Assembly: GCA_938083135.1 (NCBI GenBank) | Contig: CALLKY010000030.1 | Location: 8,432-72,431, forward strand | Source of the DNA: an uncultured Alphaproteobacteria bacterium | GTDB lineage: Bacteria > Pseudomonadota > Alphaproteobacteria > Bin95 | DNA: 64,000 bases | Reading direction: 5' to 3' | Shown here: positions 1 to 64,000 of the stretch, piece after piece | How the letters are laid out: each line of letters starts with the position of its first letter | Position numbering within the stretch: the stretch's first letter is position 1 | Position numbers and translations under genes: made by a program | The notes under the pieces: model-generated | Seen by the model: the letters and a program-made list of their open reading frames with translations, nothing else | The model's database searches: none | Told to the model about the DNA's origin: nothing

Positions 1-780
1 CTAGACGCTGTAGCACTGTATCGGGACTTCGAGGATTTGGCACCGCCTGGCCACAAAGGTGATCTTGCCCTGGCCGCGTTGTCCCGCCGACTTAAGGCGT
101 TGGACCTCCTTGATGAAGCAGATAAAATTCTCGACCACCTCGTCCGCCGCCGCCTTGATGGCGCAATCTTGGCGGACTTGGGCGGTGAGTTGGCTGACCT
201 GCGCCTTATGCGCCGGGAATGGGCGCGTGCTCTCAGCGCACTGGACGAAAGCGAGCGCGGCGAGATGGAGGCCTCTGCAGAGATTCGTGACCGCAGAATT
301 GATCTGAGGGCGCGGGCGCTGGCAGGATCCGGTAATCCCAAAGAGGCATTGGCCCTCCTGAACAATGCATCGACACTTGAGCGCCTGCATTTGAAGGCCA
401 AGTTTGCATGGCGTTCTGGCAATTGGGTTGCAGCGCGGGATGCATATCGCGGGCTCTCAGAACAGGGTGCCTTTGCGGAAGACGGCAAAAATGAAGCCGC
501 GTTGGAAGCCCAAGCTGCACTCGCTGTCCGTTGGGCTGTGTCGGCGGCCATGTTGGGTGCTGAAGACGAGTTGGCGATGATTGGCCAACGCTTCGAAGGC
601 AAGGCTAAGGACCCGAAGCTTGCCTCTGCGCTGGCTATGCTGACAACGCCAACCAGGCCACGCGGTGAAGCCATTGCTGCCGCCCGCGCCGCCATTGCTG
701 GCTTGGATACTGTCACCAAGAACATCGGTGCTTATCAAGCCGCCCAGCGAAGGTCTGATACATCCGCCAAGTCTGGCTGA
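1..780 (+). CDS. 5'-truncated helical, Ala/Leu-rich (TPR-like) hypothetical protein in the flagellar locus. The reading frame is open from base 1, so the gene starts upstream of the window.
   Basis: Frame 1 runs open from base 1 to the stop at 778-780, and the amino-acid composition is plausible. The competing minus-strand ORF (1..390) is Cys/Gln-rich and implausible. Confidence 0.4.
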   Translation, partial: LDAVALYRDFEDLAPPGHKGDLALAALSRRLKALDLLDEADKILDHLVRRRLDGAILADLGGELADLRLMRREWARALSALDESERGEMEASAEIRDRRIDLRARALAGSGNPKEALALLNNASTLERLHLKAKFAWRSGNWVAARDAYRGLSEQGAFAEDGKNEAALEAQAALAVRWAVSAAMLGAEDELAMIGQRFEGKAKDPKLASALAMLTTPTRPRGEAIAAARAAIAGLDTVTKNIGAYQAAQRRSDTSAKSG

Positions 781-984
781 TCAATAAGCCGAAACGGTGT
801 CGTATGATCTGGTGACTATGGCGTCAGTGGAGCGGAGCACTACTGTTACGCCTACACCCATATGAGCAGGTGAGGCTGCGGCGTAGGCTTTTCGCTGACA
901 CCGCAGTCCGGTGGCCGCTCTAACTAAGCGTTCGTTCAGCGCTGGGGCTTTCCCTTGTCACGGGTGCTGGCGTTTGCAGCCTCA

Positions 985-1731
985 CTAGCCGTAGGACTGC
1001 ACCAAGCTGCCCGCCACCAATCGCCAGCCATCCACCAGAACGAAGAATATCAGCTTGAATGGCAGTGATATCATCACTGGCGGCAGCATCATCATACCCA
1101 TCGACATCAAGACTGATGCGACCAGCATGTCGATGACCAGAAATGGGATGAACAATAAGAAGCCAATTTCAAAGGCACGGCGGAGTTCGCTGATCATGAA
1201 TGCCGGTGCCAGGGCGCGAAGCGGCGTTGCTTCGGGCGTTTCCGGGGTTTCTGCGTTAGACAGATCAAGGAAAAGACGGAGGTCTTCATCCCGCACATGG
1301 CGCAGCATGAACGTTCGAATTGGGCCGATTGCTTTACCGAGCGCTTCTTCTTCCGTGATCTGCTCTTCCAGGAGTGGCTGGACGGCTTCGTCGTAGATTT
1401 TCTCGAATGTCGGGGCCATCACGAAGCCTGTCAGGAACAGCGCTAAGCTAACAAGCACGATATTTGGTGGCGCCTGTTGCGCACCAAGCGCGCTGCGTAG
1501 GAACGACAGCACGACGACGATCCGCGTGAACGATGTCGCCATTACAAGGATCGACGGTGCCAAGCTCAACACCGTCATCAATGCTACGAGCTGTAAGATC
1601 CGCGCAGTTGATGAAGGCCCATCGCCGCCAATGTCAATCGATATGGATTGGGCAAGGGCAGGGGATGCTACTAAGTATGCTGCTGCAGCAAAGGAGAAAA
1701 ATGCGAGGTTTATGCGCCAAGACTTAGACAT
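985..1731 (-). CDS. fliP: Flagellar biosynthesis protein FliP (type III export apparatus).
   Basis: The ORF contains the FliP hallmark signal peptide (MSKSWRINLAFFSFAAAAYLVASPALAQ) and the conserved TM core (LVALMTVLSLAPSILVMATSFTRIVVVLSFLR...GMMMLPP). The start was chosen at the internal Met (1731); the longer 1941 ORF is an upstream extension. Confidence 0.9.
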   Translation of the reverse strand: MSKSWRINLAFFSFAAAAYLVASPALAQSISIDIGGDGPSSTARILQLVALMTVLSLAPSILVMATSFTRIVVVLSFLRSALGAQQAPPNIVLVSLALFLTGFVMAPTFEKIYDEAVQPLLEEQITEEEALGKAIGPIRTFMLRHVRDEDLRLFLDLSNAETPETPEATPLRALAPAFMISELRRAFEIGFLLFIPFLVIDMLVASVLMSMGMMMLPPVMISLPFKLIFFVLVDGWRLVAGSLVQSYG

Positions 1732-2017
1732 CAGCAGACGCCTCAATTGCGTTAGGGGATGCGTCGCGGGCTTCGACCAAAACATCGGTGCCACCGCCGA
1801 CGAGCAGCACATATTCGCGGCCATCAACCTGCGCCAGGACCAGCCGGCGCTTTGCATCCACCCCAACGGCTTCAACAATGGACAAACGGCGAGGCCGGCC
1901 AAGCTTTCCGCTGGCCAAGCCCCGGTACCGTCGCGCTGCATATGACAGCAGCACGATCAGCCCAACGACAAATGCCAGGGCACCAAAAAAGCGGAATGCG
2001 GCTTCGACCTCAAACAT
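1724..2017 (-). CDS. fliO: FliO-like small membrane protein (flagellar export apparatus).
   Basis: A 97-aa protein with a single TM segment (ALAFVVGLIVLLSYAA) lies immediately upstream of fliP and overlaps it by 8 nt, which is the typical fliO-fliP arrangement. Confidence 0.6.
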   Translation of the reverse strand: MFEVEAAFRFFGALAFVVGLIVLLSYAARRYRGLASGKLGRPRRLSIVEAVGVDAKRRLVLAQVDGREYVLLVGGGTDVLVEARDASPNAIEASADV

Positions 2018-2025
2018 GCATCAGC

Positions 2026-2349
2026 TCAGGCATTGGGATGACGGGCGTAGGCTGATACAGCCCGGCGCTGTGTTGAGAGGCTGCCGAGAAGATCTGCGGT
2101 CGCGTTCCGCTCCTTCTTTATGCGGGCATGGAGTGCGTTTAGGTCTGCGACCAAATTCAGCAGTGCTGGACGCGTCTCGCGCGCGGCATTCGCGTCTAGA
2201 CTGGTGGCAGCAGCAGCGGCCAGGTCAACCTCTGTTTCAACGGCACGAATATCTGGCGCCTGATCTTGATCGAGGGCTTTGTCGGCACGTTTGATTGCAC
2301 CTCGTGCGGCTTCCAGGCGGTCGAGCACGTTAGCATTATTGTTTTTCAT
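2026..2349 (-). CDS. Hypothetical flagellar-locus protein (107 aa, helical, acidic).
   Basis: The gene has a strong RBS (GAAGGAGCAAGCA-ATG) and sits between fliO and the FlhB-C-like gene. I recognise no family. Confidence 0.4.
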   Translation of the reverse strand: MKNNNANVLDRLEAARGAIKRADKALDQDQAPDIRAVETEVDLAAAAATSLDANAARETRPALLNLVADLNALHARIKKERNATADLLGSLSTQRRAVSAYARHPNA

Positions 2350-2665
2350 TGCTTGCTCCTTCGCTTTGCACCGCTGGCGTTGCGCCTTTGGCTGCAGCGT
2401 TCATGCGGTAGAGCCGGTCGAGTAGGGCGGCGGTCAGGGCGGTGGCCGCTTCAGGTGCATCGGAGGCTGGGTCCAGGGCCGATAGGACTTCTGCCAGATC
2501 TGCATCACGGCGAACGCGCACGCCCTTTGCAGCCGCAACTGCCAGAATGGCGTCTGCAAATGCACCCCGGCCCGACGCAAGCGACGATGAACCGCCAAGG
2601 GCGACGGCGCGCGGCATTTTGGGTCGGCCGTGTTTTGATGAATGGGCAGCGCCAGATGGCGGCAT
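2336..2665 (-). CDS. FlhB C-terminal-domain-like small protein (EscU/YscU/FlhB-C family).
   Basis: The motif ...PRAVALGGSSSLASGRGAFADAILAVAAAKGVRVRRDADLAEVLSAL... matches the pattern of the stand-alone FlhB-C proteins found in alphaproteobacterial flagellar loci. The start is uncertain (Met at 2665 or 2617). Confidence 0.5.
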   Translation of the reverse strand: MPPSGAAHSSKHGRPKMPRAVALGGSSSLASGRGAFADAILAVAAAKGVRVRRDADLAEVLSALDPASDAPEAATALTAALLDRLYRMNAAAKGATPAVQSEGASNEKQ

Positions 2666-2711
2666 AATCCGTCTACTCTATGGTTTCACACCATTAGAGA
2701 ATGCGGCTCGT

Positions 2712-2730
2712 ATGGTTAACGTAACGTTGC
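2712..2730 (-). promoter_or_regulatory. Candidate CtrA-type half-site (TTAACCAT on the minus strand), upstream of the FlhB-C-like/fliOP genes.
   Basis: The reverse complement of 2711-2730 reads GCAACGTTACGTTAACCATA. This contains the TTAACCAT 8-mer known as the CtrA half-site in Caulobacter-type cell-cycle promoters. Confidence 0.3.
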
Positions 2731-2783
2731 AATATATTGGAAAGCCTAGTTTTCCAGGCGGTCCAGCTTAAAGAACTATTGCT

Positions 2784-3020
2784 CTAGTCTTTATTTTCAG
2801 GAGGTTTTGGTGCGGTAAGCTCTTCAAGAACGGAAGCAGCGTCGGCGGCCTCACGGTTTTCTGCCTGAACACGTTCAAAGATTTCGCGGCGGAGTACGGA
2901 CGCGTTTGACGGAAAATTGAAGCCAAGGCGGACGGAGCGTCCACTGACTTCAATGACTGTTACTTCGATGTCGCTATTAATAACGACGCTCTCACCGATT
3001 TTTCGGGTGAGATACAGCAT
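2784..3020 (-). CDS. csrA: Carbon storage regulator CsrA homolog.
   Basis: MLYLTRKIGESVVINSDIEVTVIEVSGRSVRLGFNFPSNASVLRREIFERVQAE aligns residue-by-residue with the CsrA/RsmA consensus ([48 protein letters not shown]). Confidence 0.8.
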   Translation of the reverse strand: MLYLTRKIGESVVINSDIEVTVIEVSGRSVRLGFNFPSNASVLRREIFERVQAENREAADAASVLEELTAPKPPENKD

Positions 3021-3116
3021 GACTGGCTTGGTCCCCGCCTAATGTAGTCCAGAAATATCGGATGCCCCGCCCCCACTGGACTCTATCCGACCGAGACTTC
3101 TGTAAGGATAGCGTTG

Positions 3117-3132
3117 TTAACGTAGGATTTAC
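3117..3132 (+). promoter_or_regulatory. Candidate CtrA-like box (TTAA-N7-TTTAC) about 55 nt upstream of flgB.
   Basis: The sequence TTAACGTAGGATTTAC is a near match to TTAA-N7-TTAAC. It lies in the divergent csrA/flgB intergenic region and is followed by an AT-rich stretch. Confidence 0.3.
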
Positions 3133-3186
3133 AGTCATTTCTGTAAATTTGATCTGAAATCGAAATAATTTTTAGGCGCATGCCCT

Positions 3187-3594
3187 ATGGAGCCATCCAG
3201 TCTTTCTGTTTTTAAGCAGCTCGGTTCGAAGATGCGTTGGCTCACGCAACGCCAAAGTGTGCTTGCGCAAAACATAGCGAACGTGGACACGCCTGGTTTC
3301 AAACCGAAAGACCTTAAGCCTATGGGGTTTCAAAAATCCTTAGCGCTGGCGGCAGTTCAGACGGGCGGGGAAGCGAACCACATTAAGATTCACTCCACTG
3401 CTGGCTCAGGTAGTGGACGGGCACGGTCTGAATTTGGACGTGGGGATCAAGATACGGCGCTTTCTGGCAATGCGGTCGATATGGAAATTGAACTTAAGAA
3501 GTCTGCCGATACAGCACTTCAGTATCAAACCATGGCCAATCTCTATCAAAAGCATATGGGGCTTTTGCGAATGGCGATTAAGGGGGATGGCTAA
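3187..3594 (+). CDS. flgB: Flagellar basal-body rod protein FlgB.
   Basis: The N-terminal rod motif QNIANVDTPGFK and the C-terminal LQYQ...ANLYQK are both present. Confidence 0.9.
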   Translation: MEPSSLSVFKQLGSKMRWLTQRQSVLAQNIANVDTPGFKPKDLKPMGFQKSLALAAVQTGGEANHIKIHSTAGSGSGRARSEFGRGDQDTALSGNAVDMEIELKKSADTALQYQTMANLYQKHMGLLRMAIKGDG

Positions 3595-3640
3595 TCATGC
3601 TGGCCCCAATTGCCCCAAGTCCCATTAAAAGGAATGTGAC

Positions 3641-4051
3641 ATGAGCTTTAATGCAGCGATGGACGCCGCCGTATCTGGCCTTCGGGCGCAGACCAAACGC
3701 TTGCGGGTCGTCGCCGAAAATATGGCGAATGCAGACACCACGGCCAGCACGCCCGGTGGTGAGCCTTACCGGCGGAAAACCATTTCGTTCAAAAGCGAGA
3801 TCGACCGGGCGACTGGGGGCGAACAGGTGGCCGTGCGCAAAATTGGCCGCGACCCGTCTGCGTTTAGCCGTGTCTTTGAACCAGGCCATCCAGGTGCCGA
3901 TGCGGATGGCTATCTGCTGCGCCCGAATGTTTCAACGATTGTTGAAATCACGGACATGCAGGAAGCCCAGCGTAGTTATGAGGCCAACCTGACGATGCTG
4001 ACCGGTGCGCGCAGCATGTTGCAGCGCACGATCGATCTGCTGCGCTCTTAG
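3641..4051 (+). CDS. flgC: Flagellar basal-body rod protein FlgC.
   Basis: The protein starts MSFNAAMDAAVSGLRAQ and contains NMANADTT and EEAQRSYEANL. There is an RBS (AAAGGAA) upstream. Confidence 0.9.
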   Translation: MSFNAAMDAAVSGLRAQTKRLRVVAENMANADTTASTPGGEPYRRKTISFKSEIDRATGGEQVAVRKIGRDPSAFSRVFEPGHPGADADGYLLRPNVSTIVEITDMQEAQRSYEANLTMLTGARSMLQRTIDLLRS

Positions 4052-4074
4052 CAGGTATTTAGGGAGTTACCGCG

Positions 4075-4392
4075 ATGACAGCCATTGCATCAAACGCCGT
4101 TGCTGCCGCTTACACTGCTGGCCAATCTGCCGGCACAGGCGGTGCTGCAAAGATGAAAACATCCAGCGAGGGCGGGGATTCCTTCGCCAGCATGCTGGAA
4201 GAAGCGGCCAGTCAGGCCGTGGACACGATGCGCAATTCTGAGACGACCTCCATGAAGGCCGTCGCGGGCGAGGCTGATTTGCTGGAAGTGGTCGCCTCCA
4301 TGAATGATGCTGAATCGACGCTCCGCACCGTTGTCGCGGTCCGCGACAAGGTCGTGCAGAGCTATCAGGAAATTCTCTGCATGCCGATTTGA
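4075..4392 (+). CDS. fliE: Flagellar hook-basal body protein FliE.
   Basis: A 105-aa protein with a conserved C-terminal block (ESTLRTVVAVRDKVVQSYQEIL), sitting in the flgB-flgC-fliE order. Confidence 0.75.
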   Translation: MTAIASNAVAAAYTAGQSAGTGGAAKMKTSSEGGDSFASMLEEAASQAVDTMRNSETTSMKAVAGEADLLEVVASMNDAESTLRTVVAVRDKVVQSYQEILCMPI

Positions 4393-4404
4393 TCGGGCAG
4401 CAGT

Positions 4405-4671
4405 ATGAATGAATCTGAAGTCATTGAGATCAGCCGTGAAGGCGTGATGGCGATTATCGTCGCTGGCGGGCCGCTCATGTTGGTAGCACTGGGCGTCGGC
4501 CTGACGATCTCCTTGATCCAGGCCCTGACGCAAGTTCAGGAGATGACGCTTGCCTTCGTGCCAAAGATTCTGGCTATCTTTGGCGCTTCCATTCTGATGG
4601 CACCTTTCATCATCGCTACATTGAATACGCTAACTGTCTCCATGTTCGACCGTATCGCAGCTTTAAGTTAG
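4405..4671 (+). CDS. fliQ: Flagellar export protein FliQ.
   Basis: An 88-aa two-TM protein (GPLMLVALGVGLTISLIQALTQVQEMTLAFVPKI), typical of FliQ. Confidence 0.85.
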   Translation: MNESEVIEISREGVMAIIVAGGPLMLVALGVGLTISLIQALTQVQEMTLAFVPKILAIFGASILMAPFIIATLNTLTVSMFDRIAALS

Positions 4672-4675
4672 CGGC

Positions 4676-5440
4676 ATGACGCTGACTGACGCGGTTACGG
4701 GAGAGCTGGCAGCGTACGCCATTGTCTTCTGCCGCCTTGGCGCTGCGATGATGTTCCTGCCGGGGTTTGGTGATTCTGCCGTAAACACCCGGTCCCGCTT
4801 GGTAATGGCGCTCGCGATCACATTCGCCATGGGTGGTGTATTTGGCGATGGATCCCATCTGACAGGCGGGTTCTGGCCTGCCATATCGGTGGTGGTATCT
4901 GAAATTATCATCGGGCTATTCATTGGCCTTGCGGGTCGGCTGACGATCACGGCACTGCAGTCCGCAGGCTCCATCATCGCGGCGCAAATCAGTCTTTCAA
5001 ACGCGCTATCGACCGATCTGGTCTCGGCCCAACAGGGCTCACTGCCTGCCAACTTTCTGACCATTGTTGGCGTGATGCTGATATTCGCGACGGACCTGCA
5101 TCATCTGCTGCTGGCAGGCGTCGCGCGTAGCTATGAAACTTTCCCAGTCGCCAGTGCGCCACAGATGGATGGGTTTGCGGAAGCGGTGGCGACCATTGTT
5201 TCTGAGGGCTTTAGCATCGCGTTGGCGCTTTCGGCACCCTTCATATTGGTTGGAATTACGGTATCTCTTGGCATGGGTTTGTTGGCTCGGTTGATGCCGC
5301 AAGTCCAAGTATTCTTCATCATCATGCCTTTGCAGATTACAGTTGGTCTCGGCCTCCTGGCGTTGACGTTATCCGCTGGGATGCAGTGGTATCTGCATAG
5401 GTTTATCGAGCTGCAATCCTACGCCACAGGGGGCGGATAA
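4676..5440 (+). CDS. fliR: Flagellar export protein FliR.
   Basis: A 254-aa polytopic membrane protein immediately after fliQ. FliR-like composition. Confidence 0.85.
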   Translation: MTLTDAVTGELAAYAIVFCRLGAAMMFLPGFGDSAVNTRSRLVMALAITFAMGGVFGDGSHLTGGFWPAISVVVSEIIIGLFIGLAGRLTITALQSAGSIIAAQISLSNALSTDLVSAQQGSLPANFLTIVGVMLIFATDLHHLLLAGVARSYETFPVASAPQMDGFAEAVATIVSEGFSIALALSAPFILVGITVSLGMGLLARLMPQVQVFFIIMPLQITVGLGLLALTLSAGMQWYLHRFIELQSYATGGG

Positions 5441-5445
5441 GCCCC

Positions 5446-6513
5446 ATGTCGGATGAGGATGACAGTGAGAAGACAGAAGAACCCAGTCATAAAAAGCTGG
5501 AGGACGCCCGTGAAAAAGGGCAAGTGCCGTCCTCCAAGGAAGTTAATCACTGGGTCATATTCCTAGCGGCGACGATCTTCCTGCTGGGGCTGGCACCGCC
5601 GCTGGCGCAAGAAGTATCGCGCAGCATGGTCGCCTTTCTGGAACGCCCGCATGAATTCTCCGTCACGGCGCAAACGATGCCAATCATCGTCGGGGACGCC
5701 TTGAGTTCGCTGGGCATGGCGGTTTTGCCAACTGCGGCGCTGTTCCTCGTCGCAGCGGCCGCCGCGGGGCTGCTGCAAACGGGGCTTCTCTTCTCCACGG
5801 AGAGCATTACACCGAAGCTGGAGAAGATTTCGCCGATTGCAGGCGTTAAGCGAATGTTCTCCGTCAAATCTCTAGCGGAATTCGGGAAGGGCATTCTGAA
5901 GCTTATTATCGTTGGTGCCATTGCGGCTGGCGTAATCATGCCCGAAATGGCGGCGATTGAGACGGTCTCTGGGATGGGGGCGGCGGACCTGATCAACAAG
6001 CTCGCCTCTGTCTCTGCTCGATTGGTCATGGCGGTGCTGGCGATCATGACGCTGATTGCGTCTGTCGATTTTATCTACCAGCGCTGGGAGCACATGAAGA
6101 AGCTCCGCATGTCACGCCAGGATATGAAGGAAGAATACAAGCAGACCGAAGGCGATCCATTGATCAAGCAGCGCCTTCGCCAAATCCGGATGGACCGTGC
6201 TCGCAAGCGCATGATGGCGGAAGTGCCGAAGGCTGACGTCGTTATTACGAACCCAACTCACTTCGCCGTAGCACTTAAATACGACACGATGGTCATGAAC
6301 GCGCCGATGGTGCTGGCGAAGGGTGTGGATAAGGCCGCATTCCGTATTCGTGAGGTCGCGGAAGAACACGGCATTCCAATTATTGAGAACCCGCCGCTGG
6401 CGCGGGGGCTTTATGCTAATGTCGGCTTTGAAGAAGAAATCGACGAAGAGCATTACCGGGCGGTCGCTGAAGTGATCAACTATGTCTGGAAGCTCCGGGG
6501 CCGCAAGGGGTAG
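5446..6513 (+). CDS. flhB: Flagellar export switch protein FlhB.
   Basis: The ORF has the NPTH autocleavage motif (ITNPTHFAVAL) and the conserved ...RMSRQDMKEEYKQTEGDP... block. Confidence 0.9.
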   Translation: MSDEDDSEKTEEPSHKKLEDAREKGQVPSSKEVNHWVIFLAATIFLLGLAPPLAQEVSRSMVAFLERPHEFSVTAQTMPIIVGDALSSLGMAVLPTAALFLVAAAAAGLLQTGLLFSTESITPKLEKISPIAGVKRMFSVKSLAEFGKGILKLIIVGAIAAGVIMPEMAAIETVSGMGAADLINKLASVSARLVMAVLAIMTLIASVDFIYQRWEHMKKLRMSRQDMKEEYKQTEGDPLIKQRLRQIRMDRARKRMMAEVPKADVVITNPTHFAVALKYDTMVMNAPMVLAKGVDKAAFRIREVAEEHGIPIIENPPLARGLYANVGFEEEIDEEHYRAVAEVINYVWKLRGRKG

Positions 6514-6517
6514 GCTG

Positions 6518-8323
6518 ATGGCGCGATTGCATTGGATCATTCTGGGCGCTGCATGTGTGTGCCTTGCAGTAGGGGTGGCGCTTGGCGACTCCATGGGCAT
6601 TCGTGCTTTGGCGGCGGTTGTAGGCGTAACGGCCTTGATTTGGGTTGGTCTAAAGCAGGCGCAACCGCCGGAGCAGGTCGTGGAACTGCAACCTGAACAG
6701 CCTGCGCCCATTGCCGAGCCAGCTGAACCGGTAGCACCAATAGAATCGTTACTGCCTGAACCGGCCCCGCCTCCGCCCGTACCGGCAGGTTTTCTAATTG
6801 GTGAGGGCGATCACGCGCTTGAAGTGCGTTCCGGCGCGCTGATGCGGTTCATGGCATCGGGTCCATTGAACATTATCCTCCTGAATGACCACGGATTGGT
6901 TTTGGCCATCAGCCAGGCTTTCAGCACGCTGTCCGGTGTGACGGATACGCCAGTTGGAAGTATGGCGGCGGCGCTATTTGAAGATGACGCTAAAGTAGAT
7001 TTCAGCAAAGCGCTCTCGGAATTCCTTGCCGGCGGCGACCAACCGGAACGGCCTGTCATTGCCAGATTGGCAACAGGACCGAAAGAAACATGCGCCGTAT
7101 TCTTTTCAGAATTGCAGGCAGAGCCGCGCATTATTGCGCTCAGCCTGATGAACGTCACGCAGGAAAAGAAGCTTGAGGCGCAGTTCGCGCAGTCGCAGAA
7201 AATGCTGGCTGTTGGTCAGCTTGCTGGCGGCGTCGCTCATGACTTCAACAATCTGTTGACAGCCATCATTGGCCATTGTGACCTGCTGATGCTGCGCCAT
7301 AGCCCCAGTGATGAATCCTTCGCGGACATCAATCAGGTTAAGCAGAATGCGAATCGTGCCGCTAACCTTGTCCGGCAATTGCTGGCCTTTTCCCGCCAGC
7401 AGACCCTGCAGCCCCAGGTGATGGATGTCGGCGAGGTGCTGGCTGACTTAGATAATCTGCTGCACCGTTTGCTTGGTGCCAGCATAGACCTGAATATTGA
7501 GCACGGGCGGGAATTGTCCCTGGTCAAAGTGGACCGGGTGCAGCTTGAGCAGGTGCTGATCAATCTCGCCGTGAACGCCAGGGACGCTATGGATGGGCGA
7601 GGCGCTCTTAAAATTGTGACTAGGATGGCGACGGTGGGCGACACGACCGGCGGTCCGCTTGAGCCGATGCCAGCGGGTAACTACGTCCAGATTGATGTAG
7701 CAGACCGCGGTGCGGGTATCGCGAAGGAGCACTTAAAGCGCATATTTGAGCCGTTCTTTACAACAAAAGATGTCGGCAAAGGCACTGGGCTTGGTCTCTC
7801 TACGGTGTATGGCATCGTCAAGCAGACGGGCGGATTTATCTTCGTTGATAGTGAAATTGGTACCGGTACGACGTTCTCGCTCTACCTGCCGCCTCATGCA
7901 GCGGAGGTGGTTGATAATCGCAGCCCAGTCGCCGCCAAGCCGCTGGACCTGACAGGGGTTGGCACCATTATGCTTGTCGAGGATGAGGACCCGGTGCGCT
8001 TATTTGGTGCGCGGGCGCTGCGCGGTAAGGGGTATCGGGTCATTGAAGCGACTACGGGCGGTGCCGCGCTCAAGCTCTTCCAGGAAGGGGAGGCGGACGA
8101 TATTGACCTTCTCGTCACTGATATCGTTATGCCGGAACTAGACGGCCCGAGTCTCATCGCAGAAGCACGGCGGTTTCGTCCAAGTCTCCCTGTAATTTGT
8201 GTGTCCGGCTATGCTGAATCCGAATTTCGGGACAAGCTGGATGGCCTGGACGATGTTCATTTTCTGCCTAAACCATTTACATTGCAGGAACTTGCAGGCG
8301 CAGTTAAGCAAGTCATTCCGTGA
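6518..8323 (+). CDS. cckA: Hybrid sensor histidine kinase with C-terminal receiver, CckA-like.
   Basis: Two N-terminal TM helices are followed by a Pro-rich linker and a PAS-like region. The H-box is LAGGVAHDFNNLLTAIIGH (CckA-type). HATPase motifs (NLAVNARDAM; DRGAGI; GTGLGLS) are present, and a receiver domain follows (IMLVEDE...LVTDIVMPELDG). Start chosen at ATG 6518 just after the flhB stop, with RBS AAGGGG. The symbol is assigned from the motifs and is not proven. Confidence 0.65.
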   Translation: MARLHWIILGAACVCLAVGVALGDSMGIRALAAVVGVTALIWVGLKQAQPPEQVVELQPEQPAPIAEPAEPVAPIESLLPEPAPPPPVPAGFLIGEGDHALEVRSGALMRFMASGPLNIILLNDHGLVLAISQAFSTLSGVTDTPVGSMAAALFEDDAKVDFSKALSEFLAGGDQPERPVIARLATGPKETCAVFFSELQAEPRIIALSLMNVTQEKKLEAQFAQSQKMLAVGQLAGGVAHDFNNLLTAIIGHCDLLMLRHSPSDESFADINQVKQNANRAANLVRQLLAFSRQQTLQPQVMDVGEVLADLDNLLHRLLGASIDLNIEHGRELSLVKVDRVQLEQVLINLAVNARDAMDGRGALKIVTRMATVGDTTGGPLEPMPAGNYVQIDVADRGAGIAKEHLKRIFEPFFTTKDVGKGTGLGLSTVYGIVKQTGGFIFVDSEIGTGTTFSLYLPPHAAEVVDNRSPVAAKPLDLTGVGTIMLVEDEDPVRLFGARALRGKGYRVIEATTGGAALKLFQEGEADDIDLLVTDIVMPELDGPSLIAEARRFRPSLPVICVSGYAESEFRDKLDGLDDVHFLPKPFTLQELAGAVKQVIP

Positions 8324-8392
8324 ACATTTGATGTTCTCGAAATTAATTCGGAACATAGCTTGACCAGATGGAACATTTGCGGCACATTGTTC
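8322..8392 (+). promoter_or_regulatory. Candidate LexA (SOS) operator cluster in the recA promoter region.
   Basis: The region contains a perfect palindrome GAACATttgATGTTC (8322-8336, GAAC-N7-GTTC) that overlaps the kinase stop codon. It also contains GAACATAGCTTGACC (8351-8365, a one-mismatch direct repeat GAAC-N7-GACC) and GAACAT-N9-ATTGTTC (8371-8392). Confidence 0.45.
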
Positions 8393-8466
8393 TCATCGCA
8401 AACACCCCTTTCGCCCACAGGCTAAAATTGCACGGCCTAGGCAGCTATGGGAATATGGAGAACAAC

Positions 8467-9543
8467 ATGGCGCAACCCTCCCTCAAGGTCGTAGAGAACT
8501 CCACAATGGATAAGCAAAAGGCGCTTGAAGCCGCACTCGGTCAGATTGAGCGAGCGTTTGGCAAAGGCTCTATTATGAAGCTTGGCGAGCAAAGCTCGCT
8601 TGAGATTGAAGCCGTATCATCTGGCTCGCTTGGGTTGGATATTGCCCTGGGCGTTGGCGGGTTGCCGCGGGGGCGCATCATCGAGATTTATGGCCCCGAA
8701 AGCTCCGGTAAAACGACGCTGGCCCTGCATGCTGTCGCCGAAGCACAGAGGCTTGGCGGTGTCGCAGCCTTTGTCGATGCGGAACATGCGCTTGATCCAG
8801 CCTATGCCAAAAAGCTTGGCGTTAACTTGGATGAGCTGCTGATCTCGCAACCAGATACGGGCGAGCAGGCACTTGAGATTGTAGATACGCTGGTCCGCAG
8901 TCAGGCGCTTGATATTCTCGTGATTGATAGCGTCGCGGCATTGACGCCACGGGCTGAGATCGAAGGCGAAATGGGTGATTCCCTGCCGGGCTTGCAAGCG
9001 CGCCTAATGAGCCAGGCATTGCGTAAGCTGACCGCATCAATCTCCAAGAGCCGGACGATGGTTATCTTCATTAACCAGATCCGCATGAAGATCGGCGTGA
9101 TGTTTGGCAGCCCAGAAACCACAACGGGCGGCAATGCGCTGAAGTTTTATGCGACGGTGCGCCTTGATATTCGCCGGATTGGTCAGATCAAAGACAAGGA
9201 CGAAGTCGTGGGCAACCACACCCGCGTCCGTGTTGTGAAGAATAAAGTGGCACCGCCGTTTAAAGTCGTTGAATTCGACATCATGTACGGCAAGGGCATT
9301 TCCAAGACGGGTGAGTTGATCGATCTTGGCGTTAAGGCGGACATCGTTGAGAAGTCGGGGTCCTGGTTCTCATTTGATGGTGAGCGCTTGGGGCAGGGCC
9401 GTGAGAATTCAAAAACATTCCTTGCGCAGAACCCGGATGTCGCTGCCACGATTGAGCATCGCGTTCGTGAGAATGCAGGCCTTGTCGCTGAATTGATGAT
9501 GACAGGCGAGGGCGATGATGAAGATGATGACGAGGTAGTCTAG
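8467..9543 (+). CDS. recA: Recombinase RecA.
   Basis: The protein begins [26 protein letters not shown], contains the Walker A motif GPESSGKTT, and has an acidic C-terminal tail. Start chosen at the Met with a GGAG RBS; ATG at 8455 is an alternative. Confidence 0.95.
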
Positions 9544-9588
9544 CGTCTAATCCGCATCACCGGGGCCGGTCTGGCTCTGGACAGAATA

Positions 9589-9625
9589 AGGGCCGGCGCG
9601 GTACATCCGTTAGCCGGTCCTTTGC
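9589..9625 (+). terminator. Candidate hairpin terminator after recA.
   Basis: An AGGGCCGGC...GCCGGTCCT stem (9 bp, one G-U pair) is followed by TTGCATTCT. Confidence 0.35.
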
Positions 9626-9670
9626 ATTCTGGACCCATATGTGAATTCTTCCAGTTTGGGGCTTTGAGCC

Positions 9671-12325
9671 ATGGCGACGGCCAACGAAATCCGCAGGGCG
9701 TTTTTGGACTATTTCGCGAAGAACGGGCACGAGATCGTCTCGTCGAGCCCGCTTGTACCGTTGAATGACCCCACTTTGCTGTTCACGAACGCAGGGATGG
9801 TGCAGTTCAAGAACGTATTTACAGGCGTTGAGCAGCGGGATTACAGCCGCGCCGTCACCTCCCAGAAATGCGTGCGCGCGGGCGGCAAGCACAATGATCT
9901 TGAGAATGTCGGCTACACGGCACGCCACCACACCTTCTTTGAGATGCTCGGCAATTTCTCATTTGGCGATTATTTCAAAGACCAGGCGATCGAGCTCGCA
10001 TGGAATTTGATCACTAAGGAATATGGCCTTCCGGCAGAGAAGCTGCTGGTTACGGTCTATTCTGAGGATGAAGACGCGGCCACACTCTGGAAGAAGATCG
10101 CGGGCCTGACCGATGACAAGATCATCCGTATCCCGACCAGCGATAATTTCTGGTCCATGGGCGATACTGGCCCTTGCGGCCCGTGCTCCGAAATTTTCTT
10201 CGATCATGGCGACAAAATTCCAGGTGGCCCGCCAGGCTCACCAGATGAGGATGGCGACAGGTTCATTGAGATTTGGAACCTCGTCTTCATGCAATATGAG
10301 CAGGTCTCGAAAGAGGAGCGCATTGGCCTGCCGCGCCCTTCCATCGACACAGGGATGGGCTTGGAACGCCTGACGGCCGTGCTGCAGGGCAAGCACGATA
10401 ACTATGACATCGACCTGATGCGTGCGCTGATTGAGGATGTTGCGTCCAAAACCGGTGTTGATCCAGATGGCCCGCAATATGCCTCGCACCGTGTTATCGC
10501 TGATCACATCAGGGCCGCATCCTTCTTGATCACAGATGGCGTTCTGCCTTCGAACGAAGGGCGCGGATATGTGCTGCGTCGGATCATGCGGCGCGGTATG
10601 CGCCATGCGCATATGCTCGGTGCAGAGGACCCGCTGCTCCACAAAATCGCCCCCACTTTGGCGCGTGAGATGGGGGATGATTATCCTGAGTTACGGACGG
10701 CCTCTACGTTGATTGAAGAAACACTGAGGCTGGAAGAAGAGCGTTTTAAGATAACGTTAGACCGTGGCCTTAAGCTTTTAGATGATGCAATAGCACCACT
10801 TGGCGAAGGCGAAGAGCTTGAAGGTGAAACGGCCTTTAAGCTGTATGACACATTCGGGTTCCCGCTCGATCTGACCCAGGATATTCTGCGCGGGCAGGGG
10901 CGAACCGTTGAGATTGACGGGTTCAATGCGGCCATGGAGCGGCAACGCGAAGCTGCTCGCAGCGCCTGGGTTGGCAGTGGGGATGCTGGCGATACCGCAC
11001 TCTGGTTCAAGCTGCGTGAACGCCTCGGCCCGACCGAATTTTTAGGCTATGCCCAAGAAACGGCAGAGGGCGTTGCAATGGCGCTCGTCTCAGAAGGCGC
11101 TGAGGTCACAGAAATTGCTGCGGGTCAGACAGGCTTCGTGCTTCTCAACCAAACGCCATTCTATGCTGAATCCGGTGGCCAGGTTGGCGATATGGGCCGT
11201 ATGACCGGCCCTGACGGCGTCACAGCCAAAGTGCTTGATGTGCAAAAGCAGGTTGGCGCGCTCTGGGCGCACCGGGTTGAGGTTGAATCCGGTGCAATCA
11301 CTGTCGATATGCCACTGGAACTTGCCGTAGACGGCGAGCGACGCGGCCATATCCGGCGCAATCACTCTGCCACGCATTTGCTCCATGCAGCACTCCGTGA
11401 CGCTTTGGGTGATCATGTTGCGCAGAAAGGCTCACTGGTGTCGCCAGACCGGTTGCGCTTCGACATATCGCATCCCAAGGGCATTTCTGATGATGAGATG
11501 GCGGCGGTCGAGCATGCCGTCAACCAACGCATCCGGATGAACAGTGCGGTGAACACCCGCGTTATGCCAACGGACCAAGCCATTGAAGCCGGTGCAATGG
11601 CGCTTTTCGGTGAGAAATATGGCGATGAAGTCCGTGTCGTCACTATGGGCGGTGAGGCAGCACCTGGCGCTGGCAAAGATTGGTCAGTTGAACTTTGTGG
11701 CGGGATCCATGTGGATAGGACGGGCGATATCGGTGGATTTGTCGTTATGTCTGAAGGCGCTGTTGCTGCAGACGTTCGCCGGATTGAAGCTGTGACAGGG
11801 CAAGCCGCCGAAAGCTTCGTCGCAGAGCGTCGCCAGCTTTTGAGTGAGATTGCGGGCGTGCTGAAATCGACCCCTGAAGAAGCGCCCGCCCGGATCGCGC
11901 AAATCATCAAAGAGCGCCGTAAGTTTGAGCGAGAAGCGGCTGACCTTAGGCGTGAGCTTGCCACGGGCGGCGGTAGCGCAGAAACGCCTGAAGCCAAAGA
12001 CGTTGGCGGCGTGAAATTCATCGGAAAGGCGCTGAGCGGCGTGCCGGCACGGGAACTTAAATCCATGGCGGATGCGCTGAAGGGGCAAGTTGGCTCCGGC
12101 GTCGTCGCCGTTGTGGCTGAAGATCAGGGCAAGGCGTCCCTGGTGGTTGCTGTAACGCCAGACCTTAAGGGCAAGGTCGATGCCGTGGCACTTGTGCGTG
12201 CGGGCTCTGCCGCAGTTGGCGGTAAGGGCGGCGGCGGTCGCCCGGATATGGCGCAGGCGGGCGGGCCTGATGGCGACAAAATCAACGAAGGCCTTGCCGC
12301 AATTGAAGCTGCGCTGGCCGGATAG
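9671..12325 (+). CDS. alaS: Alanine--tRNA ligase.
   Basis: An 884-aa protein with the class II AlaRS N-terminus ([20 protein letters not shown]...[10 protein letters not shown]) and the editing-domain/C-Ala region. Confidence 0.95.
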
Positions 12326-12336
12326 GAGACATAGAC

Positions 12337-12693
12337 GTGAGCGATGATATCGTTATCTGGCACAATCCACGCTGCTCGAAATCCCGGCAAACAATGCAAT
12401 TGCTGACGGATGCTGGCGTTGAGCCAACAGTGATTGAGTATCTGAAGACTCCGCCTGAACCCTCGGAAATAAAACGCGTCCTTAGCATTTTGAATATCGC
12501 GCCCAAAGCCCTTATGCGCACGAAAGAGGCTGCCTTTAAGGAAAACGGCCTTGGCGCTGCGGATGTCTCAGATGATGCGCTGGTCGCCGCCATGGCAGCA
12601 CACCCCATTCTGATTGAGCGGCCTGTTGTCATTAAGGGCGATCGGGCCGTCATTGGGCGACCGCCCGAAAACGTCAACGCATTGCTGAAATAG
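12337..12693 (+). CDS. ArsC/Spx-family protein (arsenate reductase-like, YffB-type).
   Basis: A 118-aa protein with a redox Cys motif near the N-terminus ([13 protein letters not shown]). GTG start with a GGAG RBS. Confidence 0.7.
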
Positions 12694-12719
12694 AAAAAGA
12701 CCAACCGGAGGAATATCCC

Positions 12720-13901
12720 ATGCGCGAAGCCGTTATTGTTTCAACCGCCCGCACGCCAATCGGCAAAGCCTATCGCGGTGCCTTCAATGACCTGGAAGCC
12801 CCGACAATGGGCGGCCATGCGATTCAGGCCGCTGTTGAGCGGGCCAAGCTTGATGCTGCAGATGTTGAAGACTGCGTCATCGGCTCTGCAGTGCAGCAGG
12901 GCACGTCCGGCTACAATATTGGCCGTCTTGCTGGCTTGACTGGTGGCTTGCCTGCCAGCGTTGCAGGCATGAGCATCGACCGCCAATGCGCATCCGGCAT
13001 GATGGCGATCGCGACGGCCTCGAAGCAGGTGATTGCGGATAATATGGATGTTGTGGTGGCAGGCGGGCTTGAATCCATCAGCCTTGTCCAGAATGACCAC
13101 CGTAATACCCACCGCACCCAAGATCAGAACCTGCTGCAGAAGCATCCCAACATTTATATGGCGATGCTGGAAACGGCAGAAACGGTGGCCTCACGCTACA
13201 ATATTTCCCGCGCGGCCCAGGACGAATACGGCCTGCTGTCCCAACAGCGGACAGCTGCGGCACAGGAAGCTGGCAAGTTCGATGATGAAATCGTGCCCAT
13301 CACCGTCGACAAAGTGGTGTTCGACAAGGAAACCAAGCAGGCTTCCGCTCAGCGTGTGACGCTTTCCAAGGATGAGGGCAACCGGCCTGAAACCAATGCT
13401 GAAGGCCTCGCAAATCTGAAGCCAGTGATTGAAGGTGGCTGCATCACAGCTGGCAATGCGAGCCAGCTATCTGATGGCGCCAGTGCAGCGGTTGTCATGG
13501 AAGCAAATGAGGCCTCCAAGCGCGGCCTGGCACCGCTTGGCCTGTATAAAGGCATGGCAGTCGCGGGCTGTGAGCCCGATGAAATGGGCATTGGCCCGGT
13601 CTTCGCTATTCCCAAGCTGCTGAAGAAGTTCGGCCTGTCTATGGACGATATTGGCCTTTGGGAACTGAACGAGGCCTTTGCTGTGCAGGTGTTGTATTGC
13701 CGCGATAAGCTTGGCATTCCCAATGACCTGCTGAACGTCAATGGCGGCGCGATTTCCATTGGCCACCCCTACGGCATGTCTGGCGCGCGGATGGTTGGCC
13801 ATGCGTTGATCGAAGGCAAGCGTCGCGGCGCTAAGCATGTCGTCTGCACCATGTGCGTTGGCGGCGGCATGGGTGCTGCTGGGTTGTTCGAGGTCCTGTA
13901 A
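12720..13901 (+). CDS. Acetyl-CoA C-acetyltransferase (thiolase).
   Basis: The protein has an active-site Cys in the [12 protein letters not shown] context and the C-terminal [14 protein letters not shown] thiolase signature. Confidence 0.9.
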
Positions 13902-13930
13902 TCCCGAAGGCCGGGTGGAGTTATTCCTGA

Positions 13931-15445
13931 ATGGCGATAGCCGCCGCCCGGCCTGAGGACTACACCGGCTTTCAGCGGGCAATCATCCTGGCGACAGTCA
14001 CGATGGCGACCACGCTGTACGCCACGACGATCCTTGTCGTCAGCGTAATCCTGCCGCAGATGCAGGGCTCTTTGTCTGCAACCCAGGACCAGATTGCCTG
14101 GGTGGTTACGTTCAACATTCTGGCGACTGCCGTTGCGACGCCCATGACAGGCTGGCTGGCGGGCAAGTTTGGTCGCCGCAAGACGATGATCTACTGCCAG
14201 CTTGGCTTCTTGGTCAGTACGTTGGCGTGCGGGTTCGCACCGAACCTGGAGCTTCTGGTGATCGCCCGGGTATTCCAGGGCGCTTTCGGCGCACCAATTG
14301 TGCCGCTGGCCCAGGCGACGATCCTGGATACCTTTCCAAAAGAAAAGCAGGCGTTTGGCACGGCCATATTCGGCATGGGCGTTGTTATCGGCCCTGTGAT
14401 TGGGCCTGTCTTAGGCGGCTATCTGGCGGACATTTATAACTGGCGCTGGGCGTTCTACATGATCGTCCCTGCCGCCGCATTGGCTCTGGCGGCGCTGGCG
14501 CTGTTCTTGCCGGAATCCCGTAACCGCAGCACGGCTAAGCTCGACTGGACCGGGTTCCTCACACTGATCGTCTCTGTTGGTGCCATGCAGCTTATGCTGG
14601 ATAGGGGCAATCGGCAGGATTGGTTTCAATCGTTTGAGATCATGATTGAAGCTGGAATCGCGATCCTGGCGCTGTATCTCTTTATTGTTCATAGCCTGAC
14701 CACCAAGAACCCGTTCCTGAACCTCCGGCACTTGCTAGATCGAAACTATGCGCTCGGCCTTATGTTCGTAACGGTCTACGGCATGCTGAATTTCACGCCG
14801 ATGGTGCTATTTCCGCCAATGCTTCAGGGCTTGATGGGATATCCGAATGCGATCATCGGGGAGCTCTTGGGCGCACGCGGAGGCGGGGCCATTTTGGGCT
14901 TTTTTGCCGCCATGTGGATATCCAAGCTGGACCCGCGGATTGGCCTTCTATTCGGCTGCGCGGTGCAGGCAGCATCCGGCATGTGGATGATGAGCTTTTC
15001 GCTCGACGTCTCTTTTCAGGAAGTGGCGACGGCCAGTGCGCTGCAGGGCTTTTCCGTTGGCATTATCTGGCCGCCGCTAACCGTGGCGACGTTCCGCACG
15101 ATTGATTCCAAGTATCTGGCAGAGACATCCGCCATCTTCCACCTGCTGCGAAACTTGGGAAGTTCGGTCTTCATTAGTCTGTCCATCACGACCCTCGTCC
15201 GCTCTACCACAGTGAATTACGGCCGGTTGGCGGAATTCATCACGCCCTATAATGAGAATTTGCAGGGCGCTATCGCTTTAGGCGCTGCTGACCCAGGGGC
15301 TGCGGATGGGCTTGCTAGAATCAGCGTCGCCGTTGCAAAGCAGGCAGGAATGCTAGGGTTTTTGGATGCCTTCACGCTCTACACTGCCGCTTGTTTTGCG
15401 GTCTTTTTGATGATCCCATTGTTTCGGATCCGTACTGCGGCGTAA
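13931..15445 (+). CDS. MFS transporter, DHA2 (EmrB/QacA-like, 14 TM).
   Basis: MFS motif A ([11 protein letters not shown]) is present and the protein is a 504-aa polytopic membrane protein. Confidence 0.8.
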
Positions 15446-15555
15446 TCGCACCCTGTCTTCTGGGCGCCATGGGCTCGCCAAACGGGTTTGGGTGCACTAT
15501 TTTACTATTTGGTTCGATGCATGGGCGGCAGTTCTGCCCACAGGAGAAGCTTAAG

Positions 15556-16179
15556 ATGGATCATGTGAGCAACGCTAAGGCAGACGCGGCAGTCGCCGAG
15601 AGCGCCGAAACTGGCCGTCCAAGCCGCACGGAAGCTGAGGCTGCTGTGCGCACGCTGCTCCGCTGGGCCGGTGACGACCCGACCCGTGAGGGCCTGATTG
15701 ATACACCAAGCCGCGTCGCCCGCGCCTGGGAGGATTTCTTCTCAGGCTATGAGATCGATCCGATCGACGTGCTCGCACGGACATTCGAAGAAGTTGATGG
15801 CTATGATGAAATCGTGCTGATGCGCGATATTCGCGTGGAAAGCCATTGCGAACATCACATCGTGCCAATTATCGGCAAAGCGCATGTTGCGTATCTACCG
15901 AACGAACGCGTTGTTGGCATCTCCAAGCTGGCACGTGTCGTTGAAGTGTACGCCAAGCGCCTGCAGGTTCAGGAAACCATGACGGCACAGGTCGCCAATG
16001 CGATTGAAAAAGTGCTGGAGCCTCGCGGCGTTGCCGTATACGTCGAAGCGCAGCATCAGTGCATGACCACCCGCGGCGTTCACATGCCCGGCGTCGACAC
16101 GGTGACCACCAGCATGCGCGGCGCCTTCCGCACGGACCCTGTTATGCGTAGCGAATTCTTCCAACTTATCGGGAAGTAG
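15556..16179 (+). CDS. folE: GTP cyclohydrolase I.
   Basis: Conserved [21 protein letters not shown] and QVQE motifs are present. Start chosen at the ATG with an AGGAG RBS (15556); the ORF track extends to 15391 and overlaps the MFS gene. Confidence 0.9.
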
Positions 16180-16187
16180 GGCTGAGC

Positions 16188-16207
16188 GGCGACGATGTTG
16201 CGTCGCC
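16188..16207 (+). terminator. Inverted repeat after folE (GGCGACG-atgttg-CGTCGCC).
   Basis: A perfect 7-bp stem with a 6-nt loop. The T-tract is weak, so this may be only a stem-loop. Confidence 0.25.
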
Positions 16208-16245
16208 GTATTGCGCACTAAGTATGAATTTGTTATGCTGTCCGG

Positions 16246-16521
16246 ATGCCCTCACGCAGAACATTTTCGCTAGGCAGCCATTTCGATGGCGTCATTGATT
16301 CACAGCTAGCGGCTGGACGTTTTGACAACGCTTCGGAAGTCGTGCGCGCGGGATTGCGCCTGCTTGAGGATTATGAGGCGCGAATGTCTCGCCTTCGTCA
16401 AGACATTGCAAAAGCGGATGCGCAGATTACGAATGGCGAGGGCATTGCCGTTAGTGATTCGAGAGCGTTTGCGAATGACATTGTAGGACGAGGGCGTGCG
16501 CGATTGAACCAAGAACAGTAA
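16246..16521 (+). CDS. parD: ParD-type antitoxin (ribbon-helix-helix, CC2985/COG3609 family).
   Basis: SLGSHFDGVIDSQLAAGRFDNASEVVRAGLRLLEDYEARM matches the ParD1 consensus (SLGDHFQ..IDSQV.SGRY.SASEVVRAALRLLEE). Confidence 0.7.
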   Translation: MPSRRTFSLGSHFDGVIDSQLAAGRFDNASEVVRAGLRLLEDYEARMSRLRQDIAKADAQITNGEGIAVSDSRAFANDIVGRGRARLNQEQ

Positions 16522-16802
16522 TCTACGCACCTGCGGCTCGGGCGGACCTTGATCAGATATTCGACTATATCGCTAGTGATAATCCGGTCAGAGCTGAGTC
16601 TTTTGTGCGCGAAATTGTTGAGCATGTTGCGCAGATTGCGGCGATGGGTGGCGGCGTTTCAAGAAGCTATGTCAGTCACGGATTGTTCGCAATCGTGCAC
16701 GGCCGCTATGTGATTTATTTTCGCCAAACGAAGGATGCCATCCAAATTCTCCGAATTTTGAATGGTGCAAGGGATGTATCGGGACTGCAATTTGATGGCT
16801 AA
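16503..16802 (+). CDS. parE: ParE-type toxin (RelE/ParE superfamily); no canonical start codon.
   Basis: The in-frame region encodes the ParE N-terminus (TVIYAPAARADLDQIFDYIASDNP) and C-terminus (YVIYFRQTKDAIQILRILNGARDV). The only in-frame ATG/GTG/TTG lies downstream at GTG 16605. The coordinates given assume an ATT start at 16503. Confidence 0.55.
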   Translation: MEPRTVIYAPAARADLDQIFDYIASDNPVRAESFVREIVEHVAQIAAMGGGVSRSYVSHGLFAIVHGRYVIYFRQTKDAIQILRILNGARDVSGLQFDG

Positions 16803-16816
16803 CCCGTTTGCGTGCC

Positions 16817-18034
16817 TTAATCCCGCAGTTCCGCGCAGGCTTTCTGGATGCGCTCGCCGCCTAGGATCAGGTCTTCTGTTGATGCAACGAAGCTGGCGCG
16901 GAAGTAGGGGCTGAGGCCATAGGCGGCACCCTGGACGACGGCGACGCCTGCGTGATCAAGCAAGTACATCGTGAAATCTGTATCGGTCTCAATCCGCTTG
17001 CCGTCTGGCGTCAGCTTGCCGATAGCACCGGCGCAGCTGCAATAGCAGTACATGGCTCCTTCAGGCAGTTCGCAGTAGAGGCCGTCAGCCTTGTTAAGGG
17101 CCGCATGGAGGATATCGCGGCGGCGTTGGAGATCGGCGGTCCGTTCGCGCACGAAGGTCTGGTCGCCCGTTAACGCCTCGATAGCGGCGGCCTGGCCCAT
17201 GGCAGAAGAGCCTGCAGTTGACTGGCTCTGCATCTTTGAAGCGTTGGCGATGATGTCTTTGGGGCCACCCGCATAGCCAACGCGCCATCCTGTCATCGAG
17301 AAGGCTTTGGAGACGCTGTTGATCGTCACGGTGCGATCAAACAGCTTTGGTTCAACGGCGGCAATGGTGTGGAACTCACGATCGTCGAAGATAAGATGCT
17401 CATAGACGTCATCGGTGATGATGTGGACATGGGGGTGCCGCAGCAGCACATCTGCCACCGCCTGCAATTCTTCCTTGGTGTAGACGACGCCTGCCGGATT
17501 GGACGGTTGGCAAAGCATGACCCACTTGGTCTCTGGCGTGATTGCTTCTTCAAGGTCTTCGGCGGCCATGCGGAAACCACGGTTCTGCGGGCAATCGACG
17601 AATACGGGCGTGCCGCCTGCAAGCTGGACCATATCAGGATAGCTCGCCCAATAGGGGCCAGGAATGATCACTTCGTCGCCAGTGCCCACGGTCGCCATCA
17701 GCACGTTGAACAGCACCTGCTTGGCACCGGAACCGACACAGATTTCATCCAGGCCATAGTCCAGGCCATTATCGCGCTTGAACTTAAGCTGGGCGGCTTT
17801 GCGCATTTCCAGCGTGCCGTTGATGGGCGTGTAGCGCGCTTCATCCCGGTCCATCGCCTGCATGACAGCCCACTTCACATGGAGTGGCGTCGCGAAGTCA
17901 GGCTCGCCGGCTGTTAACTTCACGATGTCCCTGCCTTGGCCCACAAGTTCGCGAACGCGTTGGGTCGCGATCTGGCTGGGGGAGGGTTTGAAGCGGCTCA
18001 TGCGGGGGGCGAAAAAATTGCTACGATCAGTCAT
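16817..18034 (-). CDS. Aspartate/aromatic aminotransferase (class I PLP-dependent).
   Basis: A 405-aa protein. KLTAGEPDFATP and the SVSKAFSMTGWRVGY region (Lys in the SKxF context) are typical of AspAT. Confidence 0.85.
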   Translation of the reverse strand: MTDRSNFFAPRMSRFKPSPSQIATQRVRELVGQGRDIVKLTAGEPDFATPLHVKWAVMQAMDRDEARYTPINGTLEMRKAAQLKFKRDNGLDYGLDEICVGSGAKQVLFNVLMATVGTGDEVIIPGPYWASYPDMVQLAGGTPVFVDCPQNRGFRMAAEDLEEAITPETKWVMLCQPSNPAGVVYTKEELQAVADVLLRHPHVHIITDDVYEHLIFDDREFHTIAAVEPKLFDRTVTINSVSKAFSMTGWRVGYAGGPKDIIANASKMQSQSTAGSSAMGQAAAIEALTGDQTFVRERTADLQRRRDILHAALNKADGLYCELPEGAMYCYCSCAGAIGKLTPDGKRIETDTDFTMYLLDHAGVAVVQGAAYGLSPYFRASFVASTEDLILGGERIQKACAELRD

Positions 18035-18103
18035 GGCGAGCGGCGTTCCTGCTGGGGGCGAATCAAGTTAGAATTTGCGCGAATTTCATCAAAGGAACAA
18101 GCG

Positions 18104-19045
18104 ATGGCGCGCATCATCACTCTGGGCGGCGCTCAGATGGGTCCAATTCAACTGGCGGACAGCCGCGAAGCCGTGATTGAGCGGATGCTCGATCTGATGG
18201 CGAAGGCGCATGCGAAGGGTGTGGAACTCATCACATTCCCGGAATTGGCGCTGACCACATTCTTCCCCCGCTGGTATCATGAGGACTGGGACCATGTGGA
18301 TGAATGGTTCGACGCAGAAATGCCGGGGCCAACAACACAGCCACTCTTCGATGCCGCTATCAAATACGGCATGGGCTTTTATCTGGGCTACGCAGAGAAG
18401 TTTGAGGATGAAACTGGTGTGCGCCGGTTCAATACCTCCATTCTGGTTGATAAATCTGGCCAGATTGTCGGCAAGTATCGCAAGGTGCATCTGCCGGGCC
18501 ACGTTGAGTATGACGATACCCTGCCATGGCAGCACCTTGAAAAGCGCTATTTCGAAGTTGGTGATCTTGGCTGGCCAGTCTGGCGGACCATGGGTGGCGT
18601 TATGGGCATGGCGCTCTGCAATGACAGGCGCTGGCCGGAGACATACCGGGTGATGGGCCTGCAAGGCGTTGAGCTGGTCATGCTTGGATACAACACGCCA
18701 ACCGGCAATAGCCGTGGCCCAGAAGCGCCGCACCTCCGCATGATGCATAACCATATGTCGATGCAGATGGGCGCTTATCAAAACGGTACCTGGGTCGTTG
18801 GCGTCGCTAAGGCCGGTAGCGAAGATGGGTTTGAGTTGATGGGCGGCAGTGTGATCGTGGCACCATCCGGTGAAATCGTGGCGCAAGCTCGCACACTTGG
18901 CGATGAGGTCATTATGGCAGATGCTGACCTGGACGCCTGCAATTTTAACAAAACAACCATCTTCAATTTCGCTGCTCATCGCAGGCCGGAACACTACGGC
19001 ATCATCACCAGCCAGGCGGGTGCCACGCCGCCGCCAGAGGACTAA
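18104..19045 (+). CDS. Carbon-nitrogen hydrolase family protein, N-carbamoyl-D-amino-acid amidohydrolase-like.
   Basis: The CN-hydrolase catalytic triad context is present (E in ITFPELALT, K in KYRKVHLPG, C in MALCNDRRWPE). Start chosen at the Met with an AAGGA RBS (MARIITLGGAQ). Confidence 0.8.
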   Translation: MARIITLGGAQMGPIQLADSREAVIERMLDLMAKAHAKGVELITFPELALTTFFPRWYHEDWDHVDEWFDAEMPGPTTQPLFDAAIKYGMGFYLGYAEKFEDETGVRRFNTSILVDKSGQIVGKYRKVHLPGHVEYDDTLPWQHLEKRYFEVGDLGWPVWRTMGGVMGMALCNDRRWPETYRVMGLQGVELVMLGYNTPTGNSRGPEAPHLRMMHNHMSMQMGAYQNGTWVVGVAKAGSEDGFELMGGSVIVAPSGEIVAQARTLGDEVIMADADLDACNFNKTTIFNFAAHRRPEHYGIITSQAGATPPPED

Positions 19046-19051
19046 GACCGT

Positions 19052-19708
19052 ATGCAACGCATCCTGATCATCAATCCGAACAGCACGGAAAGCTGCACCG
19101 CATCCATAGACCGGGCTGCAGAAGCGTTTCGCAGTCCGGATATGGAGATCGTTGCGGAAACCGTTGCGGCAGGACCGGTCAGCGTCGCCAGCATGGCGGA
19201 TCATGCCAGGGCGCAGGGGCCGTTGATCGATCACATTACTGGCAGAAATGGCCCGGCCGCAGATGCAATCGTGGTCGCGTGCTTTTCTGATCCGGCATTA
19301 CCTGCCGCAAAGGAAGTATCCGGTCTCCCGTGCTTTGGATTGGGGGAGGCTGGAATGCTTGCTGCCATGCAACGGGGCATGCGGTTCGGCATTTTGGCGC
19401 TGGCGGAGGCATCTGTTGAACGGCAGCAGCGACGGGTGGCGGAACTTGGGATCAGCGCGCGCTATGTGGGTAGTCGCGCCGTATCGCTTTCCGTACCAGA
19501 ACTCGCGGATGCTGATCGTACCGTGTCTGCGATGGCAGAGGCGGGCGCTGCGTTGGTTCGCCAAGACGGTGCCGATGTCGTTGTGATGGGGTGTGCAGGC
19601 ATGGCCGATTATCGAAACGCGCTGGCGGCAGCCGTGGGCCGACCCATTATTGAGCCGACCCAGGCAGCAATCGGCGCTGCGGTGGCTGCAGCGCGCCAGG
19701 GTTGGTGA
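19052..19708 (+). CDS. Asp/Glu/hydantoin racemase family protein.
   Basis: ILIINPNSTESCT near the N-terminus and VVVMGCAGMADY near the C-terminus are the two Cys-containing motifs of hydantoin/aspartate racemase-like enzymes. Confidence 0.7.
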   Translation: MQRILIINPNSTESCTASIDRAAEAFRSPDMEIVAETVAAGPVSVASMADHARAQGPLIDHITGRNGPAADAIVVACFSDPALPAAKEVSGLPCFGLGEAGMLAAMQRGMRFGILALAEASVERQQRRVAELGISARYVGSRAVSLSVPELADADRTVSAMAEAGAALVRQDGADVVVMGCAGMADYRNALAAAVGRPIIEPTQAAIGAAVAAARQGW

Positions 19709-19730
19709 GGGCCTGATCAGCACGGATATT

Positions 19731-19853
19731 CTAGACGAAAGCCAGCACCACAATCATTCCAGCAATGACAAGTGCCAGAGAGATTCCAAGTACGTAACGC
19801 ATATGGCCGGTCGTATATCCGCCCCGCGCATTTTCCATTCTGATGGTAGTCAT
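19731..19853 (-). CDS. Possible 40-aa small membrane protein.
   Basis: ATG preceded by an AAAGGAGAGCCGAA RBS. The product (MTTIRMENARGGYTTGHMRYVLGISLALVIAGMIVVLAFV) has one TM helix. It is below the ORF-track size cut-off. Confidence 0.25.
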   Translation of the reverse strand: MTTIRMENARGGYTTGHMRYVLGISLALVIAGMIVVLAFV

Positions 19854-20014
19854 TTCGGCTCTCCTTTTGCTGAAGTGTGCAACATCGCAAAGCAGAGATA
19901 GGGTGGAGTACAGACTGCGTTAAGTTGTCGCAGCTATCGGCCGCGCGAATGTGACGTGGCGTTACAATGCACTTGGCATCCAGTGCGCTGGCTTTTGTTC
20001 GCTAAATCAACGCG

Positions 20015-21094
20015 TTAGACGATTAGCAGTGCTTTCGCGTCTCGCCAAAGCTCTGGCAGAAGCGTTTCGGCTGATTGGGCCTGGGCAAGACCGCTTGCTT
20101 GACCAGCCCAAGCCTGGATTCTGTCGATATCGCCAGCTTTCGTCCCAGCGTCCCGCATGCCTTGGGTGAGGGCGCGCTGGACGGGGTAGGGTGCGGGACT
20201 TGGCGCATCTGAACGCGCAGCAGCCTGCGCATAGGCCGTTGCGATACTGCGTCCTGCACGTCCAGAGAAGGCACGAGTCACCATTGTGTCCTCTGGCGTT
20301 GCGGCACCGATAGCGTCGGCCCATGCTGGCACCAAACTGGCTTCCGGCGTCCGCAGTAGACCTGTCCCGATCTGGACTGCAGAGGCACCGAGTGTGAGCG
20401 CAGCCGCAATCCCGCGTGCGTCTGCAATGCCGCCTGTTGCCACCACTGGCACATCGACCGCATCAACAACTGCTGGCAGGAGAGCAAACAAGCCGATAGC
20501 CTTTACCTCCGCATCTCCTGCATCGAACGCGCCGCGATGACCGCCAGCCTCAGCACCCTGGGCTACAATCACGTCAGCGCCTGCGGCAGCCGCAGTTTTG
20601 GCTTCAGCCACAGTGGTGACCGTGGCGAACCATGCGATATTGCGGGCCTTCATCTCCACAATGAATTCAGGCGGATAGACACCCATAATTGATGAAATGA
20701 TGCTTGGGCCTGCGTCCAGCATTGCAGCGCATTGGGCCTCGAAATCTGGGCCGGGCCGGTCTGCCGCATCATCGGGCACATCGGGTCCCCACTGATGCAA
20801 AAACTGGCGTAGCTGGGCTTCATTCTCTGCATCTCGGGCGGGGGCAGGGTCCGGGATCCACAAATTCATCTGGAAGGCACCATTGGATGATGCGCGGACA
20901 TCTTTCGCCCAGGCTTTGATGGCGTCTGGCTGCATCAAAAGCGCACCGCAAGCACCGAGGCCGCCCGCGCGGGCGACAGCAGCGGCGAGGGGGGCAGGGC
21001 AGGCACCGGCCATGGGTGCCATCAGGATTGGCAATGCGAGGCCAAACCGCTCTGCGAATGCTTCAGCCAGTTGAATGCTTGTGGATCGTGTCAT
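20015..21094 (-). CDS. Nitronate monooxygenase (2-nitropropane dioxygenase family, FMN-dependent).
   Basis: ILMAPMAGACPAPLAAAVARAGGLGACGAL and VVATGGIADARGIAAALTLGASAVQIGT are NMO TIM-barrel signatures. GGAG RBS. Confidence 0.85.
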   Translation of the reverse strand: MTRSTSIQLAEAFAERFGLALPILMAPMAGACPAPLAAAVARAGGLGACGALLMQPDAIKAWAKDVRASSNGAFQMNLWIPDPAPARDAENEAQLRQFLHQWGPDVPDDAADRPGPDFEAQCAAMLDAGPSIISSIMGVYPPEFIVEMKARNIAWFATVTTVAEAKTAAAAGADVIVAQGAEAGGHRGAFDAGDAEVKAIGLFALLPAVVDAVDVPVVATGGIADARGIAAALTLGASAVQIGTGLLRTPEASLVPAWADAIGAATPEDTMVTRAFSGRAGRSIATAYAQAAARSDAPSPAPYPVQRALTQGMRDAGTKAGDIDRIQAWAGQASGLAQAQSAETLLPELWRDAKALLIV

Positions 21095-21106
21095 GGGGCC
21101 TCTCCA

Positions 21107-21574
21107 TTAGAATACGCCTGCCTCAAGTCCGGCGGCCATGGTCAGCCCAAGCTCTTTGCATTGCGCCTCAAAGGCAAGGTCATAAGGGCCGCCCATGATC
21201 AAAGGGGCTTGGACTGCACGCCAGCAAAGGCCAGTTACGATTTTTTCAACGGCGAATTTTGTCCCATCACCGCCATTCTGACCAGCACGGATATAAAGCG
21301 CATAGGGGAGGCCTTCAGTCCGCTCGATCACGGCATAATATGTGCGATCAAAGAAATCCTTCAGCGCGCCGGACATATAGGCCAGGTTTTCCGGCGTTCC
21401 GAGAATCAGTCCATCGGCGGCTAGCACATCATCTGGGACAGCATCGAAGGCAGATTTCTCGATCACTTCGATATCAGCAATATCTGGGTGGCGGGCACCA
21501 CGGAGCACAGCGTTCTTGAGCGCCTGCAAGTTTGGCGACGGTGCGTGAGCGATGAGGAGAAGACGTTTCGTCAA
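21107..21574 (-). CDS. Flavodoxin-like NAD(P)H-dependent FMN reductase.
   Basis: A 155-aa protein with the LLLIAHAPSPN...ADGLILGTPENLAYMSGALKDFFDR pattern. TTG start overlapping the LuxR stop. Confidence 0.55.
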   Translation of the reverse strand: MTKRLLLIAHAPSPNLQALKNAVLRGARHPDIADIEVIEKSAFDAVPDDVLAADGLILGTPENLAYMSGALKDFFDRTYYAVIERTEGLPYALYIRAGQNGGDGTKFAVEKIVTGLCWRAVQAPLIMGGPYDLAFEAQCKELGLTMAAGLEAGVF

Positions 21575-21575
21575 G

Positions 21576-22333
21576 TCAGTTTGTGATCCAGCTCTGGCGC
21601 GCGGCGATGGCGACGGCTTCAGTTCGATTGGCGGCGTTCAGTGTCTTCGAAAGTTCGGCGATATGGAACTTCACTGTGCGTTCGCTGACACCAAGAATAT
21701 CTGCGATCTCACCATTCGCGCGGCCCTTGGCCATCCAGGTCAGGCATTCCTGTTGGCGGCGGGTTAGCTTGACCTGCGCAGTCTCATCTTCTCCCTCAAG
21801 GAATACAAAATCGATGATGGAGGCGGCGAATGCGCGGGCCATATGGGCGAGTTCCGGCGTCGCTGCGGCAACCTTTTCAGGCGTTTCAGGATCGCCGCCG
21901 ATGCAATAGGCATTGATGACTTGGCAGCGTAGTGGAGTATGCACAGGTAAGTTGATATCGTATTTGAATCCGAAGCGCTTCTCCAATGAATACAGCCAGC
22001 GCCGACGCCGGTTAGGCTCTTCACCGCTGCGGGCTTCCTCGGTGGTAAATGGACGGTCAAACTTGGCTGCCGCTCGTAACAGCGGATCATCCTTGTAGAA
22101 GTTGCGTGCGATGTAGAGTGCCTCAAACGCCTTCAAATGTGCAGGGCCACGAGACAGCATATAAACATCGTTGCCGACAAGTGCTTCGACGGGCTTTCGC
22201 AAGTGCGTCCAATAAACGAATCCTGCAAAACCAAACTGTTCAGCGCATATTCAAATTCGTCCGCCAATTCATCTAGGCCATCAGCGTTCTGGAGTTTGCG
22301 ATAAAAGTCATCGCCCATCTGAATTTTCTCCAT
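21576..22333 (-). pseudogene. LuxR-family autoinducer-binding-type transcriptional regulator, interrupted by a frameshift.
   Basis: The C-terminal HTH (LTRRQQECLTWMAKGRANGEIADILGVSERTVKFHIAELSKTLNAANRTEAVAIAAR) and most of the ligand-binding domain are in one frame (21576..22250). The N-terminus (MEKIQMGDDFYRKLQNADGLDELADEFEYALNS) is in another frame (22236..22333). Restoring one T in a T-run (plus-strand A-run at 22231-22238) would give a continuous ...EYALNSFGFAGFVYW... protein of about 250 aa. Confidence 0.6.
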
Positions 22334-22451
22334 CAGATATCACCGCCGCCTCATCCCCATCGTTCAATGGCGAGAGGTCGCGCAATCAATACCAGACTTC
22401 GGCTAGACACAAGAAAAATTAATGGCGGTATCTAAATGCATACACAGATTA

Positions 22452-23240
22452 TCAGAATGATTGGCGCAATCTTATAGAGAGAGATGTGCTCTCAACGGCT
22501 TCATCACCGACCCTTACATCGCCTTCAAAATCAAGGGCTGTGCTTGGTGCTATTTTGAACCGGACGCCGCCTAGAAGTTTGGCAGAAAGCGTATCCCTGG
22601 CTGTGCTGCCTAGCCCGGGTTCCTCTTTGAAGCTGTACCGGCCTTCGATCCCAGCCATCATGGAGATACCGCCAAGAATGGGGGCGCGATACTGCATGAG
22701 AAGTTCAGTTGCCCGGGCGCTCAAATGTTCCGTGGGCAGACCTTGAATTTCAAGCCGTGCCTCAGAGAAGTTGGCGGTCAATGTGAATTCCGCCGTGGCT
22801 TTACCAATGGGCATGAAATAGTAGGCAAACGGGCTGATCTCACCACTTTCAAGCGCCAAGTCTGCCTTGGCACCGAAAGCGCGGACATCGCCCGCGTCAT
22901 AGCTATAGGTGGCACCGAGACCCAGATAGAAGCCCGGGAAACTTGCTGGTGCAATTTGATAGGCACCATAGGCTTCAATGGACCCACCACGGGCAGAAAC
23001 TTCGGAGAAGAAGAATCCGCTGCCAAAGTCGCCGTCGGTATCCCGTCCTTCCAATACGCCACCAAAGGCGAAGTTGCCCCAGACCATATCGACGCCGATC
23101 TCTGGCCCGATGCTTTCAAGGTTAGACGGCGTGGAGCCGCCAATGACGTTGCGCTTCTCACGGTCTAGAGATGCACCTGCATAGATTTCGCCGGTAACCG
23201 GCTCACTCTTCGCTGCGAATGGCAATGCGGTTGCAAGCAA
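22452..23240 (-). CDS. Outer-membrane beta-barrel protein (OmpW/opacity/porin-like).
   Basis: The sequence shows alternating amphipathic beta-strand patterning and a C-terminal ...SLSIRLRQSF (terminal Phe). The signal-peptide-like ARNSAACALAVLLATALPFAA lies upstream of the first TTG and has no in-frame ATG. Confidence 0.55.
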   Translation of the reverse strand: MLATALPFAAKSEPVTGEIYAGASLDREKRNVIGGSTPSNLESIGPEIGVDMVWGNFAFGGVLEGRDTDGDFGSGFFFSEVSARGGSIEAYGAYQIAPASFPGFYLGLGATYSYDAGDVRAFGAKADLALESGEISPFAYYFMPIGKATAEFTLTANFSEARLEIQGLPTEHLSARATELLMQYRAPILGGISMMAGIEGRYSFKEEPGLGSTARDTLSAKLLGGVRFKIAPSTALDFEGDVRVGDEAVESTSLSIRLRQSF

Positions 23241-23413
23241 TACGGCAAGCGCGCATGCGGCTGAATTCCGGGCTTGTCCGGCAAAACAAGGGCAAAATTG
23301 GGCCAGAGTCCCCTCCGCTTCGTTGCCCGAAATTCCATAGAAATAAGCAGTTAGCCAGGAGCTGGACCAGTTGGATAGGTTGAGAACTCAACCCGGTTCG
23401 CAAGACTAAGCAA

Positions 23414-24073
23414 ATGTTAATGCGAATGCCAACATCCCAAAGCGATACCCAGGGGCGAAAATTGCCTGCCGTCTGGTTGATCTCAGTGCTTTTCGTCAGC
23501 GCGCTCACGCTCTCAACCGCACAAGCGCAGACTGAGATTGTCACGACGGCTGTGCGGGCAAATCAGTCTGAATTCATCATCCGTGACGGCATGGACGCCG
23601 GGTTTTCCGGCCGTGTTCATGTGCATTTGGCGCAAGGTGTGTGTGTTGGTTCAGATCAGCCGACGGACATGACGATCAAATCACTTACGCTGTTCGAAGC
23701 AGTTCGCGGCCGGGTTCTTGATGGTGATCAGGGCAAGGTGTTGGTGAACGCGACTGAAGCGCAGGTGAAGGAAACTGAGCGGGCGGGACAGCTTGCTGGA
23801 TCCATTTTGCAGGCCGCCTCGCAAAACAGTCTTGGTGCGTTTGGGTCTGATCGGGCGATCAATTGGTTCAATGCCAGCATTACAGACGCGCAGCTGCAGC
23901 TGACGGCTGAGCCGGTGGCCTCACTGCTGGTTAAGCCGGACGGAACGCCTGCGGCGGCTGTGTTGGCTGGCTGCTACACGACGCAGCAATTGCAGAAACT
24001 GCGCGGCCTGCTTGTCACGTCCGCACAAGCACTGACGACAGATTTGCAGTTGCCACGGATCAATCCACGTTAG
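23414..24073 (+). CDS. Secreted hypothetical protein (219 aa) with a signal peptide; first gene of the secreted cluster.
   Basis: The signal peptide KLPAVWLISVLFVSALTLSTAQA-QTE is present. The gene ends 8 nt before the next ORF. Confidence 0.45.
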   Translation: MLMRMPTSQSDTQGRKLPAVWLISVLFVSALTLSTAQAQTEIVTTAVRANQSEFIIRDGMDAGFSGRVHVHLAQGVCVGSDQPTDMTIKSLTLFEAVRGRVLDGDQGKVLVNATEAQVKETERAGQLAGSILQAASQNSLGAFGSDRAINWFNASITDAQLQLTAEPVASLLVKPDGTPAAAVLAGCYTTQQLQKLRGLLVTSAQALTTDLQLPRINPR

Positions 24074-24095
24074 CCGCGCGATGCCTTGGGGGAGA

Positions 24096-27000
24096 ATGTC
24101 TATGAAATACTTCGGTATTGCAGTCACTGCCGCTCTCTTCGGAGCATTGCTTGGGGCACCTGCAGCGGGCCAAGGGCTAACGAAGGATGAGCGCGCAAGG
24201 GCGCTGAAGCTCACGAGCGAGCTTGAAGCGCGCTTAGACCAGAGCTGCCAGCCTGTTGTTGATCAGATCCGCTCAATTCTGGATGATTTTCATACGTTCC
24301 AAGTTGCCCGCAGCACGATTGCGAACGGCTACCAGGCTGAAATTCAGGCAACCCAAGCCGAGCTTGCCAGACCATTCCTGCAAATTGAGGCTGAGTATGA
24401 AGCATTTAAGCGGCGGGCGCTGGATGCAGAGATTTTGCTCGGCGAGGACGTCGCGAGTGAAATTCATGATCCCGATCTTGATGAATTCAATATCTTCGGC
24501 GTTCCAATGGAGGGGTTGGCACTGACGGCATCTTCGATTGAGAAGGTCGAGGAGATGACGCCAGAGTTCAATCAGCTCAGGCTGCAATACGACGCCCTTG
24601 TCGCTGAACATCGCGAGCGTGCCAAACGCATGGCAAAGCGCTTTAACGATAATTTGATCAGCGGGTTCCGCTTTCTGGATCAAACTGCTGAACGCATTCA
24701 GGCGCGGAAAGATGCGCTGGTCGCACTTTTTGCAGATCAAAGCGGGCCATTCGCTCATTGTCTTGGTTATTCAGGCTCAACGAAAGATGAGATTGGCGCG
24801 CTTGTTGGCATTCCTGCACTGGTCACGCCGATTTCAAAAGTGCTCGGCCTCAATGTGCAAGCGCCTGAACCGGTGGAGAACATTGGTGAGCGCCTTGTGC
24901 AGCTGGGCATCCTGGAACCACCACCAGAACCCAAGGTCGAGATCAAGCGGAATGGTGAGGAATATCTAGAACTCTTTGCTGGCCTTTTGGAGGCCCGTAA
25001 TGAGGGCGATAGCGCCATGATCAAGGCCGAGGCGCTGACGGCCGTGACCCATGTATTGGAGACTGCGAAGGCCTTCACTTACGGGATGTTCCTAGGGCCG
25101 CTCGAGCCATTTACCCGTGATGACCTGACCGTCATGCAGGCTTTCTATCAATCGGGCAAAGACATGACCGTCGGCGCAGTCCAAGGGGCTGTCGATTCCT
25201 TTGCGGTCGTCATCGAAAATGAAACACAGCGCGGTGCGGAACTCTACACCGCACTCGGCGGTGGGGACCTGACAGCGGCAGCCGCGTTCGCTGATTTTGG
25301 TGGCGCGATGCAGGCCGTCGTCGCGACGACTAGGATCACGCTGAATACCTTGAAATCGAATGCGGCACCTAAGCGGTCCGATCATGTGAGTGGGATCGTT
25401 GGACTTGTGGCTTATGTCGATGAATTACGCTTTCACAACGAAGATTTGAAACTGTTGGCGGAGCAAACCGCAGACAGCGTCGCCAAATTCAATCGTGCTG
25501 TTGATACATGGATGGCTGTTTTCCAAATCGCCCTGACGTTTGAAGGGGGCAAGGGGACGGTAAAGAACGCCAAAAATCTGGGCGGGAAAGTCAAACAGGA
25601 TGGCGCTGTCGTCGGCTCGTTCAGCTTTCTGGTCGAGCGCGCCAAGGCTTCATATGACCAAGCCAACATCCGGTTTGAGCAAGGCAAAGCGATTGCGCGC
25701 AAAGGCAAGGAGTCCATCGTTGCAGCGAAGGATTTGCTATCCCGCAAAAAGCTGGGCGAGGACGTGCCGGCCGATGCAGAGCTTATTGCGACCAAGGTTC
25801 TGGATGAGCAGCAGCGGATAGAGGAAGCGCTGGACGCAGAGACTTCCATCTCAGAAAGCACGGCATTCCTGAACCGTCAGATAGATGCGTCTGTGGACTT
25901 CAGTGGTGCCAAGTTCCTTGATGAAGTGACCAATGCGCGGCCAACGCCCGATCAACCAGATGGTGGGGCAGCAAAAACCCGCATTGTTGAACCCGACCCG
26001 CCACCACCACCGCCGCCGCCACCTCCTCCGCCAAGACGCACCGCGCGCGATCTGGGCGTGGTTGAGGGCGCAAAGCCCGGCAAGCCAGATTTACCGCCTG
26101 TCCTCAGCGCTGAAGAAGTCGGCCCGAAAGTGACGCCCATTGAAATCGCGCCGCAGGGTGAAACCTTCGCACTGAATGACGGCAGGCAGATTGATGTGGA
26201 GATCGGCGGGCAATCGCTTTCAGGCAATGTCAGCGATGTCTTTCTGGGCGACGATGTCGTCATAAAACTGGTGAAAGACACTGGCGACGTTGCAACGGTG
26301 AATACGCCAAGGACAGCCGACACCATCAACCGGATTGAGACAGCGGCAGCCACCTTGAACGATTTGGACGCGGCCTTGGATGGCGTGGGCGTTGGTGCGT
26401 CGCGCTTCCTCGGCGACAAAAAAATCAAAGTAAAGGTAAAAGTTGTTGGCCCGGACGGGGAGGTCACCTTCCGCAAAGAAGAGCGCACGGCGCAAGTGTT
26501 CGAAAAATTTGAGACGAAATCGAAGAACAATGAAATTGTTCAAGGCTTTGGCGATGATATTTTGCGCCAACAAGGCGCTTTCACGCCCGGTCAGGTACAG
26601 GCGATCGTTCTGGGCAAGATATTATTGACGGATTTCGGCGTCGTGTTGCGCGACTTCAAGCCGGATAACTTTGGTCTGGTGAAAATCGGCGAGCCTGACT
26701 CGTGGAAAATCCATATCACAGATGTCGATATGGTCCGTCGATTAGGTGATACCCGCACCGCGAAAGGCAGGCTCAAAGGCGATACATCGGCAGATTTGCG
26801 CAAGATTGCGGATTTCCGAATTCGGGGCAAAGATTCTCCTGCTACCAAGATCAATGACGTCCGCGTTGATCTGGACGGGATTCAGCGTGTTGAAGGCAAT
26901 GTCGGCCTGACAAAAGATGCGCTCGACAAAGGTATTGCGACACCTGATGGCGATGGCCGCTTCACGATTAATCCTGACGATAAGCTGGCAAATGAGCTCC

Positions 27001-27512
27001 TGGACAAATTCGTCGAGGATCCTGACGCCGCCATCCAAGACATCTTTGGCAATGATAAAGCCTCTGCCGACGCCATCCAGCAGAAGCGCGCCATAATCCA
27101 AAAGCAGGGTGAAGAACGCGCGCAGAAGCTGCGTGAAGAGCAGTTGACGTTGGAAAATGCGGAGCGTGCTGAAGCCGAAGCAAAAGCCAATGAGGCAGAG
27201 ATTGGGAACAGCATCGATACCGAATTGCCGAAGATTAAGTTTGCCACTGATGGCGACGATGGCGGGAGCAGTAGTGGTGGTGGCTTCAGTCTTGACGACT
27301 TTGATACCGATGGAGAAATCAGCAGCAATCAGACATTTGAAACGCCGAAGAAAGACACATTCTTACTGGATTCCGATAACGGCAGTGATGGCTCTGAAAC
27401 GCCGCTTGATACAAATTTTGGCACGAATGAACCCAATTTTGGTGCCATGTTTGGAGATTTGTTCAAGAACAAGGGCGATGGCGACAGCCCGCCTACAGGT
27501 GGCGGGAGTTGA
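24096..27512 (+). CDS. Large Sec-signal protein (about 1140 aa): helical N-terminal half, poly-Pro linker, protein-kinase-like domain, acidic disordered tail.
   Basis: Signal peptide MKYFGIAVTAALFGALLGAPAAG-QG. Twelve consecutive Pro codons at 25998-26033. Kinase-fold motifs: Gly-loop EIGGQSLSGNV, beta3 Lys in DDVVIKLVK, catalytic loop VLRDFKPDNFGLV, and a DFG-like KIHITDVDM. Confidence 0.7.
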   Translation: MSMKYFGIAVTAALFGALLGAPAAGQGLTKDERARALKLTSELEARLDQSCQPVVDQIRSILDDFHTFQVARSTIANGYQAEIQATQAELARPFLQIEAEYEAFKRRALDAEILLGEDVASEIHDPDLDEFNIFGVPMEGLALTASSIEKVEEMTPEFNQLRLQYDALVAEHRERAKRMAKRFNDNLISGFRFLDQTAERIQARKDALVALFADQSGPFAHCLGYSGSTKDEIGALVGIPALVTPISKVLGLNVQAPEPVENIGERLVQLGILEPPPEPKVEIKRNGEEYLELFAGLLEARNEGDSAMIKAEALTAVTHVLETAKAFTYGMFLGPLEPFTRDDLTVMQAFYQSGKDMTVGAVQGAVDSFAVVIENETQRGAELYTALGGGDLTAAAAFADFGGAMQAVVATTRITLNTLKSNAAPKRSDHVSGIVGLVAYVDELRFHNEDLKLLAEQTADSVAKFNRAVDTWMAVFQIALTFEGGKGTVKNAKNLGGKVKQDGAVVGSFSFLVERAKASYDQANIRFEQGKAIARKGKESIVAAKDLLSRKKLGEDVPADAELIATKVLDEQQRIEEALDAETSISESTAFLNRQIDASVDFSGAKFLDEVTNARPTPDQPDGGAAKTRIVEPDPPPPPPPPPPPPRRTARDLGVVEGAKPGKPDLPPVLSAEEVGPKVTPIEIAPQGETFALNDGRQIDVEIGGQSLSGNVSDVFLGDDVVIKLVKDTGDVATVNTPRTADTINRIETAAATLNDLDAALDGVGVGASRFLGDKKIKVKVKVVGPDGEVTFRKEERTAQVFEKFETKSKNNEIVQGFGDDILRQQGAFTPGQVQAIVLGKILLTDFGVVLRDFKPDNFGLVKIGEPDSWKIHITDVDMVRRLGDTRTAKGRLKGDTSADLRKIADFRIRGKDSPATKINDVRVDLDGIQRVEGNVGLTKDALDKGIATPDGDGRFTINPDDKLANELLDKFVEDPDAAIQDIFGNDKASADAIQQKRAIIQKQGEERAQKLREEQLTLENAERAEAEAKANEAEIGNSIDTELPKIKFATDGDDGGSSSGGGFSLDDFDTDGEISSNQTFETPKKDTFLLDSDNGSDGSETPLDTNFGTNEPNFGAMFGDLFKNKGDGDSPPTGGGS
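25998..26033 (+). repeat. (CCN)12 trinucleotide tract encoding poly-proline.
   Basis: ccg cca cca cca ccg ccg ccg cca cct cct ccg cca, in frame with the 1143-aa ORF. Confidence 0.9.
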
Positions 27513-27517
27513 GCCGC

Positions 27518-29998
27518 ATGCAAGGTCTAAGAATCAGGCTCCTGCTGATTGCCGCGGTCGCAGGGATGATCTTCACAGTGCCGCAAGCGCGCGCGCAAAT
27601 TCTGCGAAGTGATGCCGTTGAGCAAAGGAATAGCAACGCAGCTGCCGGGTATACCCGGGCCCAACTGCGCCTCTACATCGAACGCCTAAAGCGCATCAAA
27701 CGAGCGATTGGCGACACATCCCCGATTGATGCTGGCCAGTTCGTAGACCTACCGCGCCCGCGCGATATTTTGCTTGAAGTACGCCCCCCTGAAACGAAGC
27801 GCAAGCTATCGCCGTTGCAGGGTGGTGGTCAGTTCGTTTTGGGCAGTCTTGCGGCAAAGCTCACCGTGACAGATTTCGTCGCGATCGACCGGCTGAACCG
27901 GCTGGTGGGTGCGAACCAGACCTATATTGCCAATGGTCGACGCGCCGCAATTCTACTGGATCTGCCAACAAAACTGCAATTGACGGTGAGTGGGGTGGCC
28001 CAGCAGGTAACGCCTGAACCCTGCACTTTTTCGCGGATCGAAAACGGTTTGCGCAAAACAAAGCGGGGGCGGAGGGATGTGATTGGGCCGAAACAGATAT
28101 TCACATACCTGCCGGGCGAACTTGCCAATGCCGCTACGATCACAAGTGGGAATGGCATCACGCTGACGGACGATGGGTTTTACGTGGGCCAGGCCGTGAC
28201 GGGCCAAGTTGAGTCCGTAGTCACGGTTGCTGGTGGGTCAGTGTTGAATCGAACGCTGCGCCGGGGCTGCACAGAGCAGCTACCAGAGCGCCAGGATTTC
28301 AAGCGCGAGTTTAAGCTAGGCGGGATCGCGCTGGCCCATGTCTCCCTCGCTGGATTGCCGCGTAAAGATGGAGCGCTGGGGGTTGCGCAGGATAACGCTA
28401 CTGATTTCTTTGTACGGCGTGGTGGTAGCCAAACGCCTGCTCTTGAGCTTGCCCCGCAAATGGAGGCGACGCTTGGCGAGAGCAGCGTGATCATGCCAAT
28501 CCCGCGCAGTAAGTTTCGCGTCGTCAGCACGACAGGAGGCTATACCAGCACCAGAAACTCTGCCGGGTTCATCGTCACCTCGCCTGCAACAGCCGCTACT
28601 GGGGCCATCACCATCCAGACAATTGATGGTGAGTTGCCTGCGGCTGTGCACCGTCTGACCACGAATGAGATGTTTCCTCTGGCGCTCAGCACAAAGCGTG
28701 TGCGGGTGGGGGAGCAGGTTAGTGCTGCAGTCGCAATCGTTGGCGATGCTGATATGAGCCAGTACGTCGCCATCTGGGAGGCGGGCGGCCTTGCGCCCAA
28801 AACAATCGAAACCGGGTTCGAGAAGTCTGGCGCTGGATGGGCAAGCGTTGCGGAATTCACAGCGGAAAGCGGCATCCTGCAGGAGTTCAAGGATGCGCTG
28901 CAGTTGGCTAAGGACACCCGCCAGAGTGATGATCCAGAACCTGCGCCCGGCGTGGGTCTGGCAAAGAAACGCGCCAATATCCTGGTAAAGGTTGTACGCA
29001 AGAGCGACCGGAAATCGATGATCGGGACCAGCGGAACTGTTGAGGTTGTGCCGGAGATTACAGCCGTACGGATCACAGGTGGATATACCGGCGAGCGCTT
29101 TGGCAAGACCGTAGACTTGTTCAACCCGCCTGGCGAAGTGCCAGCGGCTTCGTTCAGGGCGGAAATTGATATTGCTGCTGGGGCCGAGAAGCTGACTTTT
29201 ACCAGTCAGGATGCCCGGATTGGGCGCTTGGTTCGCCTGCAGGCAACGCGGGGGGCACCCTTTACGATACGGGACCGGACGGTCGCTATCGCTAATCCAT
29301 CTGGCGCACCAATCGGTGCGGCGGCTGTCCGCGGCGTCATCCGCCTTGCAGATGCGTTGGGCATTGCGGGATTGGTCCTTCCAGAAGGGCAAGACACGCT
29401 GTTCAGTGACCCGGTTCGGGTGACAGTAAACCGCCTGACCCAAGCGCATTTTGTGACGCCTGGCGGTAAGCGTGAACTCACTGTCGGCGTGTTGGGCCCG
29501 GCGGACATGGGGCGCTACCAAGCTGTTTGGGCGCTGACCGGCAGTCAGGAAACCTCGAAGCCATTTAGCCAGGATAAAGGCGGGTTTATCGCCAAGCACA
29601 CGATTTCTGATTTCCGCTTGGTTCCCTCAGTGACAGACGTTCGGCTGGGAGGTGTCGTTGTTGGCCGCATGGGTGGTGCTGCCGGCGGTGCTGAGCGTGA
29701 CGCCAACGTAGCGGCAATTGTGGCGCTGGAGGCACCGGCGTTAATCCAGGGTAAACCGCTGAAAGTCCGGGCCCGGCTCGCCAATGTACCAAAGCCGCTT
29801 TGGCCAAGGCTGTATTGCGCGTGGTCGGTGGACAGCATTTACGGAAAGTTGGCAGAGCCTGAGTCTGCGGCACTGATGAACTCGACGTTCAATGGGGTGT
29901 GCGAGAATACGTTCACCCTGCGCGAAACCCTCGCGACGATTGATGAAACGCCGAATTTGGAGGTGGAGCTGCGCATCCGCCAGGGAACGCTAAAATGA
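27518..29998 (+). CDS. Secreted hypothetical protein (about 826 aa) with an internal repeated domain.
   Basis: ATG 27518 with a GGCGGGAG RBS. Signal peptide LRIRLLLIAAVAGMIFTVPQARA-Q. The two repeats are VAIVGDADMSQYVAIWEAGG... and VGVLGPADMGRYQAVWALTG.... Confidence 0.6.
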   Translation: MQGLRIRLLLIAAVAGMIFTVPQARAQILRSDAVEQRNSNAAAGYTRAQLRLYIERLKRIKRAIGDTSPIDAGQFVDLPRPRDILLEVRPPETKRKLSPLQGGGQFVLGSLAAKLTVTDFVAIDRLNRLVGANQTYIANGRRAAILLDLPTKLQLTVSGVAQQVTPEPCTFSRIENGLRKTKRGRRDVIGPKQIFTYLPGELANAATITSGNGITLTDDGFYVGQAVTGQVESVVTVAGGSVLNRTLRRGCTEQLPERQDFKREFKLGGIALAHVSLAGLPRKDGALGVAQDNATDFFVRRGGSQTPALELAPQMEATLGESSVIMPIPRSKFRVVSTTGGYTSTRNSAGFIVTSPATAATGAITIQTIDGELPAAVHRLTTNEMFPLALSTKRVRVGEQVSAAVAIVGDADMSQYVAIWEAGGLAPKTIETGFEKSGAGWASVAEFTAESGILQEFKDALQLAKDTRQSDDPEPAPGVGLAKKRANILVKVVRKSDRKSMIGTSGTVEVVPEITAVRITGGYTGERFGKTVDLFNPPGEVPAASFRAEIDIAAGAEKLTFTSQDARIGRLVRLQATRGAPFTIRDRTVAIANPSGAPIGAAAVRGVIRLADALGIAGLVLPEGQDTLFSDPVRVTVNRLTQAHFVTPGGKRELTVGVLGPADMGRYQAVWALTGSQETSKPFSQDKGGFIAKHTISDFRLVPSVTDVRLGGVVVGRMGGAAGGAERDANVAAIVALEAPALIQGKPLKVRARLANVPKPLWPRLYCAWSVDSIYGKLAEPESAALMNSTFNGVCENTFTLRETLATIDETPNLEVELRIRQGTLK

Positions 29999-30765
29999 GG
30001 CGTGCGCTTGGAATTTTTGCCATCGCTGCATTGGCCTATGCGGCACCTGTTGCGGCTGACATCACCATTGGCCGAGATATTCTGCGATCCGGCGATGTCT
30101 CGCCCTCCAGCAAGCTTTTTGAATTGCTGCTGAAGAGTGAGGACGCACGCAACCAACTTCAGATCCAAAATGAAAAGCGGGCAGCGCTTAAGAACAAACG
30201 TTTCAAGCGCGTGGTGAAGAAGGTCCAGGTTAAGGACGTTATTAAGCGGGCCGGCAACAACCCGCTGAACCAACAGCAGCCGCTGAACAACACCACACTT
30301 GCCAATGGCGAAACGGTTCTGGTCGCGGCAGATGACTTGAACCAAGGCGGCGCTGGCGGCGGGGCCGGGCTGGCAGCATGTATTGGCCAGCAGGTTTTTG
30401 CAGCACCGAGCCCAACAGCACCGCCAGAGATCGTGTTCGTCAATGTCCGCGTTGATCCAGCGACACTTGATTGCAGTGTGGCGGGTGGTCAAAGCGCTGA
30501 CGGGGACTTCTTGATCTTCCAATTCGGCACGAATGGCGGCGTTGTTGATGCGATCCTCGTATTCGCGGACGTGCTCCAGCCAGATTGGATACTGATCAGC
30601 CCACCCAACCGGTTCCTGCAGTTTGTAGCGCCCAATACAACACTGACACTGACCTTCGAGAACCGGTCCGCTGACAACAGCGTCACCATCAGAACGACAG
30701 TGCTGGTGCAAACGGGTGGCCTGACAACAACAAGCATCACGATCCTGAATATGGAGGTGCTCTGA
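29995..30765 (+). CDS. Secreted hypothetical protein (256 aa).
   Basis: Signal peptide MRRALGIFAIAALAYAAPVAA-D. The start ATG overlaps the upstream stop (ATGA). Confidence 0.55.
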   Translation: MRRALGIFAIAALAYAAPVAADITIGRDILRSGDVSPSSKLFELLLKSEDARNQLQIQNEKRAALKNKRFKRVVKKVQVKDVIKRAGNNPLNQQQPLNNTTLANGETVLVAADDLNQGGAGGGAGLAACIGQQVFAAPSPTAPPEIVFVNVRVDPATLDCSVAGGQSADGDFLIFQFGTNGGVVDAILVFADVLQPDWILISPPNRFLQFVAPNTTLTLTFENRSADNSVTIRTTVLVQTGGLTTTSITILNMEVL

Positions 30766-31274
30766 TGATTGCGCGCAGTTCTCTGTTCATTTTGGTGGCG
30801 TTAACTGTCGCCATCATTGCCTCTACTGCAGACGCACAGAAGGTCCGCATCTTCAAGAAGATCGCTGCCCCAGAAACACCCCCAACCGGTACGGAATTGA
30901 TTGAGGAGATGCTGCCCCCTGATCCCGGGGTGGCGGGACGGGCAATCACTGATGCGCTGGAAAATTGGAACAGCGGAGACTTCAGCGGCAACATCTCAGA
31001 GGACTTCCAGGACAAATCCCGCCTGCTGGATAACTTCGCGAATGATGTGCCGCTTGACGCCGAACTTCGCGTTACGGCCATGCGGAATTATCGCCCTATG
31101 CAGCAGTTCGGGCGTGTCGGCGACAGTGGCAATGTCGAAATCACGACGCGGATCCAAGTGACCGCAGAGACCGAAATTCAATTCAATGACCCGCAGCGCG
31201 GCTTCAGGCGACTGCTGGGAACCAATGATTTCGTCGTCGATGTGACGGAAGAATTGGTTCCGATTCCGAACTAG
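30765..31274 (+). CDS. Secreted hypothetical protein (169 aa).
   Basis: Signal peptide MIARSSLFILVALTVAIIASTADA-Q. The start overlaps the upstream stop (TGATG). Confidence 0.5.
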   Translation: MIARSSLFILVALTVAIIASTADAQKVRIFKKIAAPETPPTGTELIEEMLPPDPGVAGRAITDALENWNSGDFSGNISEDFQDKSRLLDNFANDVPLDAELRVTAMRNYRPMQQFGRVGDSGNVEITTRIQVTAETEIQFNDPQRGFRRLLGTNDFVVDVTEELVPIPN

Positions 31275-31284
31275 GACAGGCGCT

Positions 31285-33519
31285 GTGCTGAACAAACGTA
31301 TCCTCAGTGCCGCTGTATCGGCGAGCGCTCTCCTGCTTGGATCTAGCGGCATTGCTTTGGCCCAGGACGCCACCGATGAACCGTTCATGGGCGCATGGCG
31401 GGTTGATGGAACGCTCACTACGAAGTTTGAGAACTATTCCGTCGGCGGCAATGACGCGAACTCGCCCTTTAAGGACACAGGAGAGCAATTTCACATCGAG
31501 TTCGATATCCGGGCTGAACAAGATATCTCAGCATTCGAGACTGTGCGGATGAGTGCGGCAGGCGTGGCTATTAACGAGTCCGCCTATCGTGCGCCACAGC
31601 GAGGTTTCATCTTGGAGCGGGCCGGGTTCGAATGGGAGAAAGGCGACGCAACGGTTCCATTCGTAGTCGAGGGCGGCAACACATTCGCTTTCTTCTCGCA
31701 GCAAACGGTGCAGCGGAACCTCGTTGGTGCCCATGTGGAACTGCAGCCGCAAATTGTTGGTCAGGACCAGGGCCTATCAGTCATCGCGTTCGCGGGGGAA
31801 AGTGCGAAGAACCATCGGGCCATCGATTTTGGCGATGACGTGTTCACAGGTTTGTCTGCATTGTTCTTCGATCCGGAATATGGGTCTTTCAGCCTCAATG
31901 GAATCGCGAATTTCCGGGATGAGCAAGCGGGCCTTCGTCGGCGCGACCAGAATGTCGTGACAGCAGCGTGGGCACATACATTGCTGCCAAGTGATGGCCA
32001 TAGCCTTGATGTATATTTTGAAGCCGGTGTGTTGTCAGGCGATATTGTCAACCGGGCAGGGGCTGTCGTCGCAGAAACGGATTTTGGCGGTGCGCTGGAA
32101 TTAGATGGTCGTATCCGTGAAGGCGGTTGGAGTTATGGCGCGCGGTTTGAGCGCTTTGGCGAAGACTATGCGCCGAACGGTGCCTCTGTCACGAAAGACC
32201 GGATCACGGCGGAAGGCCGGGTCGGTAAGCGTTTCGAGGATGGCTTGTCTATACGCGGGCGGTCTCAGTTTTTCCAAGACGCAGTTGATAGCGGCAATGC
32301 TACGGATACGTTGACCTACGGCCTGGATTTTGCGGGGCCAACGAAGTTCATTGGCTTGGATAAGGGGAGCTTTTCCTGGAACAACTTCCTACAGAACGTA
32401 GAAAATGAGCTTTCGACAACAGAGCGCGATACTTATTCCAGCAACTTCAATTTCACCCATCCCCTGGACGACCTGACGACGGGCCGCATTGGTGCCCAAT
32501 ATCGCCTGATTGATGACCATGTGGGGGCGGCTGATACGGACACTGCGCAAGTGAATGTAGCGTTAGACCGACGGTTCGTGATTGATGATTGGGGCGTGGA
32601 AGGCTCAGGCTCCCTTGGCTTTACGTATCGGGAGAACGGGTCTGAAGGACAGTTGACTGCGCGCGATATGACGCCGAATGCGGGCATTAATTTCAATTGG
32701 GGCGCACATACATTTGCAGCTGACTATAGGGCACAGATTCAGAACCGGCGGCAGGGTGGTCAAGATCTTGTCAGCCATCGCGTTGGCCTGAACTGGTCTT
32801 GGAGCGACGGACCGCATCGATTTGCCTTTGATGGCAGCTTTGATGGCCGGGAGCCGCGTGGCTTGGAAGATACAAGGGCGTATAAGGTCGGCTTTACGTA
32901 CACTCTGAGCTTTAACAAGGCCGCAGGGCAGTCCTTCAGCGAAGGCCTGGGCGAAGGGCCAAACCTCGTGCCGCTAGACCCCGATGCGCCGAAGGGGGAT
33001 GTGCGCTTTACGCCAGCGTCGGACATGATGGCGTTGACGCCAGACAAGCCGATGACAGAAACGGTCCAAAGCCTTGAGGCCGGCGGGATTACTGGCGGCG
33101 TCGATATCGCTGGCGTCACGGTCTATGAGACGGCCGCACTCCTGCCGCAGATCAGCGAACGCCAGCGCTTGGCCTTGGTTTCAAAGAACGGCGGGCTTCG
33201 GACCGCTGCGCTTATCATCGATGTTGCTGAGCCCAATGATGCGGAGCGCCTTTTCACGCGGGTCGAAGGTGAGTTGGCGCGCCGGTATGGGCAGCCATCA
33301 GACTCGTTCTCTGAGGGCGACTTTACGGGTGATGTCGCGACGAAGATCGGCAATGGCGAGTTGATCCGAGCGACTGAATGGCGTGGGCCGGGCGGGCCAT
33401 TACGGTTGTTCATTCCCCGCCGCCTTGATGGGCTGGTCCGCCTGGAGATTCAACGGGCTGCCACCTTCCAGCCAATCACCGAAAACAGGGTCGGGGCCGG
33501 CGTTGATACGGTCAGGTAA
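31285..33519 (+). CDS. Secreted/outer-membrane beta-rich protein (744 aa), possibly a large beta-barrel.
   Basis: Signal peptide MLNKRILSAAVSASALLLGSSGIALA-QD. There are many alternating aromatic/Gly strand-like segments (YKVGFTYTLSF, GSLGFTYREN, GINFNWGAHTF). Confidence 0.55.
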   Translation: MLNKRILSAAVSASALLLGSSGIALAQDATDEPFMGAWRVDGTLTTKFENYSVGGNDANSPFKDTGEQFHIEFDIRAEQDISAFETVRMSAAGVAINESAYRAPQRGFILERAGFEWEKGDATVPFVVEGGNTFAFFSQQTVQRNLVGAHVELQPQIVGQDQGLSVIAFAGESAKNHRAIDFGDDVFTGLSALFFDPEYGSFSLNGIANFRDEQAGLRRRDQNVVTAAWAHTLLPSDGHSLDVYFEAGVLSGDIVNRAGAVVAETDFGGALELDGRIREGGWSYGARFERFGEDYAPNGASVTKDRITAEGRVGKRFEDGLSIRGRSQFFQDAVDSGNATDTLTYGLDFAGPTKFIGLDKGSFSWNNFLQNVENELSTTERDTYSSNFNFTHPLDDLTTGRIGAQYRLIDDHVGAADTDTAQVNVALDRRFVIDDWGVEGSGSLGFTYRENGSEGQLTARDMTPNAGINFNWGAHTFAADYRAQIQNRRQGGQDLVSHRVGLNWSWSDGPHRFAFDGSFDGREPRGLEDTRAYKVGFTYTLSFNKAAGQSFSEGLGEGPNLVPLDPDAPKGDVRFTPASDMMALTPDKPMTETVQSLEAGGITGGVDIAGVTVYETAALLPQISERQRLALVSKNGGLRTAALIIDVAEPNDAERLFTRVEGELARRYGQPSDSFSEGDFTGDVATKIGNGELIRATEWRGPGGPLRLFIPRRLDGLVRLEIQRAATFQPITENRVGAGVDTVR

Positions 33520-33937
33520 GGTGTTTGAGGGTAGCGGGTGTCCAGCGGGCGCGGCGGCGGACTTTGCGGCCCTCGGCGTCCTCAGCACCATAGTCGGCGG
33601 AGGCTGCTGGCTGGGAGAAGTCCAGCCGGTCATCGAACACATTGATGTTCAAGGTCGCATAGCCTGTGCCAGCATCATCGAAGAACGCACCCATATACGC
33701 GCCGCAACCGTTGCAGACGATGAAATCTGCGGTGCCGAGGCCGAATTGATAAGCATTCAGAGCACCCGGCTCAGCTTCAATCACGGCAGTGCCGGCAGGG
33801 TCTGTCATCGTCCTGGCACCATGCTTGCGGCAGAACGAGCAGCCGCATTCGCGCACCGGCAGATCAGCGGCGGTGGACGGACTCACAAAGGTGAGCCGTA
33901 GTTCGCCGCAATGGCAGCTGCCTTTGAATTCTGGCAT
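33512..33937 (-). CDS. GFA (glutathione-dependent formaldehyde-activating)/CENP-V-like Zn-binding protein.
   Basis: Cys-rich motifs are present: GSCHCGELRL, RECGCSFCRKHG, CNGCGAY. Confidence 0.7.
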   Translation of the reverse strand: MPEFKGSCHCGELRLTFVSPSTAADLPVRECGCSFCRKHGARTMTDPAGTAVIEAEPGALNAYQFGLGTADFIVCNGCGAYMGAFFDDAGTGYATLNINVFDDRLDFSQPAASADYGAEDAEGRKVRRRARWTPATLKHLT

Positions 33938-34090
33938 GAGGCGGCCCAACATCCGTGTCTGTTCTGTGTCGGTGGGAATCGTAATGGGCGCTTGGCCATA
34001 AAGAAAGGGCCGGAACGCATTGCTGCGTCCGGCCCTTGGATCGTGCTCAAACCTTCTGCAGCGCTAAGTAGGCTGCGGGATCGTTTGAGT

Positions 34091-34663
34091 TCAGGCTGCG
34101 GCTTCTTCGGCTTCTTCTTCTGCGCCGAGAGCACCCTTGATCGCTACGATGAACGCGCCGATCTGCTCGCCATCTGCGAGGCTCAGGAGGGAGCCGTCGA
34201 CAGTGAACCCAGCTTCAGCCATCGAAGCACCAGCGGCCTCAATCTTTTCGCGGGCTTCTTCAGCGGCGCTGATTGTCCGGCCAGAAGCGACTTCTGCGGC
34301 GGCCAGAACCAAGCCAGCGTCTTCAGTCAAAACGACAGGCTTCCCAGACTCGACCATGCCTTTAAGTACGCGGATCGCATGGGCGTTCTGCGTCAGGTTG
34401 ATGGTGGAGCGGCTGCCGCCAGGGACAAACAGCATATCGAAGCGGCTCGGCAACACGTCGCTGATTTTTTCGTCGACGAAGAAATTGTGGCCCCAGCCGC
34501 CATCATGCCAGCCGTTGGCGACGCCAACTTCTGGTGAGACGATTGTTGTTTGCGCGCCAGCGGCGACAAGCGCCTTCTGGATATCAGTCATGTGTTCTTC
34601 ATTAAAACCAGACGCGACCATGATCGCGATGCTTTTGCCAGACAGCGGCTTACTTCCATGCAT
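34091..34663 (-). CDS. DJ-1/PfpI family protein (class I glutamine amidotransferase-like fold).
   Basis: KSIAIMVASGFNEEHMTDIQKALVAAGAQTTIVSPE and FDMLFVPGG are present. Start at the internal ATG with an AAGGA RBS. Confidence 0.7.
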   Translation of the reverse strand: MHGSKPLSGKSIAIMVASGFNEEHMTDIQKALVAAGAQTTIVSPEVGVANGWHDGGWGHNFFVDEKISDVLPSRFDMLFVPGGSRSTINLTQNAHAIRVLKGMVESGKPVVLTEDAGLVLAAAEVASGRTISAAEEAREKIEAAGASMAEAGFTVDGSLLSLADGEQIGAFIVAIKGALGAEEEAEEAAA

Positions 34664-34988
34664 GCTGAATTCCTTTTTCTTTTTCTTGCGTCGCGCATAG
34701 TTGACCCAGGGGAGTGGGCCAGCGCACATGAAGCAGTCGCAAATTGGGCGAATGCGTCCGCTGTGGCGCGACGACGTTAAATTTGGCACCCCGCGGCGAA
34801 CAAACACAAAGCACGGCACGGGTCGGATCGCTCAAACGACCATATGGCGACGTGCGAAGCAGCTGCCACTTTAGGACTTTTCTGAAGAATCCGAATGATT
34901 TGATTTTAAGTGCAGCGCAGCATTTATTCAAGGCTTACGCCCTGCGGCTTCCAGCCGCTGGCGCGCCTTTATCAAGGCAATTGCAGCC

Positions 34989-36197
34989 TTATTTATCCAC
35001 AAGTCCTGCGATTCTGAGGCGCAAGGCATTCAGCTTAATGAAACCTTCCGCATCTTTCTGATCATAAACGGTGTCGGCCTCAAACGTGGCGTAATCCGCA
35101 TTATAGAGGCTGTTCGGGGATTTCCGCCCAACAACACTGGCGACACCCTTGAGCAATTTGACCCGGACGACGCCATTCACGCGCTTCTGGCTGACATCAA
35201 TCGCGGCCTGCAGCATTTCCCGCTCTGGCGAGAACCAGAAGCCATTATAGACGAGCTCCGCGTATTTCGGTGCAATCTCGTCCTTAAGGTGCATTGCACC
35301 CTTATCTAGCGTGATGGACTCAAGTCCGCGCCTGGCTGCAAACAGCACCGTGCCGCCCGGTGTTTCGTATACACCGCGCGATTTCATGCCGATGAAGCGG
35401 TTCTCCACCATATCCAACCGACCAATGCCATGGGCACCGCCAAGCGTATTCAGCGTCTCGAGCAGGGTCGCCGGGGACATACGCACATCATTGATGGCAA
35501 CGGGGTCGCCTTGCTCGAATGCGATTTCGATGTACTCGGCCTTATTCGGCGCATCTTCGGGGGCGACCGAACGGGTATACATATCCTCGTCCGCTTCGAT
35601 CCATGGGTCTTCCAGCGCTTTGCCTTCGTAGGAGATGTGCAGCAGGTTGGCATCCGTCGAATAGGGGGCCTCGCCGCGCTTGTCCTTCGCGATTGGGATT
35701 TGGCGTTCCTCAGCGTACTGCAGCAGTTTTGTGCGAGAGTTCAGATCCCATTCCCGCCAGGGCGCAATAACTTTGATGTTTGGGTTGAGCGCATAGTAGC
35801 CAAGCTCAAACCGGATCTGGTCATTGCCTTTGCCGGTGGCACCATGGGAAACGGCCTGAGCACCTGTCGCTGCAGCGATTTCAATTTGGCGTTTGGCGAT
35901 GAGCGGGCGCGCAATCGACGTGCCAAGCAAATAGACGCCTTCATAGATAGCATTCGCCCGAAACATCGGAAAAACATAGTCGCGCACAAACTCTTCGCGC
36001 AGATCGTCGATGAAAATTTCTTCCACACCCATGGATTCGGCTTTGCGGCGTGCGGGCTCTAGCTCTTCACCCTGACCAAGATCTGCTGTGAAAGTCACGA
36101 CATCAGCTTCGTAAGTCTCTCGTAGCCAATGCAAAATTACTGAAGTATCGAGGCCCCCTGAGTAAGCGAGCACGACTTTATTTACGCTGTCAGCCAT
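34989..36197 (-). CDS. argG: Argininosuccinate synthase.
   Basis: N-type ATP pyrophosphatase loop [10 protein letters not shown], plus the ...[16 protein letters not shown]... signature. Confidence 0.95.
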
Positions 36198-36353
36198 AGG
36201 GTTAGCCTGTCTGTTACGGTGATCTTCGATGACCAGGAGATATCATACAGTTGATCCAATTTGTACACCGTTCCGTGAAAGATAAGAAAGACTTTGATTT
36301 CTGCAGGATAGATGACGTATGCATAGTCTAATCGTTCAAGAGGGGCTGGAGCG

Positions 36354-37559
36354 ATGACCAAAGACGCGGCGCAGGACGCCCGCGATTACTCAGTATCCGA
36401 TAGTGCTGAGCAAGATGACGATCTGGATGCATCGGCTTCGGCGGATGGGTGGATCGTTGTCGTGGCCTCTCCATCCAGAATTTGTACTGCACTCCTGAAG
36501 GCTGGAAAAACGGCTGGCGTAATTTCCGCCATTCGCAAGATGACGGACCAGGCTGTCGTTGATCCTACGAAGCGGGATCGTATGGCTCTTGGACGGTGTG
36601 ATGCAGTGATCGTCAGCGGTGCCTATGACGACACACGCGCCCGTACCTTCGCCGCAAGTGCCTTGCGCACGCCAACAATATTCATTGCAGACCAAGACGA
36701 GCCTGCACATGAGAATAATGCGCTCGCAGCGGGTGCACACACGGCCATGCTGGCAAGAGACTGCACGCCGAGCAGCCTGCGGAGCGCGCTTCAGAACGCC
36801 AAAGTCGCCTTTGACCTTCAGCGCCGTTGGGTGGAAGGCGAAGGTCGGCTGGAACGGGCTGTGCAAACGGTCGCTGCAGCGCGGCGGGATCGGCTGGCTT
36901 TCCTGAACCACATTGGCCATGAGTTCCGAACGCCATTGAATGCCATTATTGGGTTTGTCGATGTATTGGCGCAACGGGCAGAGGCCGAAGGTGCGGTCAT
37001 CGACGATACGATGCGCAAATATCTTGCCCATGTCTGTGACAGTGGTGGCGATATGCTCGCATTGGTCGAAGATCTTATGCTTCTAGCTCATAGTGAGAGC
37101 CTTGCGGCGACGGTATTGCGGCCATGTGCTGCCGCCGATCTTGTGGCGGATTGCCATGGGGCCGTGCAAGAGTCTATGTCAAGCCAATCGACTGCGTTCC
37201 GGCAGTCGAGCGTGACGTCTGGGCATGTGCGCTGCGATACATCTATGATTAGCCAAACCATGCGCGCGCTAGCCCGGGAAGCCATTGCTTTTGGACCGAC
37301 GGAGGTGACCGTCATTGCAAAGCGCGCGGGGGCCCACCTTGAGGTTGGCGTGGCCTGTCCAAAAGGCTGGGTCGATCCGGAATCTGGCATCTCTCAAGCC
37401 GGGCCTTGGCCCAAGGCGGCTGCGTTGAACCGAGATCTCAGTCTCGCACTTGCGCTGGCTGATAGCGTTGCGTTGCTGCACGGCGGATCACTTGTGCTGG
37501 ATACGACTGAGGACGCACAAGTCTTTGCAGGGATTGCTTTACCGCTCGATAGCGTCTGA
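36354..37559 (+). CDS. Histidine-kinase-like protein with an N-terminal receiver-like domain and a degenerate ATPase domain (possible phosphotransferase/pseudokinase).
   Basis: The H-box HIGHEFRTPLNAIIGF is intact. The downstream catalytic domain lacks the N-box Asn and the DxGxG/GxGxGL motifs. The N-terminus has a CheY-like pattern (WIVVVASPS...CDAVIVSG). Confidence 0.55.
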   Translation: MTKDAAQDARDYSVSDSAEQDDDLDASASADGWIVVVASPSRICTALLKAGKTAGVISAIRKMTDQAVVDPTKRDRMALGRCDAVIVSGAYDDTRARTFAASALRTPTIFIADQDEPAHENNALAAGAHTAMLARDCTPSSLRSALQNAKVAFDLQRRWVEGEGRLERAVQTVAAARRDRLAFLNHIGHEFRTPLNAIIGFVDVLAQRAEAEGAVIDDTMRKYLAHVCDSGGDMLALVEDLMLLAHSESLAATVLRPCAAADLVADCHGAVQESMSSQSTAFRQSSVTSGHVRCDTSMISQTMRALAREAIAFGPTEVTVIAKRAGAHLEVGVACPKGWVDPESGISQAGPWPKAAALNRDLSLALALADSVALLHGGSLVLDTTEDAQVFAGIALPLDSV

Positions 37560-37571
37560 TCAACCCGGGTA

Positions 37572-38852
37572 TCAGCGCATTAGTCGCTGTAGCCAGAGAT
37601 TGGCGGCAATCCGGCTGAGAACCATAGCTGCACCTGCCGCTGTAGCGCCTGGAATACCTAGCGGCGTAATCAAAACCCATAAGATCAGCATGAGCGCCAG
37701 TGTTTCAAACACCGTGGCGGCGGCGATCGGCTGGGTTCTGCGAGCATGGGTAAGCCGCGCTCTAATCCACATGAACCAAAGCGTGACAGCGGGATAGAGA
37801 GTGAGGGCGGCAAAACTATCCATTGCAGGTTCAGTCAACGCGGCTGGCAGGTTCATGAGATGCGTGAATGTCCAAGGGTCGACAGGAGTGAACGCCAGGA
37901 AAGCCATGGCACCAGTCAGCGCCGCGCCCAACCTCACCGCAAACTTAGCCAATGCCGGCCGGTGGTTCTCGTCCCGCCCAAGGAAAGCAATCACCGGCTC
38001 CTGAAAGCTCGTGGCCAGAGCCCGCGCGATGAAGTTGACGCCGTGGGCGACGGGAAATGCGGCCAGTGCCACTGCCGCATCCTTAGCTTTGGCTAGACCC
38101 ATTGTAACAAGTGCGCTGACGGCCAAATTGAGCATCATCATGATCGTCAACGGCCAATATAGCTGCCAGAATGTGCCAAAGGTCAGCGGCGGGTCTTTAC
38201 TCACAGAAGTTCGAAGGGCGTTGATCGATCCTGAAGCCATGACGCGGGCAGCCGCCGCTTCAAAAATCACGCCAAGCGACAGTGCCAGTGCGCCAGATTC
38301 AGCGCCCGTCAGCCAACCCGTCATTGCGAACAGTGCGGCGGCTCCAGACAGGACAGCGAGACGGATGCCTGTGCCATAGGCCACCCGGCGTGTGGCACCC
38401 TGGCGGATCATCACAGCCTGATAAAACCGCCGCATCCCAATCGCCGCTGGCCAAGGCAGCAGCCAAAGATAGGCCTTTGCCGCGAGAACAGAGAGGTCTT
38501 CTGGCACACCGACGACATCCTGCAGAATAGTCTGCATAAGCGGTGTCGCAGCCAGGACAGTATTGAGCCCAAGTGCCAGGAGACATAGGGCGACCGCGTA
38601 GCGGCGCACGATCAGGTAGCTTGCGTTATCACTGGCAAGGCGGAGGGTTGCCGGGGTCAGGTTGACTGTCGGTGTTTCGGAGAACCAGGCGAGCGCTATG
38701 GCCGCGCCCAATGCGGCTAGGTTTGCCGTCGCATCCGGCAAAGCTGCAACGGCCACGGACACGACCGGAATTTCCACGCCCATGATGGCCCAGGTCAGCG
38801 CAAGCGGTGACCAGAAGGCGAGAATACCACGTTGTGTTAGCGTTTCAGCCAT
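37572..38852 (-). CDS. Polytopic membrane protein of the MOP/MATE exporter superfamily (12 TM).
   Basis: A 426-aa protein with two 6-TM halves. No specific motif was assigned. Confidence 0.55.
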   Translation of the reverse strand: MAETLTQRGILAFWSPLALTWAIMGVEIPVVSVAVAALPDATANLAALGAAIALAWFSETPTVNLTPATLRLASDNASYLIVRRYAVALCLLALGLNTVLAATPLMQTILQDVVGVPEDLSVLAAKAYLWLLPWPAAIGMRRFYQAVMIRQGATRRVAYGTGIRLAVLSGAAALFAMTGWLTGAESGALALSLGVIFEAAAARVMASGSINALRTSVSKDPPLTFGTFWQLYWPLTIMMMLNLAVSALVTMGLAKAKDAAVALAAFPVAHGVNFIARALATSFQEPVIAFLGRDENHRPALAKFAVRLGAALTGAMAFLAFTPVDPWTFTHLMNLPAALTEPAMDSFAALTLYPAVTLWFMWIRARLTHARRTQPIAAATVFETLALMLILWVLITPLGIPGATAAGAAMVLSRIAANLWLQRLMR

Positions 38853-39549
38853 AGCGGCGGAGATTAGGCCCGTGGCGTTTCAGCCAGTCCTCTGCTTTCC
38901 GCCAGTTGGGATCGAGTTCCGCAACAAGTTTCCAAAACTTTGGGCCATGGTTCATATGGCGCAGATGGGCGACTTCATGGGCCGCTAAATATTCAAGGAC
39001 ATAGGCAGGCGCCATCGCCAACCGCCATGAGAACGAGAGTTTGCTGGAGCTGGAGCAACTGCCCCAGCGTGTCTTCTGGTCCCGGATTGTGAGGCCTACG
39101 ATCTTCAAACCCAACGTCGCGGCGTGCCTGTCAGACGCCTTCTTGAGCGCGCGTCTGGCTTCTGCCTTGAAGAATTTGGTGAGCAATGTTGGCAGCAGGT
39201 CCGTGCTGCCACTGATGATAATTGCAGAGTCTGTTAGGCGGACTGGGTCCGGCGCTGCAGGGTCATGGACGATTTCCCGCAGTATGCCGTGCACGGGAAT
39301 TTTCGCGCCGTCGACAAAAGGCGTTGGTTCAACGGCTTCGGCTTTGCGAGCTTCGACCCAGCTGGCTCTAGATTTAAGGAACCGCCGCGCCTCTGGGATC
39401 ATGGCCCGGCTGGGTGCTGTTAGTGTAATGCCACCGCCGACGCGATCGACTTTGATGGAAATGCGCTTTGCCCGGCCATCTACGCGAATGCGTACGTCCG
39501 CAGGCGCGCCGGCGACGAGTAGGCGCTCAAAGCCGCCAGTCAACGACAT
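38845..39549 (-). CDS. YgjP-like metal-dependent hydrolase (DUF45/M48-related).
   Basis: The HExxH motif is present in the [20 protein letters not shown] context, which is typical of DUF45. Confidence 0.7.
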
Positions 39550-39991
39550 AGCCTGGCAGCTCCTCATCAATATCGGTCAGGTCGTCTTCGGAGATCACTT
39601 TGAAGCGGACTGATATGCCCGCCTCATGCACTGTATCGGGTGAGCCTGACACAAGCGGATGCCAGTCGGCTAGGTCTTCTCCGTTCGCAATCAGGCGGTA
39701 GGCGCAGGTTTGCGGCAACCAGGCAAGTGCCAGCAGGTTGGGCACGGTTTTAAGATCAATGCAGTCCGGAACATAGGCGCGCCGCCTTGGATAGTTAGAG
39801 CACTGGCAGCTTTCCAGATCGAGCAGCTTGCAGGCGACGGATGTGGATTGGATTTCGCCCGTATCCTCATATTCGACCTTTAGCAGGCAGCACTTCCCGC
39901 ACCCGTCACACAGCGACTCCCACTCGTCATTGGTCATCTGGTCCAGGCTTTTGGTCTGCCAGAACGGCTGAGGGGATTGGTCAGCGCTCAA
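39527..39991 (-). CDS. ycgN: UPF0260 protein YcgN homolog (Cys-rich, putative Fe-S).
   Basis: [30 protein letters not shown] matches E. coli YcgN ([27 protein letters not shown]). TTG start overlapping the upstream stop. Confidence 0.7.
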
Positions 39992-40368
39992 TGTTGTTCA
40001 TTTCCACTGAGGCCAAGTCGCCACATTATGCCGACGACAGCACCTTTCATGATCGGCAGCACCATCAACATCAACACCAGTGTCATAGGCAACCATACGA
40101 CCATGTGGAGCTTGGTCGACCACTGGTAGGATTGCTCAGCCATCAACGAGAGTGGCACGACGATATGGCCAACAATTAGGATGGTCAGATATGGCGGGAA
40201 ATCGTCGGCCCGGATGTGGCCAAGGCTTTCGCCGCAGGCTTTGCAGGCATCTGTCACCGTCAGATAGCCCCTGAACGAACGGCCTTCGCCGCAGTTTGGG
40301 CAGCGTCGCCGCAGGCCGCGTCGGATGACAGTTCCGAAACTGATATCTTTGGATGTTGTGTATGGCAT
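39988..40368 (-). CDS. DUF983 family membrane protein with an N-terminal zinc-ribbon.
   Basis: [10 protein letters not shown]...CKACGE is followed by TM segments. Confidence 0.6.
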
Positions 40369-40443
40369 CGCGTCCTATGCCTCAGCGCGGGATTTGCTAC
40401 TCTTGAAACAGAACATAAAGCTAAGCTCCAAGAAAAGGAATGT

Positions 40444-41844
40444 GACATGGCGTATCGCACCTTGCGATCCTGGCTCCGCAGATTGGCGCAAACGGATAGG
40501 TTGGCGGTAGCGGAACCGGGCGTTGACCTGGATTTCGAACTGTCAGCTATCGCAAAACGACAAGATGGCGAAAAAGCCGTGCTGTTCCCAGCACCGAAAC
40601 GTGGCCAGGCCAATGCGCCGAATGTTCCAGTCGTCTCCGGCTTGGTTTCGGATAGGGGCTGGATTGCGGAATCGCTGGGCATTGCGCCAAGTGAGGTACT
40701 GGCGAAGTTTCGGGATGCCGTGGAGAACCCGCTGCCCTGGCGCGAGGTTGCGGATGCGCCGGTGCATCAGAATGTCATTCGTGACCCTGATCTACTGCGT
40801 GATCTGCCAATTCCACTGCACAATGAACATGACAATGGGCCGTATATTTCTGCCGGATTGATCATTGCCCGAAACCCACGGACGGGCGTTCAGAATGTCT
40901 CGATCAATCGCCTGCAGATCAGTGGGCCGGACCGGATGGGCATCCTCATGTTGCCGCGTCACCTGCATAACTTCTATGCGGCAGCAGAAGCAGAAGGTGA
41001 TGCGTTGGAAGTCGCCATCGCGATTGGTGTGGACCCGGCGACACTACTTTCATCCCAGGCCATTGTGCCGATTGATTTCGACGAGCTTGAAGTCGCCGGT
41101 GCGCTGCATGGCGAACCGCTTCGCGTGACGAAGTGCGTCACCAACAATGTCCGCGTCCCGGCAGATGCTGAGATTGTTATCGAAGGGCGGCTCCTGCCCA
41201 ACGTGCGGGAAATGGAAGGCCCGTTCGCTGAATTTCCGCAATATTACGGCCCGGCTGGTCGGCGGGAGGTCATTCAGGTTGATGCGATCACAACCCGCAA
41301 GAATCCGATCTTCCACACCATTGTCTCCGCTGCGATGGAGCATTTGCTGCTTGGCGCCATCCCACGTGAAGCCACGATTGTCGCCCTCCTGCAACGAAGC
41401 TTTCCAGGTGTCCTGGATGTGCATCTCAGCCGTGGTGGCATTTGCCGGTACCACTTGGCTGTCAAGATTAAGAAGACAAATGAGGGTGAGCCGAAGAATA
41501 TTATTGCCGGGGCATTCTCGACCCATGCGGATATCAAGCAAGTTATCGTCGTTGATGAAGACGTCGATGTGCATGACACCGTATCTGTTGAATGGGCGGT
41601 CGCGACACGCTTCCAGGCGGGCAAGGATCTTGTGATTATACAAGGCGCACTTGGTTCCAGGCTCGACCCATCTACAGATGACGGTATTTCAGATAAAATG
41701 GGAATGGATGCCACGATGCCCGTGAAGCGGGAGGGGCTCGACTACGTTGTCGTGCATGTTCCGGGCGAAGATGATCCCAAAATGGATAGCCGGATCGCTG
41801 GCGCTGCTACCGCCAATGACGCCATGCTGCAGGAGGAGAATTGA
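40444..41844 (+). CDS. UbiD-family (prFMN-dependent) decarboxylase.
   Basis: Conserved blocks GPYISAGLIIARNPRTGVQNVSINRLQ and EGPFAEFPQYYG are present. Start at the ATG with an AAAAGGAA RBS; the upstream extension of the ORF track overlaps the DUF983 gene. Confidence 0.85.
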   Translation, partial: DMAYRTLRSWLRRLAQTDRLAVAEPGVDLDFELSAIAKRQDGEKAVLFPAPKRGQANAPNVPVVSGLVSDRGWIAESLGIAPSEVLAKFRDAVENPLPWREVADAPVHQNVIRDPDLLRDLPIPLHNEHDNGPYISAGLIIARNPRTGVQNVSINRLQISGPDRMGILMLPRHLHNFYAAAEAEGDALEVAIAIGVDPATLLSSQAIVPIDFDELEVAGALHGEPLRVTKCVTNNVRVPADAEIVIEGRLLPNVREMEGPFAEFPQYYGPAGRREVIQVDAITTRKNPIFHTIVSAAMEHLLLGAIPREATIVALLQRSFPGVLDVHLSRGGICRYHLAVKIKKTNEGEPKNIIAGAFSTHADIKQVIVVDEDVDVHDTVSVEWAVATRFQAGKDLVIIQGALGSRLDPSTDDGISDKMGMDATMPVKREGLDYVVVHVPGEDDPKMDSRIAGAATANDAMLQEEN

Positions 41845-41848
41845 GCCA

Positions 41849-42694
41849 ATGACTAAGACAGTCCCGCCGATTCCAAGAATGAAGCGTAAAGCCTACGCGA
41901 AAGAGCTGCTGGCGCTTCAGCATGAGCTGGTCAAACTGCAGGCCCATATGATTGAGGAAGGCCAGAAGATCGCCGTGATCTTCGAAGGTCGGGACGCTGC
42001 GGGTAAAGACGGCACGATCAAACGTATCATGGAATACATGAGTCCCCGCGCCGTACGCACGGTGGCGCTACCCAAGCCATCGGACCGAGATCGGGCATCC
42101 TGGTACTTCCAGCGCTATGTGCCACACCTGCCTGCGAACGGCGAAATGATGATCTTCAACCGGTCTTGGTATAATCGGGCGGGGGTGGAGCCTGTTATGG
42201 GGTTTTGCACGCCAGCGGAACACGCAGCATTTCTTGATTCAGCACCTGAGTTTGAGGACATGCTGCGCCAAGGCGGTATCACGCTTATCAAATATTGGTT
42301 GGATATTTCGCTGGAAGAACAGACAGAACGCATGGAAGCGCGGCGGTTGGACCCACTAAAAAGCTGGAAAATTTCAAGCATCGACAAGCACGCGCTCGCC
42401 AAGTTTGATGATTACACCGAAGCGCGCAATCTGATGCTTCGGCGCACCAGCACATCTTTCGCACCTTGGACGATTGCACGCACGAACCGAAAGCGGCCAG
42501 CGCGGATAGCGATCATCAAGGATATCCTCGCCAGGTTCGACTATCCCGGTAAGGATTTGGACCTCGTGGATCCGAATAGCGGGATAGTGTTCGAATTCGA
42601 TCCGGTTTTACTGGACAAAGGCTGGCTGGAAGGGTATCGGCTGCATCAGGATTTATGTGCTTGGGGGGCGCCGCGCACATTTACCATTCCGTAA
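41849..42694 (+). CDS. Polyphosphate kinase 2 (PPK2 family).
   Basis: The Walker A-like motif FEGRDAAGKDGTIKR and the IFNRSWYNRAGVE block are diagnostic of PPK2. AGGAGG RBS. Confidence 0.85.
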   Translation: MTKTVPPIPRMKRKAYAKELLALQHELVKLQAHMIEEGQKIAVIFEGRDAAGKDGTIKRIMEYMSPRAVRTVALPKPSDRDRASWYFQRYVPHLPANGEMMIFNRSWYNRAGVEPVMGFCTPAEHAAFLDSAPEFEDMLRQGGITLIKYWLDISLEEQTERMEARRLDPLKSWKISSIDKHALAKFDDYTEARNLMLRRTSTSFAPWTIARTNRKRPARIAIIKDILARFDYPGKDLDLVDPNSGIVFEFDPVLLDKGWLEGYRLHQDLCAWGAPRTFTIP

Positions 42695-42712
42695 GTCGCA
42701 GGAACGCGCCCC

Positions 42713-43483
42713 ATGGCCAGAACGCCAGACTACTTCGTTGGAAAAACTATCATCATTACTGGTGCCGCAAGCGGCATTGGTGCTGCTACAGCACTGATCT
42801 TCGCCCGTGAAGGTGCGAACATTGTTTTAGCTGATATCAACAAAGAGAAAGCGGACGCGGTCGCGGCAGCAGTCAAGAAGCTTGGCGCCGGTGCTTTGGT
42901 CGTTGCCCTTGATGTGACGGACCGCGCTGCTGTCGACAAGATGGTGAACGCCGCTGTCGCAAAGTTCGGCGTTATCGATTTTCTGTTTAACTCGGCCGGT
43001 GCGGCCGGTCGGCGGGCATCTTTCCTGGAGATTGATCAGGCGCTGTGGGAACAGACATTCGCGCTGAATTCCACCGGCGTTTTCAATTGCATGCAGGCTG
43101 TTCTGCCGCACATGCTGAGCCATGATGCTGGCGTGATCGTCAACGTCGCGTCCCAATCCCATAAGCGTGGCGGGCCAGGCGCGTCCATTCATTATGCTGC
43201 TGCAAAAGGTGCAGTCGTGACCATGACGATGGGCGTCGCGCGTGAATTCGCGGCGCAAGGCATTCGTGCGCTGTCTATCTCACCAGGTCCGATTGATACG
43301 CCGTTCCAGGCCGCCGCTGAAACACCGCCTGAATTCGTCGAAAAAGCGCGGGCAGACGTGCCCATGGGCCGGTTTGGCCGCCCGGATGAAATTGGTGAGA
43401 TGGTGCTGTTTATGTGTTCCGACGCCTGCGAATTCATGACGGCGGATACGGTCTACATCAATGGCGGGGGCGGCTGGCGCTAA
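42713..43483 (+). CDS. Short-chain dehydrogenase/reductase (SDR).
   Basis: The N-terminal Rossmann TGAASGIG motif and the catalytic YAAAK are present. Confidence 0.85.
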   Translation: MARTPDYFVGKTIIITGAASGIGAATALIFAREGANIVLADINKEKADAVAAAVKKLGAGALVVALDVTDRAAVDKMVNAAVAKFGVIDFLFNSAGAAGRRASFLEIDQALWEQTFALNSTGVFNCMQAVLPHMLSHDAGVIVNVASQSHKRGGPGASIHYAAAKGAVVTMTMGVAREFAAQGIRALSISPGPIDTPFQAAAETPPEFVEKARADVPMGRFGRPDEIGEMVLFMCSDACEFMTADTVYINGGGGWR

Positions 43484-43513
43484 TCACCGCGCCGCCCCTT
43501 CCGTAGATCAGGC

Positions 43514-44806
43514 TCAGACTTTGCTGAGCGCCTGCTCAAGATCAGCCTTGATGTCATCAATATGCTCAATGCCGATGGACAAGCGGACGTAGCCAGCGGA
43601 AACGCCGGTCGCCTCTTGCTCATCAGCCGAGAGCTGGCTGTGGGTTGTCGTTGCTGGGTGGATGGCGAGGCTCCGCGCGTCGCCGATATTGGCGACGTGG
43701 TAGAACATCTCCAGGCTGTCGATGAACTTGGCGCCGGCATCTTTGCCGCCCTTCAAGACCATACCGACAAGACCGCCCTGGCCGCCGTTCAGATACTTGT
43801 CAGCACGGGCTTTGGCCACGCCTGACTGCTGGCTTGGGTGAATGACAGCTTCAACGGCGGGATGGCCAGCGAGCCAATTCGCAACCGCAGTCGCGTTCTC
43901 GCAGTGACGCTCCATGCGCAGCGGCAATGTTTCCAAGCCTTGAATGAATTGGAATGCGTTGAACGGGCTCATAGCACCACCAAGATCACGCAGAATCGTT
44001 GTGCGGGCTTTGATGATGTAGGCGACAGGACCAATGCCTTTGACGGCCTGCGTCCACACAGCACCATGATAGCTTGGGTCAGGCTCGTTCAGGTAAGGCT
44101 GGCGCTTCGGGTGCGCTTCCCAATCAAACGCGCCGCTATCAACGATCAAGCCGCCGATGGATGTGCCATGGCCGCCAATGTATTTAGTGGTTGAGTACAC
44201 AATGACAGCCGCACCGTGGTCGAACGGGCGGCAGATACCGGCAGCAGCCGTATTGTCCATGATCAGCGGAATGCCAAGGTCTTTACCGATGGCCGCGACT
44301 TCTGCGATTGGGAAGACGTTCAGTTTTGGGTTCGGCAGGGTTTCAGCATAATAGGCGCGGGTTTTATCGTCAGTCGCGTTGCGGAAGGCTTCTGGGTCCG
44401 TTGGGTCCACAAAGCGGACCTCGATGCCCATGTCCTTCATGGTGTTCGCGAACAAGTTCCATGTGCCGCCATACAGATCTGTGGAGGAGACGATGTTATC
44501 GCCAGCTTTGGCCAAATTTTGCACAGCATAGGCGCTGGCCGTCTGGCCTGATGAAACGGCAAGCGCTGCAGCGCCGCCTTCCATCGCCGCAACGCGCTGC
44601 TCAAGCACATCGCAGGTTGGGTTCATGATGCGGGTGTAGATATTGCCAAGCTCAGCCAGCGCAAACAGATTGGCGGCGTGCTCAGCATCCTTGAACTGGA
44701 AGGATGTCGTTTGATGGATTGGTACAGCGACGGACCCAGTGTTTGGGTCGGCGCGGTGGCCTGCATGCAGGACTATGGTCGAAAGGTTCTTAGGCGCGTT
44801 GCTCAT
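43514..44806 (-). CDS. metY: O-acetylhomoserine/O-acetylserine sulfhydrylase (PLP-dependent, Cys/Met metabolism family).
   Basis: The PLP-Lys context YSTTKYIGGHGTSIGG is present and the N-terminus reads TIVLHAGHRADPNTGSVAVPIHQTTSF. Start at the ATG with a GGGGGAAG RBS. Confidence 0.85.
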   Translation of the reverse strand: MSNAPKNLSTIVLHAGHRADPNTGSVAVPIHQTTSFQFKDAEHAANLFALAELGNIYTRIMNPTCDVLEQRVAAMEGGAAALAVSSGQTASAYAVQNLAKAGDNIVSSTDLYGGTWNLFANTMKDMGIEVRFVDPTDPEAFRNATDDKTRAYYAETLPNPKLNVFPIAEVAAIGKDLGIPLIMDNTAAAGICRPFDHGAAVIVYSTTKYIGGHGTSIGGLIVDSGAFDWEAHPKRQPYLNEPDPSYHGAVWTQAVKGIGPVAYIIKARTTILRDLGGAMSPFNAFQFIQGLETLPLRMERHCENATAVANWLAGHPAVEAVIHPSQQSGVAKARADKYLNGGQGGLVGMVLKGGKDAGAKFIDSLEMFYHVANIGDARSLAIHPATTTHSQLSADEQEATGVSAGYVRLSIGIEHIDDIKADLEQALSKV

Positions 44807-44983
44807 CCGGTCTTCCCCCGAAGCGGTAGCGCGGGCATGCTTATGGTGCAGCCCGCCTTGTTGAAGCGCGTGATAGCGCATGGTGCGGCGCATTGAGTCA
44901 AGTATTTAGGCGGATTCGCTTGTGATTAGGGGACGAACGTCCTGCATTTCGCACGATATCTGGATGAAGGATGGATTCTGACG

Positions 44984-46057
44984 ATGGCGTTGAACATTTT
45001 GCTTTTGCCTGGTGATGGCATTGGCCCAGAGATTACAGATACAGCAGAAGCGGCGCTGGCCGCGTTGGATAAACGCTTCGGCCTTGGTGTGAACATTATC
45101 CGCCGGGACATCGGCTTTGCAGCCCTGAAAACGACCGGTGCCACCTGGAATGCCGCGACGGAGGACGCTTGCCGCGCTGCCGATGGCGTCATCATGGGGC
45201 CGACGGATACGGCAGCCTATCCACCTCCGGAAGAAGGCGGCATCGGCCCATCAGCCCATGCCCGCAAGAACTTGGACCTGTTCGCGAATATCCGCCCGAG
45301 CCGCTCAGCACCTGGGGCACCAGCGCTTAAGCATGGCGTCGATCTCGTGATCGTGCGGGAGAATACTGAAGGCTTTTACGCAGACCGCAATATGGCGTTG
45401 GGCAATGCTGAATTCATGCCGGATACCGGAACTGCGCTTGCCATCCGCAAGATCACTGCAAGTGCGAGCGAACGGATCGCCCGTGTCGCATATGAAATGG
45501 CGATGCAACGGCGAAAGAAGGTCACCGTCATTCATAAATCCAATGTGCTGAAGCTGACCTGCGGCCTGTTCTTGGATACGGCGGAAAAGCTTGGCGCTGA
45601 ATACCCAGGTGTTGAGGTCGATGAATGCCACGTGGATGCGATGGCGTCTGACCTTGTTCGCAAGCCTGAGACATTTGATGTCGTGCTTTGTTCCAATATG
45701 TACGGCGATATCCTTTCAAACCTCGCGGCTGAAGTGACGGGCGGGCTAGGCCTCGCGGGGTCGCTCAATCGTGGGGATGACGTAAGCTTGGCGCAGGCAG
45801 CGCACGGTTCCGCACCCGATATTGCCGGGCAGGGCGTTGCAAACCCCGGTTCAATTCTGCGGTCTACAGCGATGCTGCTGCAGGACCTTTCTTTGCGCCG
45901 GTCGGACAATGCGCTTGCTGGCGCCGCAGCAGCATTAGATGCTGAAATTGATGCAATGCTTGGTGATGCCGGATCACGCACGTCAGACTTAGGCGGCGGG
46001 CTGACAACTTCTGCATTCGGCAACATGCTCGCCAAACATTTGAGTGAGGGAGAATAG
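44984..46057 (+). CDS. Isocitrate/isopropylmalate/tartrate dehydrogenase family enzyme.
   Basis: The protein starts ILLLPGDGIGPEI and contains the NLFGDILSD-like NMYGDILSNLAAEVTGGLGLAGS motif. Confidence 0.8.
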   Translation: MALNILLLPGDGIGPEITDTAEAALAALDKRFGLGVNIIRRDIGFAALKTTGATWNAATEDACRAADGVIMGPTDTAAYPPPEEGGIGPSAHARKNLDLFANIRPSRSAPGAPALKHGVDLVIVRENTEGFYADRNMALGNAEFMPDTGTALAIRKITASASERIARVAYEMAMQRRKKVTVIHKSNVLKLTCGLFLDTAEKLGAEYPGVEVDECHVDAMASDLVRKPETFDVVLCSNMYGDILSNLAAEVTGGLGLAGSLNRGDDVSLAQAAHGSAPDIAGQGVANPGSILRSTAMLLQDLSLRRSDNALAGAAAALDAEIDAMLGDAGSRTSDLGGGLTTSAFGNMLAKHLSEGE

Positions 46058-46063
46058 GCGGTT

Positions 46064-46399
46064 ATGGCGGAACAATCTTACGCTATCCGTAAGCGCGAAA
46101 CCGTGGCGGAAGTTCCTGGCCTGCGGGTTCGGAAGCTGACGTTAGAAACCGGCCAGTCTGTGCCGTGGCACACCCACACGACGATCACCGATACTTTCTT
46201 TTGCATGGAAGGGCCAATGGTGGTTGAGACAGATAATCCCCGCGCGCGACATGTCCTGCTGCCAGGGGAGACAGTCGCTGCAGACCCTGGGCAACCACAC
46301 TATGTTCATGGGGTGGCCATGGGGCCTTGCAAATTCATGATCATCCAGGGTGTTGGTAAATATGATTACGTAGCGGCGGAAGCGCCTGTAGAGGAATAA
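46064..46399 (+). CDS. Cupin-domain protein.
   Basis: A 111-aa protein with two His-containing cupin motifs (WHTHT...; PHYVHG). Confidence 0.55.
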   Translation: MAEQSYAIRKRETVAEVPGLRVRKLTLETGQSVPWHTHTTITDTFFCMEGPMVVETDNPRARHVLLPGETVAADPGQPHYVHGVAMGPCKFMIIQGVGKYDYVAAEAPVEE

Positions 46400-46403
46400 T
46401 AGC

Positions 46404-47135
46404 TTGTCCAAGAAACTCGACCCGTCGCAACGCCGTGCCAAAGGTGCGCCCCTACCAAAGCCGATCGACGCCGCGACGATACTGATCGTCCGCCGTGACA
46501 TGAAAAAGCCTTCCGTGCTGATGGGGCACCGCAGCGCTGCACACAAGTTCATGCCAAATACGTTCGTGTTCCCCGGCGGCCGCCTTGATCCCGATGACCA
46601 TACGCCGCCGACAGCCGGCGAATTGGCTGAAGCGACGATGCATCGCCTCATGCGAAAACGCCGGGCCAGTAAACGCAAAGCGCGCGCATTGGCGCTTGCA
46701 GCGATCCGGGAAACCTTTGAAGAAACCGGCCTGATTGTCGGCCGCGAACATGGCGGTGCGATTGATCCAGCGAGTGTTGCGCCAGATTGGCAGGATTTCT
46801 TTGCTGCAGGCTATGCGCCCGCGGTTGATGCGTTGGATTACATCTACCGCGCCGTTACGCCGCCCGACAATTTCCGCCGCTTCGATGCCCGCTTCTTTTT
46901 TGTGGATGCGGTTCATGCGTTTGGCGATATCGGCGGATCAGGCGAACTAGTTGACCTTCAATGGATCCCGATTGACGAAGCATCCGTAATGGACAATTGC
47001 CCAAGCCCAACTCGCGGCGCACTCGCCGTCGCCAAGCGGCTCGTGCTGGACCAGGCGCCTCTACCGCAAGCAGCAGAGGCCCCCGTTCCAGCACTTATCA
47101 CACGCTATGGGGTTGAAGCTGAAGAGTTCGACTGA
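46404..47135 (+). CDS. NUDIX hydrolase (CoA pyrophosphatase-like).
   Basis: The Nudix box ...AAIRETFEETGL is present. TTG start. Confidence 0.7.
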   Translation: MSKKLDPSQRRAKGAPLPKPIDAATILIVRRDMKKPSVLMGHRSAAHKFMPNTFVFPGGRLDPDDHTPPTAGELAEATMHRLMRKRRASKRKARALALAAIRETFEETGLIVGREHGGAIDPASVAPDWQDFFAAGYAPAVDALDYIYRAVTPPDNFRRFDARFFFVDAVHAFGDIGGSGELVDLQWIPIDEASVMDNCPSPTRGALAVAKRLVLDQAPLPQAAEAPVPALITRYGVEAEEFD

Positions 47136-47149
47136 GCGGGCCGCTTAGA

Positions 47150-48400
47150 TTACGCCCGCGCTAGAGCGGCGTAATCAATTGGCTGATGGCGGTCGAGGGA
47201 CTGGTCCATTGGCGGCAGGGGATACTTCAGGCCAGTCGCGCAGTTGAATAGGACGCAGGTTTCGTTGGCGTTGATGCGGCCATCGGCGCGGGCGGCTTGG
47301 TAGGCTGCGTAGGTGGCAGCACCCTCTGGGCAGAGCAACATGCCTTCGGTTTTGGATACTTCTGTCCGTGCTTTCTCAATCACTTCGTCGCTGACGGCGA
47401 TGGCAAAGCCGTTAGACTCGCGCACAGCGTCCATAATCAGGAAGTCGCCGACGGCTTGTGGGACGCGGATGCCCATGGCGATGGTTTGCGCGTTTTCCCA
47501 GCGTTGTGCGTGGCGTTCACCGGCTTCATAAGCGCGGACCATCGGCGCGCAGCCCTCGGCCTGAACCGCGACCATCCGGGGGCGCTTGGAGCCGATGAAG
47601 CCGATCTTTTCCAGTTCATCGAAAGCCTTCCACATGCCGATCAGGCCGGTGCCGCCGCCGGTCGGGTAGAGGATGACATCTGGCAGGTCCCAGCCAAACT
47701 GTTCGGCGAGTTCCAGGCCCATCGTCTTCTTGCCTTCAATCCGGTACGGCTCCTTCAAGGTGGAGGTGTCGAACCAACCCATGGCTTCCTTGCCTTCACC
47801 GACGATCTTGCCGCAATCATCAATGTATCCATTCACCCGCCAGGTCTTCGCACCTTGTTCAGCGATCTCACGGAGGTTGATTTCTGGCGTGTCTTCAGGC
47901 GCGAACACATAAGATTCGATCCCGGCGCGGCTGCAGTAAGCAGCCATAGCCGCCCCAGCATTGCCGTTGGTCGGCATCGCCATGCGTTTGACGCCAAGTT
48001 CCTTTGCCATGGAGACTGCCATGATCAGGCCGCGGGCTTTGAATGATCCGGTCGGGAGGCGGCCTTCGTCTTTCACGAAAATTCCGGCAGACCCGGCCTG
48101 CTTGGATAGCGTCGGCATTGGCAGTGTTGGTGTCATGATTTCGCCAAGCGAGATGCAGTTTTCCGTCTTGCGGACAGGCAGCAGCTCACGGTAACGCCAA
48201 AGCGTCGGCTCACGGTTTTTCAGAACATCCTTCGTGAGAGCGCCTTTAACGCCGTCCAAATCGTAGCGAACCAGCAGCGGCTTGCCTGCGGAGGAGAGGT
48301 TGTGCAGCTTGTCAGCCTCAAAACGCTCGCCGGTATAACCGCACTCCAAGTGGGTGACGAAAGTCTCTGCTTCAGGGGCGGCGGCGAGCATCATGGTCAT
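47150..48400 (-). CDS. thrC: Threonine synthase.
   Basis: The PLP Lys is in the TGSFKARG context and the protein is ThrC-length. Start at MTMM with a GGAG RBS. Confidence 0.9.
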   Translation of the reverse strand: MTMMLAAAPEAETFVTHLECGYTGERFEADKLHNLSSAGKPLLVRYDLDGVKGALTKDVLKNREPTLWRYRELLPVRKTENCISLGEIMTPTLPMPTLSKQAGSAGIFVKDEGRLPTGSFKARGLIMAVSMAKELGVKRMAMPTNGNAGAAMAAYCSRAGIESYVFAPEDTPEINLREIAEQGAKTWRVNGYIDDCGKIVGEGKEAMGWFDTSTLKEPYRIEGKKTMGLELAEQFGWDLPDVILYPTGGGTGLIGMWKAFDELEKIGFIGSKRPRMVAVQAEGCAPMVRAYEAGERHAQRWENAQTIAMGIRVPQAVGDFLIMDAVRESNGFAIAVSDEVIEKARTEVSKTEGMLLCPEGAATYAAYQAARADGRINANETCVLFNCATGLKYPLPPMDQSLDRHQPIDYAALARA

Positions 48401-48443
48401 TGTTTGGGCTCCATATGGAGCACCAGCGAGCGGAGGACTGCCG

Positions 48444-49901
48444 GTGCGGATCGCAATTGCGGGTTTTTGGCTGGAATCAGTAACTTTCCTGCCTGATGTA
48501 ACGGACATAGCCGAGTTCGAATTGGGCGCCAAGCGGGGGCAAGCGGTTATTGACGGGTTTGCTGGCACAGCTACGCCGCAAGGTGGGCTGATTGATGTGT
48601 TGCAAGATGCCGGTGCGGAGCTGATCGGCTTGACCGATGCCGGTGTCGGCGCTGCAGCTTCTGCCAGCGACGCCGCCTATGACAAATATGTCGGCGAAAT
48701 TGTGGATGGCCTGAAAGCGATCGAGGGCAAGATTGACGCCGTTGCAATCCATTTGCATGGCGCGCTGGCGACGCCGACCAATCGAAAGGCGGATGCGGGC
48801 GTGTTGCAGGCTATCCGGGCTGTCGTCGGCCCAGATGTCGCGATTGCTTGTCCGATGGATTATCACGCCAATTTGGCACCAGAGAGCCTGGAAGCCGCTG
48901 ACATCATTACGGGCTTCCGTTATTCGCCACATACAGATATGTGGGAAACCGGTGCGCGGGCGGCGCGCTTGCTGCTGGGTAAGCTTAGTGGTGCGATCAA
49001 TCCGGTTATGGCAATGGCCAAGCCGGGCATTGCGCTCCCATCTGTGTTCAGCGCCACACGCTTAAAGCCGTTGGCGGAATTGGTTGCCGCTGCAGAGGAT
49101 GGCGGCGAGGGCTTGCTCGATTGCTCACTGTTCGGTGGTTTTTCCTACGCCGATACGCCTGACACCGGGATGACGGCCCTGGCGATCACCGATGGGGATG
49201 TGGACCACGCCAATCAGTGGGCGGAAGGCATGGCGAAACGATGCTGGGAACTGCGGGACCGCTTGTTCCAACGGGAGTTATTGCATGATGTGCAGGGTGG
49301 CGTTGACCGCGCCCTTGAAGCGGCGGCATCTGCGGGAAAGCCTGTTTGTATTCTGGAACACGCTGACCGCCTCAATGACAGCACCTACGTCTTAAAGGAT
49401 TTGATCGCGCGCGGTGTGAAGCGCGCCTATGCGCCATTCATGTTTGACCCAGAGGTAGCGTCAGCTGCTGTTGCAGCAGGTGAGGGTGCGATCCTAAATA
49501 TGCCGCTGTTTGGAAAATCTAGCCCGAAGGCTGGGGGAGCGATTACGGCTGAGGCGCGTGTGCTTCAAGCGAGGCACCTGAAGTTTCCCATCACCGGTCC
49601 GCTCAAAACTGGAATGGTGATTGATGTTGGCGCGGCTGCATTGCTGGAAATCGGCGGCGTTATGGTCTCGGTCATTTCCGTGCAGTGGTCCGCCATTGAT
49701 ATGGATTGCTTCACTGAATTCGGCCTCAATCCAGAGGACTTCGATATCATTCTGCTCCGCTCCAAGACCCATTTTCGGGAGCTTTACGAGCCGCTTTGCG
49801 CAGAAATCGTCATCATTGATACGCCGGATTGGGGACCAGCAGAGCTTTCGACGCTGCCATATGAATATCTGCCCACGGGCGTTTATCCCGTCTCCGGGTG
49901 A
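48444..49901 (+). CDS. M81-family metallopeptidase (MlrC-like, DUF1485/DUF1486).
   Basis: The N-terminus begins RIAIAGFWLESVTF. GTG start with a GGAGG RBS, divergent from thrC. Confidence 0.65.
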   Translation: MRIAIAGFWLESVTFLPDVTDIAEFELGAKRGQAVIDGFAGTATPQGGLIDVLQDAGAELIGLTDAGVGAAASASDAAYDKYVGEIVDGLKAIEGKIDAVAIHLHGALATPTNRKADAGVLQAIRAVVGPDVAIACPMDYHANLAPESLEAADIITGFRYSPHTDMWETGARAARLLLGKLSGAINPVMAMAKPGIALPSVFSATRLKPLAELVAAAEDGGEGLLDCSLFGGFSYADTPDTGMTALAITDGDVDHANQWAEGMAKRCWELRDRLFQRELLHDVQGGVDRALEAAASAGKPVCILEHADRLNDSTYVLKDLIARGVKRAYAPFMFDPEVASAAVAAGEGAILNMPLFGKSSPKAGGAITAEARVLQARHLKFPITGPLKTGMVIDVGAAALLEIGGVMVSVISVQWSAIDMDCFTEFGLNPEDFDIILLRSKTHFRELYEPLCAEIVIIDTPDWGPAELSTLPYEYLPTGVYPVSG

Positions 49902-50656
49902 GTACTGCCGCAGGCCGGGCAATCTTTCCGTTGCTTGGCTTTCATGGCGCGGAGGCTCATGGAGAGACCATCGAACAGCATCAAGCGACCGGACAAGCTG
50001 TCACCAACGTCCATGATTTCCTTGATGATCTCCGTCGCCTGCATTGTGCCCAATATTCCAGCGACGGAGCCCAGCACGCCAGCTTCAGAGCAGGACGGTA
50101 CAGCGCCCGGCGGCGGCGGGTTCGGGAACAGGCAGCGATAGCAGGGGCCGCCCGGTTTCACCGTCGTAATCTGGCCATCAAAGCGCAGCAATGCCGCCGT
50201 GACCAAGGTTTTGCCAAGGCGGACGGCGGCGTCATTCACCAGATAGCGCGTCTCGAAATTGTCCGTACCGTCTGCGATCACGTCATATTGGCTGAAAATA
50301 TCGTCAATGGTATCTGACGCCAGCCGGAAGGGCAGAATATCGATCTTGATTTCAGGATTGATCGCTTTGGCTGTCGCCGCTGCGCTCTTAGCCTTGTTGA
50401 CGCCGATCCGGTCCGTTGTGTGCGCCACCTGACGCTGCAGGTTGGATAGATCCACGGCGTCGTCGTCAATGATGCCAATGCGGCCAATTCCAGCCGCCGC
50501 CAGATACATAATCATCGGCGCACCAAGGCCGCCTGCGCCAACAATCAGAACGCTGGCCGCTCGCAGCTTTGCTTGGCCAATGGCACCCACTTCTGGCAGC
50601 AGAATGTGCCGGGAATAGCGTTCGAGTTCGCTATCGGTGAAATCCAGATCGTCCAT
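49883..50656 (-). CDS. moeB: Molybdopterin-synthase adenylyltransferase (ThiF/MoeB family).
   Basis: The protein has ERYSRHILL, the glycine-rich loop VLIVGAGGLG, and a CxxC pair. Confidence 0.85.
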   Translation of the reverse strand: MDDLDFTDSELERYSRHILLPEVGAIGQAKLRAASVLIVGAGGLGAPMIMYLAAAGIGRIGIIDDDAVDLSNLQRQVAHTTDRIGVNKAKSAAATAKAINPEIKIDILPFRLASDTIDDIFSQYDVIADGTDNFETRYLVNDAAVRLGKTLVTAALLRFDGQITTVKPGGPCYRCLFPNPPPPGAVPSCSEAGVLGSVAGILGTMQATEIIKEIMDVGDSLSGRLMLFDGLSMSLRAMKAKQRKDCPACGSTHPETG

Positions 50657-51099
50657 CAAGAACCTGTGCCCGTGGAGCCGAACCCGCCTTCGCCGCGCGC
50701 GGTATTGTTGAGATCGTCAACAGCACGGAATGTAGCCTGTGGTGCTGGCGCTATCACCATTTGGGCGATCCGCATGCCGCGCTCAATCTCAAAGTCATCC
50801 TGGCCGTGATTGATGAGCAGAACAGCGATTTCGCCCCGGTAGTCGGAATCAATCGTGCCGGGCGCGTTCAGTACCGTTACGCCATTCTTATAAGCAAGCC
50901 CGGAGCGTGGCCGGATCTGCGCCTCATAGCCTTCAGGGAGCGCCATAGCGAAGCCCGCAGGTATGAGCGCACGAGCGCCTGGCTTCAGTGATTGCGGCGC
51001 GTCAATGGCTGCAAGCAGATCTGCGCCTGCAGCGTCTGCTGTTGCATAGACGGGCAGGCCAGCTGCGTGTGGGAGCAGGCGAATCGGAAGGTCGATCAT
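50656..51099 (-). CDS. dut: dUTP diphosphatase.
   Basis: dUTPase motifs [10 protein letters not shown] and [10 protein letters not shown] are present. Confidence 0.9.
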
Positions 51100-52328
51100 T
51101 CAGCGGCCTCGGCCTTTGGCGGACCAAAATGCGCGGCGATATGGGCGGCGAGTTGTTCTGCGGCTGCAGTCTTGTTCATGGTCGGCCAAGCATCGACGGC
51201 GCTGGCGGTCACGAGATGCAGCGTGTTGGCATCCCCGCCAAACACGCCCGTTCCGGCTGAAACATCGTTCGCCAGGATCCAATCGCAGCCTTTGCGCGCG
51301 AGCTTTGCTTGAGCGTTTGCGATCAGGTTTTCCGTCTCTGCCGCAAAGCCCACAACGAGAGCGGGCCTCTTGGCACCAGCGTTCGAAATGGCTTTCAAGA
51401 TGTCGGGGTTTTCGGCGAAGCTCAGGCTCGGCATCTGGCCGCTATCGTCTTTCTTGATCTTTTGCCCAGCCTCCGCCGCGACCCGCCAGTCCGCAACAGC
51501 GGCAGCGCATATGGCGATGTCCGCTGGTAGCGCATCCATGCAGGCGGCCAGCATTTCGCGGGCGGACTCGATATTGACTTGGGTGACGTCGTTAGGTGGT
51601 GCCAAGCCTGTCGGGCCAGAAACTAAGGTCACCTCTGCCCCAAGTGCTTGCAACGCGGCAGCGATAGCATGGCCTTGCTTGCCGGATGAGCGATTTGCGA
51701 TAAACCGAACCGGATCAATCGCCTCCCAGGTCGGCCCGCTGGTGACAACGGCCTTGCGCCCGGCGAGCGGCTGCGATTGTGTGCCCATGCCAAGCACGGT
51801 TTCAATTGCCGCTACAATCTCCAACGGTTCAGACATGCGGCCAGAGCCGGTTTCGCCACAGGCCAATTCCCCGGAACCCGGACCAACACGATGGACACCA
51901 TCCGCTTCCAGCTGCGCAACATTGCGGCGGACGGCAGGGTGTTCCCACATGCGCACATTCATTGTCGGCGCAATCAGAACAGGTTTGTCGGTGGCGAGAA
52001 GGGCCGTTGAGGCTAAATCATCCGCATGACCATTCGCCATTTTCGCGATCAGGTCCGCCGTTGCAGGGGCAACGACGACAATATCCGCCTCACGGGACAA
52101 ACGGATATGGCCCATCTCGGCCTCGTCCGTCAGGGAAAAAATGTCCTGATACACCTTCTCTTCGCTAAGTGCGGCGACGCTCAAGGGTGTCACGAATTGC
52201 GCGCCGCCTTTGGTCAGCACACAGCGGACAGTCGCCCCCCGTTCCCGTAAGCGCCGAATCAGGTCCAGGCTGCGGTAAGCCGCGATGCCGCCTGCGATAA
52301 TGAGTAGGATGCGCTTTCCGTCCAGCAT
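51096..52328 (-). CDS. coaBC: Bifunctional phosphopantothenoylcysteine decarboxylase / phosphopantothenate-cysteine ligase.
   Basis: An N-terminal flavoprotein domain ([16 protein letters not shown]) is followed by a C-terminal CoaB domain. Confidence 0.9.
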
Positions 52329-52465
52329 GGCGGCGGCTCCAATTCCTGTGAATACCGATAGGTAGGGCCTCAAGGGGCGAACTTGCAAGTGCTGCGGGGT
52401 TTCCGAACCAGGGGCGGGTGATGTACAATTTAGCCAGATAATTATTCAATCTAGGAGTCACTTAT

Positions 52466-53662
52466 ATGTCGGACAGCGTGTCCAGCGCTACGGATGAACC
52501 CGTACTGCCACTCACGGACCAATATCCTGAAATCCGGGAAGCGGTCGCAAAGCTCTGCGAAGGCTTTCCTGGCGAATACTGGCGGGAGAAGGATGAGGCG
52601 CGGGCCTATCCGACAGAATTCGTGCAGGCGTTGACTGATTCTGGCTTCCTGAGTGTGCTGATTCCAGAAGAATATGGGGGTGCTGGCCTGCCGCTTTCTG
52701 CGGGTGCCGCAATCCTGGAAGAAATCCACAAAAATGGCTGCAGTGGTGCAGCCTGCCATGCCCAAATGTACACCATGGGCACAGTGCTTCGGCATGGCAA
52801 TGATGAGCAGAAGAAGCAATATCTGCCAAAGATCGCCAGCGGTGAGCTTCGCCTACAGGCATTTGGAGTGACGGAGCCGACGAGTGGCACGGATACGCTA
52901 AGCCTCCGCACCACGGCCGTTCGTGATGGTGACGAATATGTCGTCAATGGCCAGAAAGTATGGACCAGCCGCGCCGAACATTCAGACCTGATGCTCCTGC
53001 TGGCGCGTACAACGCCCAAAGACAAAGTGGCAAAGCGGACAGATGGGCTGTCGGTGTTCCTGGTCGATATGCGGGCTGTGAAAGGCAAAGGGATGGAGAT
53101 CAAACCCATCCGCACCATGATCAACCACAACACCACCGAAATTTTCTACGACAACATGCGCATCCCGGCCTCCAGCCTGATTGGCGAAGAAGGCAAGGGC
53201 TTCCGCTACATCCTCGACGGCATGAATGCGGAGCGTGTTCTGGTGTCCTCAGAAGCGCTGGGCGACTGCCAGTGGTTCGCCAAAATGGCGTCTACCTACG
53301 CAACGGAACGGGTCGTGTTCGGCAAGCCAATTGGCACGAACCAGGGCATTCAGTTCCCAATTGCAGAAGCCTATGCCCATTTCACAGGCGCGCAGATGAT
53401 GGTGCAGAAGGCTGCGGCTTTGTTCGAAGCTGGGCTGCCCTGTGGTGCGGAAGCCAATATCGGGAAATACCTTGCCGGTGAGGCCGTATGGAAAGCTGCT
53501 GACACCTGCATGCAGACTTATGGCGGCTTCGCATTCGCGGAGGAATATCACATCGAGCGGAAGTTCCGGGAGGCTCGGATTTTCCGAACGGCACCAATTT
53601 CCTCCAACCTTGTACTGAGTTTTGTTGCCGAGCATGTGCTTGGCATGCCGAGGTCTTACTGA
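52466..53662 (+). CDS. Acyl-CoA dehydrogenase.
   Basis: ACAD signatures are present (GVTEPTSGTD; QTYGGFAFAEEYHIERKFREARI). Confidence 0.9.
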   Translation: MSDSVSSATDEPVLPLTDQYPEIREAVAKLCEGFPGEYWREKDEARAYPTEFVQALTDSGFLSVLIPEEYGGAGLPLSAGAAILEEIHKNGCSGAACHAQMYTMGTVLRHGNDEQKKQYLPKIASGELRLQAFGVTEPTSGTDTLSLRTTAVRDGDEYVVNGQKVWTSRAEHSDLMLLLARTTPKDKVAKRTDGLSVFLVDMRAVKGKGMEIKPIRTMINHNTTEIFYDNMRIPASSLIGEEGKGFRYILDGMNAERVLVSSEALGDCQWFAKMASTYATERVVFGKPIGTNQGIQFPIAEAYAHFTGAQMMVQKAAALFEAGLPCGAEANIGKYLAGEAVWKAADTCMQTYGGFAFAEEYHIERKFREARIFRTAPISSNLVLSFVAEHVLGMPRSY

Positions 53663-53664
53663 TC

Positions 53665-54795
53665 ATGGCTGGCGCACTCGACGGCGTTCTGGTCGTTTCG
53701 CTTGAGCAGGCGGTCGCTGCACCATACCTGACATGCCGATTGGCAGATTCCGGTGCGCGTGTTGTCAAACTTGAGCGGGCAGAGGGTGATTTTGCGCGCG
53801 GGTATGACAATGCTGCCGGTGGTGAATCTGCGTTCTTCGTCTGGCTGAATCGCGGTAAGGAATCACTCGTCGTCGATATTAAGAACGACGATGATTGTGC
53901 ACTGCTGCATCGGCTTTTGGCCAAGGCCGATGTCTGGGTGCAAAACTTGGCACCCGGTGCGACTGAACGTGCTGGCTTCGGCTCTGAAGCGCTCAGGGCG
54001 AAGTATCCGAGGCTGATCACTGTTGATATTTCGGGCTATGGGGCTGCCCCGCCGCCGTTCGACACCGCCAAAGCCTATGACTTGCTGGTGCAGGCCGAGA
54101 GTGCCGTCATGTCCGTCACCGGATCAGCGGCAGAGCCTGGGCGCATTGGCTATTCCGCCTGTGACCTGAATACCGGCGTGAATGCGCTCTCTGGCGTGCT
54201 TGAGGCGCTTTACGCCCGTGAGAAAACAGGCAAAGGGGCAGGCATCAGTGTCGCCATGTTTGATGCAATGGCGGATTTGATGGCAGCACCTGTGCTGTTC
54301 AACCAATATGCCGGCAAGGATTGGCCACGCACGGGCCTCCGGCATAATGCCCTGGTTCCATACGGGGCATATCCAACCGGCGATGGTCGCCTGACTATGA
54401 TTGCGATCCAGAATGAGCGGGAATGGGGCCGATTTGCCGAAATGGTTATGCAACGGCCAGATATGAAGGCTGACGCCCGCTGTACGCCAAATCAGGCGCG
54501 CATGGAAAACCGGGAATGGTTGGAGGGGCTCATAGAGGAGATATTTAGCCATATAACCCAGGCTGATCTTCAAGCGCGCCTGCAAGACGCCGACATCGCC
54601 TATTCAAGCGTGAATGAGGTCGCCGATCTTGTGAACCATCCAGCACTTCGGCGCATTGACGTCGAGACAGGGAAGGGCGTTTTCTCAATGCCGGCGCCGC
54701 CCATTCGCAATTCTACGGCCGAGTCCCCAGAATATGGCTCACCGCCTGCGATTGGCGAACATACAGACAGCATTAAACGTGAGTTCTCTGCCTGA
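53665..54795 (+). CDS. CoA-transferase family III (CaiB/BaiF).
   Basis: The N-terminus LDGVLVVSLEQAVAAPYLTCRLADSGARVVKLE is diagnostic of the family. Confidence 0.85.
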   Translation: MAGALDGVLVVSLEQAVAAPYLTCRLADSGARVVKLERAEGDFARGYDNAAGGESAFFVWLNRGKESLVVDIKNDDDCALLHRLLAKADVWVQNLAPGATERAGFGSEALRAKYPRLITVDISGYGAAPPPFDTAKAYDLLVQAESAVMSVTGSAAEPGRIGYSACDLNTGVNALSGVLEALYAREKTGKGAGISVAMFDAMADLMAAPVLFNQYAGKDWPRTGLRHNALVPYGAYPTGDGRLTMIAIQNEREWGRFAEMVMQRPDMKADARCTPNQARMENREWLEGLIEEIFSHITQADLQARLQDADIAYSSVNEVADLVNHPALRRIDVETGKGVFSMPAPPIRNSTAESPEYGSPPAIGEHTDSIKREFSA

Positions 54796-55125
54796 TTTTT
54801 CTTTGAATGCTTTAGCGTTCTGAGAGAGGCAAGTAGGGGACATTGGCGCCCGGCAGGTTACGCGATTTGCCGCCCGGCCTCCCAATCCCCCAACTTGAGC
54901 AACCGGCTATTGCCATCGGATAGTTCGCGCTATCCTCTGACCCATTCCTCGCACACCTACCTGATGTACGGCGCCTTCGTGGTCGCCCATGCTGGTCTCA
55001 ACGACCTGCATGGTCATCGTTAGTGCTGCATTGACCTTACAAATATGGAATCCGCAAAAACAACCAGTACCAACCGTTGCCGCCCATTTGCTGTACGACC
55101 GTGAATAAACTAGCCTTCGAAATAT

Positions 55126-56802
55126 GTGGTCGGCAAGCATAAAATTAATGAAATAGTAAGAAGGGTTAATCGGTTGGCAGATATCTGGTGCCTATCATTA
55201 GAAGAGCAAGCAAAAGCGATAGAGCATAAATTACTCTCGCCTAAAGACCTTGTTGAAGCTTCGTTTGCGCGAATTGATGCGCTGGATGAAAGGCTTAATA
55301 CCACCGTGACGGTGATGGCCGAGAGTGCCCGTGAAGCTGCCGACGCCGCAACTAAAACGCAACAACAGGGGGCCACAACAGGCTTGCTCCATGGGCTGCC
55401 AATCGGCCTGAAAGATATTTTTGATACGGCTGATGTGCTGACAGCCGGTGGGTCCAAAACCCAGGATTCGCGCGTTCCGAATCGCGATGCGACATCTGTC
55501 ACGAAGCTAAAAGAGGCCGGTGCGGTCATCGCGGCTAAGCTGACGACCCATGAGTTTGCGCACGGCGGCCCAAGCTTTGATCTGCCGTGGCCGCCTGCAA
55601 GAAACCCCTGGAATCGTGACCATTTTACGGGAGGCTCCTCAAGTGGTTCTGGCGCTGCAGTCGCAGCAGGCATATTTGCAGGTGCCATGGGTTCAGACAC
55701 AGGCGGATCGATTCGCGGACCAGCAACCTATTGCGGCGTCGCAGGCCTAAAGCCGACCTATGGCTTGGTGAGCCGAGCCGGTGTCATCCCCAATTCCTTC
55801 ACGTTTGATCATTGCGGCCCGCTGGCCTGGACCGCACGGGATTGTGCGCTGATGTTGGATGCGCTCGCAGGGCCGGACCAGGCAGATCCTGCAAGCGCCA
55901 ATGCGCCGCCGCCAAACGCCTTCGCCCAGCTTGGCACCTCGCTTCAAGGCTTGAAGGTGGGCGTCCTCCGGCATTTCTGGGAGGAAGACGTTACCGTCTC
56001 GCCAGAGATGATTGCTGTTGTGGAGAATGCCGCTGCGGTGCTGGCTGACCTCGGGGCGGACGTGGCTGAGGCGCGGATTGCACCAGTCCAGGATTACTAC
56101 GATGTCAAAATCGTTATTGCCGAGTCGGAATTATTCAACGTCCACCGCCAGGACCTTCTGAGCAAACCCCATGATTTCGGCACGGATTTCCTCGCCCGTA
56201 GCCTAGGTGCGCTTCTCTTCACAGGACAGGACTATGTGGCGGCGCAGCGTCGGCGGCGGCAGCTTATCCATGATATGCAGCCTGTATATGAGCAGTTTGA
56301 TGTGTTGCTAGCTCCTGCCGCAACTGGACCAGCACCAAGGCTTGATGCCCATAACACGGCCAATTTCTGGCGATATCCGAATGTTCTGACCCCTTTCAAT
56401 GTCACGTCTGGCCCGGCGCTGAGTGTTAATGGCGGCTTTTCCGGCACTGGCTTGCCGCTGGGTGTGCAATTGGTTGGCCGTCCATTTGATGATGCCCGGA
56501 TACTGAATATCGGAGCGGCGTTAGAGGCCTCACTCGGCTTAAAGTCGATGCGCCCTGATGTGCAATCTGGGCCGGTCCCAACAGAAGCAATTCCGACGCT
56601 GCCCGCACCGGTCGTGGAGATCAGCGCTGAAGATGGTGCCAGGATCGTCGCCATCGCAGCCGCAGCGGGCTTCAAGCTGGATGAGCGGCTATTTGCATTG
56701 CTCGGCGAAGGTGCGCCCTATGCCTGGGCGATGGGTGAGCGGCTGCAGAAAAATTTCGGCTATGGGGATGAGCCGATGAACATTTACCAGCACGTCCGCT
56801 AG
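55126..56802 (+). CDS. Amidase (amidase-signature family).
   Basis: The AS-family Gly/Ser-rich motif GGSSSGSGAAVAAG...GSDTGGSIRGPA is present. The true start is probably TTG 55174 (AAGAAGGG RBS); the 5' end of the ORF is AT-rich and promoter-like. Confidence 0.85.
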   Translation: MVGKHKINEIVRRVNRLADIWCLSLEEQAKAIEHKLLSPKDLVEASFARIDALDERLNTTVTVMAESAREAADAATKTQQQGATTGLLHGLPIGLKDIFDTADVLTAGGSKTQDSRVPNRDATSVTKLKEAGAVIAAKLTTHEFAHGGPSFDLPWPPARNPWNRDHFTGGSSSGSGAAVAAGIFAGAMGSDTGGSIRGPATYCGVAGLKPTYGLVSRAGVIPNSFTFDHCGPLAWTARDCALMLDALAGPDQADPASANAPPPNAFAQLGTSLQGLKVGVLRHFWEEDVTVSPEMIAVVENAAAVLADLGADVAEARIAPVQDYYDVKIVIAESELFNVHRQDLLSKPHDFGTDFLARSLGALLFTGQDYVAAQRRRRQLIHDMQPVYEQFDVLLAPAATGPAPRLDAHNTANFWRYPNVLTPFNVTSGPALSVNGGFSGTGLPLGVQLVGRPFDDARILNIGAALEASLGLKSMRPDVQSGPVPTEAIPTLPAPVVEISAEDGARIVAIAAAAGFKLDERLFALLGEGAPYAWAMGERLQKNFGYGDEPMNIYQHVR

Positions 56803-56803
56803 G

Positions 56804-56835
56804 CACTGGGTGCCTCTATTTCGGGCTTTCTGCTT
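56804..56835 (+). terminator. Candidate terminator after the amidase gene.
   Basis: A GGCAC-tgg-GTGCC hairpin is followed by a T-rich tract (TCTATTTCGGGCTTTCTGCTT). Confidence 0.3.
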
Positions 56836-56947
56836 AAAAAGTGTGCATTTTCGGAGTTTGCTCTGAAATAAGGCGATAAGTGCTTGCGAATTGGGCGGTA
56901 TCGCGGGCACCTTGCAATCAAATGCGTGTGTTTAGCGGAGAATTCCG

Positions 56948-58237
56948 ATGTTGAGAGCAAGGACTATCGGCCTGGGTATAGGGGCCTTGACGCTGTTTAC
57001 AGCTGCCCCTGCAATGGCGGCAGAGATCAATAGCGGCGATACCGCCTGGATTATCGTCGCGACAGCCCTGGTGCTGTTTATGACGCTGCCGGGCCTCGCA
57101 TTATTCTATGCAGGCCTTGTGCGCGCGGGGTCCGTTCTTTCTGTGATCATGCAATGTGTGATGATCGCATGCATCGCATCTGTGCTCTGGATGGTCGTTG
57201 GCTATTCGCTGGCATTTGGCGACAGCGTCGGCGGGTGGATCGGCGGCCTGGACAAGATGTTCTTTGAGGGCGTCGGGACAGATTCGGTCAACGGGACGAT
57301 CCCTGAAATCGTCTTCGCCATGTTCCAGATGACGTTCGCAATCATCACACCGGCACTAATTGTTGGCGCTTATCCCGAACGTATGAAGTTTTCGGCCATT
57401 CTAGTGTTCAGCGCTGCATGGCTGCTGCTTGTCTATGCACCGGTTGCCCATTGGGTTTGGGGTGGCGGTTGGATGGCAGCCATGGGTGTTCGCGATTTCG
57501 CGGGCGGCATTGTGGTCCATGCGACTGCAGGCGTTTCAGCGCTGATGCTGGCGAAAATGCTTGGCCCCCGTAAGGATTTCCCAAATCACCTGCGCCCTCC
57601 ACATAACCCCGGGATGACAGCAACTGGTGCTGCGATGCTCTGGGTTGGTTGGTTTGGTTTCAATGGCGGCAGTCAGCTCGCGGCAGATGGTGGTGCGGGT
57701 ATGGCGATCGCTGTCACGCATATCTCGGCAGCGACAGCGGCGATCACATGGTCCGTCATTGAATGGGTGAAGTTCGGCAAACCAAGCCTTGTAGGTGCTG
57801 TTACAGGCGTGATTGCGGGCCTTGCGACGATTACGCCGGCGAGTGGGTTTGTTGGCCCAATCGGTGCGCTAATTATCGGCGCTGCGGCTGGGGTCATCTG
57901 TTTCTATCTTGTTGGCCTCGTCAAGAACCGTTTCAAGATCGACGATTCCCTGGATGTATTCGCCGTTCATGGCGTTGGGGGCATCTTGGGCACGTTGCTC
58001 CTCGCCCCGCTAGCTGCTGTTTCACTCGGCGGCGGCGGGCAGGCTGATGGCGTATCGATGATGGACCAGCTGGGTGTACAGGCGCTTTGCGTCGCCATCG
58101 TTATCGTCTGGTCGCTTGCGGTTAGCTATGTGATCATCAAAGTAACGCAGGGCTTGTTTGGCCTCCGTGTTGATCCCGAGGATGAAAATACGGGCCTTGA
58201 TCTGCCGTCCCATGGCGAACGCGGGTATGAACTGTAA
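56948..58237 (+). CDS. amtB: Ammonium transporter (Amt family).
   Basis: A signal peptide and Amt signature regions are present (DFAGGIVVHATAGVSAL; twin-His context AVHGVGG). Confidence 0.9.
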   Translation: MLRARTIGLGIGALTLFTAAPAMAAEINSGDTAWIIVATALVLFMTLPGLALFYAGLVRAGSVLSVIMQCVMIACIASVLWMVVGYSLAFGDSVGGWIGGLDKMFFEGVGTDSVNGTIPEIVFAMFQMTFAIITPALIVGAYPERMKFSAILVFSAAWLLLVYAPVAHWVWGGGWMAAMGVRDFAGGIVVHATAGVSALMLAKMLGPRKDFPNHLRPPHNPGMTATGAAMLWVGWFGFNGGSQLAADGGAGMAIAVTHISAATAAITWSVIEWVKFGKPSLVGAVTGVIAGLATITPASGFVGPIGALIIGAAAGVICFYLVGLVKNRFKIDDSLDVFAVHGVGGILGTLLLAPLAAVSLGGGGQADGVSMMDQLGVQALCVAIVIVWSLAVSYVIIKVTQGLFGLRVDPEDENTGLDLPSHGERGYEL

Positions 58238-58267
58238 TAGGCGCTTGCCGCTGAAGGAGATAATCCG

Positions 58268-58606
58268 ATGAAGATGGTCATGGCGGTAATCAAACCGCAT
58301 AAGCTGGATGATGTTCGTGAAGCGCTGACCGGCGTTGGCGTCGCAGGCCTAACGGCGGGCGAAGTTAAAGGCTTCGGTCGCCAGCGCGGCCATACGGAAA
58401 TTTATCGTGGTGCGGAATATACTGTCAGTTTCGTGCCGAAGGTGAAGATTGAAGTGGTCGTAGCCGACAATCAGATCGAGGCTGCGGTTGAGGCAATTCA
58501 AAAATCTGCGCAATCTGGACAGATCGGCGACGGCAAGATTTTCGTCTACGATATCGCCAGCGCCGTGCGGATCCGCACGGGCGAGACGGGCGACTCAGCG
58601 CTGTAG
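58268..58606 (+). CDS. glnK: Nitrogen regulatory protein P-II.
   Basis: Near-consensus P-II with the T-loop EVKGFGRQRGHTEIYRGAEY (Tyr51). Confidence 0.9.
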   Translation: MKMVMAVIKPHKLDDVREALTGVGVAGLTAGEVKGFGRQRGHTEIYRGAEYTVSFVPKVKIEVVVADNQIEAAVEAIQKSAQSGQIGDGKIFVYDIASAVRIRTGETGDSAL

Positions 58607-58640
58607 CTCTGCGCGCCCACAATGAGAGGGCGCTAAGGCT

Positions 58641-59552
58641 TTGGGTACGCACGACTATCTAGACGATCCCCGCAACGCGGACATCCTGATCGATATTAAC
58701 GGCGAACATAAACGCCGTGCGGAGGCCATGGTCTCCGTATTCGATTCGGGCTTTATCTTGGGTGACGGCGTGTGGGAAGGCATTCGCCTGCACAATGGTG
58801 CGCTTGCATTCATGGACGCGCATATGGAGCGGCTGTGGGAAGGGGCGACGGCCATTGATATGGACCTCGGCCTCACCAAAGCTGAGCTGACGGACCGGAC
58901 TATGGCCGTCTGCGCTGCTAACGGCATGACAACTGACGTGCACATTCGACTGATGGTGACGCGCGGCATTAAATCTACGCCCTACCAACACCCACGGGTT
59001 ACGATTTCAGGGCCGACCATTGTCATCATCCCGGAATGGAAATCACCGACACCGGAAACGGCTGTGCGTCCGCTCACACTCTTCACGGTGCATGTGCGCC
59101 GGGGCGCTGCAGATGTGCAGGACCCTAAGCTCAACAGCCATTCCAAGCTGAATTGCATCCTGGCCTGCATCCAGGCGGATAAAGCGGGCGCAGATGAAGG
59201 GCTTATGCTGGACCCTGATGGGTTTGTCGCAACCTGTAATTCCGTTCACTTCTTCATCGTGAAGAAGGGTGAGATTTGGACGTCAACGGGGGATTACTGT
59301 CTGGCAGGAATCACGCGCGCCAATATCCTAGATGTCGCGCGCGAAGCTGGCATTCCAACCCACGAGCGGCGCTTCAGCCTCACCGATGTTTACAGCGCTG
59401 AGGAAGCCTTCGTTACGGGCACATTCGCTGGCGTAGCGCCAGTTGGCATTATCGATGGCCGGACCATTGGTACTGGACAGCGGGGCGTTGTCACCGAACG
59501 CCTGCAAGGGCTCTACAAGGCGTTCATTGATGCAGACTGCGCTGGCTCGTGA
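58641..59552 (+). CDS. Class IV aminotransferase (branched-chain / D-amino-acid aminotransferase or ADC-lyase fold).
   Basis: The N-terminal FDSGFILGDGVWEGIRL and the overall length fit PLP fold-type IV. TTG start. Confidence 0.75.
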   Translation: MGTHDYLDDPRNADILIDINGEHKRRAEAMVSVFDSGFILGDGVWEGIRLHNGALAFMDAHMERLWEGATAIDMDLGLTKAELTDRTMAVCAANGMTTDVHIRLMVTRGIKSTPYQHPRVTISGPTIVIIPEWKSPTPETAVRPLTLFTVHVRRGAADVQDPKLNSHSKLNCILACIQADKAGADEGLMLDPDGFVATCNSVHFFIVKKGEIWTSTGDYCLAGITRANILDVAREAGIPTHERRFSLTDVYSAEEAFVTGTFAGVAPVGIIDGRTIGTGQRGVVTERLQGLYKAFIDADCAGS

Positions 59553-60664
59553 GCCGAGGCTTCTCGCGCAGACGCATGATACAGATGGGTGGTGGGGCGG
59601 CGGCCCTGGCGCTCACTCGTAGCCGGGGGGCTGCGGCGAAAATGCGAAATGCAAAGAGCGCGGGCTTCCATCTGCCGGAAGAAAGCGAGCCGCATGTGCG
59701 GACTTTCATGCAATGGCCGGTAAGCCGGAAGGTTCACCCTGATCCGTACTTTCTCGATATGCTCCAGGATGCGATTGCGACGGTGGCCAATGTCATTGCC
59801 GAGTTCGAGCCGGTTGTCATGCTGATGGACAAGCGGTTCGCTGCAAAGGCGCGTCAGAAGCTCTCGGGCGATGTTGATATATGGGATGTCCCAACGGATG
59901 ACCTTTGGTGCCGGGACGCAGGGCCGTTATTCGTTAGGAATGATGATGGTGCGCTTGCAATTTCGCATCTGAATTTCAACGGGTGGGGTGGCAAGCAGGT
60001 TCACGCCAATGACGGCCAGATTGCGCGCCGGGTGGCAGACCGCATGGACTTGCCGTTGTTTGATAATGGCCTCGTCGGCGAGGCGGGCGGCGCAGAGGTG
60101 GATGGCCAAGGTACGCTGATTGCCCATGCCAGTAGTTGGGTGAACAGCAACCGCAATATTGGTTCAAAAGCCGCTATTGAAGCGCAGATCAAGCAAGCAT
60201 TTGGTGTGGAGAAGGTGATCTGGGCACCGGGCGTAAAAGGCGGTGACATTACGGATTATCACATCGACGCGCTGGCCCGGTTTACCGCGCCGGGCAAGGT
60301 CTTGATCCAATTGCCGGAAGACATTGATCCAGAGGATCCATGGAGCGCAGCCGCATTCGAAACCTACGATATTCTGGCCGATGCAAAGGATGCTACGGGC
60401 CGTCCGCTGCAGCTAGCTACGCTTCCAGAACCATATGACACCCGCGTCAAAAGTGCTGATTTCGTCGCCTCATACGTCAATTACTACGTCTGTAATGGTG
60501 CTGTGATTTCAGCCAATTTCGGCGATAGAGAAACAGATCGGGAAGCCGCTCGTGTGCTTGCCAATCTGTATCCTGGCCGCGAGATTGTAAGCCTCAACGT
60601 TGACCCGATTGGCGAGACTGGCGGCGGCATCCACTGCGCCACGCAACAGCAGCCAGCTGGATGA
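59549..60664 (+). CDS. Agmatine deiminase / peptidyl-arginine deiminase (PAD_porph) family, with an N-terminal Tat-like signal.
   Basis: The Tat-like signal is SRRRMIQMGGGAAALAL. Motifs DLWCRDAGP and the C-terminal GGGIHCATQQQ (catalytic Cys) are present. GTG start overlapping the upstream stop. Confidence 0.75.
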   Translation: MSRGFSRRRMIQMGGGAAALALTRSRGAAAKMRNAKSAGFHLPEESEPHVRTFMQWPVSRKVHPDPYFLDMLQDAIATVANVIAEFEPVVMLMDKRFAAKARQKLSGDVDIWDVPTDDLWCRDAGPLFVRNDDGALAISHLNFNGWGGKQVHANDGQIARRVADRMDLPLFDNGLVGEAGGAEVDGQGTLIAHASSWVNSNRNIGSKAAIEAQIKQAFGVEKVIWAPGVKGGDITDYHIDALARFTAPGKVLIQLPEDIDPEDPWSAAAFETYDILADAKDATGRPLQLATLPEPYDTRVKSADFVASYVNYYVCNGAVISANFGDRETDREAARVLANLYPGREIVSLNVDPIGETGGGIHCATQQQPAG

Positions 60665-60676
60665 TTGTCAGGAAAT

Positions 60677-61333
60677 TTAGCTGAGCAATCGCGTGCGGAT
60701 AATGTTTTCTAGGTTAGGCCAACTATCCGCTTGCTCATGTGCCGCTTCTACAGGACCAAGCAATTTCCTGAGTGTTGGATGGGTTACGTAGTGCAGGCGA
60801 TGCACGTCAGGCGCTATTTCCGCAACGCTTACATGATGATGCGCGATGTCATCGACAAAGGCACATGGGCCTTTGGTCTTGGCTGCCAGAGCGGCGACAG
60901 CGGTTCCCTTTGGACCGGACCAGGGGGCCAGCGCCATGTTAAAGGCAGATGCTTCCAGTGCGTGGCGTCGGTCATCGGCTGCCTTTGAAGGCACATTGCT
61001 GAGCACGACGGCTTGCACACCATCGGCCTGTAGGCGGGCAATGGCCGGGGCGGCGTCCGGGTCCGCTGGCATGGTGCGCGTGCGTTCGCCAAAAAAGGCT
61101 TGGATCAGCGCGCCAACGGTTTCTTTACTTGAGGCAGGGCCGCCTGGGGCATCAAGCACATTGCCGTTCAGTGCATAGCTTTTGAACTGGAAGGCGTGGC
61201 CACGGCTTTCAATGAAGTCCTGGAATGTAGCCATGAAATGAAACAGCACCTCGTCGGCATCAACGATCAAAAGCGGTTTATGCGGATCAAGATCGATCGT
61301 GCTTGCCAGTGCTTCAGCGCGCGCTTCGCTCAT
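60677..61333 (-). CDS. Hypothetical protein, possibly a HAD-like hydrolase.
   Basis: An LLIVDADEV motif (DxD) lies near the N-terminus. Otherwise unrecognised. Confidence 0.4.
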   Translation of the reverse strand: MSEARAEALASTIDLDPHKPLLIVDADEVLFHFMATFQDFIESRGHAFQFKSYALNGNVLDAPGGPASSKETVGALIQAFFGERTRTMPADPDAAPAIARLQADGVQAVVLSNVPSKAADDRRHALEASAFNMALAPWSGPKGTAVAALAAKTKGPCAFVDDIAHHHVSVAEIAPDVHRLHYVTHPTLRKLLGPVEAAHEQADSWPNLENIIRTRLLS

Positions 61334-61785
61334 GGAGAGTCCTCTATTGCTGGCGTCGGTGTGGGCTCGACTGGCGGATAGCTCGGGCGCGACAGGATGA
61401 AATATGCGACGGAGGCAAGGATGACGCCAAGGATCGCCGAAACATAAACGGGCGGCTGCCCGACGACTGTTAGCGCTGCAAAGCTGCTGAGCATTGTCAG
61501 CACTGCTGCAAACTTGGCAATCGGCGGAATAACGCCATGCCGTTCCCAGGCGATGAGCATTGGACCAAATGTCGGCTGGCTATAAATCCAGGCCCGCCAG
61601 CGTTTTGAACTTTTGCCGAATGCCCAGGCGGCAACCAAGAGAAATGGCACCGTCGGAAGGATCGGCAATACAGCGCCGGCCGCGGCAAGCGCTACCGCGA
61701 GCCACCCAAGCGCAAACCAAAATGGACGCGTCGCCTTACTGGCAAGCCGCGTCTCCGTCATCAGGTCGTCATGGGGATCGTTCAA
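61330..61785 (-). CDS. DUF454 (YbaN) family inner-membrane protein.
   Basis: The TM topology and the conserved PFWFALGWLAVALAAAGAVLPILPTVPFLL segment match the family. Confidence 0.65.
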   Translation of the reverse strand: MNDPHDDLMTETRLASKATRPFWFALGWLAVALAAAGAVLPILPTVPFLLVAAWAFGKSSKRWRAWIYSQPTFGPMLIAWERHGVIPPIAKFAAVLTMLSSFAALTVVGQPPVYVSAILGVILASVAYFILSRPSYPPVEPTPTPAIEDSP

Positions 61786-62363
61786 GCGGCGGCACCTTTG
61801 CCAAAGGGTTCGATATAGCCTTCGGGGGCCATGCGTTCTTTGTCAGGCACAGGGCCAGCGGCGCGACCGACATAGAGGAAGCCGATGATCTCATCTTCGT
61901 CCTTCATGTCGAAGAACGCCTTCACGTGAGCGTCTTGGGCGTTCTTGCCTGTTAGTAGAATTGCACCAAAGCCTTTTGCCTCCGCCGCCAGCAGCATGTT
62001 CTGAGCAGCGCACCCGGCGGCGACGATCTGTTCGACCGGCGGTACGTTCGGCCGATCAAGTGTCACCCGCGCCAGAATCGCGATGACGGTCGGTGCACGC
62101 AGTGGCCTGCCAACTTCCTTAGCGATGGCTTCCTCCGTCGCATTCGGGTCCCGGCGCCGAAGCGCTTCGGCGAAGACTTGGCCAAGCGTCGCCCGATCCT
62201 CGCCTTCGATAATGACGAAGCGCCAAGGGCGGATGGCACCATGATCGGGCGCTGTCATCGCCGCGCACATCATATCCTGCACGTCAGCGGGTGAGGGGCC
62301 TTGATCATCCATCAAGCGGGGTGGCGTTGATTTGCGGTTGAGCAAAGCCTCAAGCACGGTCAT
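61782..62363 (-). CDS. Nitroreductase-family protein.
   Basis: NRKSTPP...AAQNMLLAAEAKGFG is present. Confidence 0.75.
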   Translation of the reverse strand: MTVLEALLNRKSTPPRLMDDQGPSPADVQDMMCAAMTAPDHGAIRPWRFVIIEGEDRATLGQVFAEALRRRDPNATEEAIAKEVGRPLRAPTVIAILARVTLDRPNVPPVEQIVAAGCAAQNMLLAAEAKGFGAILLTGKNAQDAHVKAFFDMKDEDEIIGFLYVGRAAGPVPDKERMAPEGYIEPFGKGAAA

Positions 62364-62484
62364 CGCTGGCGTCTCCTAAATAATGAGCCTTGGGTGGGTT
62401 ACTTTACCAATATGGCGCAGATGCCTTGAGATTGTATCATCGCTGCAAATTAATTTCCCGCTTTGCTTCGGAGACGTATCAACC

Positions 62485-63705
62485 ATGTCCGCCCCATTGC
62501 CCAAAGGCCCGTTAGATGGCGTCCGCATTATTGACCTGACAACGGTGATGTTTGGACCTTATTGCACTCAAATATTGGCGGAGATGGGTGCTGATGTCAT
62601 CAAGATCGAGCAGCCTGCGGGGGATACATCGCGCCATGTGGGCCCGGGCCGCAGCCCAGGCATGTCTGGCGGATACCTCACCAAGGCCCGCAATAAGCGT
62701 TCAATCATGCTGGACCTGAAGCAGGATGCCGCAAAGCCAATTTTTGCGAAGTTGATCGCGGGCGCAGACGCCTTTGTCCACAATATTCGCCCCAAACCTG
62801 CAGCCCGGATTGGGATCGACTATGAAACGGTGCAGGCAATCAATAAGGAGATCGTCTATTGCGCTGCTACCGGGTTCCGGCCCGAGGGCCCTTATGCAGA
62901 CAAGGCGGCGTATGACGACTTGATCCAAGGCCTTTCAGGATTTGCGTCGCTGAATGGCAAGGTCTCCGGCGGTGAGCCGCGTTATGCGCCAAGTGTGATT
63001 GTCGACAAAGTGTCAGGCCTGTTTGCAAGCTATGCCGTGATGATGGCGCTGTTCCACCGGGAGCGCACCGGTGAAGGCCAACGGGTTGATGTGGGGATGT
63101 TTGAGGCGTTCACCGCCTTCTTGATGCAAGAACACTTGCAGGGACGCGCTTTTGAGCCGCCAATCGGCCCTGCCGGATACTCCCGCCTGCTGACAACCCA
63201 TCGGCGTCCATACAAGACGGCGGACAGTTATGTATGTGTGGTGCCTTATACAGACAGGCACTGGCGCTCATTTTTCCGTATCGTCGGGCGTCCAGAACTG
63301 GCGGCGGATGAACGCTTCGCAACGATCGCCAATCGGACTGTTCACATCGATGCGCTCTACGAGATTGTGGCGGACTCACTAACCGTGCGGACAACGTCTG
63401 AATGGCTGGAAGCGCTCGCCGAGGCCGATATTGCTGCTATGCCGATGCATGATGTGGAGAGCGTGATTGATGATCCACATATTCAGGCAATTGGGTTGTT
63501 CTCCGAGCATGAGCACCCAACTGAGGGCAAAGTCCGCTACATTGAAGCGCCAGTGCGGCTTTCAAAAACGCCTGGGGGGCTGCGCCATCACGCAGATCGT
63601 CTCGGCCAAAGCAGCGTGCCAATCCTGGAGGAAATCGGGCTGAATGAAACGGAGATTGAAGCCTTGATCGCAGCAGGCGTCACCAAAGATGGCAGGCCCG
63701 AATGA
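62485..63705 (+). CDS. CoA-transferase family III (CaiB/BaiF), second copy.
   Basis: The N-terminus LDGVRIIDLTTVMFGPYCTQILAEMGADVIKIE is diagnostic. Start at the ATG with a GGAGACG RBS. Confidence 0.85.
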   Translation: MSAPLPKGPLDGVRIIDLTTVMFGPYCTQILAEMGADVIKIEQPAGDTSRHVGPGRSPGMSGGYLTKARNKRSIMLDLKQDAAKPIFAKLIAGADAFVHNIRPKPAARIGIDYETVQAINKEIVYCAATGFRPEGPYADKAAYDDLIQGLSGFASLNGKVSGGEPRYAPSVIVDKVSGLFASYAVMMALFHRERTGEGQRVDVGMFEAFTAFLMQEHLQGRAFEPPIGPAGYSRLLTTHRRPYKTADSYVCVVPYTDRHWRSFFRIVGRPELAADERFATIANRTVHIDALYEIVADSLTVRTTSEWLEALAEADIAAMPMHDVESVIDDPHIQAIGLFSEHEHPTEGKVRYIEAPVRLSKTPGGLRHHADRLGQSSVPILEEIGLNETEIEALIAAGVTKDGRPE

Positions 63706-63878
63706 CCCGGCCAATCAACCTGAACCGGTTTCGCAAAGCCAAGCGCAAGACTGAGAAAACCGAACAAGCAGCCGCAAACCGCGTGAAGTTCGGCCGCACG
63801 AAAGCGGAGAAGGCCAAGGATGCGGCGGCGAAGGCCAAATCAGCCGATCACGTGGACGCATCAAAGCTAGAAGAGTAA
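63702..63878 (+). CDS. Small basic protein (58 aa), DUF4169-like.
   Basis: An ATGA start-stop overlap with the upstream gene. The product is MTRPINLNRFRKAKRKTEKTEQAAANRVKFGRTKAEKAKD.... Confidence 0.4.
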   Translation: MTRPINLNRFRKAKRKTEKTEQAAANRVKFGRTKAEKAKDAAAKAKSADHVDASKLEE

Positions 63879-63906
63879 TCTGTTAGCCACAGCCCAAGGA
63901 GGTGAG

Positions 63907-64000
63907 GATGAATACTGCACCTAGAACCCTAGAAGCCTTATTTGACCAAGTTCGCGCGCTAGACGAACAACAGCAGGCCTGGATCGCAGAACGGCTTGAA
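63907..64000 (+). CDS. 3'-truncated hypothetical CDS.
   Basis: A strong RBS (CAAGGAGGTGAGG-ATG). The ORF runs off the end of the window. Confidence 0.3.

Follow-up and report, generated by a model that had tools for sequence, protein, structure and literature searches.

Proteins of the CsrA/RsmA family are intertwined homodimers that bind GGA motifs in RNA, and the systems in which they have been described offer several models against which a new csrA locus can be placed. In Bacillus subtilis, CsrA, FliW and flagellin reportedly form a partner switch, and csrA lies there in the late flgK-flgL-fliW-csrA-hag block (the same block, up to csrA, was seen in Priestia). In the gammaproteobacterial Csr/Rsm systems the BarA-UvrY two-component system drives the GGA-repeat sRNA sponges CsrB/C or RsmX/Y/Z, and in the model Alphaproteobacteria (Caulobacter, rhizobia and Rhodobacter) the translation of flagellin is described as controlled by FlbT and FlaF and not by CsrA. 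The CsrA-FliW-flagellin partner switch is also found in Campylobacter jejuni, and in Epsilonproteobacteria fliW is not adjacent to csrA (Dugar et al. 2016, PMC4894983). An initial annotation of the DNA studied here had taken csrA to be paired with fliW in the lineages where the system is known; the lack of a fliW beside csrA at our locus stands, but physical pairing as a rule does not, given the epsilonproteobacterial arrangement (PMC4894983). Full-text literature searches found no work on a CsrA encoded in a flagellar locus of Alphaproteobacteria.

Here we analysed a stretch of 64 kb of alphaproteobacterial DNA, hereafter the window, in which a clear CsrA/RsmA-family gene had been recognised lying divergently from flgB and on the same strand as an FlhB-C-like gene and fliOP. 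Both the family assignment and the arrangement are borne out by the profile searches and the gene map given below. The open reading frame at 2784..3020 on the minus strand encodes, from an ATG start, a protein of 78 amino acids that begins with MLYLTRKIGESVVIN and consists of a core (residues 1-52) and about 25 further residues that extend it at the C-terminus. This product matched the Pfam CsrA family PF02599 over profile positions 1-52 of 53 (E = 3.8e-20; 72 bits with a cut-off of 27) and scored above the cut-offs of the two NCBIfam csrA equivalog models, TIGR00202 (80.7 bits; cut-off 70.1) and NF002469 (75.3 bits; cut-off 73), and all nine of the PDB sequences that it matched were CsrA/RsmA-family chains. 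It is a genuine CsrA and an ordinary member of the family, and public annotation pipelines already name it so. Published mutagenesis in E. coli and Pseudomonas places residues L2, L4, R6, R44, E46 and I47 (E. coli numbering; strands beta-1 and beta-5) in contact with RNA, and L2, L4, R6, R44 and E46 were invariant in our alignment of the alphaproteobacterial homologues with E. coli CsrA, RsmE and the CsrAs of Priestia and Paenibacillus. Judged from this alignment, the RNA-binding residues of the window CsrA are intact.

Thirty columns were invariant among the 16 aligned alphaproteobacterial homologues, which are 56-79% identical to the window CsrA. The protein shares with the gammaproteobacterial Csr/Rsm regulators its family and its RNA-binding residues, and its core is 44-52% identical to E. 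coli CsrA and Pseudomonas RsmE. An alphaproteobacterial csrA of the window type was absent from the plasmid database PLSDB, where the best match (48%) came from Pseudomonas. Over residues 1-62 the window CsrA is 48% identical to this plasmid-borne Pseudomonas CsrA/RsmA and 40-44% identical to Firmicute CsrA, so that its core is as near to the gammaproteobacterial proteins as to the Firmicute ones. This nearness speaks for an alternative in which the protein would be a general post-transcriptional regulator of carbon, stress or lifestyle genes, its flagellar location being an evolutionary relic and its titration being due, as in Gammaproteobacteria, to GGA-rich sRNAs encoded elsewhere. We consider this alternative quite unlikely, on the basis of the evidence from synteny, from the C-terminal extension and from the search for RNAs that is presented with each of these subjects.

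The flagellar part of the window spans about 6.5 kb and holds exclusively early genes, namely those of the export apparatus and the rod. Downstream of csrA and on the same minus strand, after a spacer of 118 nt (2666..2783), lies a gene for a protein of 109 amino acids (p109; 2336..2665) that is FlhB C-terminal-domain-like, of the YlqH/flhB_rel type; its match to TIGR00789 (E = 5.2e-6) falls below the cut-off of that model, the FlhB C-terminal pattern is clear in its orthologues from 63 loci, and a hidden Markov model built from these orthologues also matches the C-terminus of true FlhB proteins. It is followed by a gene for a helical protein of 107 amino acids (p107; 2026..2349), which orthologue matches tentatively identify as FliT-like, that is, as belonging to a flagellar export chaperone family: 5 of the 24 p107 orthologues matched Pfam FliT (PF05400), the best at E = 3.2e-5, and the window copy alone reached E = 0.09. 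The series ends with fliO (1724..2017; PF04347, E = 2.2e-5; TIGR03500, E = 1e-11) and fliP (985..1731; PF00813, E = 3.2e-83), both on the minus strand. The fliP product has 248 amino acids according to the gene calls in public assemblies, the 318-codon reading frame found in the window being over-extended. A search for a terminator-like site in the csrA-p109 spacer found none, and csrA is therefore probably co-transcribed with the downstream genes, heading an operon that ends in fliP. The RNA fold of positions 2650-2800 (minus strand), which covers the spacer, was more stable than those of shuffled sequences (z = -2.63), and the spacer RNA can form a hairpin GCCUGG-AAAA-CUAGGC with a GGA at the edge of the loop.

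On the other side of csrA the divergent operon flgB-flgC-fliE-fliQ-fliR-flhB occupies 3187..6513 on the plus strand (identified with Pfam, and flhB with TIGR00328), flgB (3187-3594) being its first gene. It is followed on the same strand by a gene for a CckA-like hybrid histidine kinase (6518..8323), whose best NCBIfam match was the CckA model NF046020 (E = 2.8e-168; 561 bits, where the equivalog cut-off is 1000), and then by recA (8368-9543) and alaS (9671-12325). In contigs carrying an identical CsrA the cluster reaches about 10 kb past the left end of the window, with genes for a protein of 1015 amino acids, cheZ, cheY, two small coiled-coil proteins, fliM, fliL, flgF, flgG, flgA and flgH, after which the genes are non-flagellar. 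Positions 1-780 of the window (plus strand) fall inside the 1015-residue protein, which has no Pfam domain and weak hints of TPR repeats only (L003, 12241-15288), and a protein of about 1000-1180 amino acids likewise adjoins fliP, with cheZ and cheY after it, in the relatives L020, L036 and L089. Late flagellar genes (flagellin, flgK/L and fliD/S) were found neither in the window nor in the roughly 10 kb beyond its left end.

The presence of csrA in a flagellar locus, which the initial annotation had singled out, holds well beyond this organism and is not special to it. Public metagenome assemblies yielded the identical CsrA protein from 74 index blocks, with the same neighbours in all ten of the places shown, and a scan with one genome per species detected the subfamily in at least 415 species genomes. 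We compared the loci of the best 80 of these at least 415 species genomes, a set of metagenome-assembled genomes and isolates that included Kiloniellales/Pelagibius, Fodinicurvata, Thalassospira, Algihabitans, Ferruginivarius, Tistlia, Rhodovibrio, Inquilinaceae and Dongiaceae. In 78 of the 80 loci flgB was divergent from csrA and no more than 600 nt away (median 166 nt), a pattern opposite to that of a csrA broadly conserved outside flagellar loci. The gene order flhB-fliR-fliQ-fliE-flgC-flgB<>csrA-p109-p107-fliO-fliP was found in most complete loci, and the order flhB-kinase-recA-alaS was retained in most of the 80. Hence a large clade of Rhodospirillales-like Alphaproteobacteria has retained csrA as a constant member of its early flagellar cluster, at a position that is conserved across genera. 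The same Rhodospirillales-type csrA cluster was present in two assemblies labelled as a Gemmatimonas sp. (L088) and as a Paracoccaceae (L031) metagenome-assembled genome, with CsrA identities of 80% and 64%, respectively; these labels are probably binning or labelling errors and not a sign of wider taxonomic spread.

Some loci depart from the common order. In three Algihabitans loci (L043, L056 and L058; 10300-17100) unrelated DNA lies between csrA and the FliT-like gene and encodes a large outer-membrane-receptor-like protein as well as regulator-like reading frames (assigned by eye), and in L025, L031 and L078 (10240-12700) the insert at the same place codes for a protein that resembles FAD-type oxidoreductases. 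In none of these six insert-bearing loci was the FlhB-C-like gene detected.

Two further relatives bear on whether the regulator serves the flagellum alone. One of them (L080, 8800-10900) keeps an intact csrA beside which only remnants of FlgB (102 amino acids) and of the kinase (120 amino acids) are left, with dksA next to them, and in the other (L053, 7700-9100) csrA is also intact and a deletion has produced a reading frame of 75 codons that fuses the C-terminus of FlgC to that of FlhB. The survival of csrA despite the deletion of its flagellar neighbours could reflect recent decay of these loci or a role of CsrA beyond the flagellum, at which it hints because the gene is intact in both, and it is in this respect that they favour the general-regulator alternative. 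Against that alternative stand the synteny with flgB and the common CtrA-box-like region described below, which are kept in 77-78 of the 80 species. The protein is locked into the flagellar cluster, unlike the Csr/Rsm regulators, and the kinase in its neighbourhood is CckA-like and not BarA-like.

The 166 nt that separate csrA from flgB (3021..3186) form a conserved divergent control region. Its CtrA-box-like motif occupies 3117-3131 (TTAACGTAGGATTTA), with a C next to it at 3132. A TTAA-N7-TTAA element with at most one mismatch was present in 77 of the 78 orthologous intergenic regions, compared with 2.1 +/- 1.4 in shuffled sequences. The clade consensus of the motif, cTTGTTAAgAAnnnGTAAA, reads TTTA-N7-TTAAC towards flgB and differs by one base from the Caulobacter CtrA consensus, which is TTAA-N7-TTAAC. 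The motif lies at a median of about 73 nt from the start of flgB and about 80 nt from that of csrA, and so roughly midway between the two genes. Because the motif recurs in 77 of 78 regions and a CckA-like kinase is encoded next to the cluster, csrA would appear to be under early CtrA-dependent control and to be transcribed together with the early flagellar genes that depend on CtrA.

Conservation of the protein does not end with the RNA-binding core. Residues Q52, E54, N55, R56, A58 and A59 were invariant among the 16 alphaproteobacterial homologues and form in the extension the motif E54-N55-R56-x-A58-A59, with N55 in 16 of 16. FliW reportedly binds the C-terminal region of CsrA, and N55 of CsrA is said to be needed for antagonism by FliW. 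Asn55 is also found in the CsrAs of Priestia and Paenibacillus, in both of which fliW lies immediately upstream of csrA, and in the Geobacillus CsrA that was crystallised with FliW (5DMB chain D), the alignment with which extends to residue 62. In contrast, E. coli CsrA has K55 and its alignment with the window CsrA ends at residue 57, and the gammaproteobacterial CsrAs of the alignment have no such extension, which again tells against a general regulator of the Csr/Rsm kind. An extension with an invariant E54-N55-R56 resembles those of FliW-partnered CsrAs, and it would favour a protein over an sRNA as antagonist, since it is conserved beyond the core and shares N55 with the CsrAs that have FliW as partner.

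The search for an RNA sponge in the window pointed in the same direction. None of the Rfam families, including the Csr/Rsm sRNAs, reached its gathering threshold in the 64 kb, and no intergenic region was dense in GGA, the sole 150-nt windows with nine GGA motifs falling inside open reading frames; these negatives cover about 2% of the genome. An sRNA sponge within the window was on these grounds rejected, a further reason to prefer a protein antagonist to an sRNA and a further point of difference from the Csr/Rsm systems, weighing against the general regulator to the extent of the 64 kb covered. We also looked for local targets of CsrA and for autoregulation. Across 77-80 loci there was no enrichment in GGA in the leaders of csrA (z = 0.0) and flgB (z = -0.3) or in the csrA-p109 spacer (z = -0.4, for the 120 nt downstream of csrA in 77 loci), and both ideas were discarded.

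Taking the control region, the extension and the gene neighbourhood together, the explanation that we put forward, and to which we give about an even chance, is that of a flagellum-coupled CsrA that represses the translation of late flagellar mRNAs and is countered by a protein antagonist. Under this explanation csrA would be switched on through CtrA together with the early flagellar genes, and the CsrA dimer would bind leaders with GGA motifs in late flagellar mRNAs, that of flagellin being the most probable, and keep these mRNAs from being translated before the export apparatus is ready. The block would then be lifted by a protein that takes hold of the conserved extension at the C-terminus of CsrA. 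The most economical candidate for this protein would be a FliW whose gene lies among the late genes in another part of the genome, as in Campylobacter, and its separation from csrA is plausible because of the precedent in Epsilonproteobacteria (PMC4894983). Against the explanation count the lack of a FliW in the 1.58 Mb that we searched, the make-up of a published table of CsrA-bearing genomes (Zere et al. 2015, see below), the lack of GGA enrichment in the local leaders and of flagellin in the window, and the intact csrA of L080 and L053, in which the adjacent flagellar genes are deleted.

The search for FliW was carried out with hidden Markov models from five FliW proteins, either annotated or identified by tblastn, from Priestia, Paenibacillus, Clostridium, Curtobacterium and Pseudarthrobacter. 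When all 64 kb of the window were translated in six frames no reading frame matched, as the initial annotation had held, and nothing was found at E < 10 in the window and 89 further loci (1.58 Mb in total). The 80 relatives likewise had no FliW in the 10 kb around csrA. The neighbouring 107-residue protein had been judged to be unlike FliW, and the comparison of p107 with FliW by hhalign agrees (probability of 0.1%), ruling it out as a hidden FliW. Two proteins encoded next to fliM were also excluded as candidates, one of 140 amino acids that is a membrane-anchored coiled coil and one of 209 amino acids with sub-threshold matches to MgtE_N (E = 1e-4) and to the collar protein FlbB (E = 3e-4). 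In the same window and 89 loci there was no FlbT, using a profile from four Rhodospirillales proteins and the single Azospirillum FlbT sequence, and no FlaF in a single-sequence search with Azospirillum FlaF.

How much these negatives say about the genome depends on which genes were covered. The window and the 89 loci represent the early-gene cluster, with no flagellin and no flgK/L in any locus fetched around csrA, and the finding of no FliW in the window tells little of the whole genome because the late genes, among which fliW or flbT/flaF are usually located, lie elsewhere. The place of fliW is after flgK-flgL in Priestia and two actinobacterial replicons, and that of flaF-flbT is after flagellin in Azospirillum and Rhodovastum. 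The lack of a FliW within 10 kb of csrA is likewise weak evidence because Epsilonproteobacteria also keep fliW away from csrA. Wider searches gave Priestia-like proteins only, among the matches listed, for the FliW profile in a set of 5.8 billion proteins, and six Gram-positive records and no alphaproteobacterial one for FliW in a tblastn search of plasmids. A search with an FlbT profile (seeds from Azospirillum, Indioceanicola and Rhodovastum) gave almost only Azospirillaceae among the matches listed, none of them tied to a csrA-bearing genome. The table by Zere et al. (2015) of genomes with CsrA together with FliW or BarA/UvrY has, of the alphaproteobacterial genera that we looked for, Magnetococcus only, and is without Rhodospirillum, Magnetospirillum, Azospirillum and Thalassospira; this omission is compatible with a CsrA without FliW in the group or with mere absence of these genera from the data set.

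The replicons examined along the way gave two observations of their own. In the Curtobacterium and Pseudarthrobacter plasmids (L092, 1486-2461; L093, 1492-1875) the series flgK-flgL-fliW is followed by small hypothetical genes or by nothing, with no annotated csrA after fliW, which is the converse of the situation in the window. Replicon p1 of Azospirillum brasilense Sp7 (1.75 Mb; L096, 9979-12423) encodes a second FlbT, about 30% identical to the FlbT of the p4 cluster of strain MTCC4039 (L095), directly after a flagellin-like reading frame of 629 codons, and phmmer with the Azospirillum seed detected no FlaF at this locus.

The same negatives would be met if fliW had been lost and another protein had taken its place as antagonist of CsrA, be it the FliT-like chaperone or the FlhB-C-like protein, both encoded in the csrA operon, or the FlaF/FlbT/flagellin system. 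We regard this possibility as somewhat unlikely, although several observations favour it beyond the lack of FliW within 10 kb of csrA in the 80 relatives. The genes csrA, p109 and p107 co-occur in the clade, and all three are missing from the same site in two csrA-less replicons, a Methylobacterium aquaticum chromid (L099) and an Erythrobacter aureus plasmid (L100), that have otherwise the same flhB..flgB<>fliO-fliP layout, which suggests, as a lead from two comparators, that csrA, p109 and p107 travel as a module. (On the Erythrobacter aureus plasmid a 78-codon gene of the FliN family stands in their place.) Among the structure matches of the window CsrA was moreover the CsrA chain of PDB 5Z38, which we take to be the CesT-CsrA complex. 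The CesT-CsrA pair of enteropathogenic E. coli, in which a secretion chaperone also acts as the CsrA antagonist, offers a conceptual precedent for the FliT-like p107, but CesT belongs to the injectisome and is unrelated to p107, and the pairing proposed here is putative. According to a 2026 preprint, ancestral flagellar genes have on average been lost most often in Alphaproteobacteria. On the other side, the co-occurrence comparison comprises two csrA-less replicons only, the match of p107 to FliT is weak (seen in 5 of 24 orthologues, the best at E = 3e-5), and p107 and p109, being encoded directly upstream of fliO-fliP, may be mere accessories of the export apparatus. Carrying the argument further, one can conceive of a FliW-independent checkpoint in which the csrA/p109/p107 module would stand behind a CtrA-dependent promoter and the chaperone, or FlaF/FlbT/flagellin, would act as the partner-switching antagonist, a proposal that we consider rather improbable.

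The window locus shares with the CsrA-FliW systems of Bacillus, Campylobacter and Borrelia the placement of csrA among flagellar genes, an extension with Asn55 and the lack of any sign of an sRNA sponge in the window, and with Campylobacter in particular a csrA with no fliW adjacent to it. It differs from that of Bacillus in that csrA heads an early operon (fliO-fliP) behind a CtrA-box-like element, and not a place in the late block, and from the CsrA-FliW systems as a whole in that flagellin is unlinked, no FliW is found at the early-gene loci, and the FlhB-C-like and FliT-like flanking genes have no counterpart there. With the FlbT/FlaF system of Caulobacter and other Alphaproteobacteria it would have in common the task, namely to couple flagellin synthesis to assembly at the post-transcriptional level, within a hierarchy governed by CtrA; CsrA is, however, unrelated in sequence to FlbT and FlaF, neither of which is found at the csrA loci. 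Flagellum-associated CsrA is as a kind already known, and what the present analysis adds is the clade-wide synteny of csrA and the CtrA-box-like control region.

Because csrA heads an early operon behind a CtrA-box-like element in a subfamily that extends to at least 415 species, a large share of the Alphaproteobacteria, most of it marine, probably uses an ancient CsrA checkpoint, possibly alongside FlbT and FlaF or instead of them. If fliW is present in the csrA-bearing genomes, these would retain the ancestral CsrA-FliW system with an altered gene order, and if it is absent from them, they would offer a natural system for finding a new antagonist of CsrA. Should the FliW-independent reading be true, the cell-cycle hierarchy of CtrA would be linked to the translational control of late flagellar genes by CsrA.

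Follow-up and report, generated by a model that had tools for sequence, protein, structure and literature searches.

A one-base deletion in a LuxR-type regulator gene of uncultured coastal Alphaproteobacteria: a probable young pseudogene in a near-clonal population

Introduction

Small mutations that inactivate quorum-sensing-type receptors are well known and common. Loss-of-function variants of lasR are known in Pseudomonas aeruginosa populations, and in Agrobacterium tumefaciens a frameshifted copy of traR encodes TrlR (TraS), a truncated TraR-like protein that keeps the N-terminal ligand-binding and dimerisation domain, loses the helix-turn-helix (HTH) domain and acts as a dominant-negative inhibitor. 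For LuxR of V. fischeri, the C-terminal domain on its own is an activator that needs no autoinducer. The gene described here resembles both the lasR variants, in that a signal-receptor gene disabled by a small mutation has spread in a natural population, and TrlR, in that a frameshift has altered a gene of the LuxR family. It differs from the former because lasR variants arise repeatedly, whereas here the mutation is found in all contigs sampled from an environmental, near-clonal population. It differs from the latter because the frameshift falls at codon 27, leaving an N-terminal fragment with only 26 native residues and an HTH part without a start.

Closest in architecture are the LuxR solos, among them VjbR of Brucella, AvhR of Agrobacterium vitis and the PAB solos OryR and XccR, with which the family studied here has in common the Autoind_bind plus GerE HTH architecture and fold, the lack of an adjacent luxI and a partial loss of hallmark residues. 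Six residues, W57, Y61, D70, P71, W85 and G113 in TraR numbering, are the hallmarks of the AHL pocket (PMC10134790, PMC4338825). Their partial loss has been read as a sign of a possible non-AHL ligand (PMC4338825, PMC10134790), and comparable pocket substitutions are found in the solo groups of VjbR and AvhR (PMC4338825). Unlike these solos, the present family has a substitution pattern of its own (W57F, W85T/S and G113D) together with an 11-residue SRGP insertion, and the copy in the analysed stretch of 64,000 nucleotides, hereafter the window, is broken.

Results and Discussion

Gene structure and the one-base deletion

Two minus-strand ORFs, 22133-22333 (66 aa) and 21576-22202 (208 aa), overlap in different frames. 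Joined by one added base, they form a single LuxR-type protein that is 88-94% identical to the closest intact orthologs. The original prediction had taken the pair for one LuxR-family gene split by a single-base frameshift, and Pfam searches on the joined ORFs as well as the alignment with intact orthologs bear this out. The Pfam check that it proposed on the repaired translation returned both domains above cutoff, Autoind_bind (PF03472) with 37 bits (cutoff 23) and GerE (PF00196) with 66 bits (cutoff 23.5); with this GerE score and an open frame, its claim of an intact HTH domain holds as well. The downstream piece alone still matches Autoind_bind with 26 bits (cutoff 23), and the upstream piece alone has no Pfam match. 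Similarity to NCBIfam models (SdiA, TraR and others) stays below threshold, so that the protein is the equivalog of no named regulator. The window has a GC content of 57%, and a megablast search of 21000-23300 against a plasmid collection gave no match. The parts of the gene are as follows.

21576..22318, minus strand: whole frameshifted LuxR-type gene, from ATG 22318 to the stop TGA at 21578-21576, as placed by alignment with intact 247-codon orthologs
22328..22331, minus strand: Shine-Dalgarno sequence GGAG, 9 nt 5' of ATG 22318; GGGG or GGAG in relatives
22133..22318, minus strand: upstream fragment of 61 codons, comprising 26 native residues (MGDDFYRKLQNADGLDELADEFEYAL) and 35 out-of-frame residues, then TGA
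22240..22241, minus strand: position of the 1-nt deletion; in intact alleles a C stands between these bases, GCGCTG[C]AACAG, in codon 27, CAA (Gln)
21576..22202, minus strand: downstream fragment, 208 codons from TTG 22202 or 194 from ATG 22160
21927..22273, minus strand: autoinducer-binding-type domain PF03472, residues 21-136 of the 252-aa repaired protein, interrupted by the frameshift
21603..21770, minus strand: GerE/LuxR-type HTH domain PF00196, residues 145-200 of the 208-aa ORF, frame intact

The gene measures 743 nt in the window and 744 nt (247 codons) in intact orthologs, and the downstream fragment corresponds to residues 40-247 (TTG start) or 54-247 (ATG start) of the intact protein. 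The start codon conserved in relatives is ATG 22318. ATG 22333, from which the 66-aa ORF had been read, is replaced by ACG in relatives and is a doubtful start.

The position of the lesion was fixed by aligning the window DNA with six intact ortholog loci (L014-L016, L020 and L017-L018, representing three distinct alleles) of 85-89% nucleotide identity. The alignment contains a single gap column, in which all six loci carry a C that is missing from the window. At this point the sequence is GCGCTGCAACAGTTTGGTTTTGC (A L Q Q F G F A) in intact alleles and GCGCTG-AACAGTTTGGTTTTGC in the window, and the ancestral peptide at the lesion is ...EYALQQFGFAGF.... The frame that runs uninterrupted from the conserved start to the stop in intact alleles is thus broken in the window by the loss of one nucleotide in codon 27; the window luxR showed no additional stop or indel. 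The sequence context of the lost base is non-repetitive, a lone C between G and A. The minus-strand runs TTT (22235-22233) and TTTT (22230-22227) have equal lengths in intact and broken alleles.

These data relocate the indel. The original prediction had assigned it to a T missing from a T run, that is, to a plus-strand A-run at 22231-22238; the bases at these positions are CCAAACTG and do not form an A-run, the T runs are unchanged, and the base lost is the C between 22241 and 22240. The repaired peptide that it had offered, ALNSFGF, does restore the frame and contains a real GF..Y element, yet two of its residues are wrong, with NS in place of the ancestral QQ.

Gene callers annotate both pieces in public assemblies, as they would if these were two genuine, separate genes. 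We regard that reading as extremely improbable, because the split is confined to one near-clonal lineage, the upstream piece ends in 35 residues that are out of frame and match no Pfam family, and the downstream piece lacks translation signals of its own. The comparison with orthologs, which had been proposed as a check, points the same way: relatives at 85-89% nucleotide identity all have one single gene, and a split organisation is not conserved among them.

Recurrence in public contigs

The identical deletion, with no other indel, is present in 18 contigs (L001-L013 and L026-L030) from different ENA, JGI and Logan samples, which are 99.8-99.97% identical to the window over 3.2 kb. Both broken products are also found among public proteins. 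The 208-aa ORF is identical to P0075 and its 194-aa ATG-initiated version to P0071, which appears in 55 index blocks of the contig collection; the exact 61-aa upstream product is present in the public protein collection, and near-identical 61- and 66-aa versions of the same 90% cluster lie on 25 and 10 contigs, respectively. A collection of ~15 billion proteins contains no exact copy of the C-repaired protein, in either its 247-aa or its 252-aa version. A scan of JGI metagenome DNA with lineage-specific flanks, admitting either no or one extra base, found two contigs, each with the deleted form. The mutation is real: all sampled contigs of a near-clonal population (at least 99.8% identical), one that recurs in many metagenomes, carry it.

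Since the same deletion occurs in 18 independent contigs and no intact version was found, a one-off or random sequencing error is excluded and phase variation is unsupported. Single-base indels are the commonest assembly error, and one scaffold has a 10-N gap at the site, as might be expected if the true genome carried an intact gene that had been misread or misassembled. The missing base, however, is a lone C between G and A outside any homopolymer, the 18 contigs that share the identical deletion are independent in sample, project and assembler, and the collections contain no intact version of the allele, which makes a sequencing or assembly error very unlikely. The original prediction had allowed for a sequencing indel at a homopolymer; that version fails on both counts, as the site is not a homopolymer and the deletion recurs in 18 independently assembled contigs. 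The gap itself, in L013 (ERZ23496952 scaffold, ~250-280), lies 4 nt downstream of the deletion at about window position 22236 and is accompanied by a duplicated GTTT. It may be a coincidence or an assembly break, and CTGAACAG before the gap still shows the deletion.

A phase-variable (contingency) locus, switched ON and OFF by slipped-strand mispairing, had been another of the proposed outcomes. Short T runs of 3 and 4 nt do lie 5-14 nt downstream of the site, but the indel falls outside them and they have the same length in both allele types. No homopolymer in the fragment exceeds 4 nt, the site has no repeat tract, the 18 contigs show no length polymorphism, and no intact (ON) allele was found. 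Switching of this kind hence seems hardly credible, and of the three outcomes originally considered only a pseudogenised receptor survives.

We consider it highly likely that this LuxR-type gene with its genuine single-base deletion is an ordinary young pseudogene, belonging to an atypical, locally orphan clade of uncultured coastal Alphaproteobacteria. In the proposed course of events, a single C would have been lost from codon 27 (CAA) of a gene for a LuxR-type ligand-sensing transcription factor. Translation from ATG 22318, served by the Shine-Dalgarno sequence GGAG, would then produce 26 native residues and 35 out-of-frame codons before ending at the stop at 22133, and the remaining 80% of the gene, the intact HTH included, would be left without translation signals of its own. 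The receptor would either not be made or appear only as a trace of N-terminally truncated product, probably misfolded. We infer from this a loss of receptor function and a lesion that is neutral or advantageous.

For annotation, the locus is best treated as one pseudogene (frameshifted LuxR-family regulator) and not as two genes or an assembly error. It would represent a further natural example of a bacterial population shedding a signal receptor, and it draws attention to an uncharacterised clade of LuxR solos in uncultured Alphaproteobacteria with a non-canonical ligand pocket. The understanding of quorum sensing or of frameshifting is unchanged by it.

Age and constraint

Codon changes unique to each of four lineages were counted as nonsynonymous (N) or synonymous (S), with a neighbouring gene of the window as a control.

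20015..21094, minus strand: gene of the nitronate-monooxygenase family (NMO), PF03060

The N:S ratio is 5:19 for the window luxR, 1:11, 6:8 and 7:28 for the intact luxR lineages, and 7:39 for the window NMO gene. As a test of decay these counts, which have low power, give no signal, luxR being no worse than NMO or the intact lineages with 6:8 and 7:28. The luxR variants seen within the population are not numerous enough for a test: three are synonymous, and two are nonsynonymous singletons. With no second disabling mutation and an N:S ratio no worse than in these comparisons, the sequence alone cannot prove that selection on the ORF has ended. The substitution G243S (window 21589-21591, ...ARQSWITN) places Ser at a Gly that is invariant in 28/28 intact family members; it hints at relaxed constraint and is the sole such sign besides the frameshift.

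The divergences bracket the event. The deletion appears to be later than the split from the nearest sampled intact lineage (~11-12% nucleotide divergence in the gene) and older than the coalescence of the present near-clonal population (~0.1-0.2%). Because the rest of the ORF is clean, the deletion seems to be recent and the pseudogene young.

Possible rescue of expression

Relative to the upstream frame, the downstream one is shifted by -1; the two are open together over ~105 nt (22241-22136), so that a -1 slip within this interval would rescue the full-length protein. Programmed recoding, by -1 ribosomal frameshifting or by transcriptional slippage, is nevertheless very improbable. An in-frame X XXY YYZ slippery heptamer was sought and none was found; the longest homopolymer in the fragment, 4 nt, is too short for transcriptional slippage, for which no run of at least 5 nt is available. 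All relatives, moreover, encode the protein in a single frame, indicating that this is not a conserved recoding site.

Termination-reinitiation, as known from bacteria, is the basis for a candidate 194-aa product from ATG 22160, because the stop of the upstream ORF (22135-22133) sits 25 nt downstream of this codon. Neither restart codon is well equipped. The sole candidate Shine-Dalgarno sequence for TTG 22202 is an AGGA 18 nt upstream, which is not usable, and ATG 22160 has no Shine-Dalgarno sequence upstream. A scan of 21000-23600 for sigma-70-like promoters found zero sites, with a consensus that may not fit the host organism.

The consequences of a restart were judged on an AlphaFold2 model of the intact ortholog P0001 (pLDDT 84.9), which begins with helices at residues 2-10 and 15-28 and strands at 33-40 and 52-57. 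The frameshift maps to the end of helix 15-28. Initiation at TTG would place the first residue at 40 and remove strand beta1; initiation at ATG would place it at 54, within beta2. Going by this model, most of the ligand-binding domain would survive in either product, but its central sheet would be mutilated, which argues for misfolding rather than for a freed HTH domain.

With these data, we can weigh the reading in which reinitiation at ATG 22160 (194 aa) or TTG 22202 (208 aa) yields an N-terminally truncated protein that acts as an altered regulator, either ligand-independent or dominant-negative on a paralogous LuxR protein. The clean downstream ORF with its intact GerE domain, the N:S ratio of 5:19 without decay, the upstream stop just past ATG 22160, and a 55%-identical paralog in a related MAG, which is a possible partner, are consistent with it. 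On the other hand, neither start has a Shine-Dalgarno sequence, no promoter-like site was found in the scanned interval, and a product without beta1, or without beta1 and half of beta2, is predicted to misfold rather than to release the HTH domain. A recent mutation explains the absence of decay equally well, and G243S strikes an invariant residue. We thus regard an altered regulator as unlikely. Its most far-reaching form, in which the frameshifted allele is alive as a 194-aa protein without the first 53 residues, signal-blind or dominant-negative, and the resulting rewiring let the clone spread over many coastal sites, is quite doubtful. A young pseudogene is the reading that we retain.

Intact family and ligand pocket

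Protein searches recovered a family of intact proteins of 245-265 aa, mostly 247 aa, and the PF03472 domain is present in the intact orthologs. A Foldseek search with the P0001 model placed RhlR, QscR, SdiA, LasR, CviR and TraR among the top matches (E 1e-13 to 1e-8), and the ligand-binding domain superimposes on that of LasR with a TM score of 0.80-0.83 and an rmsd of about 3 A. The modelled intact ortholog has the alpha/beta/alpha ligand-binding fold and the four-helix HTH of the solved receptors, to which its sequence is only ~20% identical. Pocket positions were assigned by an hhalign profile alignment to TraR (probability 97.6%; TraR sequence verified as identical to 1h0m), with the following result.

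TraR W57: F70 in the family, replaced (hhalign)
TraR Y61: Y74 in the family, kept (hhalign)
TraR D70 and P71: D83 and P84 in the family, kept (hhalign)
TraR W85: T98 (T or S in the family), replaced (hhalign)
TraR G113: D126 (invariant in the family), replaced (hhalign)

Three of the six hallmarks of the AHL pocket are thus kept, short of the full set by which AHL-responsive receptors are recognised. In the HTH, L198 and G204 align with the hallmarks L182 and G188, and E178 aligns with Q194 (Q or E in the family). The family also carries an 11-residue insertion with a conserved SRGP motif. Judged by the criterion of the surveys that define the hallmarks (PMC10134790, PMC4338825), the pocket pattern suggests a ligand other than a canonical AHL; with its pocket F-Y-D-P-T/S-D and this insertion, the intact family may sense a non-AHL ligand.

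Among GTDB representatives, a scan found two related MAGs, both alphaproteobacterial. The nearest named genus within the family is Minwuia, at ~50% identity. One locus, L025 (CAWUWV010000200.1, 4265-5005) of MAG HER19_SLT_250_bin_110, is a second, 55%-identical LuxR-solo family member on a separate contig, and there may be paralogous redundancy in the group of this MAG. No paralog was found in the 64-kb window.

Genomic neighbourhood

The domain context within +-10 kb of the gene was taken from the Pfam annotation of a 76-kb public contig, and small ORFs were scanned separately. The original prediction that no luxI-type gene lies nearby proved correct, with no Autoind_synth (LuxI, PF00765) match within +-10 kb. 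None was found either in ten further small ORFs of the window or in seven family contexts. In the surroundings examined, the gene would accordingly be classed as a locally orphan, or solo, LuxR. Its immediate neighbours, besides the NMO gene, are as follows.

21107..21574, minus strand: FMN_red (NADPH-dependent FMN reductase) gene, PF03358, starting 1 nt after the luxR stop
22452..23240, minus strand: outer-membrane-barrel-like (OMP-like) gene, 262 aa, upstream of luxR at a distance of 133 nt; Autotransporter beta-domain at 17.8 bits (sub-threshold), C-terminal Phe

Since the FMN_red gene starts 1 nt past the luxR stop, the two are probably co-transcribed. The neighbourhood of the intact orthologs consists of the OMP-like gene, luxR, FMN_red, NMO, Asp_Glu_race and CN_hydrolase. 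The FMN_red/NMO part is kept only in the close clade and not at 50-60% identity, so it gives no firm information on the regulon. A search of the two intergenic regions for Lux-box-like palindromes found none upstream of luxR; the sole palindrome in the two regions is a GC-rich one of 10 nt near the start of the OMP-like gene.

The OMP-like gene varies as well. One population member, L007, has a nonsense variant, Y105* (window 22926), and in the L017/L018 lineage the gene is split into calls of 131, 119 and 69 aa beside an intact luxR. Many further genes on the L017 contig are fragmented, which makes assembly indels a possibility there.

Divergent from the OMP-like/luxR unit, six tightly packed ORFs (219, 1143, 829, 256, 169 and 744 aa) occupy 23414-33519 on the plus strand. 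They have no Pfam match at E<=0.1 and no NCBIfam match at E<=0.01, and no PDB sequence gave a solid match to the three large ones. All six have signal-peptide-like N-termini. Judged by size and position, a 219-aa gene and the gene after it flank the intact luxR allele in another metagenome in the same arrangement. Together, the six ORFs may encode an envelope or secreted system that is so far uncharacterised, and they may form a candidate regulon for the LuxR solo. In the secreted-looking 1143-aa protein (24081-27512, plus strand), residues ~850-900 read ...VLRDFKPDNFGLV...KIHITDVDMV..., a stretch that resembles a protein-kinase catalytic loop (HRDxKPxN) followed by a DFG-like motif; the phmmer match to casein kinase I 5x18 is weak (E 0.004, 18 bits).

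Elsewhere in the window, the interval 16246-16802 on the plus strand contains a ParD-antitoxin gene (16246-16521, 91 aa; assigned to PF03693 on the identical public contig) and, behind it, an ORF that resembles a ParE toxin by eye. The N-terminal part of the ParE-like ORF is open from 16479 with no ATG, GTG or TTG before 16605, so the toxin is possibly degraded. Both members of the pair occur in the window lineage and in L017, and L014, L015 and L020 lack the pair.

Follow-up and report, generated by a model that had tools for sequence, protein, structure and literature searches.

A highly divergent protein-kinase-like domain in a predicted exported protein of a conserved operon from an uncultured alphaproteobacterium

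Kinase folds inside and outside the cytosol

Kinase-like enzymes make up one of the most thoroughly mapped protein superfamilies, and a few of their branches lie close to the protein we describe here. YrbL and WaaY are single-domain proteins of ~200-230 residues with no signal peptide. The CotH spore-coat and Fam20C/FJ secretory-pathway kinases are kinase-like enzymes whose motifs are atypical and which bear a signal peptide or have extracellular matrix or coat proteins as their targets; Fam20C works in the Golgi lumen, which is supplied with ATP, CotH in the mother-cell cytoplasm, and neither in a Gram-negative envelope. In the minimal bacterial effector kinases NleH/OspG and HopBF1 the kinase fold is reduced and the C-lobe truncated, and the proteins are delivered outside the cell that produces them, as small type III secretion substrates devoid of Sec signals. 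In the periplasm, ATP is scarce or not known to be available, which makes kinase activity there problematic. To our knowledge, phosphorylation by a kinase fold outside the Gram-negative cytoplasm is essentially undocumented, because ATP is not known to be present in the periplasm; a preprint on protein-kinase-like (PKL) domains in the oral microbiome reportedly mentions periplasmic PKLs. YrbL-PhoP_reg, WaaY and FTA2 are families of the PKinase clan, the list of which also holds CotH and Fam20C, and NleH/OspG and HopBF1 are given as PKL-like (PMC9758233).

Our subject is one protein encoded in the window, the whole stretch of 64,000 nucleotides of alphaproteobacterial DNA that was analysed. An earlier note, made from the letters of the sequence, had proposed that this large polypeptide holds a eukaryotic-like protein-kinase fold behind a cleavable signal peptide. 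The reading we favour, with considerable though not full confidence, is that an exported, operon-encoded protein carries a PKL domain of an undescribed family, likely a competent phosphotransferase acting in the envelope or beyond it.

The gene and the layout of its protein

The coordinates of the gene, its neighbours and its motifs are collected in Table 1. The real start of translation is likely the ATG at 24102 (M8), giving a protein of 1136 residues: a Shine-Dalgarno sequence, GGGGGAG, lies 7 nt 5' of this codon, and gene callers give the kinase-like protein as 1136 aa on identical metagenome contigs. The nucleotide sequence of the open reading frame is the same in metagenome contigs L005 and L006; across the gene the other contigs do not differ from the window, apart from a fragment (L001) with one substitution in the tail.

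From its N terminus, the protein would run through a Sec-type signal, a helical domain of ~570 residues, a Pro-rich linker, the kinase-like domain, a coiled-coil and an acidic tail. The N-terminal domain is specific to the family and has three invariant motifs in our alignment (A7), namely FGxP (aa 139-142), F-x-HCLG (aa 226-229) and ETAKxF...G...PLE (aa 327 onward); neither a profile search of the PDB nor Pfam returned an informative match to it. The run of 12 prolines in the linker is missing in the relative P0004, described below, and is therefore lineage-specific. The acidic tail might serve as a substrate or for docking.

Table 1. Features of the kinase-like gene and its neighbourhood, in window coordinates (PKA, protein kinase used as the reference for aligned residues)
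Feature	Nucleotides	Strand	Residues	Remarks
LuxR-family regulator	21576-22202	-		GerE helix-turn-helix and autoinducer-binding domain; adjoins island
Divergent ORF, 262 aa	22452-23240	-		weak autotransporter beta-domain match
Upstream operon gene, 219 aa	23414-24073	+		signal peptide, no family match
ORF of kinase-like protein	24081-27512	+		1143 aa counted from first ATG
Signal peptide MKYFGIAVTAALFGALLGAPAAG	24102-24170	+		predicted cleavage before Q31; hydropathy and inspection
N-terminal family-specific domain	24222-25940	+	~48-620	predicted helical
Pro-rich linker	25941-26150	+		12-Pro run at aa 640-651, nt 25998-26033
Protein-kinase-like domain	26151-27005	+	~691-975	core aligned with kinases, aa 704-889
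EIGGQSLSGNV (Gly-loop)	26199-26231	+	707-717	
Gly-rich loop GGQSLSGNVSDV	26205-26240	+		G715 = PKA G52, V720 = PKA V57 (hhalign)
DDVVIKLVK (beta3)	26250-26276	+	724-732	
K729	26265-26267	+	729	beta3 (VAIK) lysine position, aligned with PKA K72
VLRDFKPDNFGLV (catalytic loop region)	26643-26681	+	855-867	
Catalytic loop RDFKPDN	26649-26669	+		D858 = PKA D166, N863 = PKA N171
KIHITDVDM (DFG position)	26706-26732	+	876-884	
TDVDM at DFG position	26718-26732	+		D881 = PKA D184
Charged segment	27006-27215	+	976-1045	predicted helical/coiled-coil; composition and low-confidence AlphaFold helices
Acidic Ser/Thr/Gly-rich tail	27216-27509	+	1046-1143	pI 4.05, 21 S/T, 21 D/E
Operon gene, 829 aa	27509-29998	+		signal peptide; start overlaps kinase-like gene stop by 4 nt
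Operon gene, 256 aa	29995-30765	+		signal peptide
Operon gene, 169 aa	30765-31274	+		signal peptide; 7e-28 to 165-aa L009 protein
Operon gene, 744 aa	31285-33519	+		signal peptide; best-conserved component; 3e-86 to 748-aa L009 protein

A divergent member of the kinase superfamily

The four motifs from which the kinase fold had been proposed all lie where the earlier note placed them within the open reading frame, and the pattern RD.KP.N occurs once in the six frames of the whole window against an expectation of 0.026. By phmmer against the PDB, residues 852-894 match casein kinase 1 (CK1) from the catalytic loop to the DFG motif, at E=0.004 when the query is the whole protein and at 7e-4 when it is the domain. 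An exhaustive HMMER search, covering 1.84 billion representative proteins, turned up no more than two distant relatives, P0004 (phmmer 3e-9) and P0005 (6e-4). BLASTP similarity to P0004 extends over the N-domain (5e-14, aa 57-380) and the kinase region (1e-5), and on the contig L014 an open reading frame with the same motif set sits directly 3' of the N-domain gene P0005. The metagenome contigs of the two relatives have GC contents of 68% and 39%, the third genome in the alignment 57%. Word-indexed searches with the whole protein, the domain and the three-sequence alignment gave, among the matches listed, only the near-identical fragments P0001 and P0006, and a genome scan with the kinase-like protein as query gave no match.

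Across the three usable family sequences, G715, V727, E808, D858, N863, F864, D881 and D883 are invariant, a term that here describes a small sample. The catalytic loop reads LRDFKPDN in the window protein and TDPNPGN and TDPNIGN in its relatives. The loop had been described as HRDLKPxN-like with Asp, Lys and Asn all retained; D858 and N863 do hold throughout the family, but K860, the catalytic-loop lysine of Ser/Thr kinases, is confined to the window lineage and missing in both relatives. At the DFG position, 18 residues beyond N863 and 23 beyond D858, the aspartate is kept and FG is changed to VD, just as had been read from the window protein, and since D881 and D883 are both invariant, the family signature is D-x-D in place of DFG. 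The Gly-loops of the relatives read LGEGTFKKVY and AEGTMKAVY. The position of K729 is occupied by Lys in L014 and by Gln in P0004.

A profile of the three sequences matches 86 PDB sequences at E<=10, and the best 60 of these are all protein kinases, aligned in a single register. Compared by hhalign with PKA, CDK2, CK1d and PknB, the profile gives a probability of 94.3% (E=1e-7) over 138 columns, a stretch bounded by the Gly-loop and the DFG position, with K729, D858, N863 and D881 paired with their PKA counterparts; the kinase sequences in this comparison (set A6) were entered by hand, and the PDB profile matches are independent of them. The real profile scores 47-58, its reversal 15.9 and 30 column shuffles at most 17.6. 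Taken alone, the N-lobe keeps the Gly-loop and Lys in the same register and scores 21.7 against at most 16.4 in 30 shuffles.

Curated models do not recognise the family. On the window protein, all Pfam and NCBIfam kinase models stay below threshold; Pfam Pkinase (PF00069) has no match in the whole protein or the domain, and a 93-aa fragment scores 10.9 bits (E=0.3) against this model, where the cut-off is 31.7. The best signal is that of P0004 with YrbL-PhoP_reg (PF10707), at 24.6 bits (E=2.3e-5), below the gathering score of 31.5 bits; Pfam scans gave no match to this model in the window protein or the L014 domain. Further down lie P0004 with WaaY (E=0.14) and the L014 domain with FTA2 (E=0.039), both in Pfam, and a match to RfaY in the Pfam/NCBIfam scans (E=0.09, below the family threshold). 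The best weak Pfam match of each member falls in the PKinase clan. CotH and Fam20C models had no match at E<=10 in Pfam scans of the three domains.

Beyond the DFG position, neither the hhalign nor the PDB alignments contain an alignment with kinase C-lobes, an APE motif or an alphaF Asp, and a conserved alphaC Glu could not be identified in the three-sequence alignment. AlphaFold models were unfolded, with pLDDT 37 and pTM 0.19 from the single sequence and pLDDT 35 and pTM 0.28 from a two-row alignment, the alignment being too shallow, and Foldseek on the two-row model returned TM ~0.1, which is noise.

Judged by its sequence, the segment from about residue 691 to 975 is a genuine, highly divergent PKL domain. 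It has what places proteins in the PKL superfamily (clan PKinase CL0016): a Gly-loop and beta3 Lys, the D-x-x-x-x-N pattern followed some 13-20 residues on by a metal-binding Asp, and profile similarity. We rejected its assignment to the canonical Hanks kinases on the grounds of a score under the PF00069 gathering value, the change of DFG to D-x-D, and an APE motif and C-lobe subdomains VIII-XI that were not found. The kinase fold proposed in the earlier note is supported by the hhalign and PDB results and by the match of P0004 to YrbL-PhoP_reg, and its kinase-like motif order survives the profile check for coincidence; "eukaryotic-like" was an overstatement, as no Pfam kinase model reaches threshold, and the comparison with PKL models that it suggested bears fruit for YrbL-PhoP_reg alone, with every model below threshold. 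A chance array of such motifs on a fold of another kind might draw on the marginal single-sequence E values, the random yield of such matches when many windows are screened for kinase motifs, and models that offer no structural confirmation, but it is largely refuted and we regard it as very improbable, given that motif order and spacing recur in two homologues that were identified independently, by way of the N-domain, that the best PDB matches of the profile are kinases only, that the shuffled and reversed controls are clean and that the N-lobe aligns in register by itself.

Predicted export and the operon

The kinase-like protein begins with MKYFGIAVTAALFGALLGAPAAG followed by QG, and the 19 residues that start at residue 11 average 1.83 on the Kyte-Doolittle hydropathy scale. 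By inspection and hydropathy the layout is that of a cleavable type I signal peptide: a basic n-region, MK, then a hydrophobic h-region within the usual 10-20 residues, YFGIAVTAALFGALLGA, then PAAG immediately before Q, with small residues at -3 and -1. The signal is conserved in the sister lineage, in P0006 (...APTAA before QV) and P0002, and on inspection signal-like N termini are present in all three lineages and in every operon partner. Together with an operon whose last gene encodes a porin-like outer-membrane protein, these signals support Sec export of the kinase-like protein, as the earlier note had predicted.

The kinase-like gene is part of a conserved accessory operon of signal-bearing proteins without a family match, which ends in the porin-like protein. 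L009 has a 209-aa gene at the position of the 219-aa gene, with no similarity between the two by BLAST. The 829-aa protein resembles the N-terminal and middle parts of a 1152-aa L009 protein (7e-16), the C-terminal part of which resembles the 256-aa protein (6e-6). A run of G at 29243-29249 may be a site of phase variation or an assembly error. In L011, going by position and size, a similar-sized gene takes the place of the 256-aa gene, and a 174-aa gene stands at the position of the 169-aa gene. The 744-aa protein is a putative outer-membrane beta-barrel with a C-terminal soluble domain: it has a weak match to the TIGR03016 outer-membrane protein model, and its L009 homologue matches Porin_4 at E=1.3e-3. 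A PDB profile search with it was uninformative. One Alphaproteobacteria MAG has a relative at 94% identity and one Syntrophorhabdaceae MAG a relative at 32%, on contigs that both end short of the kinase-like gene. Pfam, NCBIfam and PADLOC on the kinase-like protein and its window neighbours, and Pfam on the partner homologues, gave nothing significant. An anti-phage defence system was considered and rejected, there being no PADLOC match.

In a sister lineage that is 83% identical (L015), the island is deleted beside an IS element, including the kinase-like part of the gene, and the 262-aa divergent open reading frame decays jointly with it. The LuxR-family protein might regulate the island, to judge from where its gene lies.

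Activity and its alternatives

We think that this new exported kinase-like family is probably catalytically active. The N-lobe keeps what would be the nucleotide-binding elements, the Gly-loop (G715, V720), the beta3 lysine K729 and a hinge glutamate, E808, and the phosphotransfer core would consist of the catalytic Asp D858, the metal-binding Asn N863 and the metal-binding Asp D881. The domain departs from canonical kinases in its D-x-D motif and in a short, non-canonical C-lobe. Such a competent phosphotransferase would be the enzymatic component of the module, in the envelope or beyond, with a nucleotide as donor; candidate substrates are the proteins of the same operon, the acidic tail of the kinase-like protein itself and a glycan of the envelope.

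Alternatively, though we consider it unlikely, the protein could be a pseudokinase or nucleotide-binding scaffold, a kinase-like fold that transfers no phosphate and contributes structure or ligand sensing to an envelope complex. A signal peptide that predicts a site where ATP is scarce fits such a role, as do the Gln of P0004 in place of the beta3 Lys, the D-x-D motif, the missing alphaC Glu, APE and recognisable C-lobe, and a catalytic-loop Lys that the family does not conserve. Inactive pseudokinases, however, usually lack at least one of the catalytic D/N/D residues or the Gly-loop glycine, and here lineages that have diverged widely all keep D858, N863, D881 and the key glycine; the invariant triad counts against a dead scaffold, without settling the question. 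The Gly-loop lysines of P0004 (TFKKVY) could also stand in for the beta3 Lys, in the manner of WNK kinases.

We give a similarly low probability to a secreted effector or toxin kinase, one that would leave the cell across the outer membrane, perhaps by way of the 744-aa barrel, and have its target in the cytoplasm of a eukaryotic host or of a competitor. Its appeal is that a target cytoplasm rich in ATP would solve the ATP problem. The catalytic loop is nearest to that of eukaryotic CK1, the 12-Pro run and acidic disordered tail are typical of host-interacting proteins, and the island is accessory, being lost beside an IS element in the sister lineage, and adjoins a LuxR-type regulator. Yet the family as a whole shares neither the CK1-like Lys nor the poly-Pro run, Pfam, NCBIfam and PADLOC detected no known secretion-system component in the operon, no uptake or translocation domain was recognised, and part of the cluster turns up in the Syntrophorhabdaceae MAG and in metagenomes without an obvious link to a host.

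More doubtful still is a kinase for small molecules or glycans, of the YrbL/WaaY/Kdo type, whose substrate would be a polysaccharide or lipid of the envelope and not a protein. YrbL-PhoP_reg, WaaY and RfaY supply the sole family-level signals in Pfam and NCBIfam, the D-P-N-x-G-N loop of the relatives lacks the Ser/Thr-kinase Lys as small-molecule kinases do, and the C-lobe is short. Against this, all three matches fall under their family thresholds, Pfam and NCBIfam scans show neither glycosyltransferase nor polysaccharide-export genes in the operon, and the known LPS core kinases work on the cytoplasmic face and have no signal peptides.

If the favoured reading, an exported and active kinase-like enzyme, is extended to its partners, then the operon may be a new envelope machine of which this kinase is the sole recognisable enzyme, a proposal we make only tentatively. 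It would serve either extracytoplasmic protein phosphorylation, which would need a supply of nucleotide or another phosphate donor outside the cytoplasm, or a new route of export across the outer membrane, in which the 744-aa barrel and periplasmic partners would deliver a kinase effector to other cells. An enzyme active outside the cytoplasm, or exported further, would offer a testable way into Gram-negative extracytoplasmic phosphorylation and an entry to the role of the six-gene envelope module. Were it a pseudokinase scaffold, the family would still be new among kinase-like proteins, distinguished by its D-x-D motif and joined to a domain that is itself new. Either way, this is a kinase-like family that every curated model has missed, however well the superfamily is mapped.

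Comparison with known systems

The best family-level signal is to YrbL-PhoP_reg and WaaY/RfaY, with P0004 covering positions 7-151 of the 185 in PF10707. YrbL/WaaY and the relatives are alike in their compact kinase-like core and in a D-x-x-x-x-N loop that lacks the protein-kinase Lys, and both are bacterial. Unlike YrbL/WaaY, the window domain is the C-terminal part of a multidomain protein of more than 1000 residues that is predicted to be exported, and it carries the D-x-D motif.

With CK1, the likeness runs from 'RD.KPDNF' through the DFG strand (CK1 residues 122-164) and includes a long beta7-beta8 spacing; the window protein differs in having DVD for DFG and in showing no CK1 C-lobe in our searches. 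We rejected membership of CK1, as the similarity covers just 43 residues and the shared K860 is not conserved in the family. On the sequences compared, the CK1 resemblance is partly lineage-specific, and CK1 ancestry does not follow from it.

CotH and Fam20C/FJ have in common with the window protein the concept of a kinase destined to work outside the cytosol, and the window motifs are much nearer than theirs to the canonical order of Gly-loop, VAIK, D-x-x-x-x-N and D. NleH/OspG and HopBF1 were absent from the phmmer and family-profile matches in the PDB; the window protein differs from these effectors in its Sec signal, its large additional domain and a conserved operon of its own.

Kinase-like domain and its relatives

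The four kinase motifs described in the earlier note lie where it placed them in the 1143-aa ORF (see the table), and RD.KP.N occurs just once in the six frames of the window, against an expectation of 0.026. The probable start of the ORF is ATG 24102 (M8), preceded at a distance of 7 nt by the Shine-Dalgarno sequence GGGGGAG; gene callers give 1136 aa on identical metagenome contigs. Taken singly, the sequence offers marginal evidence for a kinase. Scans of the 1143-aa protein against Pfam and NCBIfam gave no kinase match, and the best that a 93-aa fragment managed against Pfam Pkinase was E=0.3. A phmmer search of PDB sequences led to casein kinase 1 (CK1), whose residues 122-164, from the catalytic loop to the DFG strand, align with aa 852-894 (E=0.004 for the whole protein, 7e-4 for the domain), and BLASTP against human CK1 delta found the same match over 42 residues. 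Since a chance match of this strength is possible when many windows are screened, independent evidence was required.

Operon genes and kinase motifs of the 1143-aa protein (nucleotide positions are those of the window)
Feature	Position	Strand	Description
219 aa	23414-24073	+	operon gene, signal-like N-terminus
1143 aa	24081-27512	+	operon gene and ORF, kinase-like protein
829 aa	27509-29998	+	operon gene, signal-like N-terminus
256 aa	29995-30765	+	operon gene, signal-like N-terminus
169 aa	30765-31274	+	operon gene, signal-like N-terminus
744 aa	31285-33519	+	operon gene, signal-like N-terminus
EIGGQSLSGNV	aa 707-717	+	motif in 1143-aa protein
DDVVIKLVK	aa 724-732	+	motif in 1143-aa protein
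VLRDFKPDNFGLV	aa 855-867	+	motif in 1143-aa protein
KIHITDVDM	aa 876-884	+	motif in 1143-aa protein

That evidence came from relatives, of which there are very few. Word-indexed searches returned near-identical fragments only, and a genome scan with the 1143-aa protein as query gave no match. Searched exhaustively with HMMER, 1.84 billion representatives yielded five matches: three fragments belonging to this protein or to a sister, a 1019-aa protein on contig L009 (P0004, E=3e-9) and a 521-aa protein on contig L014 (P0005, E=6e-4). P0004 shares the N-domain (BLASTP 5e-14, aa 57-380) and, as a separate segment, the motif region (its residues 644-830 pair with aa 682-906, E=1e-5), where it reads LGEGTFKKVY ... 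VVQVID ... WTDPNPGNF ... KITDMDN. On L014 the gene for the P0005 N-domain is followed directly by an ORF with AEGTMKAVYKY ... YVIKVFK ... VVTDPNIGNF ... LLDLDG. The association of N-domain and motif set therefore recurs in three lineages, whose GC contents are 57% (window), 68% (L009) and 39% (L014). On L014 the two parts lie in different frames about 150 nt apart (L014:131-2472), either because they are two adjacent genes or because this short contig carries a frameshift. The N-domain motifs FGxP and F-x-HCLG are invariant.

Aligning the kinase regions of the window protein, P0004 and L014 gave us a profile to set against known kinases. At E<=10 it matched 86 PDB sequences; the best 60 were all protein kinases, including CASK (E=0.0017), MSK1, TBK1, CDPK, Eph receptors, CK1 and COQ8B. 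All of these alignments cover the alphaE, catalytic loop and DFG segment, some of them extending upstream as far as beta3 and alphaC. With hhalign, the profile aligned over 138 columns, Gly-loop through DFG strand (probability 94.3%, E=1e-7), to a small alignment of PKA, CDK2, CK1 delta and PknB sequences entered by hand. In PKA numbering the equivalences are G715=G52, V720=V57, K729=K72, E808=E121, D858=D166, N863=N171 and D881=D184. The real profile scored 47-58, the reversed profile 15.9 and 30 column-shuffled profiles at most 17.6. The N-lobe half alone, with the catalytic loop excluded, still recovered the Gly-loop and VAIK register (21.7, E=0.016; shuffles at most 16.4), and the C-terminal half alone scored 33.5 (E=2e-4). 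The weak best Pfam match of each of the three members falls in the PKinase clan, to which Pkinase, YrbL-PhoP_reg (P0004, E=2.3e-5), WaaY (P0004, E=0.14) and FTA2 (L014 domain, E=0.039) all belong (PMC9758233). [quoted passage not shown]

A divergent catalytic core

Eight residues are invariant in the three sequences: G715, V727, E808, D858, N863, F864, D881 and D883. Of the catalytic-loop residues said to be retained, D858 and N863 are therefore family features; the lysine, K860 of the window's RDFKPDN, is not, being Asn in both relatives. K729 is Lys in two of the three and Gln in P0004. Judged from this alignment, part of the catalytic loop's likeness to CK1 is peculiar to the window's lineage. 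Kinase C-lobes gave no alignment beyond the DFG strand, and neither APE nor alphaF could be located. The label "eukaryotic-like" goes too far, and a canonical Hanks kinase was rejected: no model threshold was reached, D-x-D stands for DFG, no kinase C-lobe aligned and no conserved alphaC Glu could be assigned in the three sequences. In membership tests the domain fell outside Pkinase, YrbL, CotH and Fam20C. AlphaFold2 models had a pLDDT of 37 (single sequence) or 35 (two-row alignment), and the Foldseek result, from the second model, was noise.

Export signals and protein layout

The predicted export fared well, with signal-type N-termini in the window protein (MKYFGIAVTAALFGALLGAPAAG/QG), its sister of about 86% identity (...APTAA/QV), P0004 (SRRAWLRLVAFAVVLAGRLTHPALG) and L014, where the upstream in-frame sequence ...FIFSAFFIFLLTKNALTSC runs off the contig and its LTSC ending is lipobox-like. 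In the window protein the N-terminal segment is the sole strongly hydrophobic stretch, besides a marginal hydropathy peak at residues 238-239. The start of P0004 (L009:859-980; ...ASRRAWLRLVAFAVVLAGRLTHPALG) has a basic residue in its c-region and resembles a twin-arginine (Tat) signal; if so, the kinase-like protein would be exported after folding, perhaps with nucleotide bound.

Ahead of the kinase-motif region lie 12 consecutive prolines (aa 640-651). The protein has just two cysteines, C56 (24246-24248) and that of F-x-H-C-L-G (24756-24767, aa 226-229; N-domain); the latter, invariant in all three lineages, might form a disulfide or serve in catalysis or ligand binding. The tail (aa 1046-1143, 27216-27509) is acidic, disordered and rich in Gly, Ser, Thr and Asp (pI 4.05, 21 S/T). 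It contains FSLDDFDTDG, similar to the C-terminal end of P0004 (...SALDTDFVF), and the two may represent a common short docking or substrate motif.

A conserved accessory operon

The six operon genes are tightly packed, their junctions being, in order, a 7-nt gap, overlaps of 4, 4 and 1 nt, and a 10-nt gap. With a 262-aa gene on the minus strand they form a seven-gene cluster (22452-33519). Each of its products starts with a signal-like sequence, and scans with Pfam, NCBIfam and PADLOC gave nothing beyond weak matches. The 744-aa protein weakly matches the TIGR03016 outer-membrane protein and its 748-aa L009 homologue matches Porin_4 (E=1.3e-3); it looks like a putative outer-membrane barrel with an extra C-terminal domain. 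An uncultured alphaproteobacterial MAG encodes an outer-membrane protein 94% identical to it, by which the host too is judged to be an uncultured alphaproteobacterium.

Cluster order and sequence are kept on L009 and partly on L011, a Syntrophorhabdaceae MAG contig. L009 reads 209-1019-1152-165-748 aa: the 829- and 256-aa proteins correspond to its single 1152-aa protein (BLASTP 7e-16, 6e-6), and the 169- and 744-aa proteins match those of 165 and 748 aa (7e-28, 3e-86). L011 encodes a 737-aa protein homologous to the 744-aa one at 32% identity, with genes of about 246 and 174 aa upstream in the same order. The cluster has the look of an envelope module not described before.

Some metagenome contigs share 99.9% identity with the window. 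Two of them (L005/L006) have 8 G where the window has 7 (29243-29249), breaking the 829-aa gene into 592 + 213 aa; the extra G may reflect phase variation or a mistake in assembly. Because both halves match one continuous L009 protein, the intact frame is probably functional.

A sister lineage has lost most of the cluster. On its 143-kb contig (L015, about 83-87% DNA identity), window 25019-33091, 8 kb of the cluster, is absent and an IS3-type transposase (HTH_Tnp_1 + rve) sits in its place (L015:8300-12600). What is left of the 262-, 219- and 1143-aa genes is frameshifted, and the 744-aa gene survives as a C-terminal remnant. The flanks, with their housekeeping genes, are syntenic (the LuxR-type regulator and NMO before the gap, DJ-1 and argG after it), so the cluster is an accessory island, and the joint decay of its genes fits joint function. 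The LuxR-family regulator, which has an autoinducer-binding domain (21576-22202), adjoins the island on the strand opposite the operon and persists in the sister lineage; it may provide quorum-sensing control of the cluster.

What the protein might do

The kinase-like core has its catalytic D/N/D triad and Gly-loop intact and conserved over deep divergence, and the protein combines export signals with a conserved envelope operon. From these sequences we infer its function, activity and localisation: the domain would be a working phosphotransferase, the enzymatic component of the envelope module, acting in the envelope or beyond. A pseudokinase scaffold would keep the fold and the setting and differ in activity; the intact triad sits beside the P0004 Gln and an alphaC Glu that could not be assigned, and we think it unlikely. 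Equally doubtful is a secreted effector, which shares the export signals and departs from the phosphotransferase reading in its site of action. Somewhat less likely again is a small-molecule or glycan kinase, where the difference lies in the substrate. The working enzyme's own candidate substrates are partner proteins, its acidic Ser/Thr-rich tail and, because of the YrbL/WaaY affinity, envelope glycan. The problem of a phosphate donor in the periplasm might be solved if the protein is passed on into another cell, if it uses nucleotide scavenged from outside or, for P0004 only, if nucleotide is loaded before Tat export; all three options are speculative. That the motifs fell into this arrangement by chance is very improbable, the kinase interpretation having been upheld by the profile, hhalign, the shuffled and reversed controls, and conservation in two relatives.

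Comparison with known systems

Periplasmic PKLs reportedly come up in a preprint of September 2026 that deals with PKL domains of the oral microbiome. Among known families, the small bacterial PKL families YrbL and WaaY are alike at the level of sub-threshold profile signal, and the likeness to CK1 is local. CotH and Fam20C resemble it in concept, being exported kinases, and gave no match in sequence; minimal effector kinases share a reduced C-lobe. The genomic context is unusual. What appears to be new is a PKL family that is very rare, lacks annotation and has a D-x-D motif, known solely from metagenomes, joined to a new N-domain, carrying putative export signals and set in a conserved operon of genes without family matches.
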